DNA from: Vitrella brassicaformis CCMP3155 | Lineage: Eukaryota; Protista; Chromerida | Assembly (NCBI GenBank): GCA_001179505.1 | Contig: CDMY01000566.1 | Span: 1 to 51,193, forward strand | Direction of reading: 5' to 3' | DNA length: 51,193 bases | Shown: positions 1-51,193 of the stretch, piece by piece | Layout: each line of letters opens with the position of its first letter | Position numbering within the stretch: the stretch's first letter is position 1 | The notes under the pieces: model-generated | What the model was told of the DNA's origin: nothing | Seen by the model: the letters and a program-made list of their open reading frames with translations, nothing else | The model's database searches: none | Program-made: the position numbers and the translations under genes

Positions 1-21
1 TGCCGTCTGTGTGTGTGCCAG

Positions 22-1710
22 GTCGATGCGTGACAACCCTCTGAAGCACCTGAACGAGGACGATCAGGGCGTCTTCCGCGGCGACAACTACGTGCGGATG
101 TCTGCCGACGCCCTGGGGATGGCGACGAGCGAGGCGTTTGCGTGGGAGTCGTATAAGCACGGTTCCAAGGTGCATTTCCAGGCCCAGCCCACACAGCTCG
201 AGTACATGTACAAGCAGCACCTCGACAAAAAGAAGGTACGTACGTACGTCACTCACTCACCAGAGAGAGAGAGGGGCGGTGGGGGGGAGTGGGGCGAGGG
301 GGGTTTGGGTCGTTGTGGACGTGACGCGTTTGTCGTGTGTGGTGTGCACTGCAGGCGTTGCAAGAGGAGAAGAAGCAGGAGCTGCTGGGCAAGTATGGCG
401 GCGAGGACCACCTCAACCCGCCCAAGGAGCTGCTCTTCTCACAGACAGAGGCCTACGCCGAATACGGGAGAGACGGAACGTAAGCGACCAACCCGCCCCA
501 TCCTCACACACAAGTCTCAGGTGCAATACTGTCCTGTCTGTGTGTTGTCTGTCAGTTTGTTGAAGGGTCGCGAGCGTGTGTTGGCCAAGTCCAAGTACGA
601 GGAGGACGTGCACCCCGGCAGCCACACGTCGGTGTGGGGCAGCTACTTCGACATGGAGACGCACAAGTGGGGATACTCGTGCTGCAGACAACTTTATAGA
701 CACGCCGAATGCACCGTAAGCTCACTGAACGAGAGACATCCCCACAGCCCAACATGCATCTGTCTGTCTGTCTGTCGACTTGCGTCTGTCAGGGCCCTCC
801 CCTCCCCCCTCCGTCAGCAGCGGCAAAGTCCAAGCCCACACCGGCACAGGCGGTCCAGCAGCAGGCCAACGGCCACCCCCTTCCCTCCTCCCCTCAGTCC
901 AACAATGACAACGCCCTCGCCCCTGCACCCACCCACCCACCACCGCCCCCAGCAGCAGCAGCGGCAGCGGCGGCATCAGCCGAGCAGCCCGACCACATCG
1001 CCATGCCGCCCCCGCCCCTCCCTGACTTCGTCAAACCCAAGCCGGCCCCTGCAGGCATTAAGGAGGACCATGCGATGGGCAGCAACGGGAGCAGTGGGGA
1101 CGACGAGTCGTCCTCTGACTCAGAGGAGGACAAGAGAGGGAGGCGGCCAGCCAAGCGCAGGGACAAGGCTGCCAAGGCCGGTGCTGCTGCTGGTGGTGGG
1201 CTGCTGAGCGGCGCCACGACGGACAAAAAGGAGCGGCGCCGGAAGAGAAAACAGAGGGGCGAGGGCGACGAGGGGGAGGGGCGCAAGGGCGACATGATGG
1301 CGTTGCAGAAGACCAGTTTGTACGGCCACAACCTGGGCACCGAGGGGCTGGACGAGGGGGAGGTGCAGCGTCAGATGAAGAGAATGAGACAGGAGCAACA
1401 AGACGTTGACGTCGACGAGAGGTGAGCCAGGGAGTGACCACACCCACCCGCCACACCACACATGGACATTCACGTTCCTTTCCTGGCTGTGTGCAGGCGT
1501 CGGTCGTATCACAGCATCGCCGGCACCAACGCGCTGGGCACCGTCACTGCAGAGGAGATGGAGGTCAGCGAAGGCCACACACACGTGGACTGACTGACAT
1601 CGACGCGTTGTGCCACGCCCTCGTGCGTTTGTGTCTGTTGTCCGTTCCCTCAGGCGTACAGTCGCAGCCGCGTGCACGCCGACGATCCCATGAAGGCCTT
1701 CCTCAAGTGA
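22..1710 (+). CDS. SLU7: Pre-mRNA splicing factor SLU7, 3' part (5' end lies outside the window); exons 22-235, 355-479, 556-715, 793-1421, 1497-1563, 1654-1710
   Basis: GT-AG splicing by eye gives SMRDNPL...FRGDNYVR...FAWESYKHGSKVHFQAQPTQLE...LLGKYGGEDHL...LLFSQTEAYAEYGRDG...SKYEEDVHPGSHTSVWGSYF...WGYSCCRQ...VTAEEMEAYSRSRVHADDPMKAFLK*. These are characteristic SLU7 C-terminal motifs. Confidence 0.92.
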
Positions 1711-3057
1711 TGTGTGTGTGTGTGACCACACACTCTGTCTGACAACACACGGCTGTCTGCGTGCCCGTGAATGTCGAGTGGGTGGGTCTTGTGTAACGGC
1801 GAGTGGGCGAGATTTTTCCATTCTTGGATGGCTGCGTGGATGGGCCAGTCAGCCGTGTGGAAGTGAGAGCCGGTGTGATCTGTTTGTATCGTCCATCGAG
1901 ATCGACCCTACGCTGCTCTCCCCTGTGTGTGTGGGCTGCTCGTGTTTGCCGCTGTCGCATCTGTGCCGTCGTGAATGGTGCTCGTATCGAGAGTAGATGT
2001 GGGAGCCTTTTCCGACTGCAGGGATTTGGCGACGACACACAGGCACAGGAGAGGGCAGTTAGTTGTACGACTGACACGCTCCTTGTTCCGTCGGCCCGCT
2101 CGGTGTGTGTGCGCCGGGGTGGGTATCTCTCTGTTGCTCAATGGTTGACACGTACGTGCGGACTCTCTGCTTTCAATGAGACATACGTAGGCTGCCGAGA
2201 GACAAGGGCGATACACTCACAGTGATGCGCATGGCATGGCAACACGGGCGGTCGCCAGCCACGGACGACTGACTGTCGTGTCATGAAGAATAATACTATT
2301 GCTCGGTGAGATGGGTGGTGGCTCCGTGAGCGTGTCTGTCTGTACAGGGTTTGGCGACCACGAGCCCACACGCAGGTCCGACACCCAACACGTCACGCAC
2401 ATCAGCACACGCACACACAGATAATGTGCGTCAAAGGGATGGTCGGGTTCTAAGTACCGGATGGCCTCTCACGAAAATATCTCTCGCTCCAAACAGCAGT
2501 CTTTCGCTCAAACAGCAGTCTTTCGCTGAGGCATCCCCCGTTACGTTTCGCTACTGCCGGCCTGCCTCCTCGCCCTCGACGTGCCGCTTGCGGCCTTTTC
2601 GGCATTTATGGTGGGCACACACATGAATCCGTCCATGCGCCCAGCGAGTCGACGAGAAACAGCGAGTGAGTGAAAGGCTGAAACCTCATGTCTGACCAGC
2701 CGCTCAGCAGACTGACATGACCGAAGGATCAAACGGAAAGGTTCAGACAGATATAAAATGAAGGCAGCGATGGATTGCCGTCAGGTCTCAAGCAAATGTC
2801 TCTCTCGCTCAAACACCCGTCTGTCGCTCAGGCATCCCACGCTATGGTGCCGGCCTGCCTCGCCCCCTTTACTGTCCGCGGCCTTTTTTGCGTTCCGTCC
2901 TCCTCTTGAGGTCGTAGGCGGCCTGTGGCGCCCTCACCTCCCCCAGCGCCGCGTCTGCCCGCAGCTGGGCTATCGGCAGCTGCATGTTGGGCACGCTGCG
3001 GCGAGGGAGGGCCGCCTCAAAGGCGCCACGGTTGTAGGCAGCGATGTCGAGGGGGAG

Positions 3058-3571
3058 TCAGTCCCAGCAGGCCTCCCCCAGCTCCTCCTCGACAAACGAC
3101 TCGTCCACCGAGACCAGCGGGCGGATGTGCTGCAGCAATACACACACACACACACACACGCAGACACACAGACAGTCAATACACCACACACGAGTGATGA
3201 TTGCCACTTGTGTGTGTGGTGTGTGCAGTGATCGCTCACGTGCCTCGTCATTACGGTCGGATATGTTGGCCAGCACCGGGCCGTGCATGGCGGCCAGCGT
3301 GATATCATAGATCAGCTGCGTGGCGTAGCTAGGCATGGGCTTGCCCTCGGCCAGCCGCCTGCTACTCACCACCTCAACCACCTGACAGACAAATGGAGAG
3401 ACACACAAGAGGTGGGCAAATGTCGTGTGCAGGGTGAGTGGCATGTTGTGTGAGTGATGTTCACCTCCTGTATGTTATTGTGCGTTTCGAGCAGCGTGAA
3501 GGCCTCGGGGAGACTGCTGACCACCCGCGGGAAGTGGCTGCCTCCGTTGAGTAGGAAGCCAGCCACCATCC
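3058..3571 (-). other. 3' fragment (last three exons) of the unnamed multi-exon gene family (copy 3), inverted and cut off by the gap; homology extends over 2604-3571
   Basis: Reverse complement of about 7863-8779. Encodes MVAGFLLNGGSHFPRVVSSLPEAFTLLETHNNIQE / VVEVVSSRRLAEGKPMPSYATQLIYDITLAAMHGPVLANISDRNDE / HIRPLVSVDESFVEEELGEACWD*. Confidence 0.8.
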
Positions 3572-3871
3572 NNNNNNNNNNNNNNNNNNNNNNNNNNNNN
3601 NNNNNNNNNNNNNNNNNNNNNNNNNNNNNNNNNNNNNNNNNNNNNNNNNNNNNNNNNNNNNNNNNNNNNNNNNNNNNNNNNNNNNNNNNNNNNNNNNNNN
3701 NNNNNNNNNNNNNNNNNNNNNNNNNNNNNNNNNNNNNNNNNNNNNNNNNNNNNNNNNNNNNNNNNNNNNNNNNNNNNNNNNNNNNNNNNNNNNNNNNNNN
3801 NNNNNNNNNNNNNNNNNNNNNNNNNNNNNNNNNNNNNNNNNNNNNNNNNNNNNNNNNNNNNNNNNNNNNNN
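3572..3871. other. Scaffold gap (300 N, fixed-size placeholder)
   Basis: Run of 300 N. All five gaps in the window are the same length. Confidence 1.
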
Positions 3872-4757
3872 AGTCCAAGCCCACACCGGCACAGGCGGTC
3901 CAGCAGCAGGCCAACGGCCACCCCCTTCCCTCCTCCCCTCAGTCCAACAATGACAACGCCCTCGCCCCTGCACCCACCCACCCACCACCGCCCCCAGCAG
4001 CAGCAGCGGCAGCGGCGGCATCAGCCGAGCAGCCCGACCACATCGCCATGCCGCCCCCGCCCCTCCCTGACTTCGTCAAACCCAAGCCGGCCCCTGCAGG
4101 CATTAAGGAGGACCATGCGATGGGCAGCAACGGGAGCAGTGGGGACGACGAGTCGTCCTCTGACTCAGAGGAGGACAAGAGAGGGAGGCGGCCAGCCAAG
4201 CGCAGGGACAAGGCTGCCAAGGCCGGTGCTGCTGCTGGTGGTGGGCTGCTGAGCGGCGCCACGACGGACAAAAAGGAGCGGCGCCGGAAGAGAAAACAGA
4301 GGGGCGAGGGCGACGAGGGGGAGGGGCGCAAGGGCGACATGATGGCGTTGCAGAAGACCAGTTTGTACGGCCACAACCTGGGCACCGAGGGGCTGGACGA
4401 GGGGGAGGTGCAGCGGCAGATGAAGAGAATGAGACAGGAGCAACAAGACGTTGACGTCGACGAGAGGTGAGCCAGGGAGTGACCACACACCCACCCGACA
4501 CACCACACATGGACATTCACGTTCCTTTCCTGGCCGTGTGCAGGCGTCGGTCGTATCACAGCATCGCCGGCACCAACGCGCTGGGCACCGTCACTGCAGA
4601 GGAGATGGAGGTCAGCGAAGACCACACGCATGTGGACTGCCTGACATCGACGCGTTGCGCCATGCTCCCTCTCTGTGTTTGTGTCTGTTGGTTCCCTCAG
4701 GCGTACAGTCGCAGCCGCGTGCACGCCGACGATCCCATGAAGGCCTTCCTCAAGTGA
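3872..4757 (+). CDS. SLU7: Second, partial copy of the SLU7 3' end (paralogue or uncollapsed allele), starting at the gap
   Basis: The large exon is essentially identical to the one ending at 1421 (one synonymous change seen, CGT/CGG). The last two introns and the 3' flank carry substitutions and indels. Ends ...DDPMKAFLK* at 4757. Confidence 0.8.
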
Positions 4758-5422
4758 CGTGTGTGACCACACACTCTGTCTGCCTGCCCCTTAATGTCGA
4801 GTGGGTGGGTCTTGTGTAACAACAGTGGGCGAGATTTTTCCATTCATGGGTAGAGGGGTTGGTCCGCCAGTCAGCCGTGTGGAAGTGAGAGCCGGGTGTG
4901 ACCTGTTTGTGTCGTCCATCTGTGCTGTCGTCCCCTGTGTGTGTGGGCTGCTCGTGTGTGTCGCTGCCGCATCTGTGCCGTCGTGAATGGTGCTCGTATC
5001 GATTCTAGATGCGGGAGCTTTTTTCGACGGCGTCAGTGTGGCAACGACACGCACAGGAGGGGCTCGTTGGCTTGGTATGTGGGTGGGTGGGAAGTATTCA
5101 TGGTGTTCCCGTGCGTGCACTCAGTTCCATTGCCCGCGAATGGATGTCCATGCGCCTTCCTTTCAATCCATGCTGGCTGGCTGCCGGGCAAGGGTCTGCA
5201 GCGCTGCGCAGACAGCAAAGACAGCAATTTCGACAGCACACCAAAGACGGCACCAAAGACAAAAAGCCGGGGAAATCTCGGCGAGAATCCGAGACGCGAC
5301 AGGCCGAGACTGATTTACGAATTTGTCATTTCGAAAGTTCCCGGTGGCGGGCGTTCGGCCTGTCCGCCTTTCTTCGGCCACAGATCCTCCGGTTCTTTTC
5401 CTTTTTCCCCGGTTGTTGGCCT

Positions 5423-8380
5423 ATGGAGTCTCCCTTGTCGCCCTCTACAACTCGTCCGGATATCATCCGCCAAGTCCTTGAAGTTCCTTCCTCCGCCGCG
5501 GTGCCCCGGGCAAGGCCTCGCCCGGAGGTGCCCTGCCCTCTGCTAAGCGAATGCCGACTGCCGACTGGCTTCCATCAGGTGAGCACACGTGTGTGGCCTT
5601 GAGTGTCATGTCTTCTGCCTGTGGCCGGTGATGGTGTGGGTGCAGCGATGGATGGAACGGTCCATTTCACTGCCGTGTGTGTGCTCATGTGCATCCCCTG
5701 GGTAATCCTCAGGTGCCAACGGACCGCCTCCTTTTTTTCTCTCTTCGCCGTCTCATTTTCTCGACGCATTTCTCAGAGGTTGGTGAGTGCCCTCACTACG
5801 TGGCAATGAATGTCAGTCACCGCATGCATACTCATAATGCACGGCGTATCGTTGACGGTGCATTATGGGAGTCGGTGGATTGATGAAACATACGTGCACT
5901 CACTCTTGCCATTGAGCACTTCTGTCTTTGTGTGTCTGTGTGCTTGTGACAGTTAGATATCATCAGCCGTGAGGGACGCCACGAGCTGTTGACTGTAGTG
6001 GACCTCGGCCGCCTTAGATCCACGGTTTCATTCCTGAGGGACGTCGACTTTCGTCCTTCTGCGCTGCACTCCGCCACGCCCTGGAGGCCGCGCGGCTCCC
6101 TGATGGCACTCGTTTGTCTGCCGTGGTCGCATTCGAGCCGCAGTTGGCTGCCAACTACCTGCTGCAGGTATGCTAAGGGCCAAACACATCCATCCATCCA
6201 TCCATCCATCCATTCGGTCATCCATTGCTGTGTTGGCTCATTCCTTGACGCAGGCCTTGTGGCTGGTGGACGGCCTTGTGTGGGACGAAGCGGCCGACGC
6301 ACTGCGGCTGGCCGGCCAGTGTGGATTGTGTCAGCTGCCTGTGACCGTGGGTGAGCAGGATCTGAGAAGACACCGCACCAAACAGGTATGGAAGGATCCA
6401 CAGTGCACTGCGATGCATTAATGTCGGTCACTTGCTGTCTGTCTGCGTGTGTGTGTCGTTTCAGGCGTTTCTGGCTAAGCCGCGTGTGGTGGCGCTGTGG
6501 AAGATGGTCGGGCGGCAAGTAGACTTCGGTGGCAATCTGGGTAGTTTCGAGCTGTTCACCCACAGCGATGGCAGGCTGCGGGCCATCAAGGACAGGCCAG
6601 CGTACGGTCTCGACCTGACCCCCCTCCCGCACACCCACAACCCGCCTGTCCGCTAGCGTGTCAGCGGCTACAATATGTCACAAGACAGCTGGGCGATCGC
6701 TGCACATGGTTTTGGTCACACCATGGCCGAGGATTTAAATACGACATCATAGCCAAACACCAGAAACACCTGTATAGCTGCTTCGGCGAGTACTTTGTGT
6801 CACTATTCGACACGACACTCAACAAGCCGGGCACACTCGTGGTGGGTCCCACACAGCACATTGCCACTCATGTGTGACGTCGCATGCATTCTCATATGTG
6901 TGTGTGTGTCGTGTGTGTGTGTGTGTCAATGTGTGTGTCAGGAAGTATGGGGGGACAAGACAGCAGCACCCGACAGACACAAGCTGCTCAGCGAGGGCAT
7001 CTACGAGTACATCACCAACCGCCGCCCCAACAAGTGGCGCCACCTCTGTACCGCCAAAGACGTACAACACGACACAACACAACACAACACGGCACACTGT
7101 CGACTGTCACTCACTGCTTGTTTCACTTCATGTGTCGTATCGGTGTGTGTGGTTCTTTCATTATCAATGCAGTACCTCAAGGCCACCAACAAGGACGAGA
7201 AGATGACCATCCGTTTCGCAGCGGGTGACAGCTGCCTCCAGGCGGGCTCGACGGCTCTCCTCCGCTACCAGGAGGCTGAGCCGCGAGCCGTCCGGGGCGC
7301 TGTCAAACCCATCATCATCATCGAGACCTGCGACGGATGGATGTGAGCTCAATCTTCACATGCATCAGTGCGTGTCGCCCACGTGTGCCATCACTTCTCT
7401 CTCTCTGTGTGTGTGTGTGTGTGTGTGTGCAGCATTATTACTATCATAATCATATGGTGGATAAGGTGGATCAAGAAGAGAAAATGCATAGCCTGCCCAG
7501 AACTCGACGGCATCGAAAACATACAGGTGCAAACAAAGTGGCCGACTCGCAGTCTGGTTGATCACATTGCCCACCTCTCTGTTTGTCTGGCTGTCTTTGT
7601 TGGTGCAGGTGGCGACACAGCCCGTGAGTAGCGGTAAGCGAGACATCACGGACCCCACCAAGGTACAACCATGTCCACACACAACACACACCCTCCTCCA
7701 TCACACACAACACACGTCCCTCTCCCTCTCTGTGTCTGTGTGTGACACCTTTTCTGTCAGTTGGTGAAGTTAATCCAGCAGCAGCACCCCAACCTGACTC
7801 TCCGTAAGCACGCCCGCCACGAGTCGGTGTTCGCATCTCGATGTTCTGTTGCTTTGCAGGCGGGATGGTGGCTGGCTTCCTACTCAACGGAGGCAGCCAC
7901 TTCCCGCGGGTGGTCAATAGCCTCCCCGAGGCCTTCACGCTGCTCGAAACGCACAATAACATACAGGAGGTGAACATCACTCACACAACATGCCACTCAC
8001 CCTGCACACGACATTTGTCCATCTCGTCTGTGTCTCTCCGTTTGTCTGTCAGGTGGTTGAGGTGGTGAGTAGTAAGCGGCTGGCCGAGGGCAAGCCCATG
8101 CCCACCAACGCCGCCCAGCTGATCTATGATATCACGCTGGCCGCCATCCACGGCCCGGTGCTGGCCGACATATCCGACCGTAATGACGAGGTACGTGAGC
8201 GATCACTGCACACACCACACACACAAGTGGCAATCATCACTCGTGTGTGGTGTATTGACTGTCTGTGTGTCTGCATGTGTGTGTGTGTGTGTGTGTGTAT
8301 TGCTGCAGCACATCCGCCCGCTGGTCTCGGTGGACGAGTCGTTTGTTGAGGAGGAGCTGGGGGAGGCCTGCTGGGACTGA
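5423..8380 (+). pseudogene. Unnamed multi-exon gene family, copy 1; disrupted
   Basis: Exons give MESPLSP...FHQ / VPTDRLLFFSLRRLIFSTHFSE / LDIISREGRHELLTVVDLGRLRST... / ALWLVDGLVWDEAADALRLAGQCGLC / AFLAKPRVVALWKMVGRQVDFGG... through to ...EELGEACWD*. Lesions: apparent frameshift near 6035, in-frame TAG at 6654-6656, second frameshift near 6720, and loss of the coiled-coil exon that copy 2 retains. Confidence 0.7.
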
Positions 8381-8837
8381 CTCCCCCTCGACATCGCTGC
8401 CTACAACCGTGGCGCCTTTGAGGCGGCCCTCCCTCCCCGCAGCGTGCCCAACATGCAGCTGCCGATAGCCGAGCTGCGGGCAGACGCGGCGCTGGGGGAG
8501 GTGAGGGCGCCACAGGCCGCCTACGTCTCAAGAGGAGGACGGAACGCAAAAAAGGCCGCGACAGTAAAGGGGGCGAGGAGGCAGGCGATATGTAGCACTG
8601 TGGTGGGATGCCTGAGCGAGAGACGGGTGTTTGAGCGAGAGACATTTGCTTGAGACCTGACGGCAATCCATCGCTGCCTTCATTTTATATCTGTCTGAAC
8701 CTTTCCCTTTGATCCCACGTTCAGGTTTCACTCACTTGCTGTCCATGGACAGATTCATGTGTGTTGCCCACCATAAATGAATGTACGTGTCTCTCCGTCT
8801 CATCCTGCGTCTCCCTGTATCCAAGTGGACAGGCGAG

Positions 8838-11288
8838 TCAGACATTCGTATTGAACTCAGGCCTCAGCAGGGCCCTCCAGCCCCCAGCCATGTCAACTTG
8901 ATCATCCTCGCCAAGCTGCCGCAGCACAAACACATCACGCAACGCACTCTCTCCTATCTGCAGACACACAGACACACAGCCAGATACACGAAGGGAGATA
9001 TTGATGTGCCATGTCTTTGTGCGCGTCTGGCTGCTTACAAAGTACAGCCTCGGCACAAGCACACACTCCTCCCTTGATGTGAGCCGGTCCATGGCAACGA
9101 TGTCCTTGGCCACCCCTCCGCCGTGTGAGTCTGTCTGCCTCAGTGACAGCACATCGCCGTCGAGCGGCACGCCCTCGATCCTGTCGCCGTAGAAGGCATC
9201 CCATATCTGCCGCCCTTCCACCAGCAACTCACGACCTCCCTGCATCAATGGATGCACACACACATACACCCAGGGGAGGAGACATGTTCTCTGTTTCTCT
9301 GTTTCTCTGGCCCAGGGCACTACTTGTCGATCAAACTCGGGCAACCCCTTTGTATCAGCGCTCATCAGCCTCCATTCGGGGTCCAGCACCAGCACATCGC
9401 CATCTATTTCCCCCTCTCCACCCGTCTCGTCTTCCCTCTCCGGCCCACTGCTGAAATCAATGCACGGCGCACGCCGGCCCTTCCACACCTCGGCGTCAGG
9501 GATTCGGTGCTCTGCGGGGGACGGCCCTCTGGTCCTCTGAGCCACCAAATGGCGGCGCAGTATATCTGTTCGCCTCTGATTGGACACGAACTCCTCGAAA
9601 GACATGGCTCTGGCGAAGTCGGTGGTCTGTGCTGTATGTGCCGGTGGGTCGTAGAACACCCATCTGCCCGGGTGAAGCATGGTGAGGGGGACACTTGAAA
9701 GCCGGGGCTTGTCCACGGGCTCGTAGTAGCGAGCGGTGGGCTTGCACGGCCTCACCCACTTGTCGCATGCCAGCAGCAAAGGTCGCTCATCTGCGCCACA
9801 AGGCCCAGCCGGCCGTCTCTTGGTGGCCCTCACCCAAGCAATGACACCGATTCCCCCCCTCCTCCTGATCAGCTGCTCGCATGCTGCTGACATGCATCCA
9901 CTGATGTCTCTTCGCTCCCTGTGTCTCGGCTGGCGCATGCGAATTGGGTGCTTGGGCAGCACGATGGCGCTCTTGCTGCGTGGAAGAGTCGCCGACAGTG
10001 CCCTCGTGCAGTCGATAAACCCCGGCTGGTCGATGGCTCGCCCCCTCTGTCGTGGAAAGGTACTCGACGCCCGTGCGAACGAGAACGATCGAGGCTGACT
10101 CTCGGTAGCAGTGTCATAGCTGCCTGGCCCAGGTATAAGCCTGGCCCATCTTGCGATGCCCCTCAAGACAGACACCGTGAGCGGCAGGATAACGGCTGCT
10201 CGCGCCTTTGCCGGCTTGTGTGGCTGGTAGCCGAGCGGCGAGGGGTGCGGGCATGGCGGCTTCTTGATGACGGGAGTAGAAGGGGCCGTCATGCGGGCGG
10301 CAGGGGTGTGCGGCAGCAAGGGCTGCAGGTTCTCCATCGTCATGCCGATCCCTGCACATATATGACACGTGTGAAAGCAATGCAACCCTTCAGCTGACCT
10401 TCTGTTGGGTACCTCTCCGGTCTGAACGCGCCTTCTTCTGCTGGGGCGGGGGGGCAATAACGCAACGAGGAGGGCTGCATGTAGAGCGGGCGCAGGATGC
10501 ATGTCATCAACGGACAGAGCTTCCTACGAGTGTGCTCTGACCAGTGTCTCGTGGGATCCTTTCCCAGAGAGCATATCGAGGCGGGGCTGACCGGCCCGGT
10601 GGACAATTCGCCACTCATATCGCCGCGCCGCAATGAAGGAGACGACGGTGGTCGAGTGGACGCAACCACACTTCTAAACACATGAAGACAGACACATAGA
10701 CACATACACAGACAGACAGACAGGAGATCAACGCAGAGACAGACGTACCTTCATCCGCATACACGTACACGGGCACAAAGGTACGCAATGTGCTGTCGTG
10801 TGAGAGCACTCATCAAGCAGATGCGCCTTTCCTGACCCAATCGACGTGGCAGGCACTGCGGGATGCTCCCGACGTGCTCGAGACACGGCTAACGAAGGCC
10901 CCGCTGCAGACTGATCCTTTTCTCCCGCCTCGTATGCCCTCAATCGGTTGAATGCCCACCGCAAGCCACTTCTTCTTCCCCATAATGAGCTCCTCCTTCT
11001 CGAGGCATCCCGCGAATCGGATTTTGCGCCTGTCTCACCGAAAACCGACGTGCCATCTTTTTCGTACAGTCTGCACGGTCTCAGCTCGCTGCCGAATGTG
11101 AATCTCGGTCCTCTGCGCTTGGTCGACTCGACACACATGTCGACGACATCGGATTCACTGCCCGGCCTGCAGAGAGAGACGGAGGGACCGTGACGCTCAG
11201 CGGTGGGGGAAGATGGAGATGGCGGGCGCGTGCCGGATGAGAGGCCGGGCACTGGACATTGGGATCTCAACAGGCTGCGGAGACCCAT
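8838..11288 (-). CDS. Multi-exon hypothetical protein with an STPG/SHIPPO-like 'PGPGSY' repeat (possible flagellar/axonemal protein); start codon uncertain
   Basis: A 554-aa ORF (8838-10502) reads through in-frame introns and contains IPGPGSYDTATESQPRSFSFARA. An upstream coding exon reads ...STKRRGPRFTFGSELRP. GT-AG boundaries are present. Confidence 0.6.
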
Positions 11289-11457
11289 ACTGAGCTAGAT
11301 TAGCTAGATTCCGGGAACATGCAGGAGCCGAGAAGTCTCGACTTTGGCGCGCCCAAGGTGCAAAACGATCTGCAAAACATCGTGCGGGATTCCGCGGTCC
11401 TTCGGCCGAAATCCTTCGGTGTGTTTTGGGTGGTGGGCCGGCCTTTTTCGAGACTCG

Positions 11458-11990
11458 ATGCCTTCCCCTCGTTCCGTCCAGGGTCATCGTCGTGCTGCCA
11501 CTGGAGACGTCATCGGCTGCTTCAGCCAGACGTCATCAACGTCATCCGCACAGGGCGGGGAGGGCACCCACCACCAGGAATCTGACGACACCGCCCGACT
11601 CCGAGACACCCACACCTCGGAGGGAGTCTCGGTGGCCCCCGTGGTCTCGTACACCAGGAGCAACATGTGAGTGGCCATCAGGAAGGAGAAACACTGTTGC
11701 TCCTTGACTACTTTCTCCGGATGCTTGTGTGTCGTGTTTCAAGGGTCCGTCGCGCCCAGATGCTGTCGACCAGCACGACTCTGGCCTCACGCGAGACGGC
11801 AGCGACGCACGCCTCGACGTCCATCGGTAGTAGGCGCCCTCTCCCCCCTCCTGACGCGACGCGGCCTTCAGCTGCCCCACCTGCGCATCAATCGCGGCAG
11901 GTCGCAACCCAACGACAGCCAGCCCGCCGCTCTTCCGTTTGCCCGCTCGATGGACCTCACCCAGCGTGTGTTGCCGGACGCTGTCGATGA
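11458..11990 (+). CDS. Possible small two-exon hypothetical protein
   Basis: ATG at 11458, GTGAGT donor at 11667 and AAG acceptor at 11743. No recognisable motif, and the frame of exon 2 is ambiguous. Confidence 0.25.
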
Positions 11991-13264
11991 TACGTGGGGA
12001 GAGGAGACGCCTCACGTCCTGACGACCGGCCAACACGACGATGTGACCGTCATGCGTACCTGCAGAAGATAGGGACTAGCCATCTGGTGGTGATGCGAGC
12101 AGCGATTGGTCACTTTCGCCTTTGCCTCCAGTCAGCCCCATGACCAGCAGCAGCATGAGGCGTTGCGGATGGTGCGGGCACTCGGTGCCATACCTGTACT
12201 TATGTCTCCATGCACCGTGATGGATGAATACAGTGGATGGATTAAGTGCATGGAGCCTGTATCCGGTCGGGGTGTGATTCGCTGTCTTAACGTTCCACCG
12301 TCTGTGTGTTCGTATGGCCACTTCACTGCATTCCTTCAGGGATTACGGCTATTTTTCCTGTGGCCGGCTGTGAGGGTGCCTGTCCACCCGCTGCTTTTGG
12401 GGGGGAATGGAAGGGGGGCAGACACATCATGGCGTTTCCACGGCGTCAGTATCTTCGTGTGTGTGTGTGTGGGTGGGTGGGGTGGGCGTGGCTGTGTGCG
12501 GGTGGCTGCGACTGTGGGGTGGGGCTGCCTGCGAATGGGGTTGAGACACACCAAGCTGCTTGGATGTAGTCGCAACGCACAGCTAGCCGCTGTGCCGTGG
12601 GAGTTTCAGTCGACCTGACTGGACTCTGGACTCTGGGATGTACCTCACAATCGATGGTGGCCTGTGTGTCTGTCTGTCTGTCTGTCTGAGTGTACAGGTT
12701 CCCATCAGTGCTTTGTCTTCGTTCTCGGTGTGTGTGTGTGTATGTGTGTGTGAGTGCGTGGCTGGTTGCCGAGAAGCGGTCCTTTAAGACGCCAGTCTGT
12801 CTGCCATCAGTCACTTCCCAATAGATCCGCAGAAGATACATGCAGCTGTTCAATCATCACGCAAAAGAAAGAGACACACGCCATGAAGATGTATCCGGAC
12901 GCAGATCGACCAATCACTATCGACAGTCTGACGGGCAGCCAAACAGACAGACAGACAGACAGACGAGCGATTTGTCCACGCACGGAGGCACCCTGTGTGA
13001 TGCAGCCAGGCGCTGAGTCCCCTCATCCCCCCTTCTGTATCATGAGTAGGCATTTCCATCCATCCATCCATCCATGTGTCTCCATGTAGGTATGCATGCG
13101 CTACGGTATCCCTCACCCACGTGTGCTCAAAAAGACTCCATAGCCTGAAAGAGCAACGCAGCACAGCACAACAAACGAGCAAAACACCATCGCCCATGTT
13201 TGTATGTGTATGTCGCCCCCCAGCCAACCAACCAGATGACCTCCTACCTTCTGTCGTGTATCAG

Positions 13265-15835
13265 TCAGTTGAGGTTGGCTCGGTTTGGTGCGGCGACGTG
13301 CGCCGCTCCTCCGTCGTTAGGCGACACCATCGAAGGGCTGGATGTCATCTACATATTCACACACACACAGATGCATCCATCCATCCATCCCATCAGCACA
13401 CACACAGATGCTGTTGGTCATTCACTGGTAGGGCGAATGGTACTGGCGATGAGGCGGGTGAGGGGTCGCGTGGCAGAGCCAGCCCGATGTTCATCAGGGG
13501 AGGGCTCCGGTCGCCACGAGGAGACCCCAGATGACCCAACCTGTCATTCACATACATACAAGGACTTTGCCTACATCTCTCTCTCTCTCTTTGTCCCTCT
13601 GTGTGTATGGCGAGGTTGACCTCCCCGGCGTCTTGCAGCCTCGTTTCTTGGCTGAAGACATGGGTACACGAGTAGGCAAACCTATCCTGCAACACACACA
13701 CACACACACACAAGTGAGCCACGCCCAAGTGAATGGGCGGCCATCCAAGGAAAGAGTGTCTCGCATACTTGGCCGATCGAGGACCGATGGGCCGCGGGGC
13801 CGTCACCGCTGCCGTTGCCCCCACACCTCTGTAGGTAACGCACGAGACAGATAAGATAACCGCACAGTGTCCCCCTCCCTCCTCTGTTTGATTACGTGTT
13901 GGGCGAGAATGGTTCGCTGAGGTCCTTGAGGTCGACCATGGACATGCCGCGGCCGCCCACGGTCAGCAGCCCACGGGTCGTGTACGCGGGGGCCGGCGGA
14001 GGCGTCACGGGAACATGCCCCAACGGACTGATAAAGAATGATGTACACACACAGAGGGAGAGGGAGAGAGGGGTCCGCCGTGTCTGTGCTCCGCTTACAT
14101 GTTGGTGTTCGTGCCAGTCGTCTGCTCTACGCCCGCCCTCTCCCCTCCCTCCCCCCCCTCCCCGCCCTGCTCATACTCCTTCTCACGAATGCGGCTCCGC
14201 TGCTCTCCTTCCGACACCACGGGCGGCACCGGCGACGCAGCGACCGACGGACCAAGACTAGGCAGGTCCAGCGGCACCTCCACACGCCCAGCTTGGGCTA
14301 TGCTCGCCAGGATGGGCCACGACTCGCCAACACCTCTACCCCCAGGCCCCTCTCCCCCACCATTGCCATTTTTCTCGTCAAACCCACTGCTACCGTCGGC
14401 CAGGGCCACCTGCACCTGTGGTGTGGCGTCTCGTGAGAGCCCCAGGATGGCGTTCTTTTCGAGGTATTGAGCCATCTGCAGGGCCGGACCGAATGTGGGC
14501 GATCGGAGGCGGCTGGAGGGGAGGTCGTTGATGCCGCCGTTGCTGTTGTTGAAGAATGGGTTGGTGCGCTTGAATGAGTGGATGGGTGGCGGGGTGCGGT
14601 CGGGGACGGGCACTGGGAGAGGGGGCTTGGAGCTATCGCGCGGCTGCTGCTGCTGCTGCTGCTGAGTGGTCATGCTGAGCAGCTGGGTCAACCTGAGAAA
14701 GAGAAATGAGAGACACAGTAACAGCACAAGAGAGTTCGTGTCGTTTGTGTCCTTCATCTATCTGTCTTACTGTTCTTTGATTAGTGACTGTTCCTTGAGG
14801 ACCATGTCGACCTTGGCCCTCACGCCCTCCATCTTCCCCTCCACCCCCGCCAGCCCCCGCTCAACCGCACCCACACTCCCCAAGTTGACCTCCACATCAC
14901 GCAACCGCCCCATCACCCCACCCCCTCCCACCCCGGCTCCCACGCTATCGCCGAACTTGTCATCCAGGGTGCACTCCACCACCTGCTGCATCAGAGCCCT
15001 CAGCTCCTCCTCACGCACGCCGCGCACCATCCTCTCCAAAAGTCCATCGGTGTCGATGGCCTTGGACTCCCGCGCCGCCCCATCACCGTCACCAGCGCCA
15101 GCACCGCCAGCACCGCCATCCGGTGTGCTGTAGATCTCGCCCTTGGGCGAATGCACAACTTGCGACGCACTGCAGCATCCATCCATGGGGAGAGAAAAAA
15201 TGAGTGCCCCCCAGGTCGACATATGCCCTCCGCTCTGTCTGTCGTGTCAATTGCTTACTTGTCCTTTTTCGGCGTGTGGAGCGTGTGTTGGTCTTCCGTC
15301 GCCTGGACGACGGTGTGCTGGTGCTGGTGCTGCTGCTGCTGGTGCAGATGGTGCTGATGGTGGGGGGCAGCTGGGTGGCGGCGCGCGCCGAGATGGGCCG
15401 CATCACCCGCACCCGATGCGATGGAGGCAGATGCAGTGCCGGCCGCCGATCCCGCCGATGCAGCTGTGCGGGGTCGGTGCTGGTGCTGATGCTGACAATA
15501 GGAGAGAAAACGATAATAGCGTTGTGCATTCGGATGCATTCGGATGACGTCACGTTGTATGGCCCATGCACTACCTGTGGTGCGCGCGCGGCGGCCTGTT
15601 TCGGCTTGGGGATCATCGAGGGCTGCTGCACGGGGGGATGCGGGTGCTGCTGCTTCCTGCAGGCAACAATGGCAAAGAGAATTGAGATGCATCCAATGCA
15701 TTCCATCCGTCCAATTCATCCATTCGATGGGTTGTGCACCATCATCCGTACTTCTCCTTACTCCTTGTCCTGTTTCCATTGCAACAGCTTCTTCTTCCTA
15801 TCCACGGCGGCAGCGGATCTTTCCTTGTCCGCCAT
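13265..15835 (-). CDS. Multi-exon low-complexity hypothetical protein with a central coiled coil; 3' exons uncertain
   Basis: Splices as MADKERSAAAVDRKKKLLQWKQDKE / KQQHPHPPVQQ... / HQHQHRP...TPKKD / ASQVVHSPK...LLERMVRGVREEELRALMQQVVE...VEGKMEGVRAKVDMVLKEQ / LTQLLSMTTQQQ... with consistent intron phases. Confidence 0.65.
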
Positions 15836-16007
15836 CTCGCCAAACAACCGCATCCAAGCGGATGCTATCCGCCGGGTAGCGTGAAACGCTTCAGGTGAGG
15901 CGGGCTGTTGGAGTTTGTGGAGTTTGGCCACATACGCTCAGTCCACCGCGTACGACAGGGTGTCAGGACGACGTTGACGAATCAATCCATGGGAGGATGT
16001 CAATACG
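15836..16007. promoter_or_regulatory. Probable bidirectional promoter (172 bp) between divergent ATGs
   Basis: Head-to-head start codons at 15835 (-) and 16008 (+), with microsatellite-free sequence between. Inferred from geometry only. Confidence 0.45.
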
Positions 16008-16350
16008 ATGAAGAGCAGGGTGAAGTTTGCTGATGTGTTCCTGGTGCTGATGGTTGGCGTCGGCACGAGCTACTACACCATGTGGCCTACCATGCAGACC
16101 TGGAAACGGTAAGCTTGAGGCAGCATCCACCCTAATTAATGCATCCTCCCCTGGATCACACGTACTGGCTTGTGTGTGTCTGTGCTGTGTCCTGATGCTG
16201 CCCGTTCCGACGCGTGTTTCAATTCTGTGCAGCAACAACGAGGCCTTGATGGAGGAGCGTGAGCGTCGTCGCGTGTTCATGATGCCTGAACCACCAGCCA
16301 TCACAACCGCCGCCACACCCCCCGCACAGCCTGCTGAAGGCGAGGCCTAG
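16008..16350 (+). CDS. 72-aa single-TM microprotein, PIGBOS1-like; exons 16008-16108 and 16233-16350
   Basis: MKSRVKFADVFLVLMVGVGTSYYTMWPTMQTWKRNNEALMEERERRRVFMMPEPPAITTAATPPAQPAEGEA*. Clean GTAAG...TGCAG phase-2 intron, and a hydrophobic helix followed by a charged helix. Confidence 0.7.
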
Positions 16351-16385
16351 ACGAGAGAGAGAGAGCCATACATAGCGTTGCTATC

Positions 16386-18853
16386 ATGTCGGCTGTGAGG
16401 CGTGTTGTGGGCAATGGGGCGTGTATGCGACCTTCTTTCGTGGCACACGAGTCGGTGACCGAGGGGACGCTTAAGCAGCACATGGACACGCTCAAGACCC
16501 ACCTGCGAAAGATCAATAGGGAGAGCCTCACGCGAGAGCAGTGGATGCAGTAAGCATGCCTCACCAGAGCCTGCAACACAATACAATCTAACGCGCCATG
16601 TCATCACTTGTGTGTGGGCAGGCTGCAGGAAGGTGTGCCGGCTGTCTATCTGTCGCTGCTGCATTACGTGGTGTTTGAGTGGTCGCCATACGTGCCGGCC
16701 TACCTGCTCGACCAGGGCTATGCCTTCAGGGCCGCGGCGGACCGCAAGTTCATCGACAACATATACAAACTTCTCGTAAGCAAGCCATCTCCCCCCACAC
16801 ACCACACCCTACGCCCATATATCCACTCGTCAGCGAGCGTCTTTCTCTTCGGTCTGTCTGCAGCGAGAGGAGTTCCGTTATGAGCCCGATTTGCCCCTGT
16901 CCCTGTTCTTCAACACTGGGGCGCCCCTGAAGAAGCTCCAGCTGCTGTGCCGCACCATCCAGCACATCATGGCCAAGCACCACGAGCTGCACAAGGCCTC
17001 ACACGCCCGCCACACACACCACCACCACCGCCGCCCGAGGCCGCCAGCCCTCGGACATACGCCGTCGTCGGCTCCCTCGACGAGCAGCAACGCATCCAGG
17101 CGGGCAACGACGCCCACCCCGGCAGCATCGTGTGGTGGTGGTGGTGGAAGTGGTCGAGTGGGCAGGAAGGGGGGCTCGGTGACCCCGGTGCAGAGGCGGG
17201 GAGGGGTGAAAGCGGGAAATGGGGACGACAGTGTCAGGTGAGGACATATGTTATGAATGCCGTGACGGGTGCGATTGATATGTGGTCTGTGTTGTGTGTA
17301 CATATGTCTGTCTGGGTGTTGGTTGGTTGTATGTGTCAGGGTGGTGAGGGGCAAACCGGTCGCTGCCGGGTGGGAAGGAGGGCGCATCACGACACCAGGT
17401 GAGTGAGTCCGGTCCGCAAGAGAGAGGCACACCTACCACATGCTATGCACAGCAGAGGCCACATGCCATGCAATACCTGTCTGTCTGTGTGCTTGTCAGA
17501 AGTGCTGCCTCCCACCCTCCCCCTTTCCCGCCCCGCTCCATCCGTGCTGCCCAATCGCCATACCCACGCCCATACCCACACCCAGGGCACACAGTGCTCA
17601 TCTCCCGCGCGAGCTCAAGCACACGTGGACGCCTCTCACCCACCGTCGCCAGCGCGGGCCTGTTTGCCATCCAGCGAGCTCGAGGCCCTGTTCTTTGAAA
17701 TGAAAGAGGTACCTCCACCCCAGGCTGCACGGAAATGGACGCAAACACCGTGGCATTTATTTCGTGTGTGGCTGCAGCGCGCGTGTGAGATGGCGGTGTT
17801 GAAGCCCCGCGTAGATGCGCTGGAGCAGCACGTGACGGTCAGGATGGCTGAGATGGAGAGGCGGCATGAGGGCCGGGTGGTCTCACTCGAACACACCGTC
17901 GCCACCCTTGCAGAGAGGGTGGAGCAGCTGGAGGGCGAGCTGAGGCAGCAGCGCCGAGATGGGGATAGGTCGGGGGCAACAGAGGAGGGGGAGAGGAGTG
18001 GGGGGCGTATGGATGAGATGAGTGACATTCGGGACGTGGTCTCCCGGCAGGTCGATAAGGTGAGAGGCTGGCTGACCCGCACGACGATTTGCTGACTTGA
18101 CACGACGGTTGCCTGGTATATGTTGGCTGGTTCAGGTGGCCATGGAGTATCGTCTGGTAGAGCAGCGGCTCAACATCCTAGACCAAAAGGTGAGTAAGGT
18201 GCTGGTCAACACCACACCAAAACACAAAACTCACCCACTGCTCCTGAATCAGGTGATGTCCCTTGGCAACACCGCCTCGATGCCTCCAGCCCACACCCAC
18301 ACCCCACAACACAGCCACACGAGCGGGCTCCAGGCCAACAGCCCTCTGCAGCCCTCAAGAGGGCACAGCGACACCCGCTTCGCCGCTGCCCCCCGGGCTA
18401 CGGTGCACCATCGGTCACCGACAGAGCCGCGGCTCCTGCCTGTGGGGACGGCAGACAGGGAGGGGTACGAGGGCCAAGACGAGGGCCCACGAATGGCACA
18501 AGTGAGCGAGCACCACCACACTCAGGGCTGCACATCTGGTGGATCGATGGTGTGCTTCCCCTGGTGTGTGGCAGCCGTATGTGGACGTGTATCGTCCGGT
18601 GAGCTGGCAAGCGTCGCCCCCGTACCCTCAGCAGCAGCGTTTTGTGGGCGGCGGCCATGGCCTTGCTTCGCCGCCGTCGAGTGGCGAGAGACCCATGCCG
18701 CTGCTAGCCACCAGATTGAGGCAGTCGTCCCCTCCACAGGACGCTCGGCCACAGGACACGCAGTGTTCTAACTACCAGCCGACCGATCCATGGATGGCCC
18801 ATGGCCCGCCGTATGTTCCCTGTCAGCCGCAGCAGCAGCAGCAGCAGCAGTGA
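16386..18853 (+). CDS. CEP44: Centrosomal protein CEP44 homologue (N-terminal CEP44 domain, coiled coil, low-complexity tail); about 9 exons
   Basis: TLKQHMDTLKTHLRKIN...LQEGVPAVYLSLLHYVVFEWSPYVPAYLLDQGYAFRAAADRKFIDNIYKLLREEFRYEPDLPLSLFFNTGAPLKKLQLLCRTIQHIMAKHHEL follows the CEP44 domain pattern (G.Pa..L.i..y....ySp.v......D.rFid.vYkllRd.F.ykP.L....F...fae.K). Confidence 0.85.
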
Positions 18854-19421
18854 ATAGGGAGGGGAGGGACGGGGGTCGATTGGGCAAACACTTTGAGAAG
18901 GATATGTGGGCTGGTTGGACATGGATGAACGACGAATGTTGACTGAATACATACAATGCATGTACGAGGGCGATTGATTCAGAGAGAGGTGTGACTCACT
19001 CGACACACATAAAGGCCACCATTCGTTCCAAGTGACACGCATATTTCCTTCAGCAGCAGCGCAGCAACATCACACGAAGATTCTCTGAGGAGAGGACATG
19101 TTTGGCTCACTCGCGCCGAGCCCACGCCAGTCATGGGAACAGGATCTGCCGAGGAGGGCACCTGGGGATGGGTCGCACAAGGCAACGTGACATCAGATGA
19201 CTCAGACAGCCTGCTGATGAGTCAAAAGTCAGCAGGCTGTCAAGTCAACATGGACACAATGGGGATCGAACCCATGGCCTTCTCGATGCGAACGAGATGT
19301 GATACCACTACACCATACGCCCAGTTACCAACCTATGGTAGTGCTCTTATCACTGACTACGTCTGCTTCCCGCTCTTCAGTCATCTCGCACCAGCTGCTC
19401 CTTCCAGAAACGCAGCCATTC

Positions 19422-20860
19422 ATGCTGAGGAGGTGCTCCGTGAGATTTCCCCCTTCCAGATCTGCACTGTCGTCGCTGCATCTGTCAATAGCCTTTGTCG
19501 CCTCCATCTTCCACGCATACCGCCCTTCCAGCTTCGCCCGCCTCTGCACATCCACGCTGCAGCGGCGTGCCTCCAGATCTCTCTGCATGGCAACGGCAAA
19601 AACCGACACGGCCCCGCAATGGCAAAAACTCGACCGCACAACCGTAGTGTCGAGTCCTGACGAAGTGGGTGCGGGCGAGCAGCTGAAGCTCATCGGGACA
19701 CACGACGGCGTCTTCCACTGCGATGAGGTGACGCACCGCGTGAGTGCCAGCCAGGGCTGTGACTTACTTGTCGGTCGCGTGTCTGTGATAGTGCTGATTG
19801 TCGGTGAGTGAGTGCAGGTGTTGGCGTGTGCACTGCTGCGTCTGCTGCCCGAGTACGAGAGCGCGGCAGTGATCCGCTCTCGAAATCCTGCCTACCTCGA
19901 CAGGGCCCACACAGTGGTGAGTGAAAGCACACTCACGCAAGGCTCTCGGCGACTGAGTGTTTCCCTCCCGGCAATCTGTGCACCTGACTGCCACTGCCCC
20001 TGTGATGCATTCAGGTCGATGTGGGTGGCGTCTACGACGCGGCCGCCCGTCGCTTCGACCACCACCAGGCCGGATTCGCCGACGTGCTTGGTGGTGGGTT
20101 TGAGACCAAGCTCTCGTCCGCAGGCCTTGTCTACAAGCACTACGGCAGACGCGTCATCGAGACGATTGTCGGCCCGCAGGCCGCCGCCGCCGCCATTGAC
20201 GTCATGTACAAGAAGATCTACCAGTCCTTCGTGGAGGCCATCGACGGCATTGACAACGGGATCGAGGTGGCGGACGGGCCGCTGAGGTACAAGATCTACA
20301 CGCACCTGAGCGGACGAGTGGGTCAGATGAACCCGCGATGGAACCAGGAACAATCGCCCGGGCAGAGCAACGCGGCCTTCAAGCGGGCGATGCGGCTGGC
20401 GGGAGAGGAGTTCGTCAACAGTGTGGTCGACTTGTGGGACTCGTGGTGGCCGGCCCGCGAGATCGTCAAGTTGGCGTATGGGAACCGGCACAACGTCCAC
20501 TCCTCCGGGCAGATCGTTCTGCTCGAGAGATTCTGCCCATGGGCCTCCCATCTTTTCGACATCGAGCAACAGCAGCAACAGCAGCAACAGCAGGGCGGCT
20601 CTTCAAGCGTGCCTCCAGTGGTGTACGTCATCTACGCCGACGTGAAGGGCTCGTGGCGCGTGCAAGCCGTTGCCGAGGAGGAGGGCTCCTTCACATCGCG
20701 CAAGGCCCTTCCCGAGCAGTGGCGGGGGCTGAGGGATGAGGAGCTGAGTCGTGTGATGGGCATAGAGGGGGGAGTGTTCGTGCACGGCACTGGGTTCATC
20801 GGGGGCCATGCGACGAAGGAGGGAGCGATGAAGATGGCCGAGAAGGCACTCGCTGCATGA
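19422..20860 (+). CDS. MYG1: MYG1 (UPF0160, DHH-family exonuclease), full copy A, three exons, with an N-terminal presequence
   Basis: IGTHDGVFHCDEVLAC.LLRLLPEY...IRSRNP..LD.AHTVVDVGGVYD...RFDHHQ.GF...TKLSSAGLVYKHYG...FVEAIDGIDNGI...LERFCPW..HLF...WRVQAV...FTSRKALPEQWRGLRD...GGVFVHGTGFIGGH is the canonical MYG1 signature. Confidence 0.95.
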
Positions 20861-21008
20861 TATGATGGGCTGCTAGGGGAACGATGGGTGGTTGGCTGGC
20901 TGGACGTTGCGTTGCGTGTCACTTGGACCGAACAGCTAGTGGCATGTGTTTATGTATGTGCGTCGACTCGAGTCACATTTACCTCTCTGAATGAATCGCC
21001 CTCGTACG

Positions 21009-21308
21009 NNNNNNNNNNNNNNNNNNNNNNNNNNNNNNNNNNNNNNNNNNNNNNNNNNNNNNNNNNNNNNNNNNNNNNNNNNNNNNNNNNNNNNNNNNNN
21101 NNNNNNNNNNNNNNNNNNNNNNNNNNNNNNNNNNNNNNNNNNNNNNNNNNNNNNNNNNNNNNNNNNNNNNNNNNNNNNNNNNNNNNNNNNNNNNNNNNNN
21201 NNNNNNNNNNNNNNNNNNNNNNNNNNNNNNNNNNNNNNNNNNNNNNNNNNNNNNNNNNNNNNNNNNNNNNNNNNNNNNNNNNNNNNNNNNNNNNNNNNNN
21301 NNNNNNNN
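21009..21308. other. Scaffold gap (300 N)
   Basis: Run of 300 N. Confidence 1.
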
Positions 21309-22001
21309 GTCGGCCCGCAGGCCGCCGCCGCCGCCATTGACGTCATGTACAAGAAGATCTACCAGTCCTTCGTGGAGGCCATCGACGGCATTGACAACGG
21401 GATCGAGGTGGCGGACGGGCCGCTGAGGTACAAGATCTACACGCACCTGAGCGGACGAGTGGGTCAGATGAACCCGCGATGGAACCAGGAACAATCGCCC
21501 GGGCAGAGCAACGCGGCCTTCAAGCGGGCGATGCGGCTGGCGGGAGAGGAGTTCGTCAACAGTGTGGTCGACTTGTGGGACTCGTGGTGGCCGGCCCGCG
21601 AGATCGTCAAGTTGGCGTATGGGAACCGGCACAACGTCCACTCCTCCGGGCAGATCGTTCTGCTCGAGAGATTCTGCCCATGGGCCTCCCATCTTTTCGA
21701 CATCGAGCAACAGCAGCAACAGCAGCAACAGCAGGGCGGCTCTTCAAGCGTGCCTCCAGTGGTGTACGTCATCTACGCCGACGTGAAGGGCTCGTGGCGC
21801 GTGCAAGCCGTTGCCGAGGAGGAGGGCTCCTTCACATCGCGCAAGGCCCTTCCCGAGCAGTGGCGGGGGCTGAGGGATGAGGAGCTGAGTCGTGTGATGG
21901 GCATAGAGGGGGGAGTGTTCCTGCACGGCACTGGGTTCATCGGGGGCCATGCGACGAAGGAGGGAGCGATGAAGATGGCCGAGAAGGCACTCGCTGCATG
22001 A
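21309..22001 (+). other. MYG1: Near-identical duplicate of the MYG1 3' exon and 3' UTR (copy B) between two gaps; probably an assembly duplication
   Basis: Matches copy A including the 3' UTR. One difference seen (FVHG vs FLHG). Flanked by N gaps on both sides. Confidence 0.75.
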
Positions 22002-22197
22002 TATGATGGGCTGCTAGGGGAACGATGGGTGGTTGGCTGGCTGGACGTTGCGTTGCGTGTCACTTGGACCGAACAGCTAGTGGCATGTGTTTATGTATGT
22101 GCGTCGACTCGAGTCACATTTACCTCTCTGAATGAATCGCCCTCGTACGAACATGTATGTATGTGTTCAATCAAGCAATCAACGCCCCCCCCCCCCC

Positions 22198-22497
22198 NNN
22201 NNNNNNNNNNNNNNNNNNNNNNNNNNNNNNNNNNNNNNNNNNNNNNNNNNNNNNNNNNNNNNNNNNNNNNNNNNNNNNNNNNNNNNNNNNNNNNNNNNNN
22301 NNNNNNNNNNNNNNNNNNNNNNNNNNNNNNNNNNNNNNNNNNNNNNNNNNNNNNNNNNNNNNNNNNNNNNNNNNNNNNNNNNNNNNNNNNNNNNNNNNNN
22401 NNNNNNNNNNNNNNNNNNNNNNNNNNNNNNNNNNNNNNNNNNNNNNNNNNNNNNNNNNNNNNNNNNNNNNNNNNNNNNNNNNNNNNNNNNNNNNNNN
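22198..22497. other. Scaffold gap (300 N), preceded by a poly-C run
   Basis: Run of 300 N. Confidence 1.
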
Positions 22498-22531
22498 ACA
22501 CACACACACACATCCATCCATCCACCCCCTG

Positions 22532-22570
<39 letters not shown>

Positions 22571-22990
22571 TGTGTTCGTGTGTGTGTTAGAGTGTGTGTG
22601 TGTGCCATTGGTGTGTGTGTGTGTGTGTGTGTGCCATTGGTGTTTGTGTGTGTGTGCCATTGGTGTGTGTTAGTTTGTTCGTGTGTGTGTTAGTGTGTGT
22701 GTGTGTGCCATTGGTGCGAAGGCGAGGCCCGAAGGGCCGAGCCGAGCCTGTCTCTGTGTGTGGGTGTGTGTTGTCTGTGTGTGTGTGCATCCCATAGGCC
22801 CCCACACACACGCATCCACCGTCTGCACACACACACTCTCTCTCTCTCTGTGTGTGTGTGTGTCACCCATGCGAGGGCGAGGCTGTCTGTGTGTGTTGTC
22901 TGTGTGTGTGTACATCCCATAGACCCCCCCTTTCACCCCCACTCACCCCTGCACTCATCGGTTGTCTCTCACTCTCTCTGTGTCCATGGC
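22498..22990. repeat. Compound (GT/CA/CT)n microsatellite with four embedded GTGCCATTGGTG units and two copies of TGTGTTGTCTGTGTGTGTGT(G/A)CATCCCATA
   Basis: Visible directly in the sequence. Confidence 0.85.
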
Positions 22991-23337
22991 TTTTTTGCTA
23001 ACTTCGTGGTGCCGTGGATGGACGAGTATTGACTGTACAGCTTATCTACAAGATGTTCTGTAAAGTGCCAACGCCCATCGCCTCCATATTCGGCCTTTCC
23101 ACTAGGTTGCACCTCTCACCACTTCACCGCACTGAACCCATCGATACCCCCCGTGCCGCATACCCACTTCTCACACACGCAAGGCCATCCGCTCAAACTC
23201 ACCACGCGCACAGCCCATCACACCAGCAGTCATTCCCCGGCCGCCCCGCCCCCCTGCAATGGGAAAAAGCCTCCAAAGCCAAAGTATTAGGGCTGGGGTG
23301 TAGGGTTTGCGAGCTTAAAGGTGCAGAACTCCTCCCC

Positions 23338-24550
23338 CGAGTCCTGACGAAGTGGCTGCGGGCGAGCAGCTGAAGCTCATTGGGACACACGACGGCGTCT
23401 TCCACTGCGATGAGGTGACGCACCGCGTGAGTGCCAGCCAGGGCTGTGACTTACTTGTCGGTCGCATGTCTGTGATAGATAGTACTGATTGTCGGTGAGT
23501 GAGTGCAGGTGTTGGCGTGTGCACTGCTGCGTCTGCTGCCCGAGTACGAGAGCGCGGCAGTGATCCGCTCTCGAAATCCTGCCTACCTCGACAAGGCCCA
23601 CACAGTGGTGAGTGAAAGCACACTCACGCAAGGCTTCGGCGACTGAGTGTTTCCCTCCCGGCAATCTGTGCACCTGACTGCTACTGCCCCTGTGATGCAT
23701 TCAGGTCGATGTGGGTGGCGTCTACGACGCGGCCGCCCGTCGCTTCGACCACCACCAGGCAGGATTCGCCGACGTGCTTGGTGGTGGGTTCGAGACCAAG
23801 CTCTCGTCCGCCGGCCTTGTCTACAAGCACTACGGCAGACGCGTCATCGAGACGATCGTCGGCCCGCAGGCCGCCGCCGCCGCCATTGACGTCATGTACA
23901 AGAAGATCTACCAGTCCTTCGTGGAGGCCATCGACGGCATTGACAACGGGATCGAGGTGGCGGACGGGCCGCTGAGGTACAAGGTCTACACGCAACTGAG
24001 CGGACGAGTGGGTCAGATGAACCCGCGATGGAACCAGGAGCAATCGCCCGGGCAGAGCAACGCGGCCTTCAAGCGGGCGATGCGACTGGCGGGAGAGGAG
24101 TTCGTCAGCAGTGTGGTCGACTTGTGGGACTCGTGGTGGCCGGCCCGCGAGATCGTCAAGTTGGCGTATGGGAACCGGCACAACGTCCACTCGTCCGGGC
24201 AGATCGTTCTGCTCGAGAGGTTCTGCCCATGGGCCTCCCATCTCTTCGACATCGAGCAACAGCAGCAACAGCAGCAACAGCAAGGCGGCTCTTCAAGCGT
24301 GCCTCCAGTGGTGTACGTCATCTACGCCGACGTGAAGGGCTCGTGGCGCGTGCACGCCGTTGCCGAGGAGGAGGGCTCCTTCACGTCGCGCAAGGCCCTT
24401 CCAGAGCAGTGGCGGGGGCTGGGGGATGAGGAGCTGAGTCGTGTGATGGGCATAGAGGGGGGAGTGTTCGTGCACGGCACTGGGTTCATCGGGGGCCATG
24501 CGACGAAGGAGGGAGCGATGAAGATGGCCGAGAAGGCACTCGCTGCATGA
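23338..24550 (+). pseudogene. MYG1: 5'-truncated diverged MYG1 paralogue (copy C), both introns retained
   Basis: Homology to copy A starts abruptly at CGAGTCCTGAC (A position 19651). An in-frame TAA lies just upstream and there is no ATG. Six amino-acid changes seen, including RVQAV>RVHAV and GLRD>GLGD. The 3' UTR differs from copy A. Confidence 0.6.
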
Positions 24551-24942
24551 TGGGCTAGGCGATTTGGCCTATTTTGGCGGTCTGTTGTGCTGCACGCTCA
24601 GAAACGTGGGTGGCCAGCCAACCGTTTTCATACTACAGTGGGGGTGGCGAGACATGAGAAGCGTCAGAAGTGGGCGTGTGGTGTGTGGGAGACATGGAGA
24701 TCTGACCTTTGATGTGAACATGCCGTCGACGATTTGAAATTCGGCACATCAGTCGAGTCAGCAAACCGACAAAAAGACACGTCCCGCATCAAAAGCAGGC
24801 AGACCGATAGCCAGCCAGACAGACAGACAAATATACAAACGCAACCGGAACTCGTGACACTCGCAGACAGACTTCTGTATGTAGTACTGTATGTATATGT
24901 GTGTGCAGACGTACATTTGAATGTCTCCATCCAGTGTGCTGG

Positions 24943-26373
24943 CTAAGCGTTAGGGTAGTGTGGCAGCAAACGCAAGAGTTTTGCGTCCTCTGCCAAGAGG
25001 CGGGAGAGAATGTGGACTGACCAGTAGGGCTCGAAGGCAGAGGGCGGCCACGTCCCGAGCTCGTTCCTGCGCCTTTCGACGATTTTGTCGTACTTGTGGT
25101 AGCCCGGAAAGATCATGTTGGCGACATGCGGTGCGCCTGCTGGCGAGTCATAGTCGATGTGGCTCTTGCAGAAGTGCTCCATCGTCATGTCCTCTGCGAG
25201 CAACTCCATGTACCAGCCCTCGGGAAGAATCTCCGTCCCCTAGCCGAGCAAGCAGACAGACAACAGACAGACAGACAGACGGACACAATGACCGCATAAA
25301 TGCATGAGCACTCGCGTGTTGTGCCGCTGACCGCTTGGACATTGAGGCAGTAGGCAAAGCCGTCGGAGGTCGCCAGGTGCACAAAGCACTCATCGGGATT
25401 GTTGTAGTCATAAACCATCGTACAGACGCCCCTCGCTGTGCCGATCAAACGCATGTCGTGTTGTAGCTGGACCGTGATGGGCTGATTGCTTACACACGGC
25501 AAGCCGTTGTCGCAGGCTAAGCCTCCCTCCATGGTCGCAGCGAACATCAGCTCGAAGAACTGGGTCTCGACCTCCACCGAGCCAAAACCAAGGTCACCAC
25601 GTCTCTTCTTTTTCTCGGAGTGAGGGACCTCGTCGACCTGTTTGAAGTTGATGATGCACTGCGCCCCTGCACGACACACACACCGGTCGCCATAGAAGGA
25701 CGCTATGTGTGTGTGTGCGTGTTATCCCCCTGCCCTCCCTCACCGCCGGGAATCGGCGGCACAATCTCCGCTGCATGAATGCCCACAGAACAAAGCAAGG
25801 ATGCGGTTCCAGTGCGGCTCTTTGTCTTTGTTTCGATGCGTGCCCACCTCTACTGGTGCCAGTACGGGTCGCCACAGTGACTCGGGCCTCCTTCAGCGGA
25901 AGGCCACCCCCTGCAAGCCAAAGATGGGAGCAAGGAGGGGAAAAAGGATGCGTCCGTGCCATATTTGTAGGTCTCTTGTGGGTAGGCGATGCATACGTGC
26001 TCCCAAGAGGCTGCTGCTACGGCTCAGGGTTTCGATGGCCTTCTCGTTTACGCCTTGGGCTGCTCGAATCGACGACCGGACAGCCTGGAGTTGGTTGCGC
26101 AGCTTGGGGGCCCTCTGACGGGAGGCAGATACATCGGCAAATGAGGTGCCTGCAAGGCAATGCATCCATCCATCCATCCATCCATCCATCGACAAGGAGC
26201 CAACAATGAGGCATACAGATGTCTTGTCTGTGCATGCATGGTCTTTGCAATGATGTCTGACGAGTACCGTTGTGGGGGCTGTCGATGTGGCAGCCCTCCT
26301 CACTGCAAAAGTGTACACCATTGCTGGAGTGGGCGAGAGCGATCAGCAGGAAAGGCGCGAGGACCAACAGCAT
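24943..26373 (-). CDS. Secreted orphan protein with signal peptide and Cys-containing domain; about 6 exons
   Basis: MLLVLAPFLLIALAHSSNG-VHFCSEEGCHIDSPHN / GTSFADV...KLRNQLQAVRSSIRAAQG... / GGLPLKEARVTV... / EIVPPIPG / GAQCIINFKQ...CFVHLATSDGFAYCLNVQA / GTEILPEGWYMELL...LLPHYPNA*. Intron phases are consistent. Confidence 0.7.
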
Positions 26374-26508
26374 TTTCGATGGAGTTCAGGCGAGTTCAGC
26401 TCGCATTTGGCCAGGGTTTGCGGCCAGTGCGTTAACGGCCGGGGGGAAGAGGGAACCGATTTTTTCGCGAGGGCTCGACGTAGCGTTTCCGTCACCAAAA
26501 CTTTGACG
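26374..26508. promoter_or_regulatory. Probable bidirectional promoter (135 bp) shared by two secreted-protein genes
   Basis: Divergent ATGs at 26373 (-) and 26509 (+). Inferred from geometry only. Confidence 0.5.
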
Positions 26509-28120
26509 ATGCGTGGCTTGACGCTCCTCCTTCTGTCGCTGGCGCTGGCCGTCAACAGCTGCCAAGCCACCTGGTGGTGGTGGGGTTGGTGGTCTTCGGG
26601 AAGCGAGCGGGAGGAGGAGAGGTCCTCTTATCGTCAGGAGGCGACACAAGTCTCAGACCGCTCTGCCTCCGTGACCGCTGGCGACGACGACGCCCCAGTC
26701 GCGGCCCAAGTACATGTGGCTGATGAGACCAAGGCAGGGGCAGCTACAGCCGCCACAGCCTCGGCAGAGTCTGAAGGCCCAGCAGTGACTGAGAGTGAGA
26801 AGCCCGTCACCAGAGGTGAACCGAGGCACGTGATGGGGGACCATCGCATCGATACCTTCCAACCAACTGTGTCTGTCTGTCTGTGTGTGTGGGCGCAGCG
26901 GAGGCAGAGACACCGGAGTACAAACCCATGCCCAAGACCACAAGTAAGAATGGATGGATGGATGGACACAAGTACCGGCAGACCTCAGCCACACAGCAAT
27001 CGTGTGTGTGTGTGGTTGTGTGTGGTTGGTGCAGAGAAGCCAAAGACGACGACAACGACAACAGCAGGGGCCCCCACAACCACCGAGGAGCCCACCACGA
27101 CAGGTGGGGAGGAACGATGATGACCTGCTGACACAGTCACGTGCATCTCTCGACGCCTCCGTCTTGACTGGTGTGTGGTGCAGCAAAGCCCGTTGACACG
27201 ACGACTCCTGGGCCCACAACCACGAAGAAGCCAAAAGACAAGAAGCCCGCCCTGACGCCGGCAACGGGCGATGTGTGTGAAGGTCAGCCGGGACCAAGCC
27301 CACGCGCAGAGCTGTTTTTGTTCATCCCTTTGTCGAGTGCAGGTGTGAGTCCATCGCTGGCTGGCTTCCAGCTCGTCGTACTGGAGGACCAGAAGCCCGT
27401 GCACCCTCGCTTCGATGACATCGGCACTAGCGCCCCCGACCTCATTCACCCTGGCACCGTCGACTTCGTCGTCCCAGATGACGTCGATCTGCACTTCAGC
27501 TTTGCTGCTGTGCCAGAGGTGTGTGTGACGGCGGTGGAGTTCCAGCTGTTCGATTACGAAGGTTCGCGGCGGCACAGCACACGTGGCAAATGGGAAATGG
27601 GAAATGGATCGGTATGAGTGCGTGTCCTGTCTTCAGGTGTGCACATTGACTGGGACAACGAAAGGCACCCAAAGGGCTTCGACTTCTTCTCCCCCTTCGT
27701 GGCGTTCGGCAATGCGGTGTATCCGGCGACGGACAGGCCAGACATCTTCGGTGAGGCGGCTCGCGCCATCTGGCCGACAGGCGGGACTTTCACCCTCGAA
27801 GCGACCCCATACAACGGCGGCATCAAAGGCGGCCACATCAAGCTCACGTGTATGTCTGCAGTGAGTGGGGGGACACAGAGAGTGTCCTCGTTCATTTCTC
27901 TGCCTGTCTCTCTCTCTGACCAGTTCTGGTGCCATCTGCTTTCGACCAGCATCACACGTACTTCAGGGGCCGATCATCTTACCACACCAGCAGCCACACG
28001 CATCAGACGGGGAGCAGCGGCAGCGAGAGCGACGCCGACGGCGAAAGCACGGAGCACCACCACCACGTGCACTACCATCACCACCACTACTACAGCAATG
28101 GCGGCTCGGACGGCGCCTGA
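26509..28120 (+). CDS. Secreted mucin-like protein: signal peptide, Trp cluster, Thr-rich stalk, globular beta domain, His-rich tail; about 7 exons
   Basis: MRGLTLLLLSLALAVNSCQA-TWWWWGWWSSG...KPKTTTTTTAGAPTTTEEPTTT...EFQLFDYEGVHIDWDNERHPKGFDFFSPFVAFGNA...WPTGGTFTLEATPYNGGIKGGHIKLTFLVP...EHHHHVHYHHHHYYSNGGSDGA*. Confidence 0.75.
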
Positions 28121-29250
28121 TACGTCTGTCTATAGGCAATTGTTGAAGTGGGATGGATTTGTACCTACCGTGGGATGGATTTGTCTGTGTGTGTATGTGT
28201 CTTGTCTCTTGATGTTCATTTCTCTCTTCCTATGGCCGGCCATCATCTCTCCCACCCTCTTTCTCGCTGACCTGACTCTATGGCGTTTTCTTCTTCGTCG
28301 CTCGTTCCACTGAGTGTGATCCACTCTGCCTTTTTTCTTTTCGTTCGCGTGTCAGTGTGTGTGTGTCTGTGTGTTGTCATTGCAAGATTATTGGTCGCAG
28401 GTGCCAGTTTTTCTGGCATGCATAATTCACTCACTGCCGCTCTCTCATTGATGCTGGCTCCACCCATCCCTCTCTCTGCGGTTGAGATAGGGCGGCGCGG
28501 AAAATGATGAGCGTCATCGAGGCCGTAGAAGGGAGAAATGGGGGAGGCAGAGAGCGCATGCAGTGGTGGGTGGGTGGGTGAGTGAGCGCATCCGCCAATG
28601 AGTGGGTGCCAGAGGCTGGCGGTGCGTGCGCGTGTGCGTGTGGTGACATACCTGTCTGCTGGAGCGTAGGTCGCTTTCTGTCTGTGTCTCATGTCCGTGC
28701 GTCTGTTTTTTATTACATTGATTGATGCACACTGCGACGTGTAATGATCCGATCCACGGTAATACTATTATGTAGGTACGTAGGTAGGGACAAAAGTGAA
28801 AGGACGAAAGAGCCAGCTGTAACTAGCTAGGTCCATCCATCCATCGTACACACATGACATGCACTCGTCAATCAACATGACATGACGTCTGGCTGGCTGG
28901 CTGGCAAAAATCCTCCCTGCTGCCCCCCCTCATCCATCCATCCATCGACAGACACCCAACGACCCACCGAGCCACACACAGGCGGACACACACACCACAC
29001 ACCACACCATGGGCAGGGTCGGGTCTGTCTACGTGTCTATCTACCTACCTATCGGCAGCAACAACTCCCTGACTGACGCGCTATGTGCACCCTTGTATGC
29101 CCATCCACACACACAGAGGGGGTCTGTCTGGCTGCCCTTGGGGCCGGCTGTCCGTCTGTATCTCTGTCTGTACACGGTTGCACCATCCATCCATCCATCC
29201 CTACTAGATGACTACAGTGCCAATCAGGCGATCGATGATCAGGCCGTCAC

Positions 29251-30384
29251 TCACTCAGCCCCCCCCGCCCCCGCCTGTTCCATCATGAGCCGCCTGGCCC
29301 CTCTGGTGACGCTCTCCAGGGCAGCGGGTTTCTCTGCCGTGAGGACCCACCAGAAGAGTGCCGCCACAAACGCCACCTGGATGACAAAGTACATCTGGTT
29401 GATGGCCAGAAACAGCCGGTCTTCCCTGCTGGTTCGCTCCACCGCCTCGATGCCCCGCCGGCGGTAGAGATCTAGCCATTCCTCTCTGTCGACCTTGTCG
29501 GCGATGTATGCCGACCGCAGGATGTCCTCCAGCTGCGACTCCTCGGCCTCCTTCCGCGCAAACACGTCGTCATTGTCCTTCGGGAAGGGGTAAAACGGGC
29601 TGTTAGAGATGCGGAAGCCGCTCTGGCCGGGCTCGGGCGTCCTGAAGGCGGGGTCCTGCTCGGCCGCCCTGTCCTCCTCGTCGGCCCGGAACTCCTCCTC
29701 GAGCGTGACAAGCTCCTCAAGGTCAGGGAGGCTCCTGATGTCATACCCCGTCGTGTTCAAAGCCGCCAGCAGAGCATAGAGATCCGGGGGGACCGGGGGA
29801 TCGTACAGGCCGGTGGGTGTGGGAGGGGCGGTGGTGCGGTCCTCCACAGCAGCCCCCCTCTCCTCAGCTGCAGGGGGGGATAGCACGGTGATGGCTGCTT
29901 GTCCATCATCAGTTGTCGGGGGTAGGTCGTATGACACAGGCGGTGACGAGACGTCCCCCATCGTCGCGTCGCGATGATACGATGACGCCGTCCGCAGCGG
30001 AGCCACGGGGAAGGGGGGACCGTCGCCGCCGTACGATGGTGCCTCGGCCTCCGAGTCTCCGCCTGATGGGCCATCTGATGAGCGAGAGCCTCCTCCCCTC
30101 TGACCACTCGGACTCTCTGTCAGCACCGCCTCCTTTCCCACCGGCATCGCCCAGCTCCTCGCAGCGTGCCGCCCCCTCCTCAGTGTGAAGATCTCCATCG
30201 GGAACAAAAAGGCAGACGGGAAGGGCAGGGGTGAGAGGGCGGATATGGAGCGGGCGGCGTCATGCAGGCGCCGAGATCTTGGTCTAGGTGACTTGGCGAG
30301 GGACACGCGGACGGCGGGGAGGGCGGCGATGCGGTCGAGAAGAGCCAGAAAGATCAGCCCACAGATGAAGATGATGGAACTCAT
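29251..30384 (-). CDS. Single-exon 377-aa membrane protein with a probable bipartite (signal + transit) targeting leader and a C-terminal TM helix
   Basis: MSSIIFICGLIFLALLDRIAA (hydrophobic), then an Arg/Ser-rich, acid-poor stretch containing SAFL, an acidic helical core, and the TM segment LFLAINQMYFVIQVAFVAALFWWVLTA. Confidence 0.75.
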   Translation of the reverse strand: MSSIIFICGLIFLALLDRIAALPAVRVSLAKSPRPRSRRLHDAARSISALSPLPFPSAFLFPMEIFTLRRGRHAARSWAMPVGKEAVLTESPSGQRGGGSRSSDGPSGGDSEAEAPSYGGDGPPFPVAPLRTASSYHRDATMGDVSSPPVSYDLPPTTDDGQAAITVLSPPAAEERGAAVEDRTTAPPTPTGLYDPPVPPDLYALLAALNTTGYDIRSLPDLEELVTLEEEFRADEEDRAAEQDPAFRTPEPGQSGFRISNSPFYPFPKDNDDVFARKEAEESQLEDILRSAYIADKVDREEWLDLYRRRGIEAVERTSREDRLFLAINQMYFVIQVAFVAALFWWVLTAEKPAALESVTRGARRLMMEQAGAGGAE

Positions 30385-30714
30385 GAGCGAGGGCACTTAT
30401 CACTCTTCGTTCAACCAGATAGGCACAAACCACAACCGACAGAAGAGAAGACTGCTGCTCCCGACAGAAGAGAAGAGCTCGCCATCTGCGAGCTTAGAGA
30501 GCCTTCTTCCCTCCCCTCCTTCTCTCCCCGTGTGTGAGGCGCCGCAGTGAGGCTGCAGCGTGCTCTCGTTGGCTCAGCAGCCGAAAAACCGAAAGATCCG
30601 CTTGTCATCTTCATCCATCTCGCAGCTGCCGCCAGCGCGAGGCTTCGTCTGCGGCATGGCGGCAAGTGTGTAGCAGCCCCGTGGCACCCTCCGAGCAGCC
30701 AGATCTGCCCAATC

Positions 30715-33700
30715 ATGACGCGCCACTCATGGCTGCTTTACCATCTCCTCATCGGCCTCTCACTCGCCCCAATTGCGCTGCCACAGCCGTCTTCCGGCCC
30801 TCTGCGCGTTGGGCTCATCTGTCCGCTGAGCGGCTCCCTGAGCGAGGAGGGCCAGGACTTCGATGACGGCTTTCGCTACTGGTACGACACTGTGAGTGAG
30901 GCGGGCGGTGTGCGTGTGGGCGGTGCAGAGGAACTGACGCCCGTGGAGCTGGTGGAGCTTGACAGCGAATCGAACGGCACAAAGGCCGTCAGCAATGCAC
31001 GAGCCATGGTGGACCGACAGGTGGGTGACGGGGGGCGGATCGATCGATGTGCACAGCAGCAAATATAGGGCTGTGTCTGTGTGTCTGTCTGTCTTTGTGT
31101 GTGTGTAAAGGTTGACGTGGTGGTTCAGTGCGCCGCGCTGGATGTCGCCGGTGTGGCGGAGGTCTTGGAGGCTAGCTCCATTGTAAGCCAGCCAGCCAAG
31201 ACAGACACACAGTATCCATTATCCATTCCTCACCGCCTCCCCCCCNNNNNNNNNNNNNNNNNNNNNNNNNNNNNNNNNNNNNNNNNNNNNNNNNNNNNNN
31301 NNNNNNNNNNNNNNNNNNNNNNNNNNNNNNNNNNNNNNNNNNNNNNNNNNNNNNNNNNNNNNNNNNNNNNNNNNNNNNNNNNNNNNNNNNNNNNNNNNNN
31401 NNNNNNNNNNNNNNNNNNNNNNNNNNNNNNNNNNNNNNNNNNNNNNNNNNNNNNNNNNNNNNNNNNNNNNNNNNNNNNNNNNNNNNNNNNNNNNNNNNNN
31501 NNNNNNNNNNNNNNNNNNNNNNNNNNNNNNNNNNNNNNNNNNNNNCCCCCCCCCCCCTCCCCTCACTCACACACATGAATCAATCAGGTGAATCTGCACT
31601 GCTCGGGTCCGTTCTTCCCCACCGACCTTCAGTACAGCTTCGGCATACAGCTGCCCGCCCAAGACTACTATGCAGGTCACACACACACAACGCACACAGA
31701 TCTGGAGAGAGAGAGAGAGAGAGATTGTCTGTGACCGTCATTATCAATATCTCGATCAGGTCTGCTGAGAGACGCCCATCTGCAGCGGATCTCAAAGATA
31801 GCGCTGGTCGTCGACACCACGGACCCGACAGCAGGTAGGTACTCCACCACACCACACACAATCATAAGCCATGACACAGCCCGACGAGTGTCTGTCCCTC
31901 CCTGTCCCCTTCTCTCCCCAACACACACAGAGGCCATATGTGACGGCGCGAGGGACCACGCGTCCTCCTTCAACTTGAACATCTCATCAGAGCTCTCACT
32001 AGACGGCGCGACAACCACAGACAACAAGACCGTGTCGCAAATCGCCGAGTTCCTCCGCAACGCCGCTGACAACGACGAGGTGCAGGCGGTGTTCGCCTGT
32101 GTCTCACCCGAGGGCGGCGAGGCGTTCACCGAGGCCGTCATCGAAGCTAAACAGGACTTTCAAATAGTGGCGGTGGTGGGTCAGGGGAGGGCGGGGCACA
32201 GCAGCCAGCCAGACAGACAGAGAGCCTCAACACGCACAGGATGGTGTCTGTGTGTGTGGTCGTACGTCTGTCCAGTCGTCCTTGCCAATGACGGCAGAGT
32301 TCTTGGAGCGGTTTGGCCGCGACCTGGCTTATCTGCTGACGCCGGCACAGTGGCACCCCACACTAGTATTCAACAGCGACCCCCCATCCTTATTCGGTAT
32401 GTGCACATACATAACCCACATGCACTCTGACCCTTTCCCTCCCTCCCTCCCTCCCTCCCTCCCTCCGTCCCTCTCTGTCTGTCTGTCTGTCTGTCTGTGT
32501 CGCCATGCAGGGTCGTCTGAAGAGTTCTCCGAAGGCTTCGCGGCCAAACATGGCCGTCAGCCCAACGAAAACGTCGCGTCGTGTGCCGCAGCCGGGCTGG
32601 CGCTGCAACTGGCACTCGAGTCGATGGGGCCCGACGAGTGGACTGACGACAGGGAGACCAACAGCGGGGCACTTAGAGAGGCACTCGGTGAGTGAGTGAC
32701 AATGGAAACAAGGAGCGACCCAGTAAGTAGGTGGGCATGTCCGCCTGGCCTGGCCTGCAGGGTCATTGGAGAAATTTGAGGAGGCAGACAACACATTCTT
32801 CGGGCGTCTTGATCTCTCGGGGCAGCAGAACACGGGCCGCGAGCCCGCAGTACTGCAGGTAGGGACATCAATTACATTATGCTGAATGCCATTTAGCCAT
32901 TCATTGTGTTGCGCATTCATTGGTTTGGATGTTTGGATGTGTGTGTGGCCTGCCTGCCTGCCGCTCGCTGTATTCTGTGGTGCAGTGGTTGGAAGAGTAT
33001 GAGGGCTTTGGGGCGGTGCTGCCGTTATGGGTACGGCCGTACGTGGCCGGCACGACTTGCCTCAGAGATACTGGCTGCATCTCTCTCTCTCGCTCTCTCT
33101 GTCTGTGTGTGTGTGTGATATTAATTGCCTACTTCGTGTCTGTGTCACCCACCAGCAAGCTCGGGTCAAGTCTGGCGTGCAGCCGGCGCCCACATGGCAA
33201 TTCCGGTAGGCAAACACACACACACACACACCCCTGTGTGTCTGCTAGTTCTTGGACGGTCATTGGCTCGTTTGTGTGTTGGTCCGTGTGTGTCTTCGTT
33301 ACTGCAGTGCTGGCTGTCCGTCCGGCACGCGGCAGCTGTCGGGTCGCTGCGAGCCATGCCCTGAAGGACAGACCTCCAGGGGACCCAATGCTACCGAGGT
33401 CAGTCAGTCGTTGGTCGAATTCACACATGCAGCCACACACATCCTTCTGGCTGTCTGTCTGTCTGTCTGTCTGGTGATGCGTGGCGTGCAGTGTTCCGCG
33501 GCGGCATTGGGCGGCGGCGACTCCTCGACGACCATCATCATTGTGGCAGTGGTGGTGGTGGTGGTGGCGGTGCTGCTCTCTCTGCTGCTGCTCATCATTT
33601 TGTGGAAATGCGGCCGCCTGCCGTGCAAACCCAAACACACATGGGGGAGCGGTCAGGGCGCCACACCGCCCCACGCTCTCCACCCGGAGGACTCGATGGC

Positions 33701-34797
33701 CACCAATGGCAAGGACAAGGTGGTTGACGAGAAGGAGAGGGTCAAGCGCGGGCTGGCGCTGCTCAAGAGTCGCATGAATGGGGGCAAAGGGATGGAGAAC
33801 GGCATGCTGCACGGGCAGCACATGGGCAGCTGGCAGCCGTCGACCGCCGAGCCCACCCCGAGGAAGGAGGGGACGACTGAGGGAGAGAGTGGGGACATAG
33901 AGAGCGGCAACGGCAAGGGGCTGCTGGGCGGGGAGACCAGCACCGAGAGCAGCAGCGGCATGGCGCAGAGGAAACAGTCCTTCCCTGTGGACTTCACCGA
34001 GGTCAGTCAGCTCAGGTCGCTGTCGCTGTCAGAGCCACAAATTCTGACCATTCGTGTGTGTGTGTGTGTGTGATGGCGTGTGTCAGATTTTGCCGACTGA
34101 TTTGGTGTGTGGGTGGAAGGAGGAGGAGACCATCGGCTCAGGCGCCACGTGCTCAGTCTTCAGAGGCACTTGGCACGGCACAAAGGTGGGACAGACAGCA
34201 TCCCCTGCCCTCTGTCTGTCTGTCTGTCTGTCTGTTCCTATGTGGGGGTCGTGCCGTCACGGTGTGTGTGTGTGTGTGGATGGTGATGGTGATGTGCAGG
34301 TAGCCATCAAGAAGTTCCCCACCCAGCTGATCGAGGGGGGCAACCTTCGCAAGGTGTTCGTGTCGGAGGTGAGCGCCCTCGAGGCCCTCAGGCATCCCAA
34401 CATCATTACCTACTTCGGTCAGCGCACTGCACTCACACACACACCCACCGCAGCACATCCCTCTCTCCCTCTCTCCCTCTCTCTCTCTCTCTGTACGTGT
34501 GTGTGTGTGTGTGTGTTACCAGGATGCCACCCCCGTGCCCCTTATCTGATAGTGATGCAGTACGCCAACGGCGGGTCTCTGTACCACCTGCTGCACAAGC
34601 AGAAGAAGGATGAGGACCTCTCGTGGACCGAGAAGATGCGCATCCTCGTCGGCATCGCGGGGGCGCTGCAGTACCTCCACAAGGAGGGCCCTGGTCAGTC
34701 AGTCAGTCTGTCAGTCAGTCAGCAAAGGATACACACACACGCTCCATGGGCTGCAGCAAACCGCACACCATTCCATGGCGCGCGCGCGCGTGTGCGT

Positions 34798-34833
<36 letters not shown>

Positions 34834-37625
34834 TGTGTGTGGACAGGTACCAAGAAGGGTACGGTTCACGGCGATCTGAAGAGCGCCAATGTGTTGCTGA
34901 ATTACGAGGACGGCCAGCGCGGCGTCAAGCTGAGCGACTTTGGCTTCTCGCGCGTCAAGGCCCAGCAGACCCAACAGGTCCTCTCGCTCGTCGGATGGAC
35001 CGTCAGATGTGAGCAAACAGCGGAATCGATGAGGGCAAGGGCGAGGGCGAGAGTGCGTGTGTGTATCTTGGTTCAGGGGCGCCTCCTGAGATGATGGAGC
35101 GGCTCAAGAGAAGGTGCGGTGGGGTGGACATCTGGGAGGGAGCGGCATTGCTTGTGTCGCTCTTGTGGATGTGTGTGTGTGTGTCGGTGTGTCAGGGAGA
35201 AGGGCCGCTGGGCGACAATACAGACCCTTAAGCGGGCTGACGTGTACTCATTCGGTTAGGGAAAAACACACACATACAGAGACCGCACAGACACACTCTT
35301 CGTTGTGTTTGGCTGCGTGTGTCTGTGCAGGTGTGTTGATGTACGAGGTGGCTGCTCGGAGGGTACCCTACCCAGACCTCGAGTAGGCGAGCCACATGAC
35401 ACACACACACACATACACACACAGAGGCAGAATGGTCCGTCCGTCCCATTCTCTCTCATTGTGCAGCGAGACCAAGATCGCCCCCTTTGTGCTGATGGGC
35501 GGCCGCCCCACCACTCCCACATACCCCCCGGTGCAGGGAGCCATGCCCGTCAGTGAAGCACAGACACCTCAGACACCTCAGACACCTTCAGACACCGCAC
35601 TCACTTATGCCCTTTGTGTGTCTGTCGGTGACATCACATCACGTGTGCGCATCTGTCCGTACGTCAGCGTGTGGCCGGTCAGTTTGGTGACGTCAAGAAC
35701 CGTCCCTCCTTCGCGTGGCAGCTGCCCCCTGGCTGCCCCAAGGCCCTCGAGGCCATCATGCAGGAGTCCTGGGCGGACGACCCTGAAACCAGACCCACCT
35801 TCGACCAGATCACACCCAGACTGCAGGTACAGCTGTCTGTGTGTGGTGTGGCGTGGTGTGGTGTGGCGTAGGGGCGGCATGGATGGATGGATGTGTGTGT
35901 GTGTTTAGGCGTTATATGGGTCTGTGTCTGAGGCTGAGAGCCGCCCCGGGGGGCTGGAGGAACTCAACGCCAGGGAGGCGCAGCTCAGAACAAACCCGCC
36001 GCAGTCCACAGGAGTACGCAACAACACAGGCAGAGAGGACCTGACGGACACGCAGTAGGTACCGCTTGTCTGTTCCTTGTCTGCTCGCTCAGATGAATGT
36101 CCGTGTGCCGACCATCACCACCAAGATGATGCGCGAAGTCCTCTCCCAAGCGCCGTACCCACAGGGGCCTGACTCAATGGTCCGCCACACACAGCACTGC
36201 ACAGCACAGCACACACACACACACCGATAGCCATGCCGACCTCCATGTGTGTGCAGCCGGCGTCCCGGATGCGCATCACTCCCGCCCCGCCCGTGCCGCC
36301 GACCATCGAGGAGGAGAACTCCGAGAACTACAGCGCCAGCAACTACAGCAGTATGAGGCGCGAGTGGACCGCTGCACACGAGGGAGCCAGTGGTGGTGGT
36401 GGTGGTGGGGCGTCACAGGCCAGCGAGCCTGGCGCCACGGGGTACCACACAGCGGTGCCCACTTATTCTTCTGAAGAGGGAGGGGCCGTCTCGCCTTCGG
36501 CGGTGAGTGAGTGAGGAATTCGTGTGTGTGTGTGTGAGGCGTGAACGAGTGAATGATGTGGTGTGTTGTGTTGTGTGGGGTGGTGTGTGGGGGCGCAGGA
36601 CGGCGGCCCGAAGCCCTCCCCGACTCCCATCGCACGGCCGTCATCCGACCACTCTGTCGCCATGAAGCAGCCAAGCAAAGAGGTAGGTACCCACGGGCAC
36701 AACAGACAGACAGACAGACGTGGACTTCTCTCGCCCCTCTCCTCCATCTCCCCTCCCAATCCTTCATCGGCCAGCGTGCCCAGTCTGCGGACAGCGGGGC
36801 GTCGCCGGTGTCGCAAGGGCAGGCGGAGGCTCTCCGCAAGGCGTCGGGCGACCTGCCTGAGCGCCGAGCCTCTGGTGACACGGAAATGACGGAGCCACGG
36901 GGGCTCTCACAGTTCGCCGTGCTGTCTAACATACCGGTACGCCATCTCTATCACACACAAGTGCATCGATTGCGTCTGTCTGCAATTTCCTCTGCCTGTC
37001 TCTCTCCTTCTGTGTGGTCAGCAAAGCCGCCCAGGGAGCGTCATGACGGATGGGGTAAGAAGCTGCCTGACCCGCCCTTAACAGCTCGGGCGCTTGGATG
37101 CGCATCCGTCCGGGCAGTAATTACAAACCTCTTTTTCTCTCTCTCTCTGTCTGTTTGTTGCTCCCATGTGTGCAGAGCATCCCAGCGTCTGGCCGCAGCC
37201 CGACGAGTCAGGATGTGGCCTCCATATGGCAGGAGGCGGCCGTGGCCTCCCAGCGCCACACACAGGAGCTCGTCACTTCCGTCGGCGACCTCCCCAAGAA
37301 GGGCTACCTCAAGCTGCCCACCGATCGCCTGGTCCCCGCCACCAGGACCGAGCCGCCCACCGAGCCAGACATGCACCAGCGGCTCCAGCAGCTGCATGGC
37401 GCGGGGGTCGACAGCAGTATGGCCAGCAGCATCAACGCCTCCTTCGCCATCAACCTCACGGCGGTGAGTGGAGCATGCTCATGCAGACAGAGAGAGAGGC
37501 ATGTGTGTGCATTTGTGCATGTGGGTGTGTGGTGTGTGGTGTGTGGATTGCAGTCCAATTTCAATCCCGACGCCAACACGAACGGCAGCGCCAATGCCCC
37601 CGGCCCCTTCGGCCGGCCGTCCTGA
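30715..37625 (+). CDS. Receptor-like TKL protein kinase: signal peptide, type-1 periplasmic-binding-protein (LivJ/Venus flytrap-like) ectodomain, Cys-rich GCC2/GCC3-like module, TM, kinase, long tail; more than 20 exons, spans a gap
   Basis: Ectodomain LRVGLICPLSGSLSEEGQDFDDGFRYW...AGGVRVGG...VELVELDSES...AVSNARAMVDRQVDVVV. Cys module CPSGTRQLSGRCEPCPEGQTSRGPNATEC. TM IIIVAVVVVVVAVLLSLLLLIILW. Kinase motifs IGSGATCSVFRG, VAIK, HPNII, HGDLKSANVLL, KLSDFG, WAPPE, ADVYSFG, W..DP..RPTF. Confidence 0.9.
31246..31545. other. Scaffold gap (300 N) inside an intron of the kinase gene, flanked by poly-C
   Basis: Run of 300 N. Confidence 1.
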
Positions 37626-38358
37626 ATGACTTTGTCCTTATTACAAAGATGATGCATCGATGGATGGATGGATGGATGGACGAGTGGCGGTGGTCTCTCT
37701 CTCTCTAAGGGTGAAAGCTGTTTTTTTTTGCCTGAGGCGATGGAGGCATGGATGGTATGGATGGATGGATGGATGGATGTTGAAGAGAGAGGGAAGGAGA
37801 GTCGAGAGTGCTCGACCTGTCTGCCCGTCAGCACACCTATGCCTGTCTGTACGCCTGTATGTGTGTGAGAGAGGGAGGGAGGGAGGGAGGGTGGGAAAGG
37901 GGGAGGGAGGCACGGGCCCATGCCTGCCTGCGCCATGGGTGTATTTCGAGTCATTTTTAGCTTGCCTGCCTGCCTGCATGCTTCCTTCCTGCCTAGCCAC
38001 TTGACTTCTGACTGACTGACTGACTGACTGTCTTTTACAGCGGTAATGTGATGTGATCATGTGACTCGTTGCCTGGCGGCCAGGCAGGGGGCCTTTTTTG
38101 GCAGGCAAGTCTGAGTGCACTTGGGATGAATGGGGAGAGACGAGTTCTGAGTTCGTTCATCGGCAGAAGGCAGAGAGAAGAGATGAGAGCGAGCGATTAC
38201 TTACTTGGCGGTGGGGTGGCTTTGTCGCTGCTGAGCTGACTGTGTTGGTGTGGGTGTGTGGTGTGCCCTTTCTCATGCAGATGTGTGTGCAGTGAGAGAG
38301 GCGGCAACTGGGTGAATGCCGGCTGGCTCGTGTGGGGGGTGGGGAGGGAGGGAGGGAG

Positions 38359-38658
38359 NNNNNNNNNNNNNNNNNNNNNNNNNNNNNNNNNNNNNNNNNN
38401 NNNNNNNNNNNNNNNNNNNNNNNNNNNNNNNNNNNNNNNNNNNNNNNNNNNNNNNNNNNNNNNNNNNNNNNNNNNNNNNNNNNNNNNNNNNNNNNNNNNN
38501 NNNNNNNNNNNNNNNNNNNNNNNNNNNNNNNNNNNNNNNNNNNNNNNNNNNNNNNNNNNNNNNNNNNNNNNNNNNNNNNNNNNNNNNNNNNNNNNNNNNN
38601 NNNNNNNNNNNNNNNNNNNNNNNNNNNNNNNNNNNNNNNNNNNNNNNNNNNNNNNNNN
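38359..38658. other. Scaffold gap (300 N) flanked by (GGGA)n and (CCCT)n
   Basis: Run of 300 N. Confidence 1.
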
Positions 38659-39640
38659 CCCTCCCTCCCTCCCGCCCTCCCTCACTCCTCGTTCTTGCTC
38701 CCCAGTTCTATGAGTGCAGCGAGTGTTTGTTTGTTTGTTTGTGTGGTGGGTGCATGCTCTTCGTTTGCTCCATGCCTCCGTGGAGAATGGCATTGCAGGT
38801 AGGCATATATCCGCTTCTCGTGTGTGGACGCGTTTCTTTCTCCCTGTCTGAGGGGGGGTTGACTGACTGACTGACTGACTCATCTTATCATCCTTCTTGT
38901 CCATGTGATGTCTTGTGGCTGTGTGTGGGTGTGTGTGCCGCGGTATGGCAATCGCATGATGCACACACGTCTGTCCGTTCGCCCACACGTCATGGACAAT
39001 TGATGCGGTGTTTCTCACCGCATCGATCGCATCGCCCCGCACCGCATGGCATCAGGAGTGAGTGCGCGTCAGTTTTATAGAGGAGGGAGGCCTGACCGAG
39101 GACTCTTATCTATCTGTGTATGTATGTCTGTGTGTGTGCCTGCTGATGGGACGGAGTCTGTCTGTCTGTCTTTTCTCATCATTGCGTCCGTGCGGCGTGC
39201 GCGTGCTTGCGTTGACTGACACACACACACACACACATGCAGTGTGATGCTATGCTATCTATGTATCCCGTCCGTCCGTCCGTCCACCACCTACCCACCC
39301 CTGCATCGCGTCCATCAACTCCCCTCCCTCCCTCCTTTCCCTCCCTCTACCGTACCCAGCTTATGTATCACGTCCACTTCATGTGATGTGCGCGTTGTGT
39401 GTGGAGGTTTATTTGGTCAAGACACAGACAGACAGACAGACACTACGTGCGCATCGGCTTTGCGTGCAGGTGCTATCGACTACTCTATACAGGGATGTGG
39501 GCTGGTGGGTCAAAAGGGCTTCGGTCGAGATCGCCGGGCTCCTTAGTTGCAGCTCAGTTTCTGAGCCGAAGGCAGCGCTCAGTTTCTGAGCAAGTTGCGA
39601 GCTCTGACAATTCAAGCCAAAGTCCCCCCTTCCCTGGAAG

Positions 39641-40548
39641 ATGTCGTCGGTTGCAGCTCCGTTTGTGGTCTCGTCGACAGAGGCGCGACGCCTCATCGCC
39701 ATACAAGGTACACACACCTCTCCATCTCGCGTGTTGTCTTATGCCGCATCGGCCGCCGTCCCGTCAACCCATCTCCCTATGTGTGTGTGTGCAGGTGGGC
39801 GTGTGACCGATGACTCGCAGTGGTCCAAGCTCATCCCGCCTCTGATCGAGACGCTCTGCGGCAAGATCTCCGAGGCCAGCCTGTGGCCAAAAGTCAGCGG
39901 ACCGCTGATGAATCTGATGGAGAGCGGCGACATATCTGCCAAGGACTGCAGCGACATGAAATGGTCAGGCAGCAAGTCAAGTCAGCTTGACGCCGCACGC
40001 ACCGCACACAGCTGGAGAGATCTGCGAATGAATGCCATCTGTTCGGCTGTGGTTGTGTTCTGTGTACCTGATCAGGTGGATAGCCTACCCCGTCGACGAG
40101 ACCGCGGAGGCTCCTGAGGGCACCGAGCTGATCGAGCTGCCCGCGCTCAAGTGTGATTGATGCACAGATGCACATGCACACGCATCGCGTTGGCTGCACG
40201 TGCAGCCGCTGACTGACACTGGCGTGACGTGACGTGATTGCTGTGTGTCAGGTGCGCCAAGTGGACGTACACCGGTCCTTACTCAGGTCTGGCAGAGATG
40301 TGGGAGGCCAGTGTCAACCAGCTCATGGATGACGGGCATCTCAAGATGGGCAAATGCATGGCAGAGGTGCGTCCGTCCCACACGCCGACACGCACACGCA
40401 CCTGAGCCGCTGTCCTGTCCTGTCTTGTCTTGTCTTGTCTTGTCTTGTCTTGTCTTGTGCTGTGACGACGAACCAGGAGTACATTGACGACCCCTGCAAG
40501 ACGCCCGAGGACAAGCTCCGCACGCTGATATGGATCCAGATCGAATGA
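39641..40548 (+). CDS. Stand-alone GyrI-like / AraC effector-binding small-molecule-binding protein; 5 exons
   Basis: MSSVAAPFVVSSTEARRLIAIQGGRVTDDSQWSKLIPPLIETL...WWIAYPVDETAEAPEGTELIELPALKCAKWTYTGPYSGLAEMWEASVNQLMDDGHLKMGKCMAEEYIDDPCKTPEDKLRTLIWIQIE*. The motifs GPY..L...(W/Y) and EY.DDP..TPE..LRT.I match the GyrI-like fold. Confidence 0.85.
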
Positions 40549-41278
40549 GTCAACCAAGGAGCGATGCAGACATTCCCACATGACGCTTTGGGTGGACAGG
40601 GGCAGGCAGGCAGGCAGGCAGACAGGGAGGGAGGGGAGTAGGGAAGGCGGGGCTGATTCGCTCTTTGGTTAAGTGTCCCTGTGGGTGCTGCTTGACTTGC
40701 TTTGGGGGTGAGTGGACCGCCCTGGACGGACAGGGGGGGCATTTTTTGGTCTTGGGTTGTCGTTTGTTCGTCTCTGTCTGCACTGCGTGTGCCTTTATCG
40801 GCACACTGACGACCCGGCCGTTCGCTTTTTATCTATCGGTGGCTGTCTGTCTGTCTGTCTGTGGGAAGGAAGATGTCGGTCATGGTGGTGCCCTTTATTA
40901 TCTCTTGGCTGGACGATACCTACCTATGATGTCTGTGTGTGCGATGCGACTGTGTGTGGCGCAGAGGGAGTGAGCGCAGATCGTGATGTGGCTGCATGGT
41001 GGACCGACCAGTCTGTCTGTCTGTCTGTCTGTGACGTGACAATCTCGCCCTTTTGTGTTTGCCCCCTTTGGTAGGTGGGGCGGGGCGGTCGTTCGTCTTG
41101 ATGCGTACGAGAGAGACTGTCTGGCCAGCGAGCAACCGAACCGATACAGCTTAAATGAAGGCACCTGCTAGCGTGTCGCCTCAACACACAACACAACACA
41201 CCACTCTCGCGCAAACAGATCCTAAGTGCCCCAAGCGTTCCATCCACACACGCAGGCAGCCAGCTTCACTTTTTTCCA

Positions 41279-42849
41279 TCACGTCTTCACAATCCTGCCC
41301 GCAAAGCTCGTCACGCGCTTCTCCAACGCCACATAGGGCTCAGCCGCCTTCTGGTACACCCGAAAGTGCTCGTCAGCGAGCCGCCGCTCAGCACGGGGAA
41401 AGAGGTACGACACATGGTAAAAGCCTGTGGCGGGGCAGACGTAGGCCATGCGCATCAGGCGGCTGTCTTGCCGGTGCCACATGGGGTATCGCCTCAGAGT
41501 GATGGAGGGGTGGTCGAGTAGCAGCGCTATGACCTCCTCGGGGACGAGGAGGGAGGGGCTCCGGCGGAAGAAGACGTGACGCACCAGGGGGTACAGCGGG
41601 TGCTGACGGTTGGATAACACCCAACACCTCTGCACACACCGGGAGGGGGGCACACGAGCGTCATGAGCCAAGAGCCGCATCTGACTCTCTCTCTCTCTCT
41701 CTCTCTCATCGGTCACGTACCTCAAAGGAAACGAAGGCTGCGGTGCTCTTGACTGTGGAGGTTACCCTGTGCATGTCCAGCTGGACGCCCTCGATGCCCA
41801 CCCCTCTGTCCTTGTCAGCCGACATCTCGTCGAGCATCGGCAGGAAGACCTCCTCCACCACATCGGCCATGCTCCTCGGGTGGTTCTGCCCGATGATGGT
41901 GCAGGCCTTCATGCCCAGCAGCACGAACAGGAAGTCGCCGCGGCAGGCCAGCATCCTCTGCACGTCAAGCTTGATCCCGGGGGCCGCCGCACGCGCCGTC
42001 TGGAAGTAGTTATTCTCGAGCGACACGAAACGCTGGTACGCCTGATGGATCTGACCCATCCCATCAATGGACGATGGACAAGGGCATCGCATCAGGAGCT
42101 GAGTAGAACCCACCCACCTGTTTTTGCCGCTTGGATAGCGCCTTGGGTTTGATGAGGAAGAGGCGGTCCCGCCGCTCTGTCAGTGAGGGAGTGTCTTGAA
42201 GAGCCGACACCATCGGCATCAGCTCCTCCATCATGGGCGCCTTGCTGTCACCATCTCGCAACCTGACCAACCAACCAATCAACCAACCACCACACACGAT
42301 AAGGATGGATGACTGCCTCACCGCACGGCTGCCTGCCTGTCTGCCCGCCCGTCTCTTCTCGTCTCGTCTTACCTGACCTCTTTCTCCCCTCCATGAGGGC
42401 CGCAGTGGCATCGTCGTATCTCCGCATTCGGATGAGCACTGCCGCCCGCCGCACCCATGCCGGTTCAGACGCAGGCATGCAAGCTGTGGCGGTCTCCGCG
42501 CACCGGCTGGCGCGTGGGAGATCACCCAAGTAGAGGTGGCTGCCGGCAAGCCAGTGGTTCAGGTAGCCCGACACGGGGTTGAGACGAACGCCTGCCATGT
42601 ATCAATCATATATGAAAATGGAGAAGCGGCAGATGCAGGCCTGTTACACTTGATGATGAGCAGTGAATCCACTGGCATACCTGATAGTTTCATCGCTTTG
42701 CGGCAGCTACTGCAGCTGGGCGTGCCGGGTGTGGATCTTGGGCTCAGTGTGCCGGACAGGGCCCCAGTGAGTGGTTCATTGGTAGCTGTTGTTTTTCGCC
42801 CTTCCTCCTGCTGTTGGTAGCTGTCGAAGCGAGAACGCAGGCGGAGCAT
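41279..42849 (-). CDS. TPR-containing protein with an uncharacterised C-terminal domain; about 5 exons; first exon uncertain
   Basis: TPR-like helices: LNHWLAGSHLYLGDLPRASRCAETATACMPASEPAWVRRAAVLIRMRRYDDATAALMEG. Then ...FLFVLLGMKACTIIGQ...VFLPML / RCWVLSNRQHPLYPLVRHVFF...EEVIALLLDHP...AGRIVKT*. Confidence 0.7.
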
Positions 42850-43341
42850 AATCAGGGTTTGGGTGCTAGGGTTTCTTCAAAAAGCTCGCATGGGGCCTTC
42901 TTCCTTCCTTCCCCCGTCTTCCTGTTAACTGACTCATCGGAGTAGCTTCGGAAGGTGCGTTCGCAGCAGATAGCCCATCGCTCCAAAAACAGCACAGCAG
43001 CACAGCTGCCATCATAGCTCTTTGGTGCCGTGACTGCCGTCCGACCTCCTCTTCGGCGGTAAGAAACACACACGAGAGGCGGGAAGCCGCCTCAGACGCC
43101 GTACATCGTCCGGAAATCGTGTCGGCATGTATCCGTTGTGTTGTGTTTGTTGAATCAGGCATCTTCTTGGCGTGTGTGTGGCATAGCGGTGTTGTCGCTG
43201 CGGTCATGGTACTCACCGTCACGCGCACTCAGGTTGTGAAGGTGGAACAACACTGATGGAGCCGACGGGCATGCAGACAGACATGAGATTGAGGGTTGTG
43301 TGTGTTGTGTGTGATACAGTGAGTGGTGAGAAGACCGCATC

Positions 43342-44676
43342 ATGGCGGCCGCATCATCCTCACATGCTGCAGCTGTGTCCCGTGGCTGGAAGCGATCAAA
43401 TGACCTCGACAAGGAACTGTGGTGTGGCAGATGCGACAATGCGAGCCGCCAGCTGTGCAAAGGCATCATCCGCCGCACCCTCACAAGTGGACAAGATGTG
43501 TTACAGCTGATCCAGCGGGACGGAGCCGACCCCAAAATGACGCCTTCGCTGTGCGCGGCTCCGCCGCCGGCTCCGCTGGTCGTTAGCAACGGATGGGGTG
43601 TGTATTCACTTCTGTCGCTGGCCATCGACGACATGACTGGCTACACTGTCCCGGCCTTCTGGGCAGAAGACGTGCCCGAGGAGTCTCCCGTCGCCCTACG
43701 ATGGTGGTCGTCCCCCGAGCTACAGGATGAGATCATGCGCGCCCTGATCGATGGAGGCGCGGATGTTGATGGAGAAGTCGATGACTTTGACGAAGACGCT
43801 TGGGTGATGGAGACGCTGCCGCATGATAGGGAGGCGCCAATTCGCGTGGCCATCGCATCGGGCAATCAGAGGGCCATCGACTTCCTGCTGGAGCGTGACG
43901 CTAAGCTGAGGGGGCTGGGGGTGCTGTCGGTGCCCAAGACGCTGCCGGCGGACCAGCCGACTGAGGCGTACGAGGACTGGCTGCTCTCGAGATACCGCCA
44001 GCTCCTCTGCCGCCACCCCACACTCGCCACCGAAGAAGTGGTGATGGATTGCTTGGGACTAACGGTTCACGCCTTCTCCCAGGCGTTCGTCGACATGTAC
44101 ATCAACCTGCTGGTGACGCACGGAGCGGACATCACAGCACCGCCGGCCCCTCCCGTTGGAGTGTCGCGACTCTGCGAGGCGGCTTTTCGCGGCTGTCATC
44201 AGGTCGTGACGTCGCTGTGTCGCCGTCTGACCGCCGAGGACATCAACGCCGGTGGCGTCAACGCCCTCAACGCCGGTGGCGTCAACGCCCCCGACCGGAC
44301 GCCCCTCCTTGCGGCCGTCGAGGAGCTCGGTGGGGACAGCGACTACGGGCAGCGACTTGGGGTTCCCTGCTACCAGCGCATCACCCGCACACTGCTGAGG
44401 GCCGGTGCAGACATCTCCCGCATTCCCACAGACACCGAGAAGCACCGCCGTTGTCGTCAACTGGTGTTGCCCGAGTACGTCACGGTCCTCAACGAGCTGC
44501 GGGCTGACGCCATGGCTGCCATCAATGCCGCCCTGCGCCCCCAGCGCAGCTTCGCGGCCCTCCTCACCCACCTGATGAAGCTCGACCCCCTCCCATTCGG
44601 ACCACAAGAGGCAGAGGCCATCGCCTGGCGCACCGCGGCGTTCTGCTTCGAATGGGACCGCACCGCGGCCATCTGA
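43342..44676 (+). CDS. Single-exon 444-aa ankyrin-repeat-like protein of a lineage-expanded type, possibly C-terminally truncated
   Basis: Ankyrin-like segments: YSLLSLAID, IMRALIDGGADVD, APIRVAIASGNQRAIDFLLERDA, INLLVTHGADIT, LCEAAFRGCHQVVTSL, TPLLAAV, TRTLLRAGADIS. Confidence 0.8.
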   Translation: MAAASSSHAAAVSRGWKRSNDLDKELWCGRCDNASRQLCKGIIRRTLTSGQDVLQLIQRDGADPKMTPSLCAAPPPAPLVVSNGWGVYSLLSLAIDDMTGYTVPAFWAEDVPEESPVALRWWSSPELQDEIMRALIDGGADVDGEVDDFDEDAWVMETLPHDREAPIRVAIASGNQRAIDFLLERDAKLRGLGVLSVPKTLPADQPTEAYEDWLLSRYRQLLCRHPTLATEEVVMDCLGLTVHAFSQAFVDMYINLLVTHGADITAPPAPPVGVSRLCEAAFRGCHQVVTSLCRRLTAEDINAGGVNALNAGGVNAPDRTPLLAAVEELGGDSDYGQRLGVPCYQRITRTLLRAGADISRIPTDTEKHRRCRQLVLPEYVTVLNELRADAMAAINAALRPQRSFAALLTHLMKLDPLPFGPQEAEAIAWRTAAFCFEWDRTAAI

Positions 44677-45300
44677 GTGAGTCGAGTCGAAGGAAGAGCG
44701 GGTGGAGGGCAAGAGGTCATGTTTGTCTGTCGATTTAAGCGATATGCCAGCCGGTGGGTCAGTGCCCTTTACGGTCAATTCTGTCTGTCTGTCGCGTGTG
44801 AGTCAGTGCCTTATGTGTTTGTCCGTTTTTGTCCTCACCAGCCAGCCATCCATCCCATCTGCATGATGCCAGCGGGTGTGTTTATGTTACCACAACATCT
44901 GTATGTCTGCGTGTGCCCTCAATATACATATGTGTATCCGTATGTGCTCCATGTGCGTCCACACACTGCTCGCTGCACGTTCGTGTCGCGTGTGCATGCC
45001 GGCATATTTATCTATTTATGCAGACAGACAGACCAGCACTTTGGTGCGTGAGGAACTTTAATGCCAAGCCATGAATGCCCTGATCATGAGGTCGATATTA
45101 ATATGTGACCTACGCCCATGTGCCAATGAAATGAGGCTGAGAGACACACTCGGCAGTCGTCCCGACCCCATTGCAAGCAGAGAGTGAATGAAAGGATACC
45201 CATATTCAGGCGCACACAGACGCAGGCCAAAGAAAGAGAGCATTTGTTTGTGGGTTTGATGTCGAGAATCGGAGACGGCGACAAACCCCATAAACCCTGA

Positions 45301-47842
45301 TTTTTCCCGTTGTTGCCAATGGCTAATGTGGTCTCCTCCGTCGCCCTCTACCCCTCCCAACTCGTCCGGATGTCATCCGCCAAGTCCTTGAAGTTCCTTC
45401 CTCCGCCGCGGTGCCCCGGGCAAGGCCTCGCCCGCGGTGCCCTGCCCTCTGCTGAGCGAATGCCGACTGCCGACTGGCTTCCATCAGGTCAGCACACGTG
45501 TGTGACCTTGTGTGTCATGTCTTGCCTGTGGCCGGTGATGGTGTGGTGTGTAAATGGTGTGCAGCGATGAATGGAACGGTCCATTTCACTGCCGTGTGTG
45601 TGCTCGTGTGCATCCCCTGGGTCATCCTCAGGTGCCAGTGGACCGCCTCCTTTTTTCTCTCCGCCGTCTCATTTTCTCGACATATTTCTCAGAGGTTGGT
45701 GAGCGCCTCACGAAGTGGCAATGAACGTCAGTCACCGCATGCATACTCATGTGTCAGCAGAAACTCATAATGCACCCTGTCAGACGCGTAAGAGGCGCGC
45801 ACGGCGCATCATTGACGGTACGCTTTGCGTCAACGAAGTGAGCTGAAGAGATAAGTGCATCCCCGCCGAGCGAGTGACATCGATGTTGGCGGCGGATCCA
45901 CCAGTTATCATGTCCGACAGCTAGGGACATCCGTGCGGCGGTGAGGGACTACACACGGCTCAAACACGCAAACGCCGCACTGGAGCAGCAGCTCAGGGAG
46001 GAGAGGGCCAAGTACGCCGACCTCGAACATAAATACAATGAAGTGGCCAGAGAGAGATGAGCTGCGGGCAAGGGTGGCGGAGGAGGTGCCCAGGGAGAGG
46101 GGCGGAATGGGTGGGTGGATCAAGGAGAGGGGGGGCGTGGTGGACCATCAGTATATCGTCAAAAGTGGGGCGAAGCGGGTAGGGGTGAAGCTGCATGAGG
46201 AAAAGGGCATACTTCCTATCAGCCAAGCCCAGGTAGGTGGATTGCCTTTTCACTCACTCTTGCCATTGAGCACTTCTGTGTTTGTGTGTTTGTGTGTTTG
46301 TGTGTTTGTGTGTTTGAGCAGCTGGATACCCATGGGTTTAAGTACGACATCATAGCGAAACACCAAAAACACTTGTATAGCTCATTCGGCGAGTACTTTG
46401 TGTTGCTATTCGACAAGCCACTCAACAAGTCTCACACAACACATTGCCGCTCATGTGTGTGACGTCGCATGCATTCTCACATGTGTGTGTGTGTCAATGT
46501 GTGTGTGTGTCAGGAGGTGTGGGGGGACAGGACGGCAGCACCCGACCGAAACAAGCTGCTAACAGAGGGCGTCTACAAGAACTTCACAAGCCACCGCCCC
46601 AACAAGTGGCGCCACCTCTTCACCGCCAAAGAGGTACAACACGGCACACTGTCGACTGTCACTCACTGCTTGTTTCACTTCATGTCTCATATCGGTGTGT
46701 GTGGTTCTTTCATTGTCAATGCAGTACATCGAGGCCACCAGCAAGCAGAAGAAGGTCACCATCCGTTTCGCAGCGGGTGACAGCTGCCTCCAGGCGGTCT
46801 CGACGGCTCTCCTCCGCTACCAGGAGGCTGAGCCGCGAGCCGTCCGGGGCGCTGTCAAACCGATCATCATCATAGAGACCTGCGACGGATGGATGTGAGC
46901 TCAATCTTCACATGCATCAGTGCGTGTCGCCCACGTGTGTGCGTGCGCGCGCGTGTTTGTGTGTGTGTGTGCAGCATTATTATTATCATAATCATATGGT
47001 GGATCAAGATCATCAAGGAGAGAAAATGCATATCGTGCCCCGAACTCGACGGCATCGAAAACATACAGGTGCAAACAAAGTGGCCGACTCGCTGTCTGGT
47101 TGATCACATTGCCCACCTCTCTGTCTGTCTCGCTGTCTTTGTTGGTGCAGGTGGCGATGCAACCAGTGAGTAGCGGCAAGCGAGACATCACCGACTCCGT
47201 CAAGGTACAACCATGTCCACACACAACACACACCCTCCTCCTATCACACACAACACACATCCCTCTCCATCTCTCTCTCTCTGTGTGTGTGTGTCTGTGT
47301 GTCACATTTCCTGTCAGCTGGTCCAGTTTATCCAGCAGCAGCACCCCACCCTGACTCTCCGTAAGCACGCCCGCCACGAGTCGGTGTTCGCATTTCGATG
47401 TTCTGTCTGTGTCGTTGTGTTGCAGGCGGGATGGTGGCTGGCTTCCTGCTCAACGGAGGCAGCCACTGCCCGCGGGTGGTCAGCAGCCTCCCAGAGGCCT
47501 TCACGCTGCTCGAGACGCACAATGACATAGACAAGGTGAACAGCCGGCTCACTCACACGACATTCCACTCACCCTGCACACGACATTTGTCCATCTCGTC
47601 TGTGTCTCTCCGTTTGTCTGTCAGGTGGTTGAGGTGGTGAGTATGTAGTAAGCGCCTGGCGGAGGGCAAGCCCACATGCCCGCCCACGCCGCCCAGCTGA
47701 TCTATGATATCACGCTGGCCGCCATCCACGGCCCGGTGCTGGCCAAGATATCCGACCATAATGACGAGGTACGTGAGCGATCAGTGCACACACATCACAT
47801 ACACATCACTGTCGTGATGTGTATGTCAGATTGCTGCCTACA
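45301..47842 (+). pseudogene. Unnamed multi-exon gene family, copy 2; disrupted
   Basis: Colinear with 5402-8405. Retains a coiled-coil exon (LSCPTARDIRAAVRDYTRLKHANAALEQQLREERAKYADLEHKYNEVARER) with a (GA)n frameshift giving TGA at 46058. Lacks about 770 bp corresponding to 5960-6730, one splice donor and the last exon. Confidence 0.75.
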
Positions 47843-48611
47843 TATTATATTCCAAGGCCCTTACCCCTCCTCGTGGACAGTGCGGGACAAGGAGGGTCAG
47901 CCCCCAGTGCCATTGGAGAAGGAGGACAACCGGGGGATGGCGGCTGCCTCGCACGGACAGACCAGAGCACCACGCAGGTCAGGGAAACATGCACGAACAT
48001 GGCAGCTGTGGCCGCCATTGTGATGGGGTTCATATTCTTTTTTCTGATTTTGGCGGGGAGGAAGAAAGAGGCAGAGAGATAGAAGAGGGAGTTGAGAAGT
48101 TGCGTGACTTCATGCGTGGGGAGGGCAAAGAGTGACGTCACTGTTTTACAAGGCTGGATGGATGAATGGATGGATGGATGGCTATGCACATCTATATCTA
48201 CACACGAGACACGGTGGTTGTTTTAGATGCTCATCGCTGCCTACATTTTATATTGGAGAGGTTGAGCTGCCCATTACAGCAGAGAGAGACCCACGTACGG
48301 CGAGTGGATGACTTTCATGCTTGTGTCACTTCGATTCACCCCATTGGAGTGCACATACGTACGTGTCCTTCATGAGTGTTGTCCAACCAGCCGACGAACA
48401 AAGAAGCGTTTCAATCTTTAGCTTACGCACCTGCACATATAGTATACACATCGATGTCATGCCACTACACAGACATACACACTGATCGATTCACCGTCCA
48501 TACATCACAAATAGGTAGACAATGAGGCGGTACACACAAGAAAGTCAACACAAACACGTCCATTTCATGCTACAGTGCAGACGCATTACTCCACACCACT
48601 GATCGATCCAA

Positions 48612-49750
48612 CTAGCTTTGCACATCATGATCAGCAACACGGGCACCACCAGCAACCGCTCTTTGTCTGTTGGGCTGCAGCTGGGGAAGGCATGGCGGCC
48701 TGCAGCCCACAGAACTCATTCCGCGGCGGCTGAGAGCAGAACTTGCGATGTTCATCCACAAACCTACCGCACACACATCCGATGTGACACACACACATAG
48801 ATGGATGGATTGCACCTCCTGCCGGTGGCTCACGTTTGTTTGTCGTTGGCGAATCGTGCGGCCCGGCTGTGCAGTGCGTCTGCGAGGAAGGTGAAGTGAA
48901 GGTGAGAGCGATATGTCCACGCCGGCGGGATAAGTCCTCCTCTGTTTGGACGCCTGATGGGCGCCTTCCTCGGCAGCGGTCCGTGTGGTGCCGTAGGTGC
49001 GCCACTCGTAGCCGTGAGCGGGCGAAAAGCGCCACAGCCCCCTCAGCGTCTCAAACCACTCATCTGAACCACACACACATGACAGATCAACACAGACAGA
49101 GAGAGTGGGCATCGGTCTCGGCTGCTGACAGAGGCTGGTGGCCGTCTCAGTGAGCCGTTTGTTGAGCGGCCGCAGCAGAGATGGCGCCTCGTAAATCACA
49201 CTGTCCAACACAATACGACTGCACCACACACACACAGAGAGAGACCACACAGCACACAACCAGTGGTGAAGCAACCAGCTGTGAGTCAATGTCATGAGTC
49301 AATCAGTCGGTCAGTGTACGTTTGCAGTGTGCGTGACGTTGGTCTTTCTCGTCAGTCTGGCGGTGATCCAGAGGTCTGATGGAGAAGCTGATGAGTCCCC
49401 GCGGCTGCAGCTCATCGATGGGAATCGGCTGCACCACTCAGTACTCGAGGCCGTCCAAACCACTGCAAACACACACACAAGCAAACACACTCACATGGGT
49501 CACAGCGCTGTTGTCTTGCCGCTCTCTGCTTGTCTGTTTGACTCACTCAGGCGCCTCTTCGCCTCTCAGCAGCCGCTCGCAAGACAGCTTGCAGCTTCAT
49601 TCATTCATTCATTCATTCACTCCTCGTGTGTGTTTGTCATTGTCCTGTATGCGCTGCCGCCTCACAAGAGCAGTGTCCCCTTTTCCAAAAGCTCAGCCTT
49701 GTCTGCGAGCTAGGCGAGTAGAGGGAAGCCTGGTTCTTTCGTTCGAGTCT
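48612..49750 (-). pseudogene. Probable decayed multi-exon gene
   Basis: Protein-like blocks (VVQPIPIDELQPRGLISFSIRPLD; RIVLDSVIYEAPSLLRPLNKRLTE; EWFETLRGLWRF) bounded by GT-AG and microsatellite introns. An in-frame TGA at 49438-49440 and inconsistent frames prevent a clean model. Confidence 0.35.
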
Positions 49751-49821
49751 GAGGGATAGGTGGAGCAACTTCCCAGCCGGCGCTTCAGCCCATCCCACGT
49801 GTGGACCTCTGCCACATCCAA

Positions 49822-51193
49822 ATGAGAAGGGGATCTCGTGAACCGCAGCTGCTGAGTCAGAGCGACATCGATGCTGCCGTCGCAGATCTGCTTTCGTCAT
49901 CGGACGAGGCCTTCACAGCGGCAGCGCTGACATTGGCTCGTGCGTGTATCAATAAAAGGCTCAGCAGACAGGAGGCCCGAGGTCTGATCGCCCGGCTCCT
50001 CGAGGACAAGGATGGTCTTCGCCGCACACTGGCGCGGCTGGTGGATGACGGAGAGAAGGAGTCTCAGCTGGCTGTGGCCGATCTGCTGCTCTGCCTCGCA
50101 GTGGAGATCAAGCCCGCTCTTGCAGCTTTGCAGCCATCTCAGCTGGTCGATGTGGCTGCTGTTGTTGTGGATCTGGTTACATGGAGGCACATATCAGCAG
50201 ATGGCAGCAGCCGCTGTTATGGGCCCGACGAGAGCCTGGCCGTCAAACACGGCCTCAAAGCTGATGCTGCAGCGGATATCGTCACGCTTGTGCGGCTGGG
50301 GCTTCTTATCGCGGCGCTTCAGGCTCTGCGTGAGGCTGCACCGCAGGAGGGCGCTTGTCTCCGGGACTTACTGCTCGCCGGCCACCAGACGACCATCAAG
50401 CAGTGCCTGACCGTCACGCGTACCGACATCGAGGGGTCTGTTTCGAGGACGGCGTTTGATGTCTTGAAATCGCTGCTGCTGCCGTTTACGCCGTCGCCAT
50501 CTTCACCAGATGCGGAGGATCCCGCCCCCATTCCCCTCCAGCTGTCCCTCCCCTTGTTTACACTCCTGGTCGACCATGTGGTGGAGCTGGCGGAAGGGAC
50601 GACCCTCATGCACGCACAGGGGTTGCTGATGGCGCTGGAGCTACCTGGTCTGGTTGCCCGTGCAGCTTCGTGGCGGCAGGACAGATGTAAGTTGATGAGC
50701 AAGTGACCGGCCACCACTCAACCTTGTCGTCTTCTATGTGTGTGTGTCCGTCCATCAGCTCTGCGCGAGAAGGATGTCAAGCGGCTGGTCAGACAACACA
50801 TTTACCCACATATGGAGACGCTTTTGGGCATCATCGCCTCGGCACAAGGAGGGATGTTGGCTGTGGGGACGGCCACAGTGGGTGCCATTAGTGAATTCAG
50901 CGGGCAGTGGGACTCTCCTACCCATGTCCCCCGCTCGTCGTGCCGGCCGCTGCTTGACAATCCCTCGCTGATCATGACGGCCATTAAAGCGGCCAATGCC
51001 ATTGTCGGCCAAGACGTCGAGCTACCGCCATATGTCTACACCACAATGCTCTTCGTGGGGAAACTGTCATTAACCGTAACACTCGTCCGTGTGTCCGTGA
51101 TACTCATACAAATACAGTCCCATCAGCACGCAGACCCAAACAGGCTCAAGGGGAGGAGGGATCAATCCCCGCCCCATCAGCACACCCCAGTCC
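49822..51193 (+). CDS. Leu/Ala-rich alpha-helical (ARM-like) hypothetical protein; probably continues beyond the window
   Basis: An exon of about 290 aa (MRRGSREPQLLSQSDIDAAVADLL...ARAASWRQDR), a GTAAGT...CATCAG intron, then an in-frame exon (SLREKDVKRLVRQHIYPHMETLLGII...) that stays open to the window end. Confidence 0.7.

Follow-up and report, generated by a model that had tools for sequence, protein, structure and literature searches.

The Locus and Its Genes

The stretch of DNA analyzed here, referred to as the window, is the whole of contig CDMY01000566.1 (51,193 nt) of Vitrella brassicaformis CCMP3155, a photosynthetic chromerid alveolate. On its forward strand, a two-exon open reading frame (ORF) encodes a microprotein, and a gene of the CEP44 family begins shortly after its stop codon; a divergent gene lies on the other side (Table 1). 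The first coding exon of the microprotein gene encodes a basic N-terminus, the transmembrane (TM) helix at residues 7–29, and the family residues G17, Y23, and P27. The second covers a charged helix, which reaches about residue 50, and then a tail rich in Pro, Ala, and Thr. The intron begins with GTAAGC (GT at 16109–16110) and ends with CAG at 16230–16232 (AG at 16231–16232), and it splits the codon CG/C of R34 after 101 coding bases in exon 1. The CEP44 frame is taken here from its first in-frame ATG, while the NCBI model starts at the ATG at 16425.

Table 1. Coordinates of the microprotein gene and its immediate neighbors in the window.
Feature	Position	Strand	Remarks
Divergent 612-aa gene	13265..15835	-	CT..AC joints; start codon 172 nt from microprotein ATG
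5' leader	15902..16007	+	Reach of transcript contigs (ends 15902, 15907, 15931), not mapped transcription starts
Microprotein gene, coding exon 1	16008..16108	+	Residues 1–33 and first two bases of the R34 codon
Microprotein gene, intron	16109..16232	+	124 nt, GT..AG, phase 2; joint in 3 runs and 3 contigs
Microprotein gene, coding exon 2	16233..16350	+	Residues 34–72 and TAG stop at 16348–16350
Spacer, microprotein stop to first in-frame CEP44 ATG	16351..16385	+	35 nt, (GA)n run
CEP44-family gene (PF15007)	16386..18853	+	607 aa, multi-exon, shares its RNA contigs with the microprotein ORF

The promoter region shared by the divergent gene and the microprotein gene is very short because their start codons lie so close together. 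One RNA-derived contig (L002) crosses the 5' ends of both genes, and their leaders may overlap. Just downstream of CEP44, at about 19587–24550 (+), three gene models in succession (361, 218, and 361 aa) each contain a MYG1 exonuclease domain (PF03690), which looks like a tandem triplication. A few kilobases upstream of the microprotein gene, at about 11319–11670 (+), there is a small annotated gene of 75 aa, which is also split by an intron and has no Pfam match. Loose contig ends were seen at 18320 and 18946 in all four sequencing runs, including the DNA-like one, with the same foreign continuations each time. They point to repeated sequence, or to an alternative arrangement, near the 3' part of CEP44.

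Splicing and Transcription of the Microprotein Gene

The two-exon ORF for a 72-aa protein, proposed in an earlier note on this DNA, is present and can be read directly from the DNA. The stretch that the note gave as the beginning of the protein (RVKF...QTW) is present as well, but as residues 4–32; the true start is MKS. The note also expected that a gene so small and split would easily be missed. This holds for the mechanical ORF list, from which the whole ORF is absent and in which it appears only as two pieces of 34 aa and 98 aa, but not for public annotation. The exact 72-aa product is already in NCBI, UniRef, and EukProt as “unnamed protein product [Vitrella brassicaformis CCMP3155]”.

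Three transcript contigs of different origin (Logan ERR558152, Logan SRR646408, and JGI 3300017148) contain the predicted RNA junction 16108/16233 as a GT..AG joint that skips 124 nt. These contigs (L002, L003, and L004) carry the ORF as an unbroken frame of 219 nt. Among the contigs of four runs over positions 15000–19500, the same joint was seen in three RNA-like (intron-less) runs (X1, X2, and X8) from at least two studies, and the contigs of the DNA-like run were colinear with the genome. All of the sequencing runs take the form of contigs, from which the starts, ends, strand, and abundance of transcripts cannot be read. The third-position GC content of the spliced frame, 0.74, agrees with that of the CEP44 coding frame (0.75), and the other two frames have values of 0.57 and 0.49. 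It is confirmed that the 72-aa ORF is a real, spliced, and transcribed gene.

The leader contains two upstream ATGs. The one at 15989 opens an upstream ORF (uORF) of 14 codons that ends at 16033. The one at 15997 opens a uORF of only 4 codons (15997–16011), whose TGA overlaps the main ATG (ATGA). Such an overlap could couple termination to reinitiation.

Architecture of the Protein

The earlier note likened the microprotein to PIGBOS1. Its account of the human protein, a microprotein of the outer mitochondrial membrane that binds CLCC1 and modulates the UPR at ER–mitochondria contacts, agrees with Chu et al. 2019 (PMC6814811). The stretch of human PIGBOS1 quoted in the note occurs exactly in chimpanzee PIGBOS1 (P0002; 98% identical to the human sequence used as the query), and the gap-free alignment sharing R4, F7, A8, G17, Y23, and P27 was reproduced. 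With ten mammalian sequences, the alignment is gap-free over 41 residues, and M1, R4, G17, Y23, and P27 are invariant.

The size and topology sought in such a protein, i.e., about 50–90 aa, one N-terminal TM helix at about residues 7–29, and a charged C-terminal region, are found in Vitrella. Among 19-residue segments, hydrophobicity peaks in the one that begins at residue 7, just as in PIGBOS1 (1.39 in Vitrella vs. 1.89). The TM segment is moderately hydrophobic and presents a small-xxx-small face (G17...S21), followed by Y23 and P27. Basic residues flank it on both sides (K2, R4, and K6 before; K33 and R34 after). Next comes the charged helix, KRNNEALMEERERRR, and beyond it lies the disordered tail. 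AlphaFold2, run with an alignment of 50 sequences, predicted a single helix at residues 7–50 with a mean pLDDT of 82 and a disordered tail.

Assignment to the PIGBOS1-like Family

In a Pfam scan of the 72-aa protein, PF23670 (“PIGBOS1-like”) was the sole match (23.3 bits, E 7e-5), with residues 1–39 lying on profile positions 1–39 of 54. This score falls below the curated gathering cut-off of the family, which is 27 bits. An exhaustive profile search, for which the query was built from Vitrella and ten mammals, returned 106 proteins at E <= 0.001 with a clear common core, and 91 of the 92 that were scanned belonged to PF23670 at E <= 0.001. A family HMM was built from 99 Pfam-verified members without any alveolate, Vitrella and Symbiodinium being left out. 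It scored the Vitrella protein at 21.5 bits (P 7.8e-9), and the result with a 114-member HMM was similar. In a six-frame background of 1,621 ORF segments, which came from the window and from two further loci, scoring was confined to the three PIGBOS1-like loci, and the next best segment reached 4.2 bits. An HHsearch-type comparison also recovered the relationship proposed in the earlier note: in hhalign, the single Vitrella sequence matched an alignment of 92 members with a probability of 89.7% and an E of 1.9e-6. In the ESM Atlas, the three best clusters were all PIGBOS1-like (chordate, ascomycete), with scores of 0.87–0.89, which, being below 0.9, are leads only.

The choice of profile matters. 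An HMM built from mammals alone gave Vitrella 5.1 bits, a score that was reached by 1 of 2,000 shuffles, and such a mammal-only profile of PIGBOS1 is too narrow for the comparison. In word searches, the 72-aa Vitrella protein retrieved only itself, human PIGBOS1 retrieved 14 clusters, all mammalian, and a family alignment of 50 sequences gave 27 matches with no new taxa.

The residues at which the family is most constant are partly kept. G17, Y23, and P27 are invariant in all 99 PF23670 members, and Vitrella has the three of them at identical residue numbers, together with R4 (68 of 99 members) and F7 (54 of 99). Position 21 is G in 97 members and A in the other two but S in Vitrella. Position 25 is Y, F, or W in every member, whereas Vitrella has M there and its W is displaced to 26. 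At position 24, where 97 members have I or V and two have T, Vitrella has T. The Pfam score of the Vitrella protein is below the threshold because S21 and M25 (and T24) depart from the family. Judged from these alignments and profiles, its homology to the PIGBOS1-like family is statistically well supported, and we class it as a divergent homologue, not as a member of PF23670 certified by Pfam.

Relatives in Dinoflagellates and Fungi

Among the matches of the profile search, the closest relative of the Vitrella protein is CAE7939024.1 (P0042) from Symbiodinium sp. KB8. Its 90%-identity cluster also includes EP00439_P064842 from Symbiodinium sp. Y106; the proteins are 70–77 aa long and unnamed, and the two exceed the Pfam cut-off for PF23670 (34.6 and 33.6 bits). 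BLASTP of CAE7939024.1 against Vitrella gave 39% identity over 38 residues (38 bits), and the match extends from the TM core into the soluble part of the protein, the helix that exon 2 specifies in Vitrella. The similarity in this helix therefore provides independent support for the spliced frame of Vitrella. Both organisms are myzozoan alveolates, their proteins share a VGVG..YY...P core and an EA.L.ER.RR helix, and both genes are interrupted by introns. Unlike Vitrella, Symbiodinium is canonical at the two near-invariant sites, with G21 and an aromatic residue at 25.

The introns themselves were compared, and a shared position was rejected: those of Symbiodinium lie after P13 and after the residue equivalent to Q30. 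Conserved linkage to CEP44 was rejected as well, since CEP44 was not found within 8 kb downstream of the Symbiodinium gene. The gene (L009, 8001–8447) has three introns in an ORF of 70 codons. Its first and third introns are non-canonical, with GA instead of GT (GG and AG in shifted readings of the boundary), and a GC/GT microsatellite lies inside the last one. Non-GT intron starts are common in dinoflagellates.

The named PIGBOS1-like members come from mammals, fishes, an amphipod, a wasp, two basidiomycetes, a glomeromycete, and Symbiodinium. Most of the family matches are Logan, ENA, or JGI contigs without a taxon assignment, and three cluster look-ups named only Symbiodinium, the two basidiomycetes, the glomeromycete, the amphipod, and the wasp. 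Fungal examples are XP_066822813.1 (Cystobasidium minutum), XP_025364510.1 (Jaminaea rosea), and CAJ0641944.1 (Entrophospora). Two scans of metagenomes and metatranscriptomes, one with a Vitrella-first and one with a Symbiodinium-first alignment, gave pattern matches, none of which passed tblastn. Word and profile searches, cluster look-ups, and the two scans named no relative from Chromera, from apicomplexans, or from a third supergroup.

These results bear on two statements of the earlier note. It had placed the protein in a non-animal lineage, which is true, but the family had already reached the databases outside animals through fungi with PF23670, and the step is new only for alveolates and for the literature, where a search of the available papers found none on PIGBOS1 relatives outside animals. 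Its suggestion of a pan-eukaryotic family is borne out only for Opisthokonta and two myzozoan alveolates. The occurrence of the G17/Y23/P27 TM core in fungi, in a dinoflagellate, and, more divergently, in a chromerid places the family in two distant supergroups.

A Possible Shared Transcript of the Microprotein and CEP44

Contigs of three assemblies start at 15902–15931 and run through the microprotein ORF and CEP44, although contigs cannot prove a single RNA. The two ORFs are separated by only 35 nt, and both encode conserved proteins (PIGBOS1-like and CEP44). A fusion or read-through product was rejected, since the two ORFs lie in different frames and every contig retains the TAG, which is not spliced out by any joint. 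No foreign leader joined in the spacer was found in any contig, as would be expected for spliced-leader trans-splicing, but contigs could miss such leaders.

Two upstream ATGs precede the microprotein ORF, which itself contains eight internal ATGs, seven in frame and one out of frame, and the ATG of CEP44 is the 11th of the contig. Leaky scanning through an upstream ORF works with few or no internal ATGs, which is not the situation here. Leaky scanning to the CEP44 ATG is therefore unlikely; translation of CEP44 would need termination–reinitiation or a separate internal promoter. The mRNA most probably carries both ORFs, and CEP44 would be translated by reinitiation or, failing this, from an internal transcription start. 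The pair is a candidate for a bicistronic mRNA.

Probable Membrane Location and Possible Partners

Human PIGBOS1 lies in the outer mitochondrial membrane with a cytosolic C-terminus, as determined by protease protection and split-GFP (PMC6814811). Its TM segment was predicted at residues 7–29 by TMHMM, and binding of CLCC1 needs residues 30–32 and the C-terminus (PMC6814811). From this protein, we infer the mitochondrial location and the partners of the Vitrella protein. By analogy, its N-terminal segment would be a mitochondrial signal anchor, inserted most likely in the outer membrane, and the C-terminal helix would be cytosolic. The small-residue face of the TM helix may mediate self-association, and residues 30–32 (QTW), with the charged helix, may bind a partner. 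CLCC1 is reported to be metazoan-only by sequence, and Brl1/Brr6-like proteins are patchy across eukaryotes (bioRxiv 10.1101/2025.07.21.665908). Because of this restriction, a partner in Vitrella would have to differ from CLCC1 proper.

Competing Explanations

The similarity to PIGBOS1 could be convergent or due to chance, in which case the ORF would be a lineage-specific TM micro-ORF or a long regulatory uORF of CEP44 with no PIGBOS1 ancestry. The match covers a short and largely transmembrane stretch, in which convergence arises more readily, and the sub-threshold Pfam score, the 5.1 bits from the mammal-only profile, and the absence of the near-invariant residues at positions 21 and 25 speak for such an origin. 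The position of the ORF directly before the CEP44 start on the same contigs, and the lack of an orthologue in the word search and the metagenome scans, also agree with it. However, none of 40,000 composition-preserving shuffles reached the 21.5 bits of the 99-member HMM. The best of 20,000 full shuffles had 11.3 bits, and the best of 20,000 confined to the TM segment (residues 7–29) had 18.8 bits. The P value multiplied by roughly 23,000 genes, an estimated number, gives a proteome-scale expectation of about 2e-4. The three invariant residues occupy identical positions, the similarity in Symbiodinium continues into the soluble helix of exon 2, and the Symbiodinium gene stands alone without CEP44, so the ORF is not merely a CEP44 uORF. 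Convergence is thus improbable. The homology proposed in the earlier note is supported by the statistics and by Symbiodinium as a bridge, and it is qualified by the score below the Pfam cut-off and the two near-invariant residues that are not kept. We consider it likely that the locus holds a genuine spliced and transcribed gene for a single-pass membrane microprotein that is a divergent PIGBOS1-like (PF23670) homologue.

With regard to the transcript, the microprotein and CEP44 could come from separate overlapping RNAs, for example if CEP44 transcription started within the microprotein gene or if polyadenylation occurred early, and the joint contigs would then be merged by assembly. A contig that covers two genes is no proof of one molecule, L002 takes in the divergent upstream gene as well, and scanning ribosomes would rarely reach an 11th ATG. 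This explanation is a serious one that we hold to be somewhat less probable than a shared mRNA. Only 35 nt lie between stop and start, so any microprotein mRNA must enter CEP44 sequence. The starts of three independent assemblies all fall within 30 nt (15902–15931), and none of the assemblies begins or ends between the ORFs. As all internal ATGs but one are in frame, termination would fall 35 nt before the CEP44 ATG, which permits reinitiation. A different question concerns the membrane. A PIGBOS1-like homologue might act in the inner membrane as a helper of respiratory-chain or supercomplex assembly rather than in the outer membrane at ER contacts. In MitoCoP, HIGD2A and complex III and IV subunits came down with human PIGBOS1-FLAG (PMC8664129), and given this, even the function of human PIGBOS1 is not settled. 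The Atlas neighbors beyond PIGBOS1 are small assembly factors of the inner membrane (UQCC3, SMIM20, CBP4, and the DUF4516 family). In addition, CLCC1 is absent by sequence outside Metazoa, yet the family is found in fungi and alveolates, and the ancestral role is therefore unlikely to have depended on CLCC1. Set against this, the outer-membrane topology of human PIGBOS1 is experimental (PMC6814811), and Atlas scores under 0.9 are leads only. An inner-membrane role appears rather unlikely, and a location in the outer membrane is preferred for the Vitrella protein, although the signal-anchor topology there is known only for human and rat PIGBOS1 (PMC6814811).

Wider Meaning

With the Vitrella gene, which was already annotated anonymously, a known microprotein family gains a divergent member among the alveolates. 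The finding is incremental, since the Pfam family already extended beyond animals and the gene was in public annotation. Nevertheless, it can be argued from the fungal and alveolate members that the core function of the family predates metazoan CLCC1 and cannot depend on it, and work on PIGBOS1 function could therefore use fungal or alveolate models. A much bolder picture can also be drawn, in which the family is ancient (before the Amorphea/Diaphoretickes split), its ancestral job was independent of CLCC1, and the Vitrella copy is the translated upstream cistron of a true bicistronic CEP44 mRNA, one of several chromerid loci at which a larger gene follows a tiny conserved protein. This picture is speculative and less likely than not.

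Comparison with Known Systems

Mammalian PIGBOS1 (54 aa; PMC6814811) and the Vitrella protein have Met1, R4, F7, A8, G17, Y23, and P27 at identical numbers. Both have the TM helix at 7–29, then a polar-x-aromatic triplet at 30–32 (QTW in Vitrella vs. EQY in mammals), and then a charged helix. Nevertheless, their identity is only 17–25%. G20/G21 of PIGBOS1 are replaced by T/S in Vitrella, the aromatic residue at 25 is shifted to 26, and the Vitrella protein has an extra Pro/Ala/Thr tail of 20 residues. Its coding region is split by an intron, unlike that of PIGBOS1, and the gene lies upstream of CEP44, whereas the mammalian gene lies opposite PIGB. According to Chu et al. 2019 (PMC6814811), PIGBOS has neither paralogs nor homologs.

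The fungal proteins are similar in size to that of Vitrella and have a core of the GV[GA][ST]GYYIFxP type with the same double Y. They score 47–53 bits against Pfam, unlike the 23.3 bits of Vitrella. Their genes stand alone in compact loci, with FIT and G-patch neighbors in two related yeast-like genomes. The conserved block in these two genomes (L005–L008 and L012) comprises FIT, the PIGBOS1-like gene, G-patch, polyprenyl synthase, CN hydrolase, and signal peptidase S26. Both genomes are frequent in metagenomes.

For the arrangement with CEP44, the nearest parallel is found in green algae, where bicistronic mRNAs carry small upstream cistrons that typically encode small mitochondrial proteins (TOM22-like, LYR) (Gallaher et al. 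2021, PMC7896298). Polycistronic mRNAs are also claimed for Cryptosporidium. Leaky scanning, the mechanism proposed for algal bicistronic mRNAs in PMC11291117, fits Vitrella poorly in view of the internal ATGs and the two upstream ones. The green-algal ORF pairs lie on one transcript, whereas the Vitrella pair was seen together in assembled contigs. Common to the green-algal mRNAs (PMC7896298) and Vitrella is a small conserved ORF that lies tens of bases upstream of a larger, unrelated ORF, and if the coupling to CEP44 is true on single molecules, a chromerid case would be added to the growing list of eukaryotic bicistronic mRNAs.

What the first reader, a model, noticed from the sequence alone, without database searches (positions are those of the whole stretch)
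16008..16560. Microprotein stop codon is only 35 nt from the CEP44 start: candidate bicistronic or spliced-uORF transcript
Seen: TAG at 16348-16350 and CEP44 ATG at 16386. The next in-frame ATG (16425) is still under 80 nt away, and the CEP44 domain starts right after it, so the start cannot move further down. The spacer is ACGAGAGAGAGAGAGCCATACATAGCGTTGCTATC, too short for a 3' UTR, poly(A) site and separate promoter. Inference: both ORFs share one mRNA driven from the 15836-16007 promoter, coupling a mitochondrial-type microprotein to a centriole protein. Otherwise the CEP44 promoter must lie inside the microprotein gene.
Basis: partly seen in the sequence, partly recalled or inferred. Interest (0 to 1): 0.7.

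Follow-up and report, generated by a model that had tools for sequence, protein, structure and literature searches.

The report
Microprotein and CEP44 share one transcript
In the alga Vitrella brassicaformis, a 72-residue membrane microprotein gene ends 35 bases before the start of the centriole gene CEP44, and spliced RNA assemblies from four libraries run through both. The pair is therefore most likely a two-protein messenger RNA of the kind already known from green algae and Cryptosporidium, although this has not been proven on single RNA molecules.

Summary
The stop TAG is at 16348-16350, the spacer is 35 nt, the CEP44 ATG is at 16386 and the next in-frame ATG is at 16425. The CEP44 domain starts about 14 codons after that second ATG.

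The organism is Vitrella brassicaformis. Both ORFs are already annotated as separate genes: a 72-aa unnamed protein, and a 594-aa CEP44 called from the second ATG.

Spliced RNA-derived contigs from four libraries in three studies cover microprotein exon 2, the spacer and CEP44 exon 1 as one uninterrupted piece. Their 5' ends lie at 15902-15931, upstream of the microprotein ATG. No contig holds CEP44 without the microprotein ORF. Contigs can merge overlapping transcripts, so an internal CEP44 start site or a hidden poly(A) site is not excluded.

Ten AUGs precede the CEP44 AUG. This argues against the leaky scanning shown in green algae. Reinitiation, or a minor internal transcript, is more likely.

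The pairing was absent upstream of CEP44 in seven distant homologue loci, and no close relative could be found.

The scan has noted other candidate two-ORF loci in this same genome. I confirmed the 7-nt TFB5 spacing.

Verdict: a new member of a known kind, of moderate interest.

The parts
15761..15869 (-). First exon of the divergent upstream gene. Its ATG is at 15835 on the minus strand, and its 5' UTR reaches at least about 15869.
   Evidence: CT..AC joints at 15655/15761, 15491/15575 and 15169/15259. The depth arithmetic for X2 places the contig end near 15869. The sequence of L001:1-700 reads as this gene.
15902..16007 (+). 5' leader of the two-ORF transcript. It contains two tiny uORF AUGs, at 15989 and 15997.
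   Evidence: Contig 5' ends lie at 15902 (X1/L003), 15907 (X2/L004) and 15931 (X8/L002).
16008..16108 (+). Microprotein exon 1, with the ATG at 16008. It encodes the N-terminal single hydrophobic helix and is PIGBOS1-like.
   Evidence: Pfam PF23670 gives E 2e-4 on the exon alone and 7e-5 on the whole protein.
16109..16232 (+). Microprotein intron, 124 nt, GT..AG. It is removed in all four RNA libraries.
   Evidence: Joint 16107/16232 (cut +1) in X1, X2, X6 and X8. The bin depths leave no room for an intron-retaining contig.
16233..16350 (+). Microprotein exon 2, ending in TAG at 16348-16350.
16351..16385 (+). Inter-ORF spacer of 35 nt. It starts with a (GA)6-type tract, contains no ATG and has no stable structure.
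   Evidence: The fold z-score is +1.70, and 196 of 200 shuffles fold at least as well. There is no Rfam match.
16386..16549 (+). CEP44 exon 1. The first ATG is at 16386; the annotated start is the second ATG at 16425.
16622..17237 (+). CEP44 exons 2 (16622-16775) and 3 (16864-17237), which carry the CEP44 domain. The intron between them is 16776-16863.
   Evidence: Pfam PF15007 on the separate exons and on P0002. Joints and phase check.
17340..18853 (+). CEP44 exons 4-9: 17340-17398, 17500-17708, 17778-18059, 18136-18189, 18253-18501 and 18575-18853. The stop is TGA at 18851-18853. The ORF has 607 codons counted from 16386.
   Evidence: All joints are GT..AG. Phases are consistent and there are no in-frame stops. 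The same ORF is continuous on RNA contig L002:332-2155.
18854..19237 (+). 3' UTR, at least 384 nt.
   Evidence: X8/L002 contig runs to 19237.

Best explanation
One spliced, polyadenylated nuclear transcript starts near 15900 at a tight bidirectional promoter and carries two separate ORFs.

ORF 1 (72 codons, two exons) encodes a single-helix, PIGBOS1-like, mitochondrial-type microprotein. It is translated by ordinary cap-dependent scanning.

ORF 2 (607 codons, or 594 from the second AUG; nine exons) encodes CEP44. It is reached by only a small fraction of ribosomes. The most likely route is resumed scanning and reinitiation after termination at TAG 16348, giving the low output that a centriole protein needs.

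What is shown: the gene models, the 35-nt spacing, and the co-linearity of both spliced ORFs in RNA assemblies from four libraries.

What is inferred: that single molecules carry both ORFs (about 0.75), and that CEP44 is translated from them by reinitiation (about 0.4).
For: (1) In four runs from three studies, one contig piece, 16232-16549, covers microprotein exon 2, the spacer and CEP44 exon 1. The same contigs have the microprotein intron and the CEP44 introns removed.

(2) The contigs themselves were fetched and read. L002 (2539 nt) has a 77-nt leader, ORF 1 at 78-296, a 35-nt spacer, ORF 2 at 332-2155 and a 384-nt 3' UTR. L001, L003 and L004 agree over 900 compared bases with no mismatch.

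(3) The 5' ends cluster at 15902, 15907 and 15931. No contig starts or ends, and no loose end was listed, between 16109 and 16550. Bin depths are fully explained by the spliced contigs.

(4) The only two contigs on record with the complete CEP44 ORF also hold the microprotein ORF.

(5) The libraries of the genome paper were polyA+ selected (PMC4501334).

(6) ORF 1 looks like a real coding sequence. Its GC3 is 0.74 against 0.75 for CEP44 and about 0.5 for the UTRs and spacer. Pfam PIGBOS1 gives E 7e-5. The three nearest ESM Atlas clusters are PIGBOS1-like, each sharing 182-185 features.

(7) Every upstream AUG opens a frame that ends at or before TAG 16348, and the first AUG after that stop is CEP44's. 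The spacer is unstructured. This geometry allows reinitiation.

(8) There is precedent. Microprotein-first bicistrons (TOM22, OST4, REX1S/TFB5) are known in green algae (PMC7896298, PMC11291117), and polycistrons are known in the apicomplexan Cryptosporidium.

(9) In Vitrella itself, the TFB5 stop lies 7 nt before the next ATG.
Against: Contigs cannot show single molecules, transcript ends, strand or local abundance. Overlapping transcripts would assemble in the same way, as contig L001 shows by fusing with the divergent minus-strand gene.

Vitrella is gene-dense, with a median of 92 bp between genes, so transcription units that start or end inside a neighbouring gene are plausible.

Ten AUGs precede the CEP44 AUG, several with A at -3. 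That is 3.0 per 100 nt against 1.65 in the CEP44 coding sequence.

From established knowledge of yeast and mammalian translation, reinitiation after a 72-codon ORF with only 35 nt to re-acquire initiator tRNA is inefficient.

Also from general knowledge, a stop codon upstream of eight exon junctions would mark the mRNA for junction-dependent nonsense-mediated decay, if Vitrella has that pathway.

No conservation test was possible, because no close relative was found.
Confidence: 0.5

Rival explanations
1. There are two overlapping but separate transcription units, or a mixture as in Cryptosporidium. The microprotein mRNA would be polyadenylated somewhere inside the CEP44 gene. CEP44 protein would be made from a shorter mRNA whose start site lies in microprotein exon 2 (16233-16385), driven by elements in the microprotein intron or exon 1. 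Read-through two-ORF molecules may exist but would not be the template for CEP44.
For: Short-read contigs merge overlapping transcripts; L001 merges even with the divergent gene. The genome is compact, with a median of 92 bp between genes. In Cryptosporidium, most polycistronic transcripts coexist with internal monocistronic ones. The ten upstream AUGs make the long mRNA a poor template for CEP44. Three of the window's seven ATGCATCC motifs cluster at 15532, 15687 and 16139, the last inside the microprotein intron; 1 of 100 shuffles reaches 7 matches, so this is weak.
Against: No contig contains intron sequence 16109-16232, so any internal start site is confined to the 153 nt of exon 2. No contig begins there in any of the four libraries. 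No CEP44-only contig is on record. No loose end or A-run appears near the spacer. The microprotein would need a 3' UTR lying entirely inside CEP44 coding exons.
Confidence: 0.3
2. It is a true bicistronic mRNA translated by leaky scanning, as in green algae. Some 40S subunits would skip the ORF 1 AUG and all later AUGs and initiate at 16386.
For: This mechanism has been shown experimentally for algal bicistrons with small membrane-protein first ORFs (PMC11291117 and PMC7896298). The inter-ORF distance here is short.
Against: Ten AUGs would have to be bypassed, five of them with A at -3, and there is no AUG depletion. In the algal system, a single added AUG cut ORF 2 output to half or to background.
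Confidence: 0.1
3. The upstream ORF is only a spliced regulatory uORF in the CEP44 leader. Its peptide would have no function of its own, and the PIGBOS1 resemblance would be a chance property of a short hydrophobic peptide.
For: The Pfam score of 23.3 bits is below the 27-bit cut-off. The word search found no relative. Atlas scores under 0.9 are leads only. The leader holds further tiny uORFs.
Against: GC3 in the ORF 1 frame equals that of CEP44. The three nearest Atlas clusters are all PIGBOS1-like, sharing 182-185 features, and the further neighbours are other small mitochondrial single-helix proteins. The Pfam alignment covers model positions 1-39 from the first residue. A 72-codon, intron-containing ORF is unusual for a purely regulatory uORF.
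Confidence: 0.1

Closest known systems
Nuclear bicistronic mRNAs of green algae (Chlamydomonas, Chromochloris, Auxenochlorella; PMC7896298, PMC11291117)
   Same: A small first ORF, often a tiny membrane or complex subunit such as TOM22, OST4 or TFB5/REX1S, sits a short distance upstream of a larger unrelated ORF on one capped, polyadenylated transcript. The two products have no evident functional link.
   Different: [quoted passage not shown] Here there are only short-read assemblies. Algal first ORFs are AUG-poor with weak start contexts and use leaky scanning. This leader has ten AUGs, and A at -3 of the ORF 1 start. The lineage is also different (Alveolata, chromerid).
Polycistronic transcripts of Cryptosporidium parvum (bioRxiv 10.1101/2025.01.17.633476)
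   Same: It is a relative of Vitrella with a compact genome. Two to four annotated genes lie on one long transcript.
   Different: In Cryptosporidium, most polycistrons coexist with internal monocistronic transcripts, and the genes are intron-poor and not typically microproteins. Whether internal transcripts exist at this locus is unknown.
Upstream ORFs (uORFs) with reinitiation, GCN4/ATF4 type
   Same: An upstream ORF ends shortly before the main AUG. No upstream frame overlaps the main start, so ribosomes can resume scanning.
   Different: Classical reinitiation-permissive uORFs are a few codons long and their peptides are not conserved proteins. This one has 72 codons, is spliced, and resembles a protein family.
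Human PIGBOS1 locus
   Same: It encodes a single-helix microprotein of the same Pfam family (PF23670), expressed from a locus entangled with another gene.
   Different: By its name (my own knowledge), human PIGBOS1 lies on the strand opposite to PIGB, not upstream of CEP44 on a shared mRNA. I found no paper linking PIGBOS1 and CEP44 functionally.

Membership tests
Green-alga-type bicistronic mRNA | Two non-overlapping same-strand ORFs separated by a short inter-ORF region | tested here: met
   The spacer is 35 nt and the ORFs are in different frames.
Green-alga-type bicistronic mRNA | Both ORFs on the same RNA molecule, with one start site and one poly(A) tail | tested here: inconclusive
   Spliced contigs from four libraries in three studies span both ORFs, with 5' ends at 15902-15931. 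Contigs cannot prove single molecules, and no long reads were available.
Green-alga-type bicistronic mRNA | Weak start context at ORF 1 and few or no AUGs upstream of ORF 2 (leaky scanning) | tested here: not met
   Ten AUGs lie upstream of 16386. The ORF 1 AUG has A at -3. AUG density is 3.0 per 100 nt against 1.65 in the CEP44 coding sequence.
Green-alga-type bicistronic mRNA | Both proteins detected | not testable with these tools
   No proteomic or ribosome-profiling data were reachable.
PIGBOS1-like microproteins (Pfam PF23670) | Score at or above the Pfam gathering cut-off (27 bits) | tested here: not met
   23.3 bits, E 7e-5, over model positions 1-39 of 54. The three nearest ESM Atlas clusters are PIGBOS1-like at 0.87-0.89, which is a lead only.
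PIGBOS1-like microproteins (Pfam PF23670) | Roughly 50-70 residues, with a single hydrophobic helix near the N-terminus followed by a charged tail | tested here: met
   P0001 has 72 aa. A hydrophobic stretch at about residues 8-24 is followed by an E/R-rich segment.
PIGBOS1-like microproteins (Pfam PF23670) | Mitochondrial outer-membrane location | not testable with these tools
   Needs tagging or fractionation.
CEP44 (Pfam PF15007) | N-terminal CEP44 domain scoring above the cut-off | tested here: met
   80.7 bits against a cut-off of 27, over residues 16-139 of P0002. There are 458 relatives at E<=0.001. The domain sits at the N-terminus, as in 20 homologues.
CEP44 (Pfam PF15007) | Centriole or centrosome location and function | not testable with these tools
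   Inferred from the family only.
Regulatory uORF | The peptide sequence is unconstrained; only the act of translating it matters | tested here: inconclusive
   Family resemblance and coding-like GC3 argue for a real protein. No orthologue was found with which to measure selection.

The most novel reading that the evidence does not exclude
Vitrella, and perhaps chromerids or myzozoans more widely, routinely expresses microproteins (PIGBOS1-like, TFB5, OST4-like and others) as the first ORF of two-ORF mRNAs. It would reach the second ORF by an efficient reinitiation-type mechanism that tolerates long, AUG-rich first ORFs and a stop codon upstream of many exon junctions. That would be mechanistically distinct from green-algal leaky scanning and would imply convergent or ancient use of 'microprotein-first' polycistrons across eukaryotes.
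Probability: 0.2. Interest if true: 0.7.

Novelty: new member of a known kind. Interest (0 to 1): 0.45.

Why it matters
Nuclear two-protein mRNAs were long thought to be nearly absent from eukaryotes. They are now documented in green algae, red algae, some fungi and Cryptosporidium.

A case in a chromerid alga, the free-living sister group of apicomplexan parasites, would extend the phenomenon. The first ORF is again a tiny membrane protein, which fits the idea that very short coding sequences ride on larger mRNAs.

This locus also poses a concrete mechanistic question, because its AUG-rich first ORF does not fit the leaky-scanning rule.

For annotation, two points follow. The public CEP44 model starts at the second ATG. 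The two genes should probably share one transcript model.

Tried and rejected
**Word searches for relatives.** Searches with the microprotein and with the CEP44 domain returned only Vitrella's own proteins.

**Whole-library HMMER search.** The search with the CEP44 domain gave 458 relatives, but the best are only 37% identical and come from scattered eukaryotes. No close relative, such as Chromera, was available for a synteny or selection test.

**Distant CEP44 loci.** Seven were read: L008 (Pelomyxa), L009, L010, L011/L012, L013 and L014/L015. None has a PIGBOS1-like ORF upstream, either by ORF listing or by tblastn with P0001.

**Metagenome scans.** The scan with the single domain found nothing.

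**RNA elements and structure.** There is no Rfam family in 15500-17000 and no stable structure around the spacer. An IRES-like element is therefore rejected as unsupported.

**Read-through or fusion.** This is rejected. The two ORFs are in different frames, and no joint links the microprotein exons to CEP44 exons while skipping the stop.

**Other negatives.** The bacterial-type promoter and terminator scan is irrelevant here and found nothing useful. The (GA)n tract of the spacer is a common microsatellite, present at 8 places in the window, so no function is claimed for it. TGCATGCA is not enriched. A Pfam Ost4 search of the genome found nothing, so the scan's OST4 candidate could not be checked. 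A search for the run accessions in papers found nothing.
Full report
**What is in the sequence**

The window is a whole 51-kb contig (C566) of the 72.7-Mb assembly of Vitrella brassicaformis CCMP3155. The organism is named by the database records of both proteins. It agrees with an earlier scan note.

On the + strand, an ATG at 16008 opens a two-exon ORF: exon 1 at 16008-16108, a GT..AG intron at 16109-16232, and exon 2 at 16233-16350. It ends in TAG at 16348-16350.

Thirty-five bases later, with no ATG in between, an ATG at 16386 opens a nine-exon ORF of 607 codons. That ORF ends at TGA 18851-18853. All of its introns are GT..AG, the phases are consistent and there is no internal stop. The next in-frame ATG is at 16425.

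**What the two ORFs encode**

The upstream ORF equals an annotated 72-aa 'unnamed protein product' (P0001).
- It matches Pfam PIGBOS1 (PF23670) over model positions 1-39 at E 7e-5 and 23.3 bits, below the 27-bit cut-off.
- Its three nearest ESM Atlas clusters are PIGBOS1-like. The further neighbours are other small single-helix mitochondrial proteins.
- Its GC3 of 0.74 equals that of CEP44 (0.75), while the UTRs and spacer sit near 0.5.
- I file it as PIGBOS1-like but not as a proven member.

The downstream ORF is a clear CEP44 (PF15007, 80.7 bits).
- The public model (P0002, 594 aa) starts at the second ATG, 16425.
- In 20 homologues the protein starts 2-4 residues before the domain. Only 16386 or 16425 are therefore credible starts.

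Both genes are single copy.

**RNA evidence**

The three studies appear to be a culture-collection transcriptome project (two samples), the genome study, and a 2013 run. All four contig sets are RNA-derived, because their introns are removed at GT..AG.

- In every run, one contig piece, 16232-16549, covers microprotein exon 2, the stop, the spacer and CEP44 exon 1 without a break. The same contig has the microprotein intron and the CEP44 introns spliced out.
- The 5' ends lie at 15902, 15907 and 15931.
- In the deepest library the contig runs on into the divergent minus-strand gene.
- The bin depths are fully accounted for by these contigs. No intron-retaining contig and no additional contig lies in 15870-16660.
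- No loose end was listed near the spacer.

I then obtained the contigs as sequences through the exact-protein look-up: L001 (2904 nt), L002 (2539 nt), L003 and L004.
- L002 reads as a 77-nt leader, ORF 1, a 35-nt spacer, ORF 2 and a 384-nt 3' UTR.
- The four agree base for base over 900 nt.
- The only contigs on record with the complete CEP44 ORF are L001 and L002, and both hold ORF 1.
- The genome paper states that its RNA was polyA+ selected (PMC4501334).

**Limits of that evidence**

A contig is not a molecule. L001 shows this by fusing head-to-head transcripts. Start sites, poly(A) sites and local abundance are invisible in contigs.

Vitrella is gene-dense, with a median of 92 bp between genes including UTRs. 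In Cryptosporidium, polycistronic transcripts usually coexist with internal monocistronic ones.

What the data do constrain is this. No contig contains microprotein intron sequence, so an internal CEP44 start site could lie only within the 153 nt of exon 2. A separate microprotein mRNA would also have to end inside CEP44 coding sequence.

I rate co-transcription on single molecules at about 0.75.

**How CEP44 could be translated**

Counted exon by exon, ten AUGs precede 16386 in the leader that starts at 15902.
- Two tiny uORFs start at 15989 and 15997.
- The ORF 1 start is at 16008.
- One short out-of-frame ORF starts at 16033.
- Six in-frame Met codons follow.
- Five of the ten have A at -3.
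- The density is 3.0 per 100 nt, against 1.65 in the CEP44 coding sequence.

In green algae, ORF 2 is reached by leaky scanning. First ORFs there are AUG-poor, and one added AUG halves or abolishes ORF 2 output (PMC11291117, PMC7896298). That defining feature is not met here.

On the other hand, every upstream frame closes at or before TAG 16348, and the first AUG after it is CEP44's. 16425 offers a second in-frame chance. The 91 nt around the spacer are less structured than shuffles (z +1.70), and no Rfam element is present.

This geometry fits termination followed by reinitiation. By established knowledge from yeast and mammals, though, reinitiation after 72 codons with only 35 nt of spacing is inefficient. 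It would give only a trickle of CEP44, which may suffice for a centriole component. Alternatively, a minor internal transcript supplies CEP44.

One further puzzle comes from general knowledge. The ORF 1 stop lies upstream of eight exon junctions, which would trigger junction-dependent mRNA decay where that pathway exists. Even so, the contig depths are similar to those of the neighbouring genes.

**Conservation**

Word searches found no relatives of either protein outside Vitrella.

The exhaustive profile search with the CEP44 domain found 458 relatives. The best are 37% identical and belong to Pelomyxa, heteroloboseans, a choanoflagellate, Picozoa and a lycophyte, so no close relative is at hand.

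I read seven distinct homologue loci, and none has a PIGBOS1-like ORF upstream. A metagenome scan found nothing.

The pairing is therefore not ancient. Whether it is conserved among chromerids could not be tested. I found no paper that links PIGBOS1 with CEP44 functionally, and none that reports nuclear two-ORF mRNAs in chromerids.

**Context in the same genome**

Earlier notes of this scan list other candidates in Vitrella. I treat them as leads only.
- TFB5 ends 7 nt before a large orphan ORF. A follow-up reported spliced RNA assemblies spanning both.
- OST4 lies upstream of FAM32A.
- A small gene ends 25 nt before POLE2.

I located TFB5 on contig C226 and confirmed that its stop lies 7 nt before the next ATG, and that its ORF also contains internal AUGs. 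A Pfam Ost4 search found nothing.

TFB5/REX1S, OST4 and TOM22 are first ORFs of green-algal bicistrons. The present locus therefore looks like one of a class.

Exons were searched separately by reference. Full-length proteins were taken from database records (P0001, P0002) or from a public RNA contig by reference (L002:332-2152). The phase and AUG checks were done exon by exon.

One representative in alignment A1 looks like vertebrate CEP44, and I did not look up or fetch any contig for it.

**Verdict**

The shared-mRNA reading is supported by RNA assemblies but not yet proven on single molecules. The mechanism of CEP44 translation is open, with leaky scanning disfavoured.

This is a new member of a known kind of system, of moderate interest. 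It would be worth settling with long reads and mapping of 5' ends.

Noticed in passing
window 14955-15869 (- strand): A divergent neighbour gene has its ATG at 15835 on the minus strand. Its CT..AC introns are at 15656-15760, 15492-15574 and 15170-15258. The product is Q/H-rich and low in complexity, with only a weak TFIIA-like Pfam hit (E 0.006). Its 5' UTR reaches about 15869, which leaves roughly 30-40 nt before the + strand RNA begins. In the deepest library the two transcripts assemble into one contig (L001), so their 5' ends may overlap.
   Followed up: partly
window 15989-16052: The leader holds a chain of overlapping stop/start signals. uORF 15997-16011 ends in a TGA that overlaps the microprotein ATG (ATGA). 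uORF 15989-16033 ends in a TGA that shares its A with an ATG at 16033. That short ORF in turn ends in a TGA sharing its A with the in-frame Met codon at 16050. This may be chance.
   Followed up: no
window 16425: The public CEP44 model (594 aa) starts at the second in-frame ATG. The RNA contigs contain the upstream ATG at 16386, which would give 607 aa. A prokaryote-style caller picked a GTG seven codons further in (600 aa).
   Followed up: partly
window 15532, 15687, 16139: Three of the window's seven ATGCATCC motifs cluster around the bidirectional promoter and inside the microprotein intron. The window total is 7 against 2.7 expected, and 1 of 100 shuffles reaches 7. This is a possible promoter-proximal motif but weak.
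   Followed up: partly
window 14068-14070, 18285-18320, 18946: In all four RNA runs, some contigs leave the reference at 14070 and 18320 and enter it at 18946. A 20-nt-sided joint links 14068 to 18285 in two runs. This could be an alternative isoform, a repeat-driven chimera or another transcript. It is unexplained.
   Followed up: no
L014:2163-3304 and L015: In an unidentified, very compact eukaryote from metagenomes, a 106-aa PDCD5-like gene (PF01984) ends 17 nt before the CEP44 ATG on the same strand. The gene before it ends with no gap at all.
   Followed up: no
L016 (G000:C226:78760-81876), - strand: The Vitrella TFB5 gene has three exons. Its TAG lies 7 nt before the ATG of a long Q-rich ORF. 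The TFB5 ORF also contains internal AUGs.
   Followed up: partly
window 13577, 16353, 22532, 22836, 31705, 34477, 41685: (GA)n or (CT)n microsatellites of 13 nt or more occur at about eight places in the window, where none is expected by chance.
   Followed up: no

Follow-up and report, generated by a model that had tools for sequence, protein, structure and literature searches.

Introduction

A Venus-flytrap domain joined to a transmembrane (TM) helix and a kinase is known from the Venus kinase receptors (VKRs) of invertebrates and choanoflagellates, which are activated by L-arginine; SmVKR2 is activated by calcium, and the choanoflagellate VKR-like protein is UTK12/RTKS (PMC3703292, PMC2680970). 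VKRs have an ANF_receptor flytrap (PF01094) and an active, insulin-receptor-like tyrosine kinase, and their lineage is Holozoa.

Several other systems share parts of this design. Bacterial LivJ/LivK solute-binding proteins of ABC transporters are soluble or lipid-anchored and pass their ligand to the transporter; ligands of the Peripla_BP_6 family also include urea, amides and aromatic acids. In class C GPCRs (mGluR, CaSR, taste receptors), the flytrap is followed by a 9-Cys stalk and a 7TM G-protein-coupled body. In receptor guanylyl cyclases (natriuretic peptide receptors), a PBP1-type ectodomain and one TM helix are followed by a cytosolic cyclase, and the kinase-homology domain is a pseudokinase; trypanosomatid receptor adenylate cyclases also combine a PBP1-type ectodomain, a single TM helix and a cytosolic cyclase output. 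Non-RD TKL receptors of plant and animal innate immunity take LRR, LysM or death-domain inputs, and we know of none with a flytrap. The non-RD catalytic loop itself is reportedly, after Dardick and Ronald in 2006, typical of pattern-recognition receptor kinases.

Vitrella is a free-living alga related to the malaria parasites (apicomplexans). We analyzed 51,193 nt of Vitrella brassicaformis CCMP3155, contig CDMY01000566.1 (the window). A sequence-only reading had proposed a flytrap receptor kinase at 30715-37625 and knew of no characterized receptor kinase of such design, which overlooks the VKRs, its closest known analogue (PMC3703292, PMC2680970). We find that this region of the + strand is probably a single nuclear gene, predicted to encode a type I membrane receptor kinase.

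Results

Gene model

The + strand of 30715-37625 was resolved into 29 exons (Table 1). All of the introns (28/28) are GT-AG with consistent phases, giving an open reading frame of 3876 nt, or 1291 codons, and the encoded parts follow in the order signal peptide, flytrap domain, 4-cysteine stalk, TM helix, juxtamembrane stretch, kinase and tail. Apart from the 85 nt that separate E12 and K1, the inter-exon spacings are 68-153 nt, which is intron-sized. The comparison set consisted of two independent contigs of a relative, the metagenome contig L001 (ENA ERZ893784; ~91% nt identity) and L002; together they cover 27 of the 29 exons, all except T7 and T8. The covered exons are 93-100% identical with indels of 3 nt only; in most introns there are indels whose length is not divisible by three, and intron identity goes down to 57%. 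The splice dinucleotides are all kept in the relative, save for one donor that is hidden in an alignment gap. The predicted junctions were set by sequence logic together with this comparison. Upstream of the start codon, 30397-30714 looks non-coding because it is just 73% identical to L001, with 23 gap columns. A full-length protein, annotated or transcript-derived, was not found in the protein collections searched.

Because L002, one independently assembled contig, carries flytrap exons (E7-E8), stalk, TM helix, kinase and tail together, we rejected an assembly chimera; the exon model and this contig confirm the one-gene architecture proposed earlier. Bacterial contamination was also rejected, since the neighbors of the gene (MYG1, Slu7, ankyrin) are ordinary eukaryotic genes.

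The run of N that the sequence-only reading had wished to see closed proved to be intronic. In intron 2, exon 2 ends at 31182 with donor GTAAGC and exon 3 starts at 31588 after acceptor CAG, both boundaries being in phase 0. L001 bases 2233-4341 align to window positions 29148-31245 and bases 4335-5198 to 31546-32399, so that L001 spans the C-rich tract directly, with no extra sequence. Because both flanks are bridged in this way, the true length missing is estimated at about zero, and because exons 2 and 3 map to residues 104-127 and 130-165 of the haptophyte homologue P0116, no residues appear to be lost.

Table 1. Predicted features of the receptor kinase gene, in window coordinates; identities are to the relative
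Feature	Position	Strand	Basis or remark
Start codon and signal peptide	30715-30783	+	translation; hydrophobic N-terminus, binding domain directly after
E1, signal peptide and N-terminal lobe of PBP1	30715-31020	+	Peripla_BP_6 match
E2 (PBP1)	31111-31182	+	AG/GT boundaries, phase 0; P0116 104-127; 94.4% identical, 0 indels
Assembly gap, 300 N	31246-31545		poly-C tract inside intron 2; no strand
E3 (PBP1)	31588-31675	+	P0116 130-165; 96.6% identical
E4 (PBP1)	31760-31834	+	P0116 184-194; 94.7% identical
E5 (PBP1, second lobe)	31931-32175	+	hhalign P0116 200-269, weak singly; 94.3% identical, 0 indels
E6 (PBP1)	32276-32396	+	tblastn with P0051; hhalign 79.5% probability, P0116 281-316
E7 (PBP1 C-terminal part)	32511-32687	+	bacterial PBP profile match; on L002
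E8 (PBP1 end)	32761-32858	+	P0116 400-424
E9, 15 codons, between PBP1 and stalk	32986-33030	+	AG/GT boundaries, phase 0
E10, PxPTW motif	33156-33205	+	100% identical to L002; P0116 445-452
E11, short Cys stalk	33308-33398	+	translation; CP.G...C..CP.G pattern
E12, TM helix and juxtamembrane region	33492-34001	+	translation; 95.9% identical, one 3-nt indel
TM helix	33528-33605	+	translation
Kinase domain, 9 exons	34087-35826	+	PK_Tyr_Ser-Thr match; all boundaries AG/GT, phases consistent
K1	34087-34185	+	kinase exon
K2	34300-34417	+	kinase exon
VAIK	34300-34311	+	motif
K3	34523-34693	+	kinase exon
K4	34847-35008	+	kinase exon
Catalytic loop HGDLKSAN	34867-34890	+	non-RD, Ser/Thr-type DLKxxN; K4 without amino-acid change in the relative
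DFG	34936-34944	+	motif
K5	35077-35113	+	kinase exon
K6	35196-35254	+	kinase exon
K7	35331-35382	+	kinase exon
K8	35467-35530	+	kinase exon
K9	35668-35826	+	kinase exon
Tail, 8 exons	35909-37625	+	all phase 0; ends TGA 37623-37625
T1	35909-36013	+	tail exon
T2	36093-36179	+	tail exon
T3	36257-36502	+	tail exon
T4	36599-36682	+	tail exon
T5	36775-36936	+	tail exon
T6	37022-37054	+	tail exon
T7	37176-37463	+	tail exon; in-frame GC3
T8	37554-37625	+	tail exon, TGA stop; in-frame GC3

Ectodomain, stalk and membrane helix

The ectodomain had been assigned to the LivJ class of type-1 periplasmic-binding proteins (PBPs), and the profiles bear this out. E1 passes the Pfam cut-off for Peripla_BP_6 (PF13458; 42.1 bits, cut-off 31.7, profile positions 1-68) and among PDB entries is closest to 3h5l, a branched-chain amino-acid solute-binding protein (E 2e-4); against L001 it shows 93.5% identity and a single indel of 3 nt. 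E7 aligns by hhalign to positions 308-357 of a bacterial PBP profile (94.2% probability, E 1e-7; HMM E 1.7e-5). E1 and E7 are the only exons that are significant singly on this profile, E4, E5 and E8 being weak, and the exons fall on it in order, by hhalign or HMM: E1 at 6-111, E3 at 149-168, E4 at 179-193, E5 at 197-235, E6 at 273-305, E7 at 308-357 and E8 at 363-372. The best matches of 10 exons are likewise in strictly rising order along P0116, whose own match to Peripla_BP_6 covers profile positions 3-338; the chance of this order alone is ~3e-7. An ORF of the relative, P0001, is also annotated PF13458. The ectodomain is thus predicted, exon by exon, to be a complete two-lobed LivJ-class type-1 periplasmic-binding domain.

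The closest eukaryotic relatives of the ectodomain that we found are the haptophyte proteins P0051 (Prymnesium polylepis, EukProt), P0116 and P0117. They are ~25-30% identical and colinear with E1-E12. A signal peptide and Peripla_BP_6 are present in them, as are a Cys pair and a TM helix, and they share the HCSG and PxPTW motifs that lie in our E3 and E10. Their cytosolic part of 350-400 residues contains no kinase and matches no Pfam family. E9 is 93.3% identical to the relative with 0 indels, and the adjoining introns do have indels. The ectodomain contains 4 N-glycosylation sequons; NIS and NKT are in E5, and the stalk of E11 has NAT.

This stalk had been read as a CxxC-rich, GCC2/GCC3-like linker, a description that the analysis does not support: it is ~30 residues long with 4 Cys, the fourth being the first residue of E12, and a single CxxC, and GCC2_GCC3 is absent among the Pfam matches. 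Two matches were below threshold, TNFR_ELAPOR1_6th (E 0.026, 14.9 bits against a cut-off of 33.2) and NCD3G (E 0.17, 12.2 bits against 38.9). The single TM helix of the earlier reading was found; after it the translation has basic residues of the stop-transfer type and then a juxtamembrane region of 130 residues.

Kinase domain and tail

The in-frame piece 34048-35091 matches PK_Tyr_Ser-Thr (PF07714) with 70.7 bits (cut-off 23.1) and Pkinase (PF00069) with 67.3 bits (cut-off 31.7), and the C-terminal piece of the kinase scores 26.6 bits in Pfam. The best PDB matches are CTR1 (8e-11) and IRAK1 (2.8e-9). The kinase appears to be TKL-like, a class assignment made from these best solved matches and from the higher score of PK_Tyr_Ser-Thr. 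The catalytic set is present, namely the VAIK Lys, the alpha-C Glu, the catalytic Asp and Asn, the DFG Asp and the APE Glu; HRD has become HGD, with Gly in place of Arg, and in the Gly-rich loop a Cys stands where the third Gly would be. Every motif listed for the non-RD kinase in the sequence-only reading was located, including GWTVRWAPPE, which spans the K4/K5 splice with its second W codon split (GWTVR/W/APPE).

The tail, expected to be several hundred residues long, has ~360 and contains no Pfam domain. T1-T6 are 95-99% identical to L002; T7 and T8, beyond its coverage, have in-frame GC3 of 0.89 and 0.83, like the validated exons.

Discussion

The most natural reading of this gene is a putative small-molecule receptor kinase. 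For the nutrient or chemical-cue receptor kinase suggested earlier, the architecture, in one gene, stands, and the function itself is purely something that we infer. By sequence, a cleavable signal peptide places the flytrap and the short disulfide stalk outside the membrane, which a single helix crosses, leaving kinase and tail in the cytosol. The steps of signaling are modeled on the working of class C GPCRs, natriuretic peptide receptors and VKRs. The flytrap would be closed by a small molecule from outside the cell, for which an amino acid or a related small organic acid or amide is the likeliest candidate, and closure would re-orient a receptor dimer via stalk and helix. Mutual phosphorylation of the kinase domains would come next, with juxtamembrane region and tail as further targets, and the phosphorylated sites would recruit downstream partners. 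Being non-RD, the kinase is probably independent of activation-loop phosphorylation, and its Ser/Thr-type catalytic loop together with a tyrosine-kinase-like VRW..PE P+1 motif makes dual specificity possible.

Codon differences from the relative bear on whether the flytrap is a switch at all. Synonymous and non-synonymous differences number 34 and 5 in the kinase, 16 and 3 in T1-T6 of the tail, and 33 and 31 in the ectodomain (ectodomain vs kinase, Fisher p = 2.4e-4), which indicates strong purifying selection on kinase and tail, with the ectodomain changing ~6 times faster. Receptors commonly have a faster-evolving sensor. The comparatively fast ectodomain would also fit a flytrap that serves as an adhesion, scaffold or scavenging module on a constitutively active kinase, or a kinase that is mainly a scaffold, and non-RD kinases are as a class often constitutively or weakly active. 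We consider this unlikely: the whole PBP1 domain is kept colinear and is still under purifying selection (dN/dS roughly 0.3), the catalytic residues are all intact and the same in both lineages, and in all studied classes of flytrap receptor the domain is a ligand switch.

The signal peptide does no more than direct the protein into the secretory pathway, so that the receptor could sit in the ER, the vacuole or another endomembrane and sense a lumenal metabolite instead of an environmental cue. The binding domain, however, follows the signal peptide directly, so that a plastid transit peptide or other sorting extension would have no space between them, and sequons and conserved Cys pairs are what one would expect of an ectodomain that is secretory or at the surface; both arguments are weak, and we regard an internal location as quite improbable. 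A split into two neighboring genes, one for a flytrap-TM protein that stops soon after E12 and one for a separate cytosolic kinase, would agree with the kinase-less haptophyte homologues and with the stop that unspliced E12 meets at 34071-34073, 23 codons past the proposed donor, but this is highly improbable because kinase and flytrap exons share L002, the short E12-K1 separation keeps its GT and AG in the relative but differs there by an indel of 2 nt, and no in-frame ATG occurs from the E12 donor to the middle of K3, so that a stand-alone kinase would be without the Gly loop and the VAIK Lys.

The single receptor kinase gene that we favor has in common with the VKRs the order flytrap, single TM helix and kinase in one polypeptide. 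Membership of the VKR family was nevertheless rejected because flytrap type and kinase type both differ. No PF01094 match occurs among the exons, E1 matching PF13458 only, and insulin-receptor kinases are not among the best solved matches of the kinase, which is TKL-like and non-RD, with DLKSAN, and nearest to CTR1 and IRAK1. Vitrella is moreover an alveolate. We therefore regard the gene as an alveolate version, arrived at independently, of the known flytrap-kinase design, and its fusion is most likely independent of that in the VKRs.

The remaining systems differ in other ways. Although the binding domain belongs to the same family as LivJ/LivK, it is intron-split, glycosylation-ready, provided with extra conserved Cys and fused to a TM helix and kinase. 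The flytrap and Cys-containing stalk, with the weak NCD3G match, recall class C GPCRs, but one helix and a kinase follow, and the stalk has 4 Cys. As in the receptor guanylyl cyclases, a single helix links ectodomain to catalytic output, yet here the kinase is the output and its catalytic residues are complete. The best solved relatives of the kinase are IRAK, of the RLK/Pelle class, and the Raf-like CTR1, whereas the input is a flytrap and not that of the innate-immunity receptors. We give about even chances to the proposition that the gene is an alveolate invention of its own, in which a bacterial-type domain for binding amino acids or other solutes is joined to a TKL kinase that is non-RD, perhaps of dual specificity, and equipped with a conserved docking tail.

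If this is true, flytrap heads would be found on differing cytosolic domains, a kinase in Vitrella and another part in haptophytes, and a free-living relative of the apicomplexans would have a one-protein path from a nutrient or chemical cue to phosphorylation. The flytrap-kinase design, known from animals, is predicted to be made in Vitrella from different parts.

Gene model and assembly gap

By reading the three forward frames together with splice sites, we placed 29 exons in the receptor gene (30715-37625, forward strand), all bounded by AG and GT and consistent in phase. We refer to those from the ectodomain to the transmembrane (TM)/juxtamembrane exon as E1-E12, to those of the kinase (34087-35826) as K1-K9 and to those of the tail as T1-T8. 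The coding sequence of 3876 nt comprises 1291 codons and the TGA stop at 37623-37625, and the introns measure 68-153 nt, except for the one that bears a gap.

When 1.84 billion representative proteins were searched with exon 1 (phmmer), a single strong match emerged (P0001; 93% identical, 128 aa), and nothing else fell below 1e-10. P0001 is a genomic ORF on L001, a 5277-nt contig of the ENA metagenome assembly ERZ893784. A word search with a piece of the TM exon, in which the relative's ORF was the sole match, led to another contig from this metagenome (L002, 4601 nt), which aligns to 32468-37139 of the window, from E7 through T6. The 27 exons covered by the two contigs were all 93-100% identical, with three indels of 3 nt each and no others; the introns mostly carried indels that were not multiples of three, and their identity was between 57% and 92%. 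All splice dinucleotides (donor GT, acceptor AG) were conserved save one donor, which lies inside an alignment gap. The overlap between L001 and L002 was imperfect and falls in the low-complexity E6/E7 intron. T7 and T8 lie outside L002; their in-frame GC3 (0.89 and 0.83, vs. 0.78 in the validated exons) matched the coding frame. The contigs suggest that the environmental sample contained another Vitrella-like organism or strain, and they should be useful for comparative gene-model checks throughout the Vitrella genome.

The 300-N gap within the gene, which the sequence-only reading had proposed to close, was tested first. Upstream of the Ns is a donor (GTAAGC, at 31183) and downstream an acceptor (CAG, ending at 31587); both exon boundaries are phase 0. 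Bases 2233-4341 of L001 match 29148-31245 of the window and bases 4335-5198 match 31546-32399, at about 91% identity, so that the flanks of the gap join inside a C-rich tract with nothing intervening. The gap is a zero-length poly-C assembly break within an intron of about 100 nt, and it conceals no exon. The positions of exons 2 and 3 on P0116, a haptophyte-type protein described below, agree with this. The receptor gene is, in our judgment, well supported.

Features of the window and positions of ectodomain exons on the haptophyte-type protein P0116
Feature	Window coordinates	Strand	P0116 residues	Remark
300-N gap	3572-3871			exactly 300 N
300-N gap	21009-21308			exactly 300 N
300-N gap	22198-22497			exactly 300 N
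300-N gap	31246-31545			exactly 300 N
300-N gap	38359-38658			exactly 300 N
tRNA gene	19251-19322	-		Rfam RF00005, 61.2 bits; one tRNA in window
Divergent ORF, 381 codons	29251-30396	-		begins about 320 nt upstream of receptor ATG
E1			29-89	
E2			104-127	
E3			130-165	
E4			184-194	
E5			200-269	
E6			281-316	
E7			323-357	
E8			400-424	
E10			445-451	
E12			475-507	TM exon

One gene or two

The flytrap ectodomain, TM helix and kinase had been read as one gene, and the main alternative is a flytrap-TM gene followed by a separate kinase gene. E12 and K1 are 85 nt apart, and the GT/AG pair of this intron is conserved in the relative, with a 2-nt indel; if left unspliced, E12 would run into a stop at 34071-34073. 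The kinase frame contains no ATG until the middle of K3, past the Gly loop and the VAIK lysine, and therefore a separate kinase gene is implausible, as the conserved E12-K1 intron also argues. L002, which was assembled independently, holds the E7-E8 flytrap exons, stalk, TM helix, kinase and tail together; this identical order excludes an assembly chimera and, with the conserved splice sites, supports a single gene. A pseudogene was ruled out because the gene is intact in two lineages with changes biased to synonymous, and bacterial contamination by the introns and the eukaryotic neighbour genes.

Ectodomain

The sequence-only reading had staked its claim on the ectodomain matching type-1 periplasmic-binding-protein (PBP1) profiles, and exon 1 alone was above the Pfam threshold for Peripla_BP_6 (42.1 bits, profile positions 1-68). 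Its best solved match was 3h5l, a putative branched-chain amino-acid ABC-transporter binding protein (E 2e-4), and a language-model look-up returned Peripla_BP_6/leucine-binding clusters exclusively. Pfam found no domain in the remaining ectodomain exons, which are too short and divergent for it. Comparisons were run exon by exon, using per-exon hhalign and Smith-Waterman alignments. On a profile built from 16 bacterial PBPs, E1 and E3-E8 had their best local matches in ascending order, and E7 was significant singly (hhalign probability 94%, E 1e-7; HMM E 1.7e-5).

The eukaryotic relatives found were P0051 from Prymnesium polylepis (EukProt) and P0116 and P0117, which are 56-57% relatives of P0051. 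The Peripla_BP_6 match of P0116 spans profile positions 3-338, and ten Vitrella exons (E1-E8, E10 and E12) mapped to this protein in strict order (see the table), with a chance of about 3e-7 for the order alone. Results from tblastn and Smith-Waterman concurred with this mapping, the HCSG and PxPTW motifs and cysteines being held in common. The ordered exon matches to the bacterial profile and to P0116 argue that the ectodomain is a complete LivJ-class type-1 binding domain, its fold being predicted exon by exon. A tree of exon 1 only (111 sequences, 98 columns) was unresolved, so that neither a bacterial donor of the flytrap nor an origin shared with the haptophyte group was shown or excluded.

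In P0116 and P0117, members of the same flytrap family, the flytrap is followed by a TM helix and then a cytosolic region of 350-400 residues (P0116 residues 500-911, P0117 residues 490-853), in which Pfam matched no family. Motifs in this region, among them SHQWL and W-I-D-Y-L-S-I-P-Q, resemble the HET domain. These proteins may represent another uncharacterised class of flytrap receptor.

Stalk and membrane topology

Downstream of the flytrap, two mini-exons are followed by the stalk, which is about 30 residues long and has four cysteines (pattern CP.G...C..CP.G) and a single CxxC. The stalk had been described as a GCC2/GCC3-like linker, a description that we correct: GCC2_GCC3 was not among its Pfam matches, and TNFR_ELAPOR1 and NCD3G appeared only below threshold. 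A hydrophobic helix of 26 residues lies at 33528-33605, and Lys/Arg-rich residues come directly after it. The binding domain begins directly after the signal peptide, and the ectodomain has four N-glycosylation sequons. The signal peptide and binding domain, the sequons and the single helix with its Lys/Arg-rich flank indicate that the predicted protein is a type I receptor.

Kinase

The in-frame piece at 34048-35091 matched PK_Tyr_Ser-Thr (70.7 bits) and Pkinase (67.3 bits), and the final kinase exon matched the end of the profile. The best solved relatives were Arabidopsis CTR1 (8e-11) and human IRAK1 (2.8e-9), from which we classify the kinase as putatively TKL-like. The VAIK, alpha-C Glu, HGDLKSAN, DFG and DVYSFG motifs and the subdomain XI Arg were all located, bearing out the earlier description of a non-RD (HGD) kinase with VAIK, DLKSAN and DFG. 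The P+1 stretch reads GWTVR-W-APPE, the W codon being split by the K4/K5 intron. DLKxxN is the Ser/Thr-type catalytic loop and the VRW..PE stretch resembles the tyrosine-kinase consensus, a combination that makes dual specificity conceivable.

The relative had no amino-acid changes across K1-K8. A word search with the intron-interrupted kinase query, length-filtered and at a strict E <= 1e-10, found nothing, which under these settings is uninformative. When JGI metagenomes were scanned with K4, 80 kinase loci (38-64% identity) were recovered, none of which had a PBP-like flanking ORF; many of the contigs are short, so this negative is weak.

The consecutive exons at 35467-35530 and 35668-35735 each hold a '..G.RP..P' stretch, so that about 22 residues are inserted between kinase subdomains X and XI. 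The relative conserves both exons. Either a small duplication within the gene or an insert specific to the lineage would account for the extra residues.

Tail and selection

The tail (35909-37625) comprises 360 residues in eight exons, each phase 0 on both sides, and Pfam found no domain in it or in the juxtamembrane region. Between the window and the relative, synonymous vs. non-synonymous codon differences numbered 16 vs. 3 in the tail (3 changes in 238 codons), 34 vs. 5 in the kinase, 12 vs. 9 in the TM/juxtamembrane exon and 33 vs. 31 in the ectodomain; the ectodomain and kinase patterns differed (Fisher p = 2.4e-4). The domain-less tail is conserved as strongly as the kinase, which suggests that linear docking motifs are kept. 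The gene is probably functional in both lineages, with a sensor that evolves faster and a signalling half under constraint.

Surroundings of the gene

The GC content of the window is about 58-62%, and introns are numerous, short and TG/CA-rich. The other long ORFs match common eukaryotic families (MYG1 exonuclease, Slu7, ankyrin). The ORF divergent from the receptor gene had no Pfam match; it is kept in L001, and its C-terminal segment is hydrophobic. The two genes are probably driven from a common, short bidirectional promoter region. The ERZ893784 contigs have about 87-91% DNA identity to the window over 27041-37139, with the same gene order, the divergent ORF included. Runs of GGAT/GGATGG tandem repeats (37640-37790) lie immediately 3' of the receptor stop codon. 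Among the five gaps of 300 N, the last has low-complexity borders, which translate as GGREGG and PPSLPPSL; like the one tested, the remaining gaps may be homopolymer or low-complexity breaks.

Discussion

At the level of predicted protein, the gene model shows a single polypeptide in which an extracellular flytrap is connected by one helix to an intact kinase and a conserved tail in the cytosol. If it works like class C GPCRs, natriuretic peptide receptors and Venus kinase receptors (VKRs), a ligand would close the flytrap and alter the geometry of a dimer, which, in turn, would turn on trans-phosphorylation, and the tail and juxtamembrane region would provide docking sites. The ligand class is predicted solely from family membership: an amino acid or some other small, polar organic molecule. 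What the sequence-only reading had observed was confirmed, apart from the linker, and the architecture behind its receptor-kinase interpretation was sound; its function could only be inferred, and the VKR precedent had been missed.

The closest known system is the VKR family. VKRs of invertebrates and VKR-like proteins in choanoflagellates combine a flytrap with a TM helix and a kinase, L-arginine being an activator (PMC3703292, PMC2680970). The Vitrella gene shares this architecture, but the VKR flytrap is of the ANF_receptor type and the VKR kinase is an insulin-receptor-like tyrosine kinase, and the Vitrella gene has neither. For this reason convergence is the preferred reading: in an alveolate, the flytrap-kinase design of animals and choanoflagellates would have re-arisen from a LivJ-class head and a TKL-like non-RD kinase. 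The chromerid genome paper makes no mention of such a receptor, and in the literature searched, no PBP or flytrap joined to a TKL kinase was described in chromerids or other non-holozoan protists.

A solute-binding flytrap joined directly to an intact kinase is a concrete, expressible candidate for ligand screens, kinase assays and a cross-alveolate survey, and its conserved domain-less tail points to downstream partners. Receptor kinases are scarce in apicomplexans, and the gene bears on how the apicomplexan lineage sensed nutrients or partners before parasitism.
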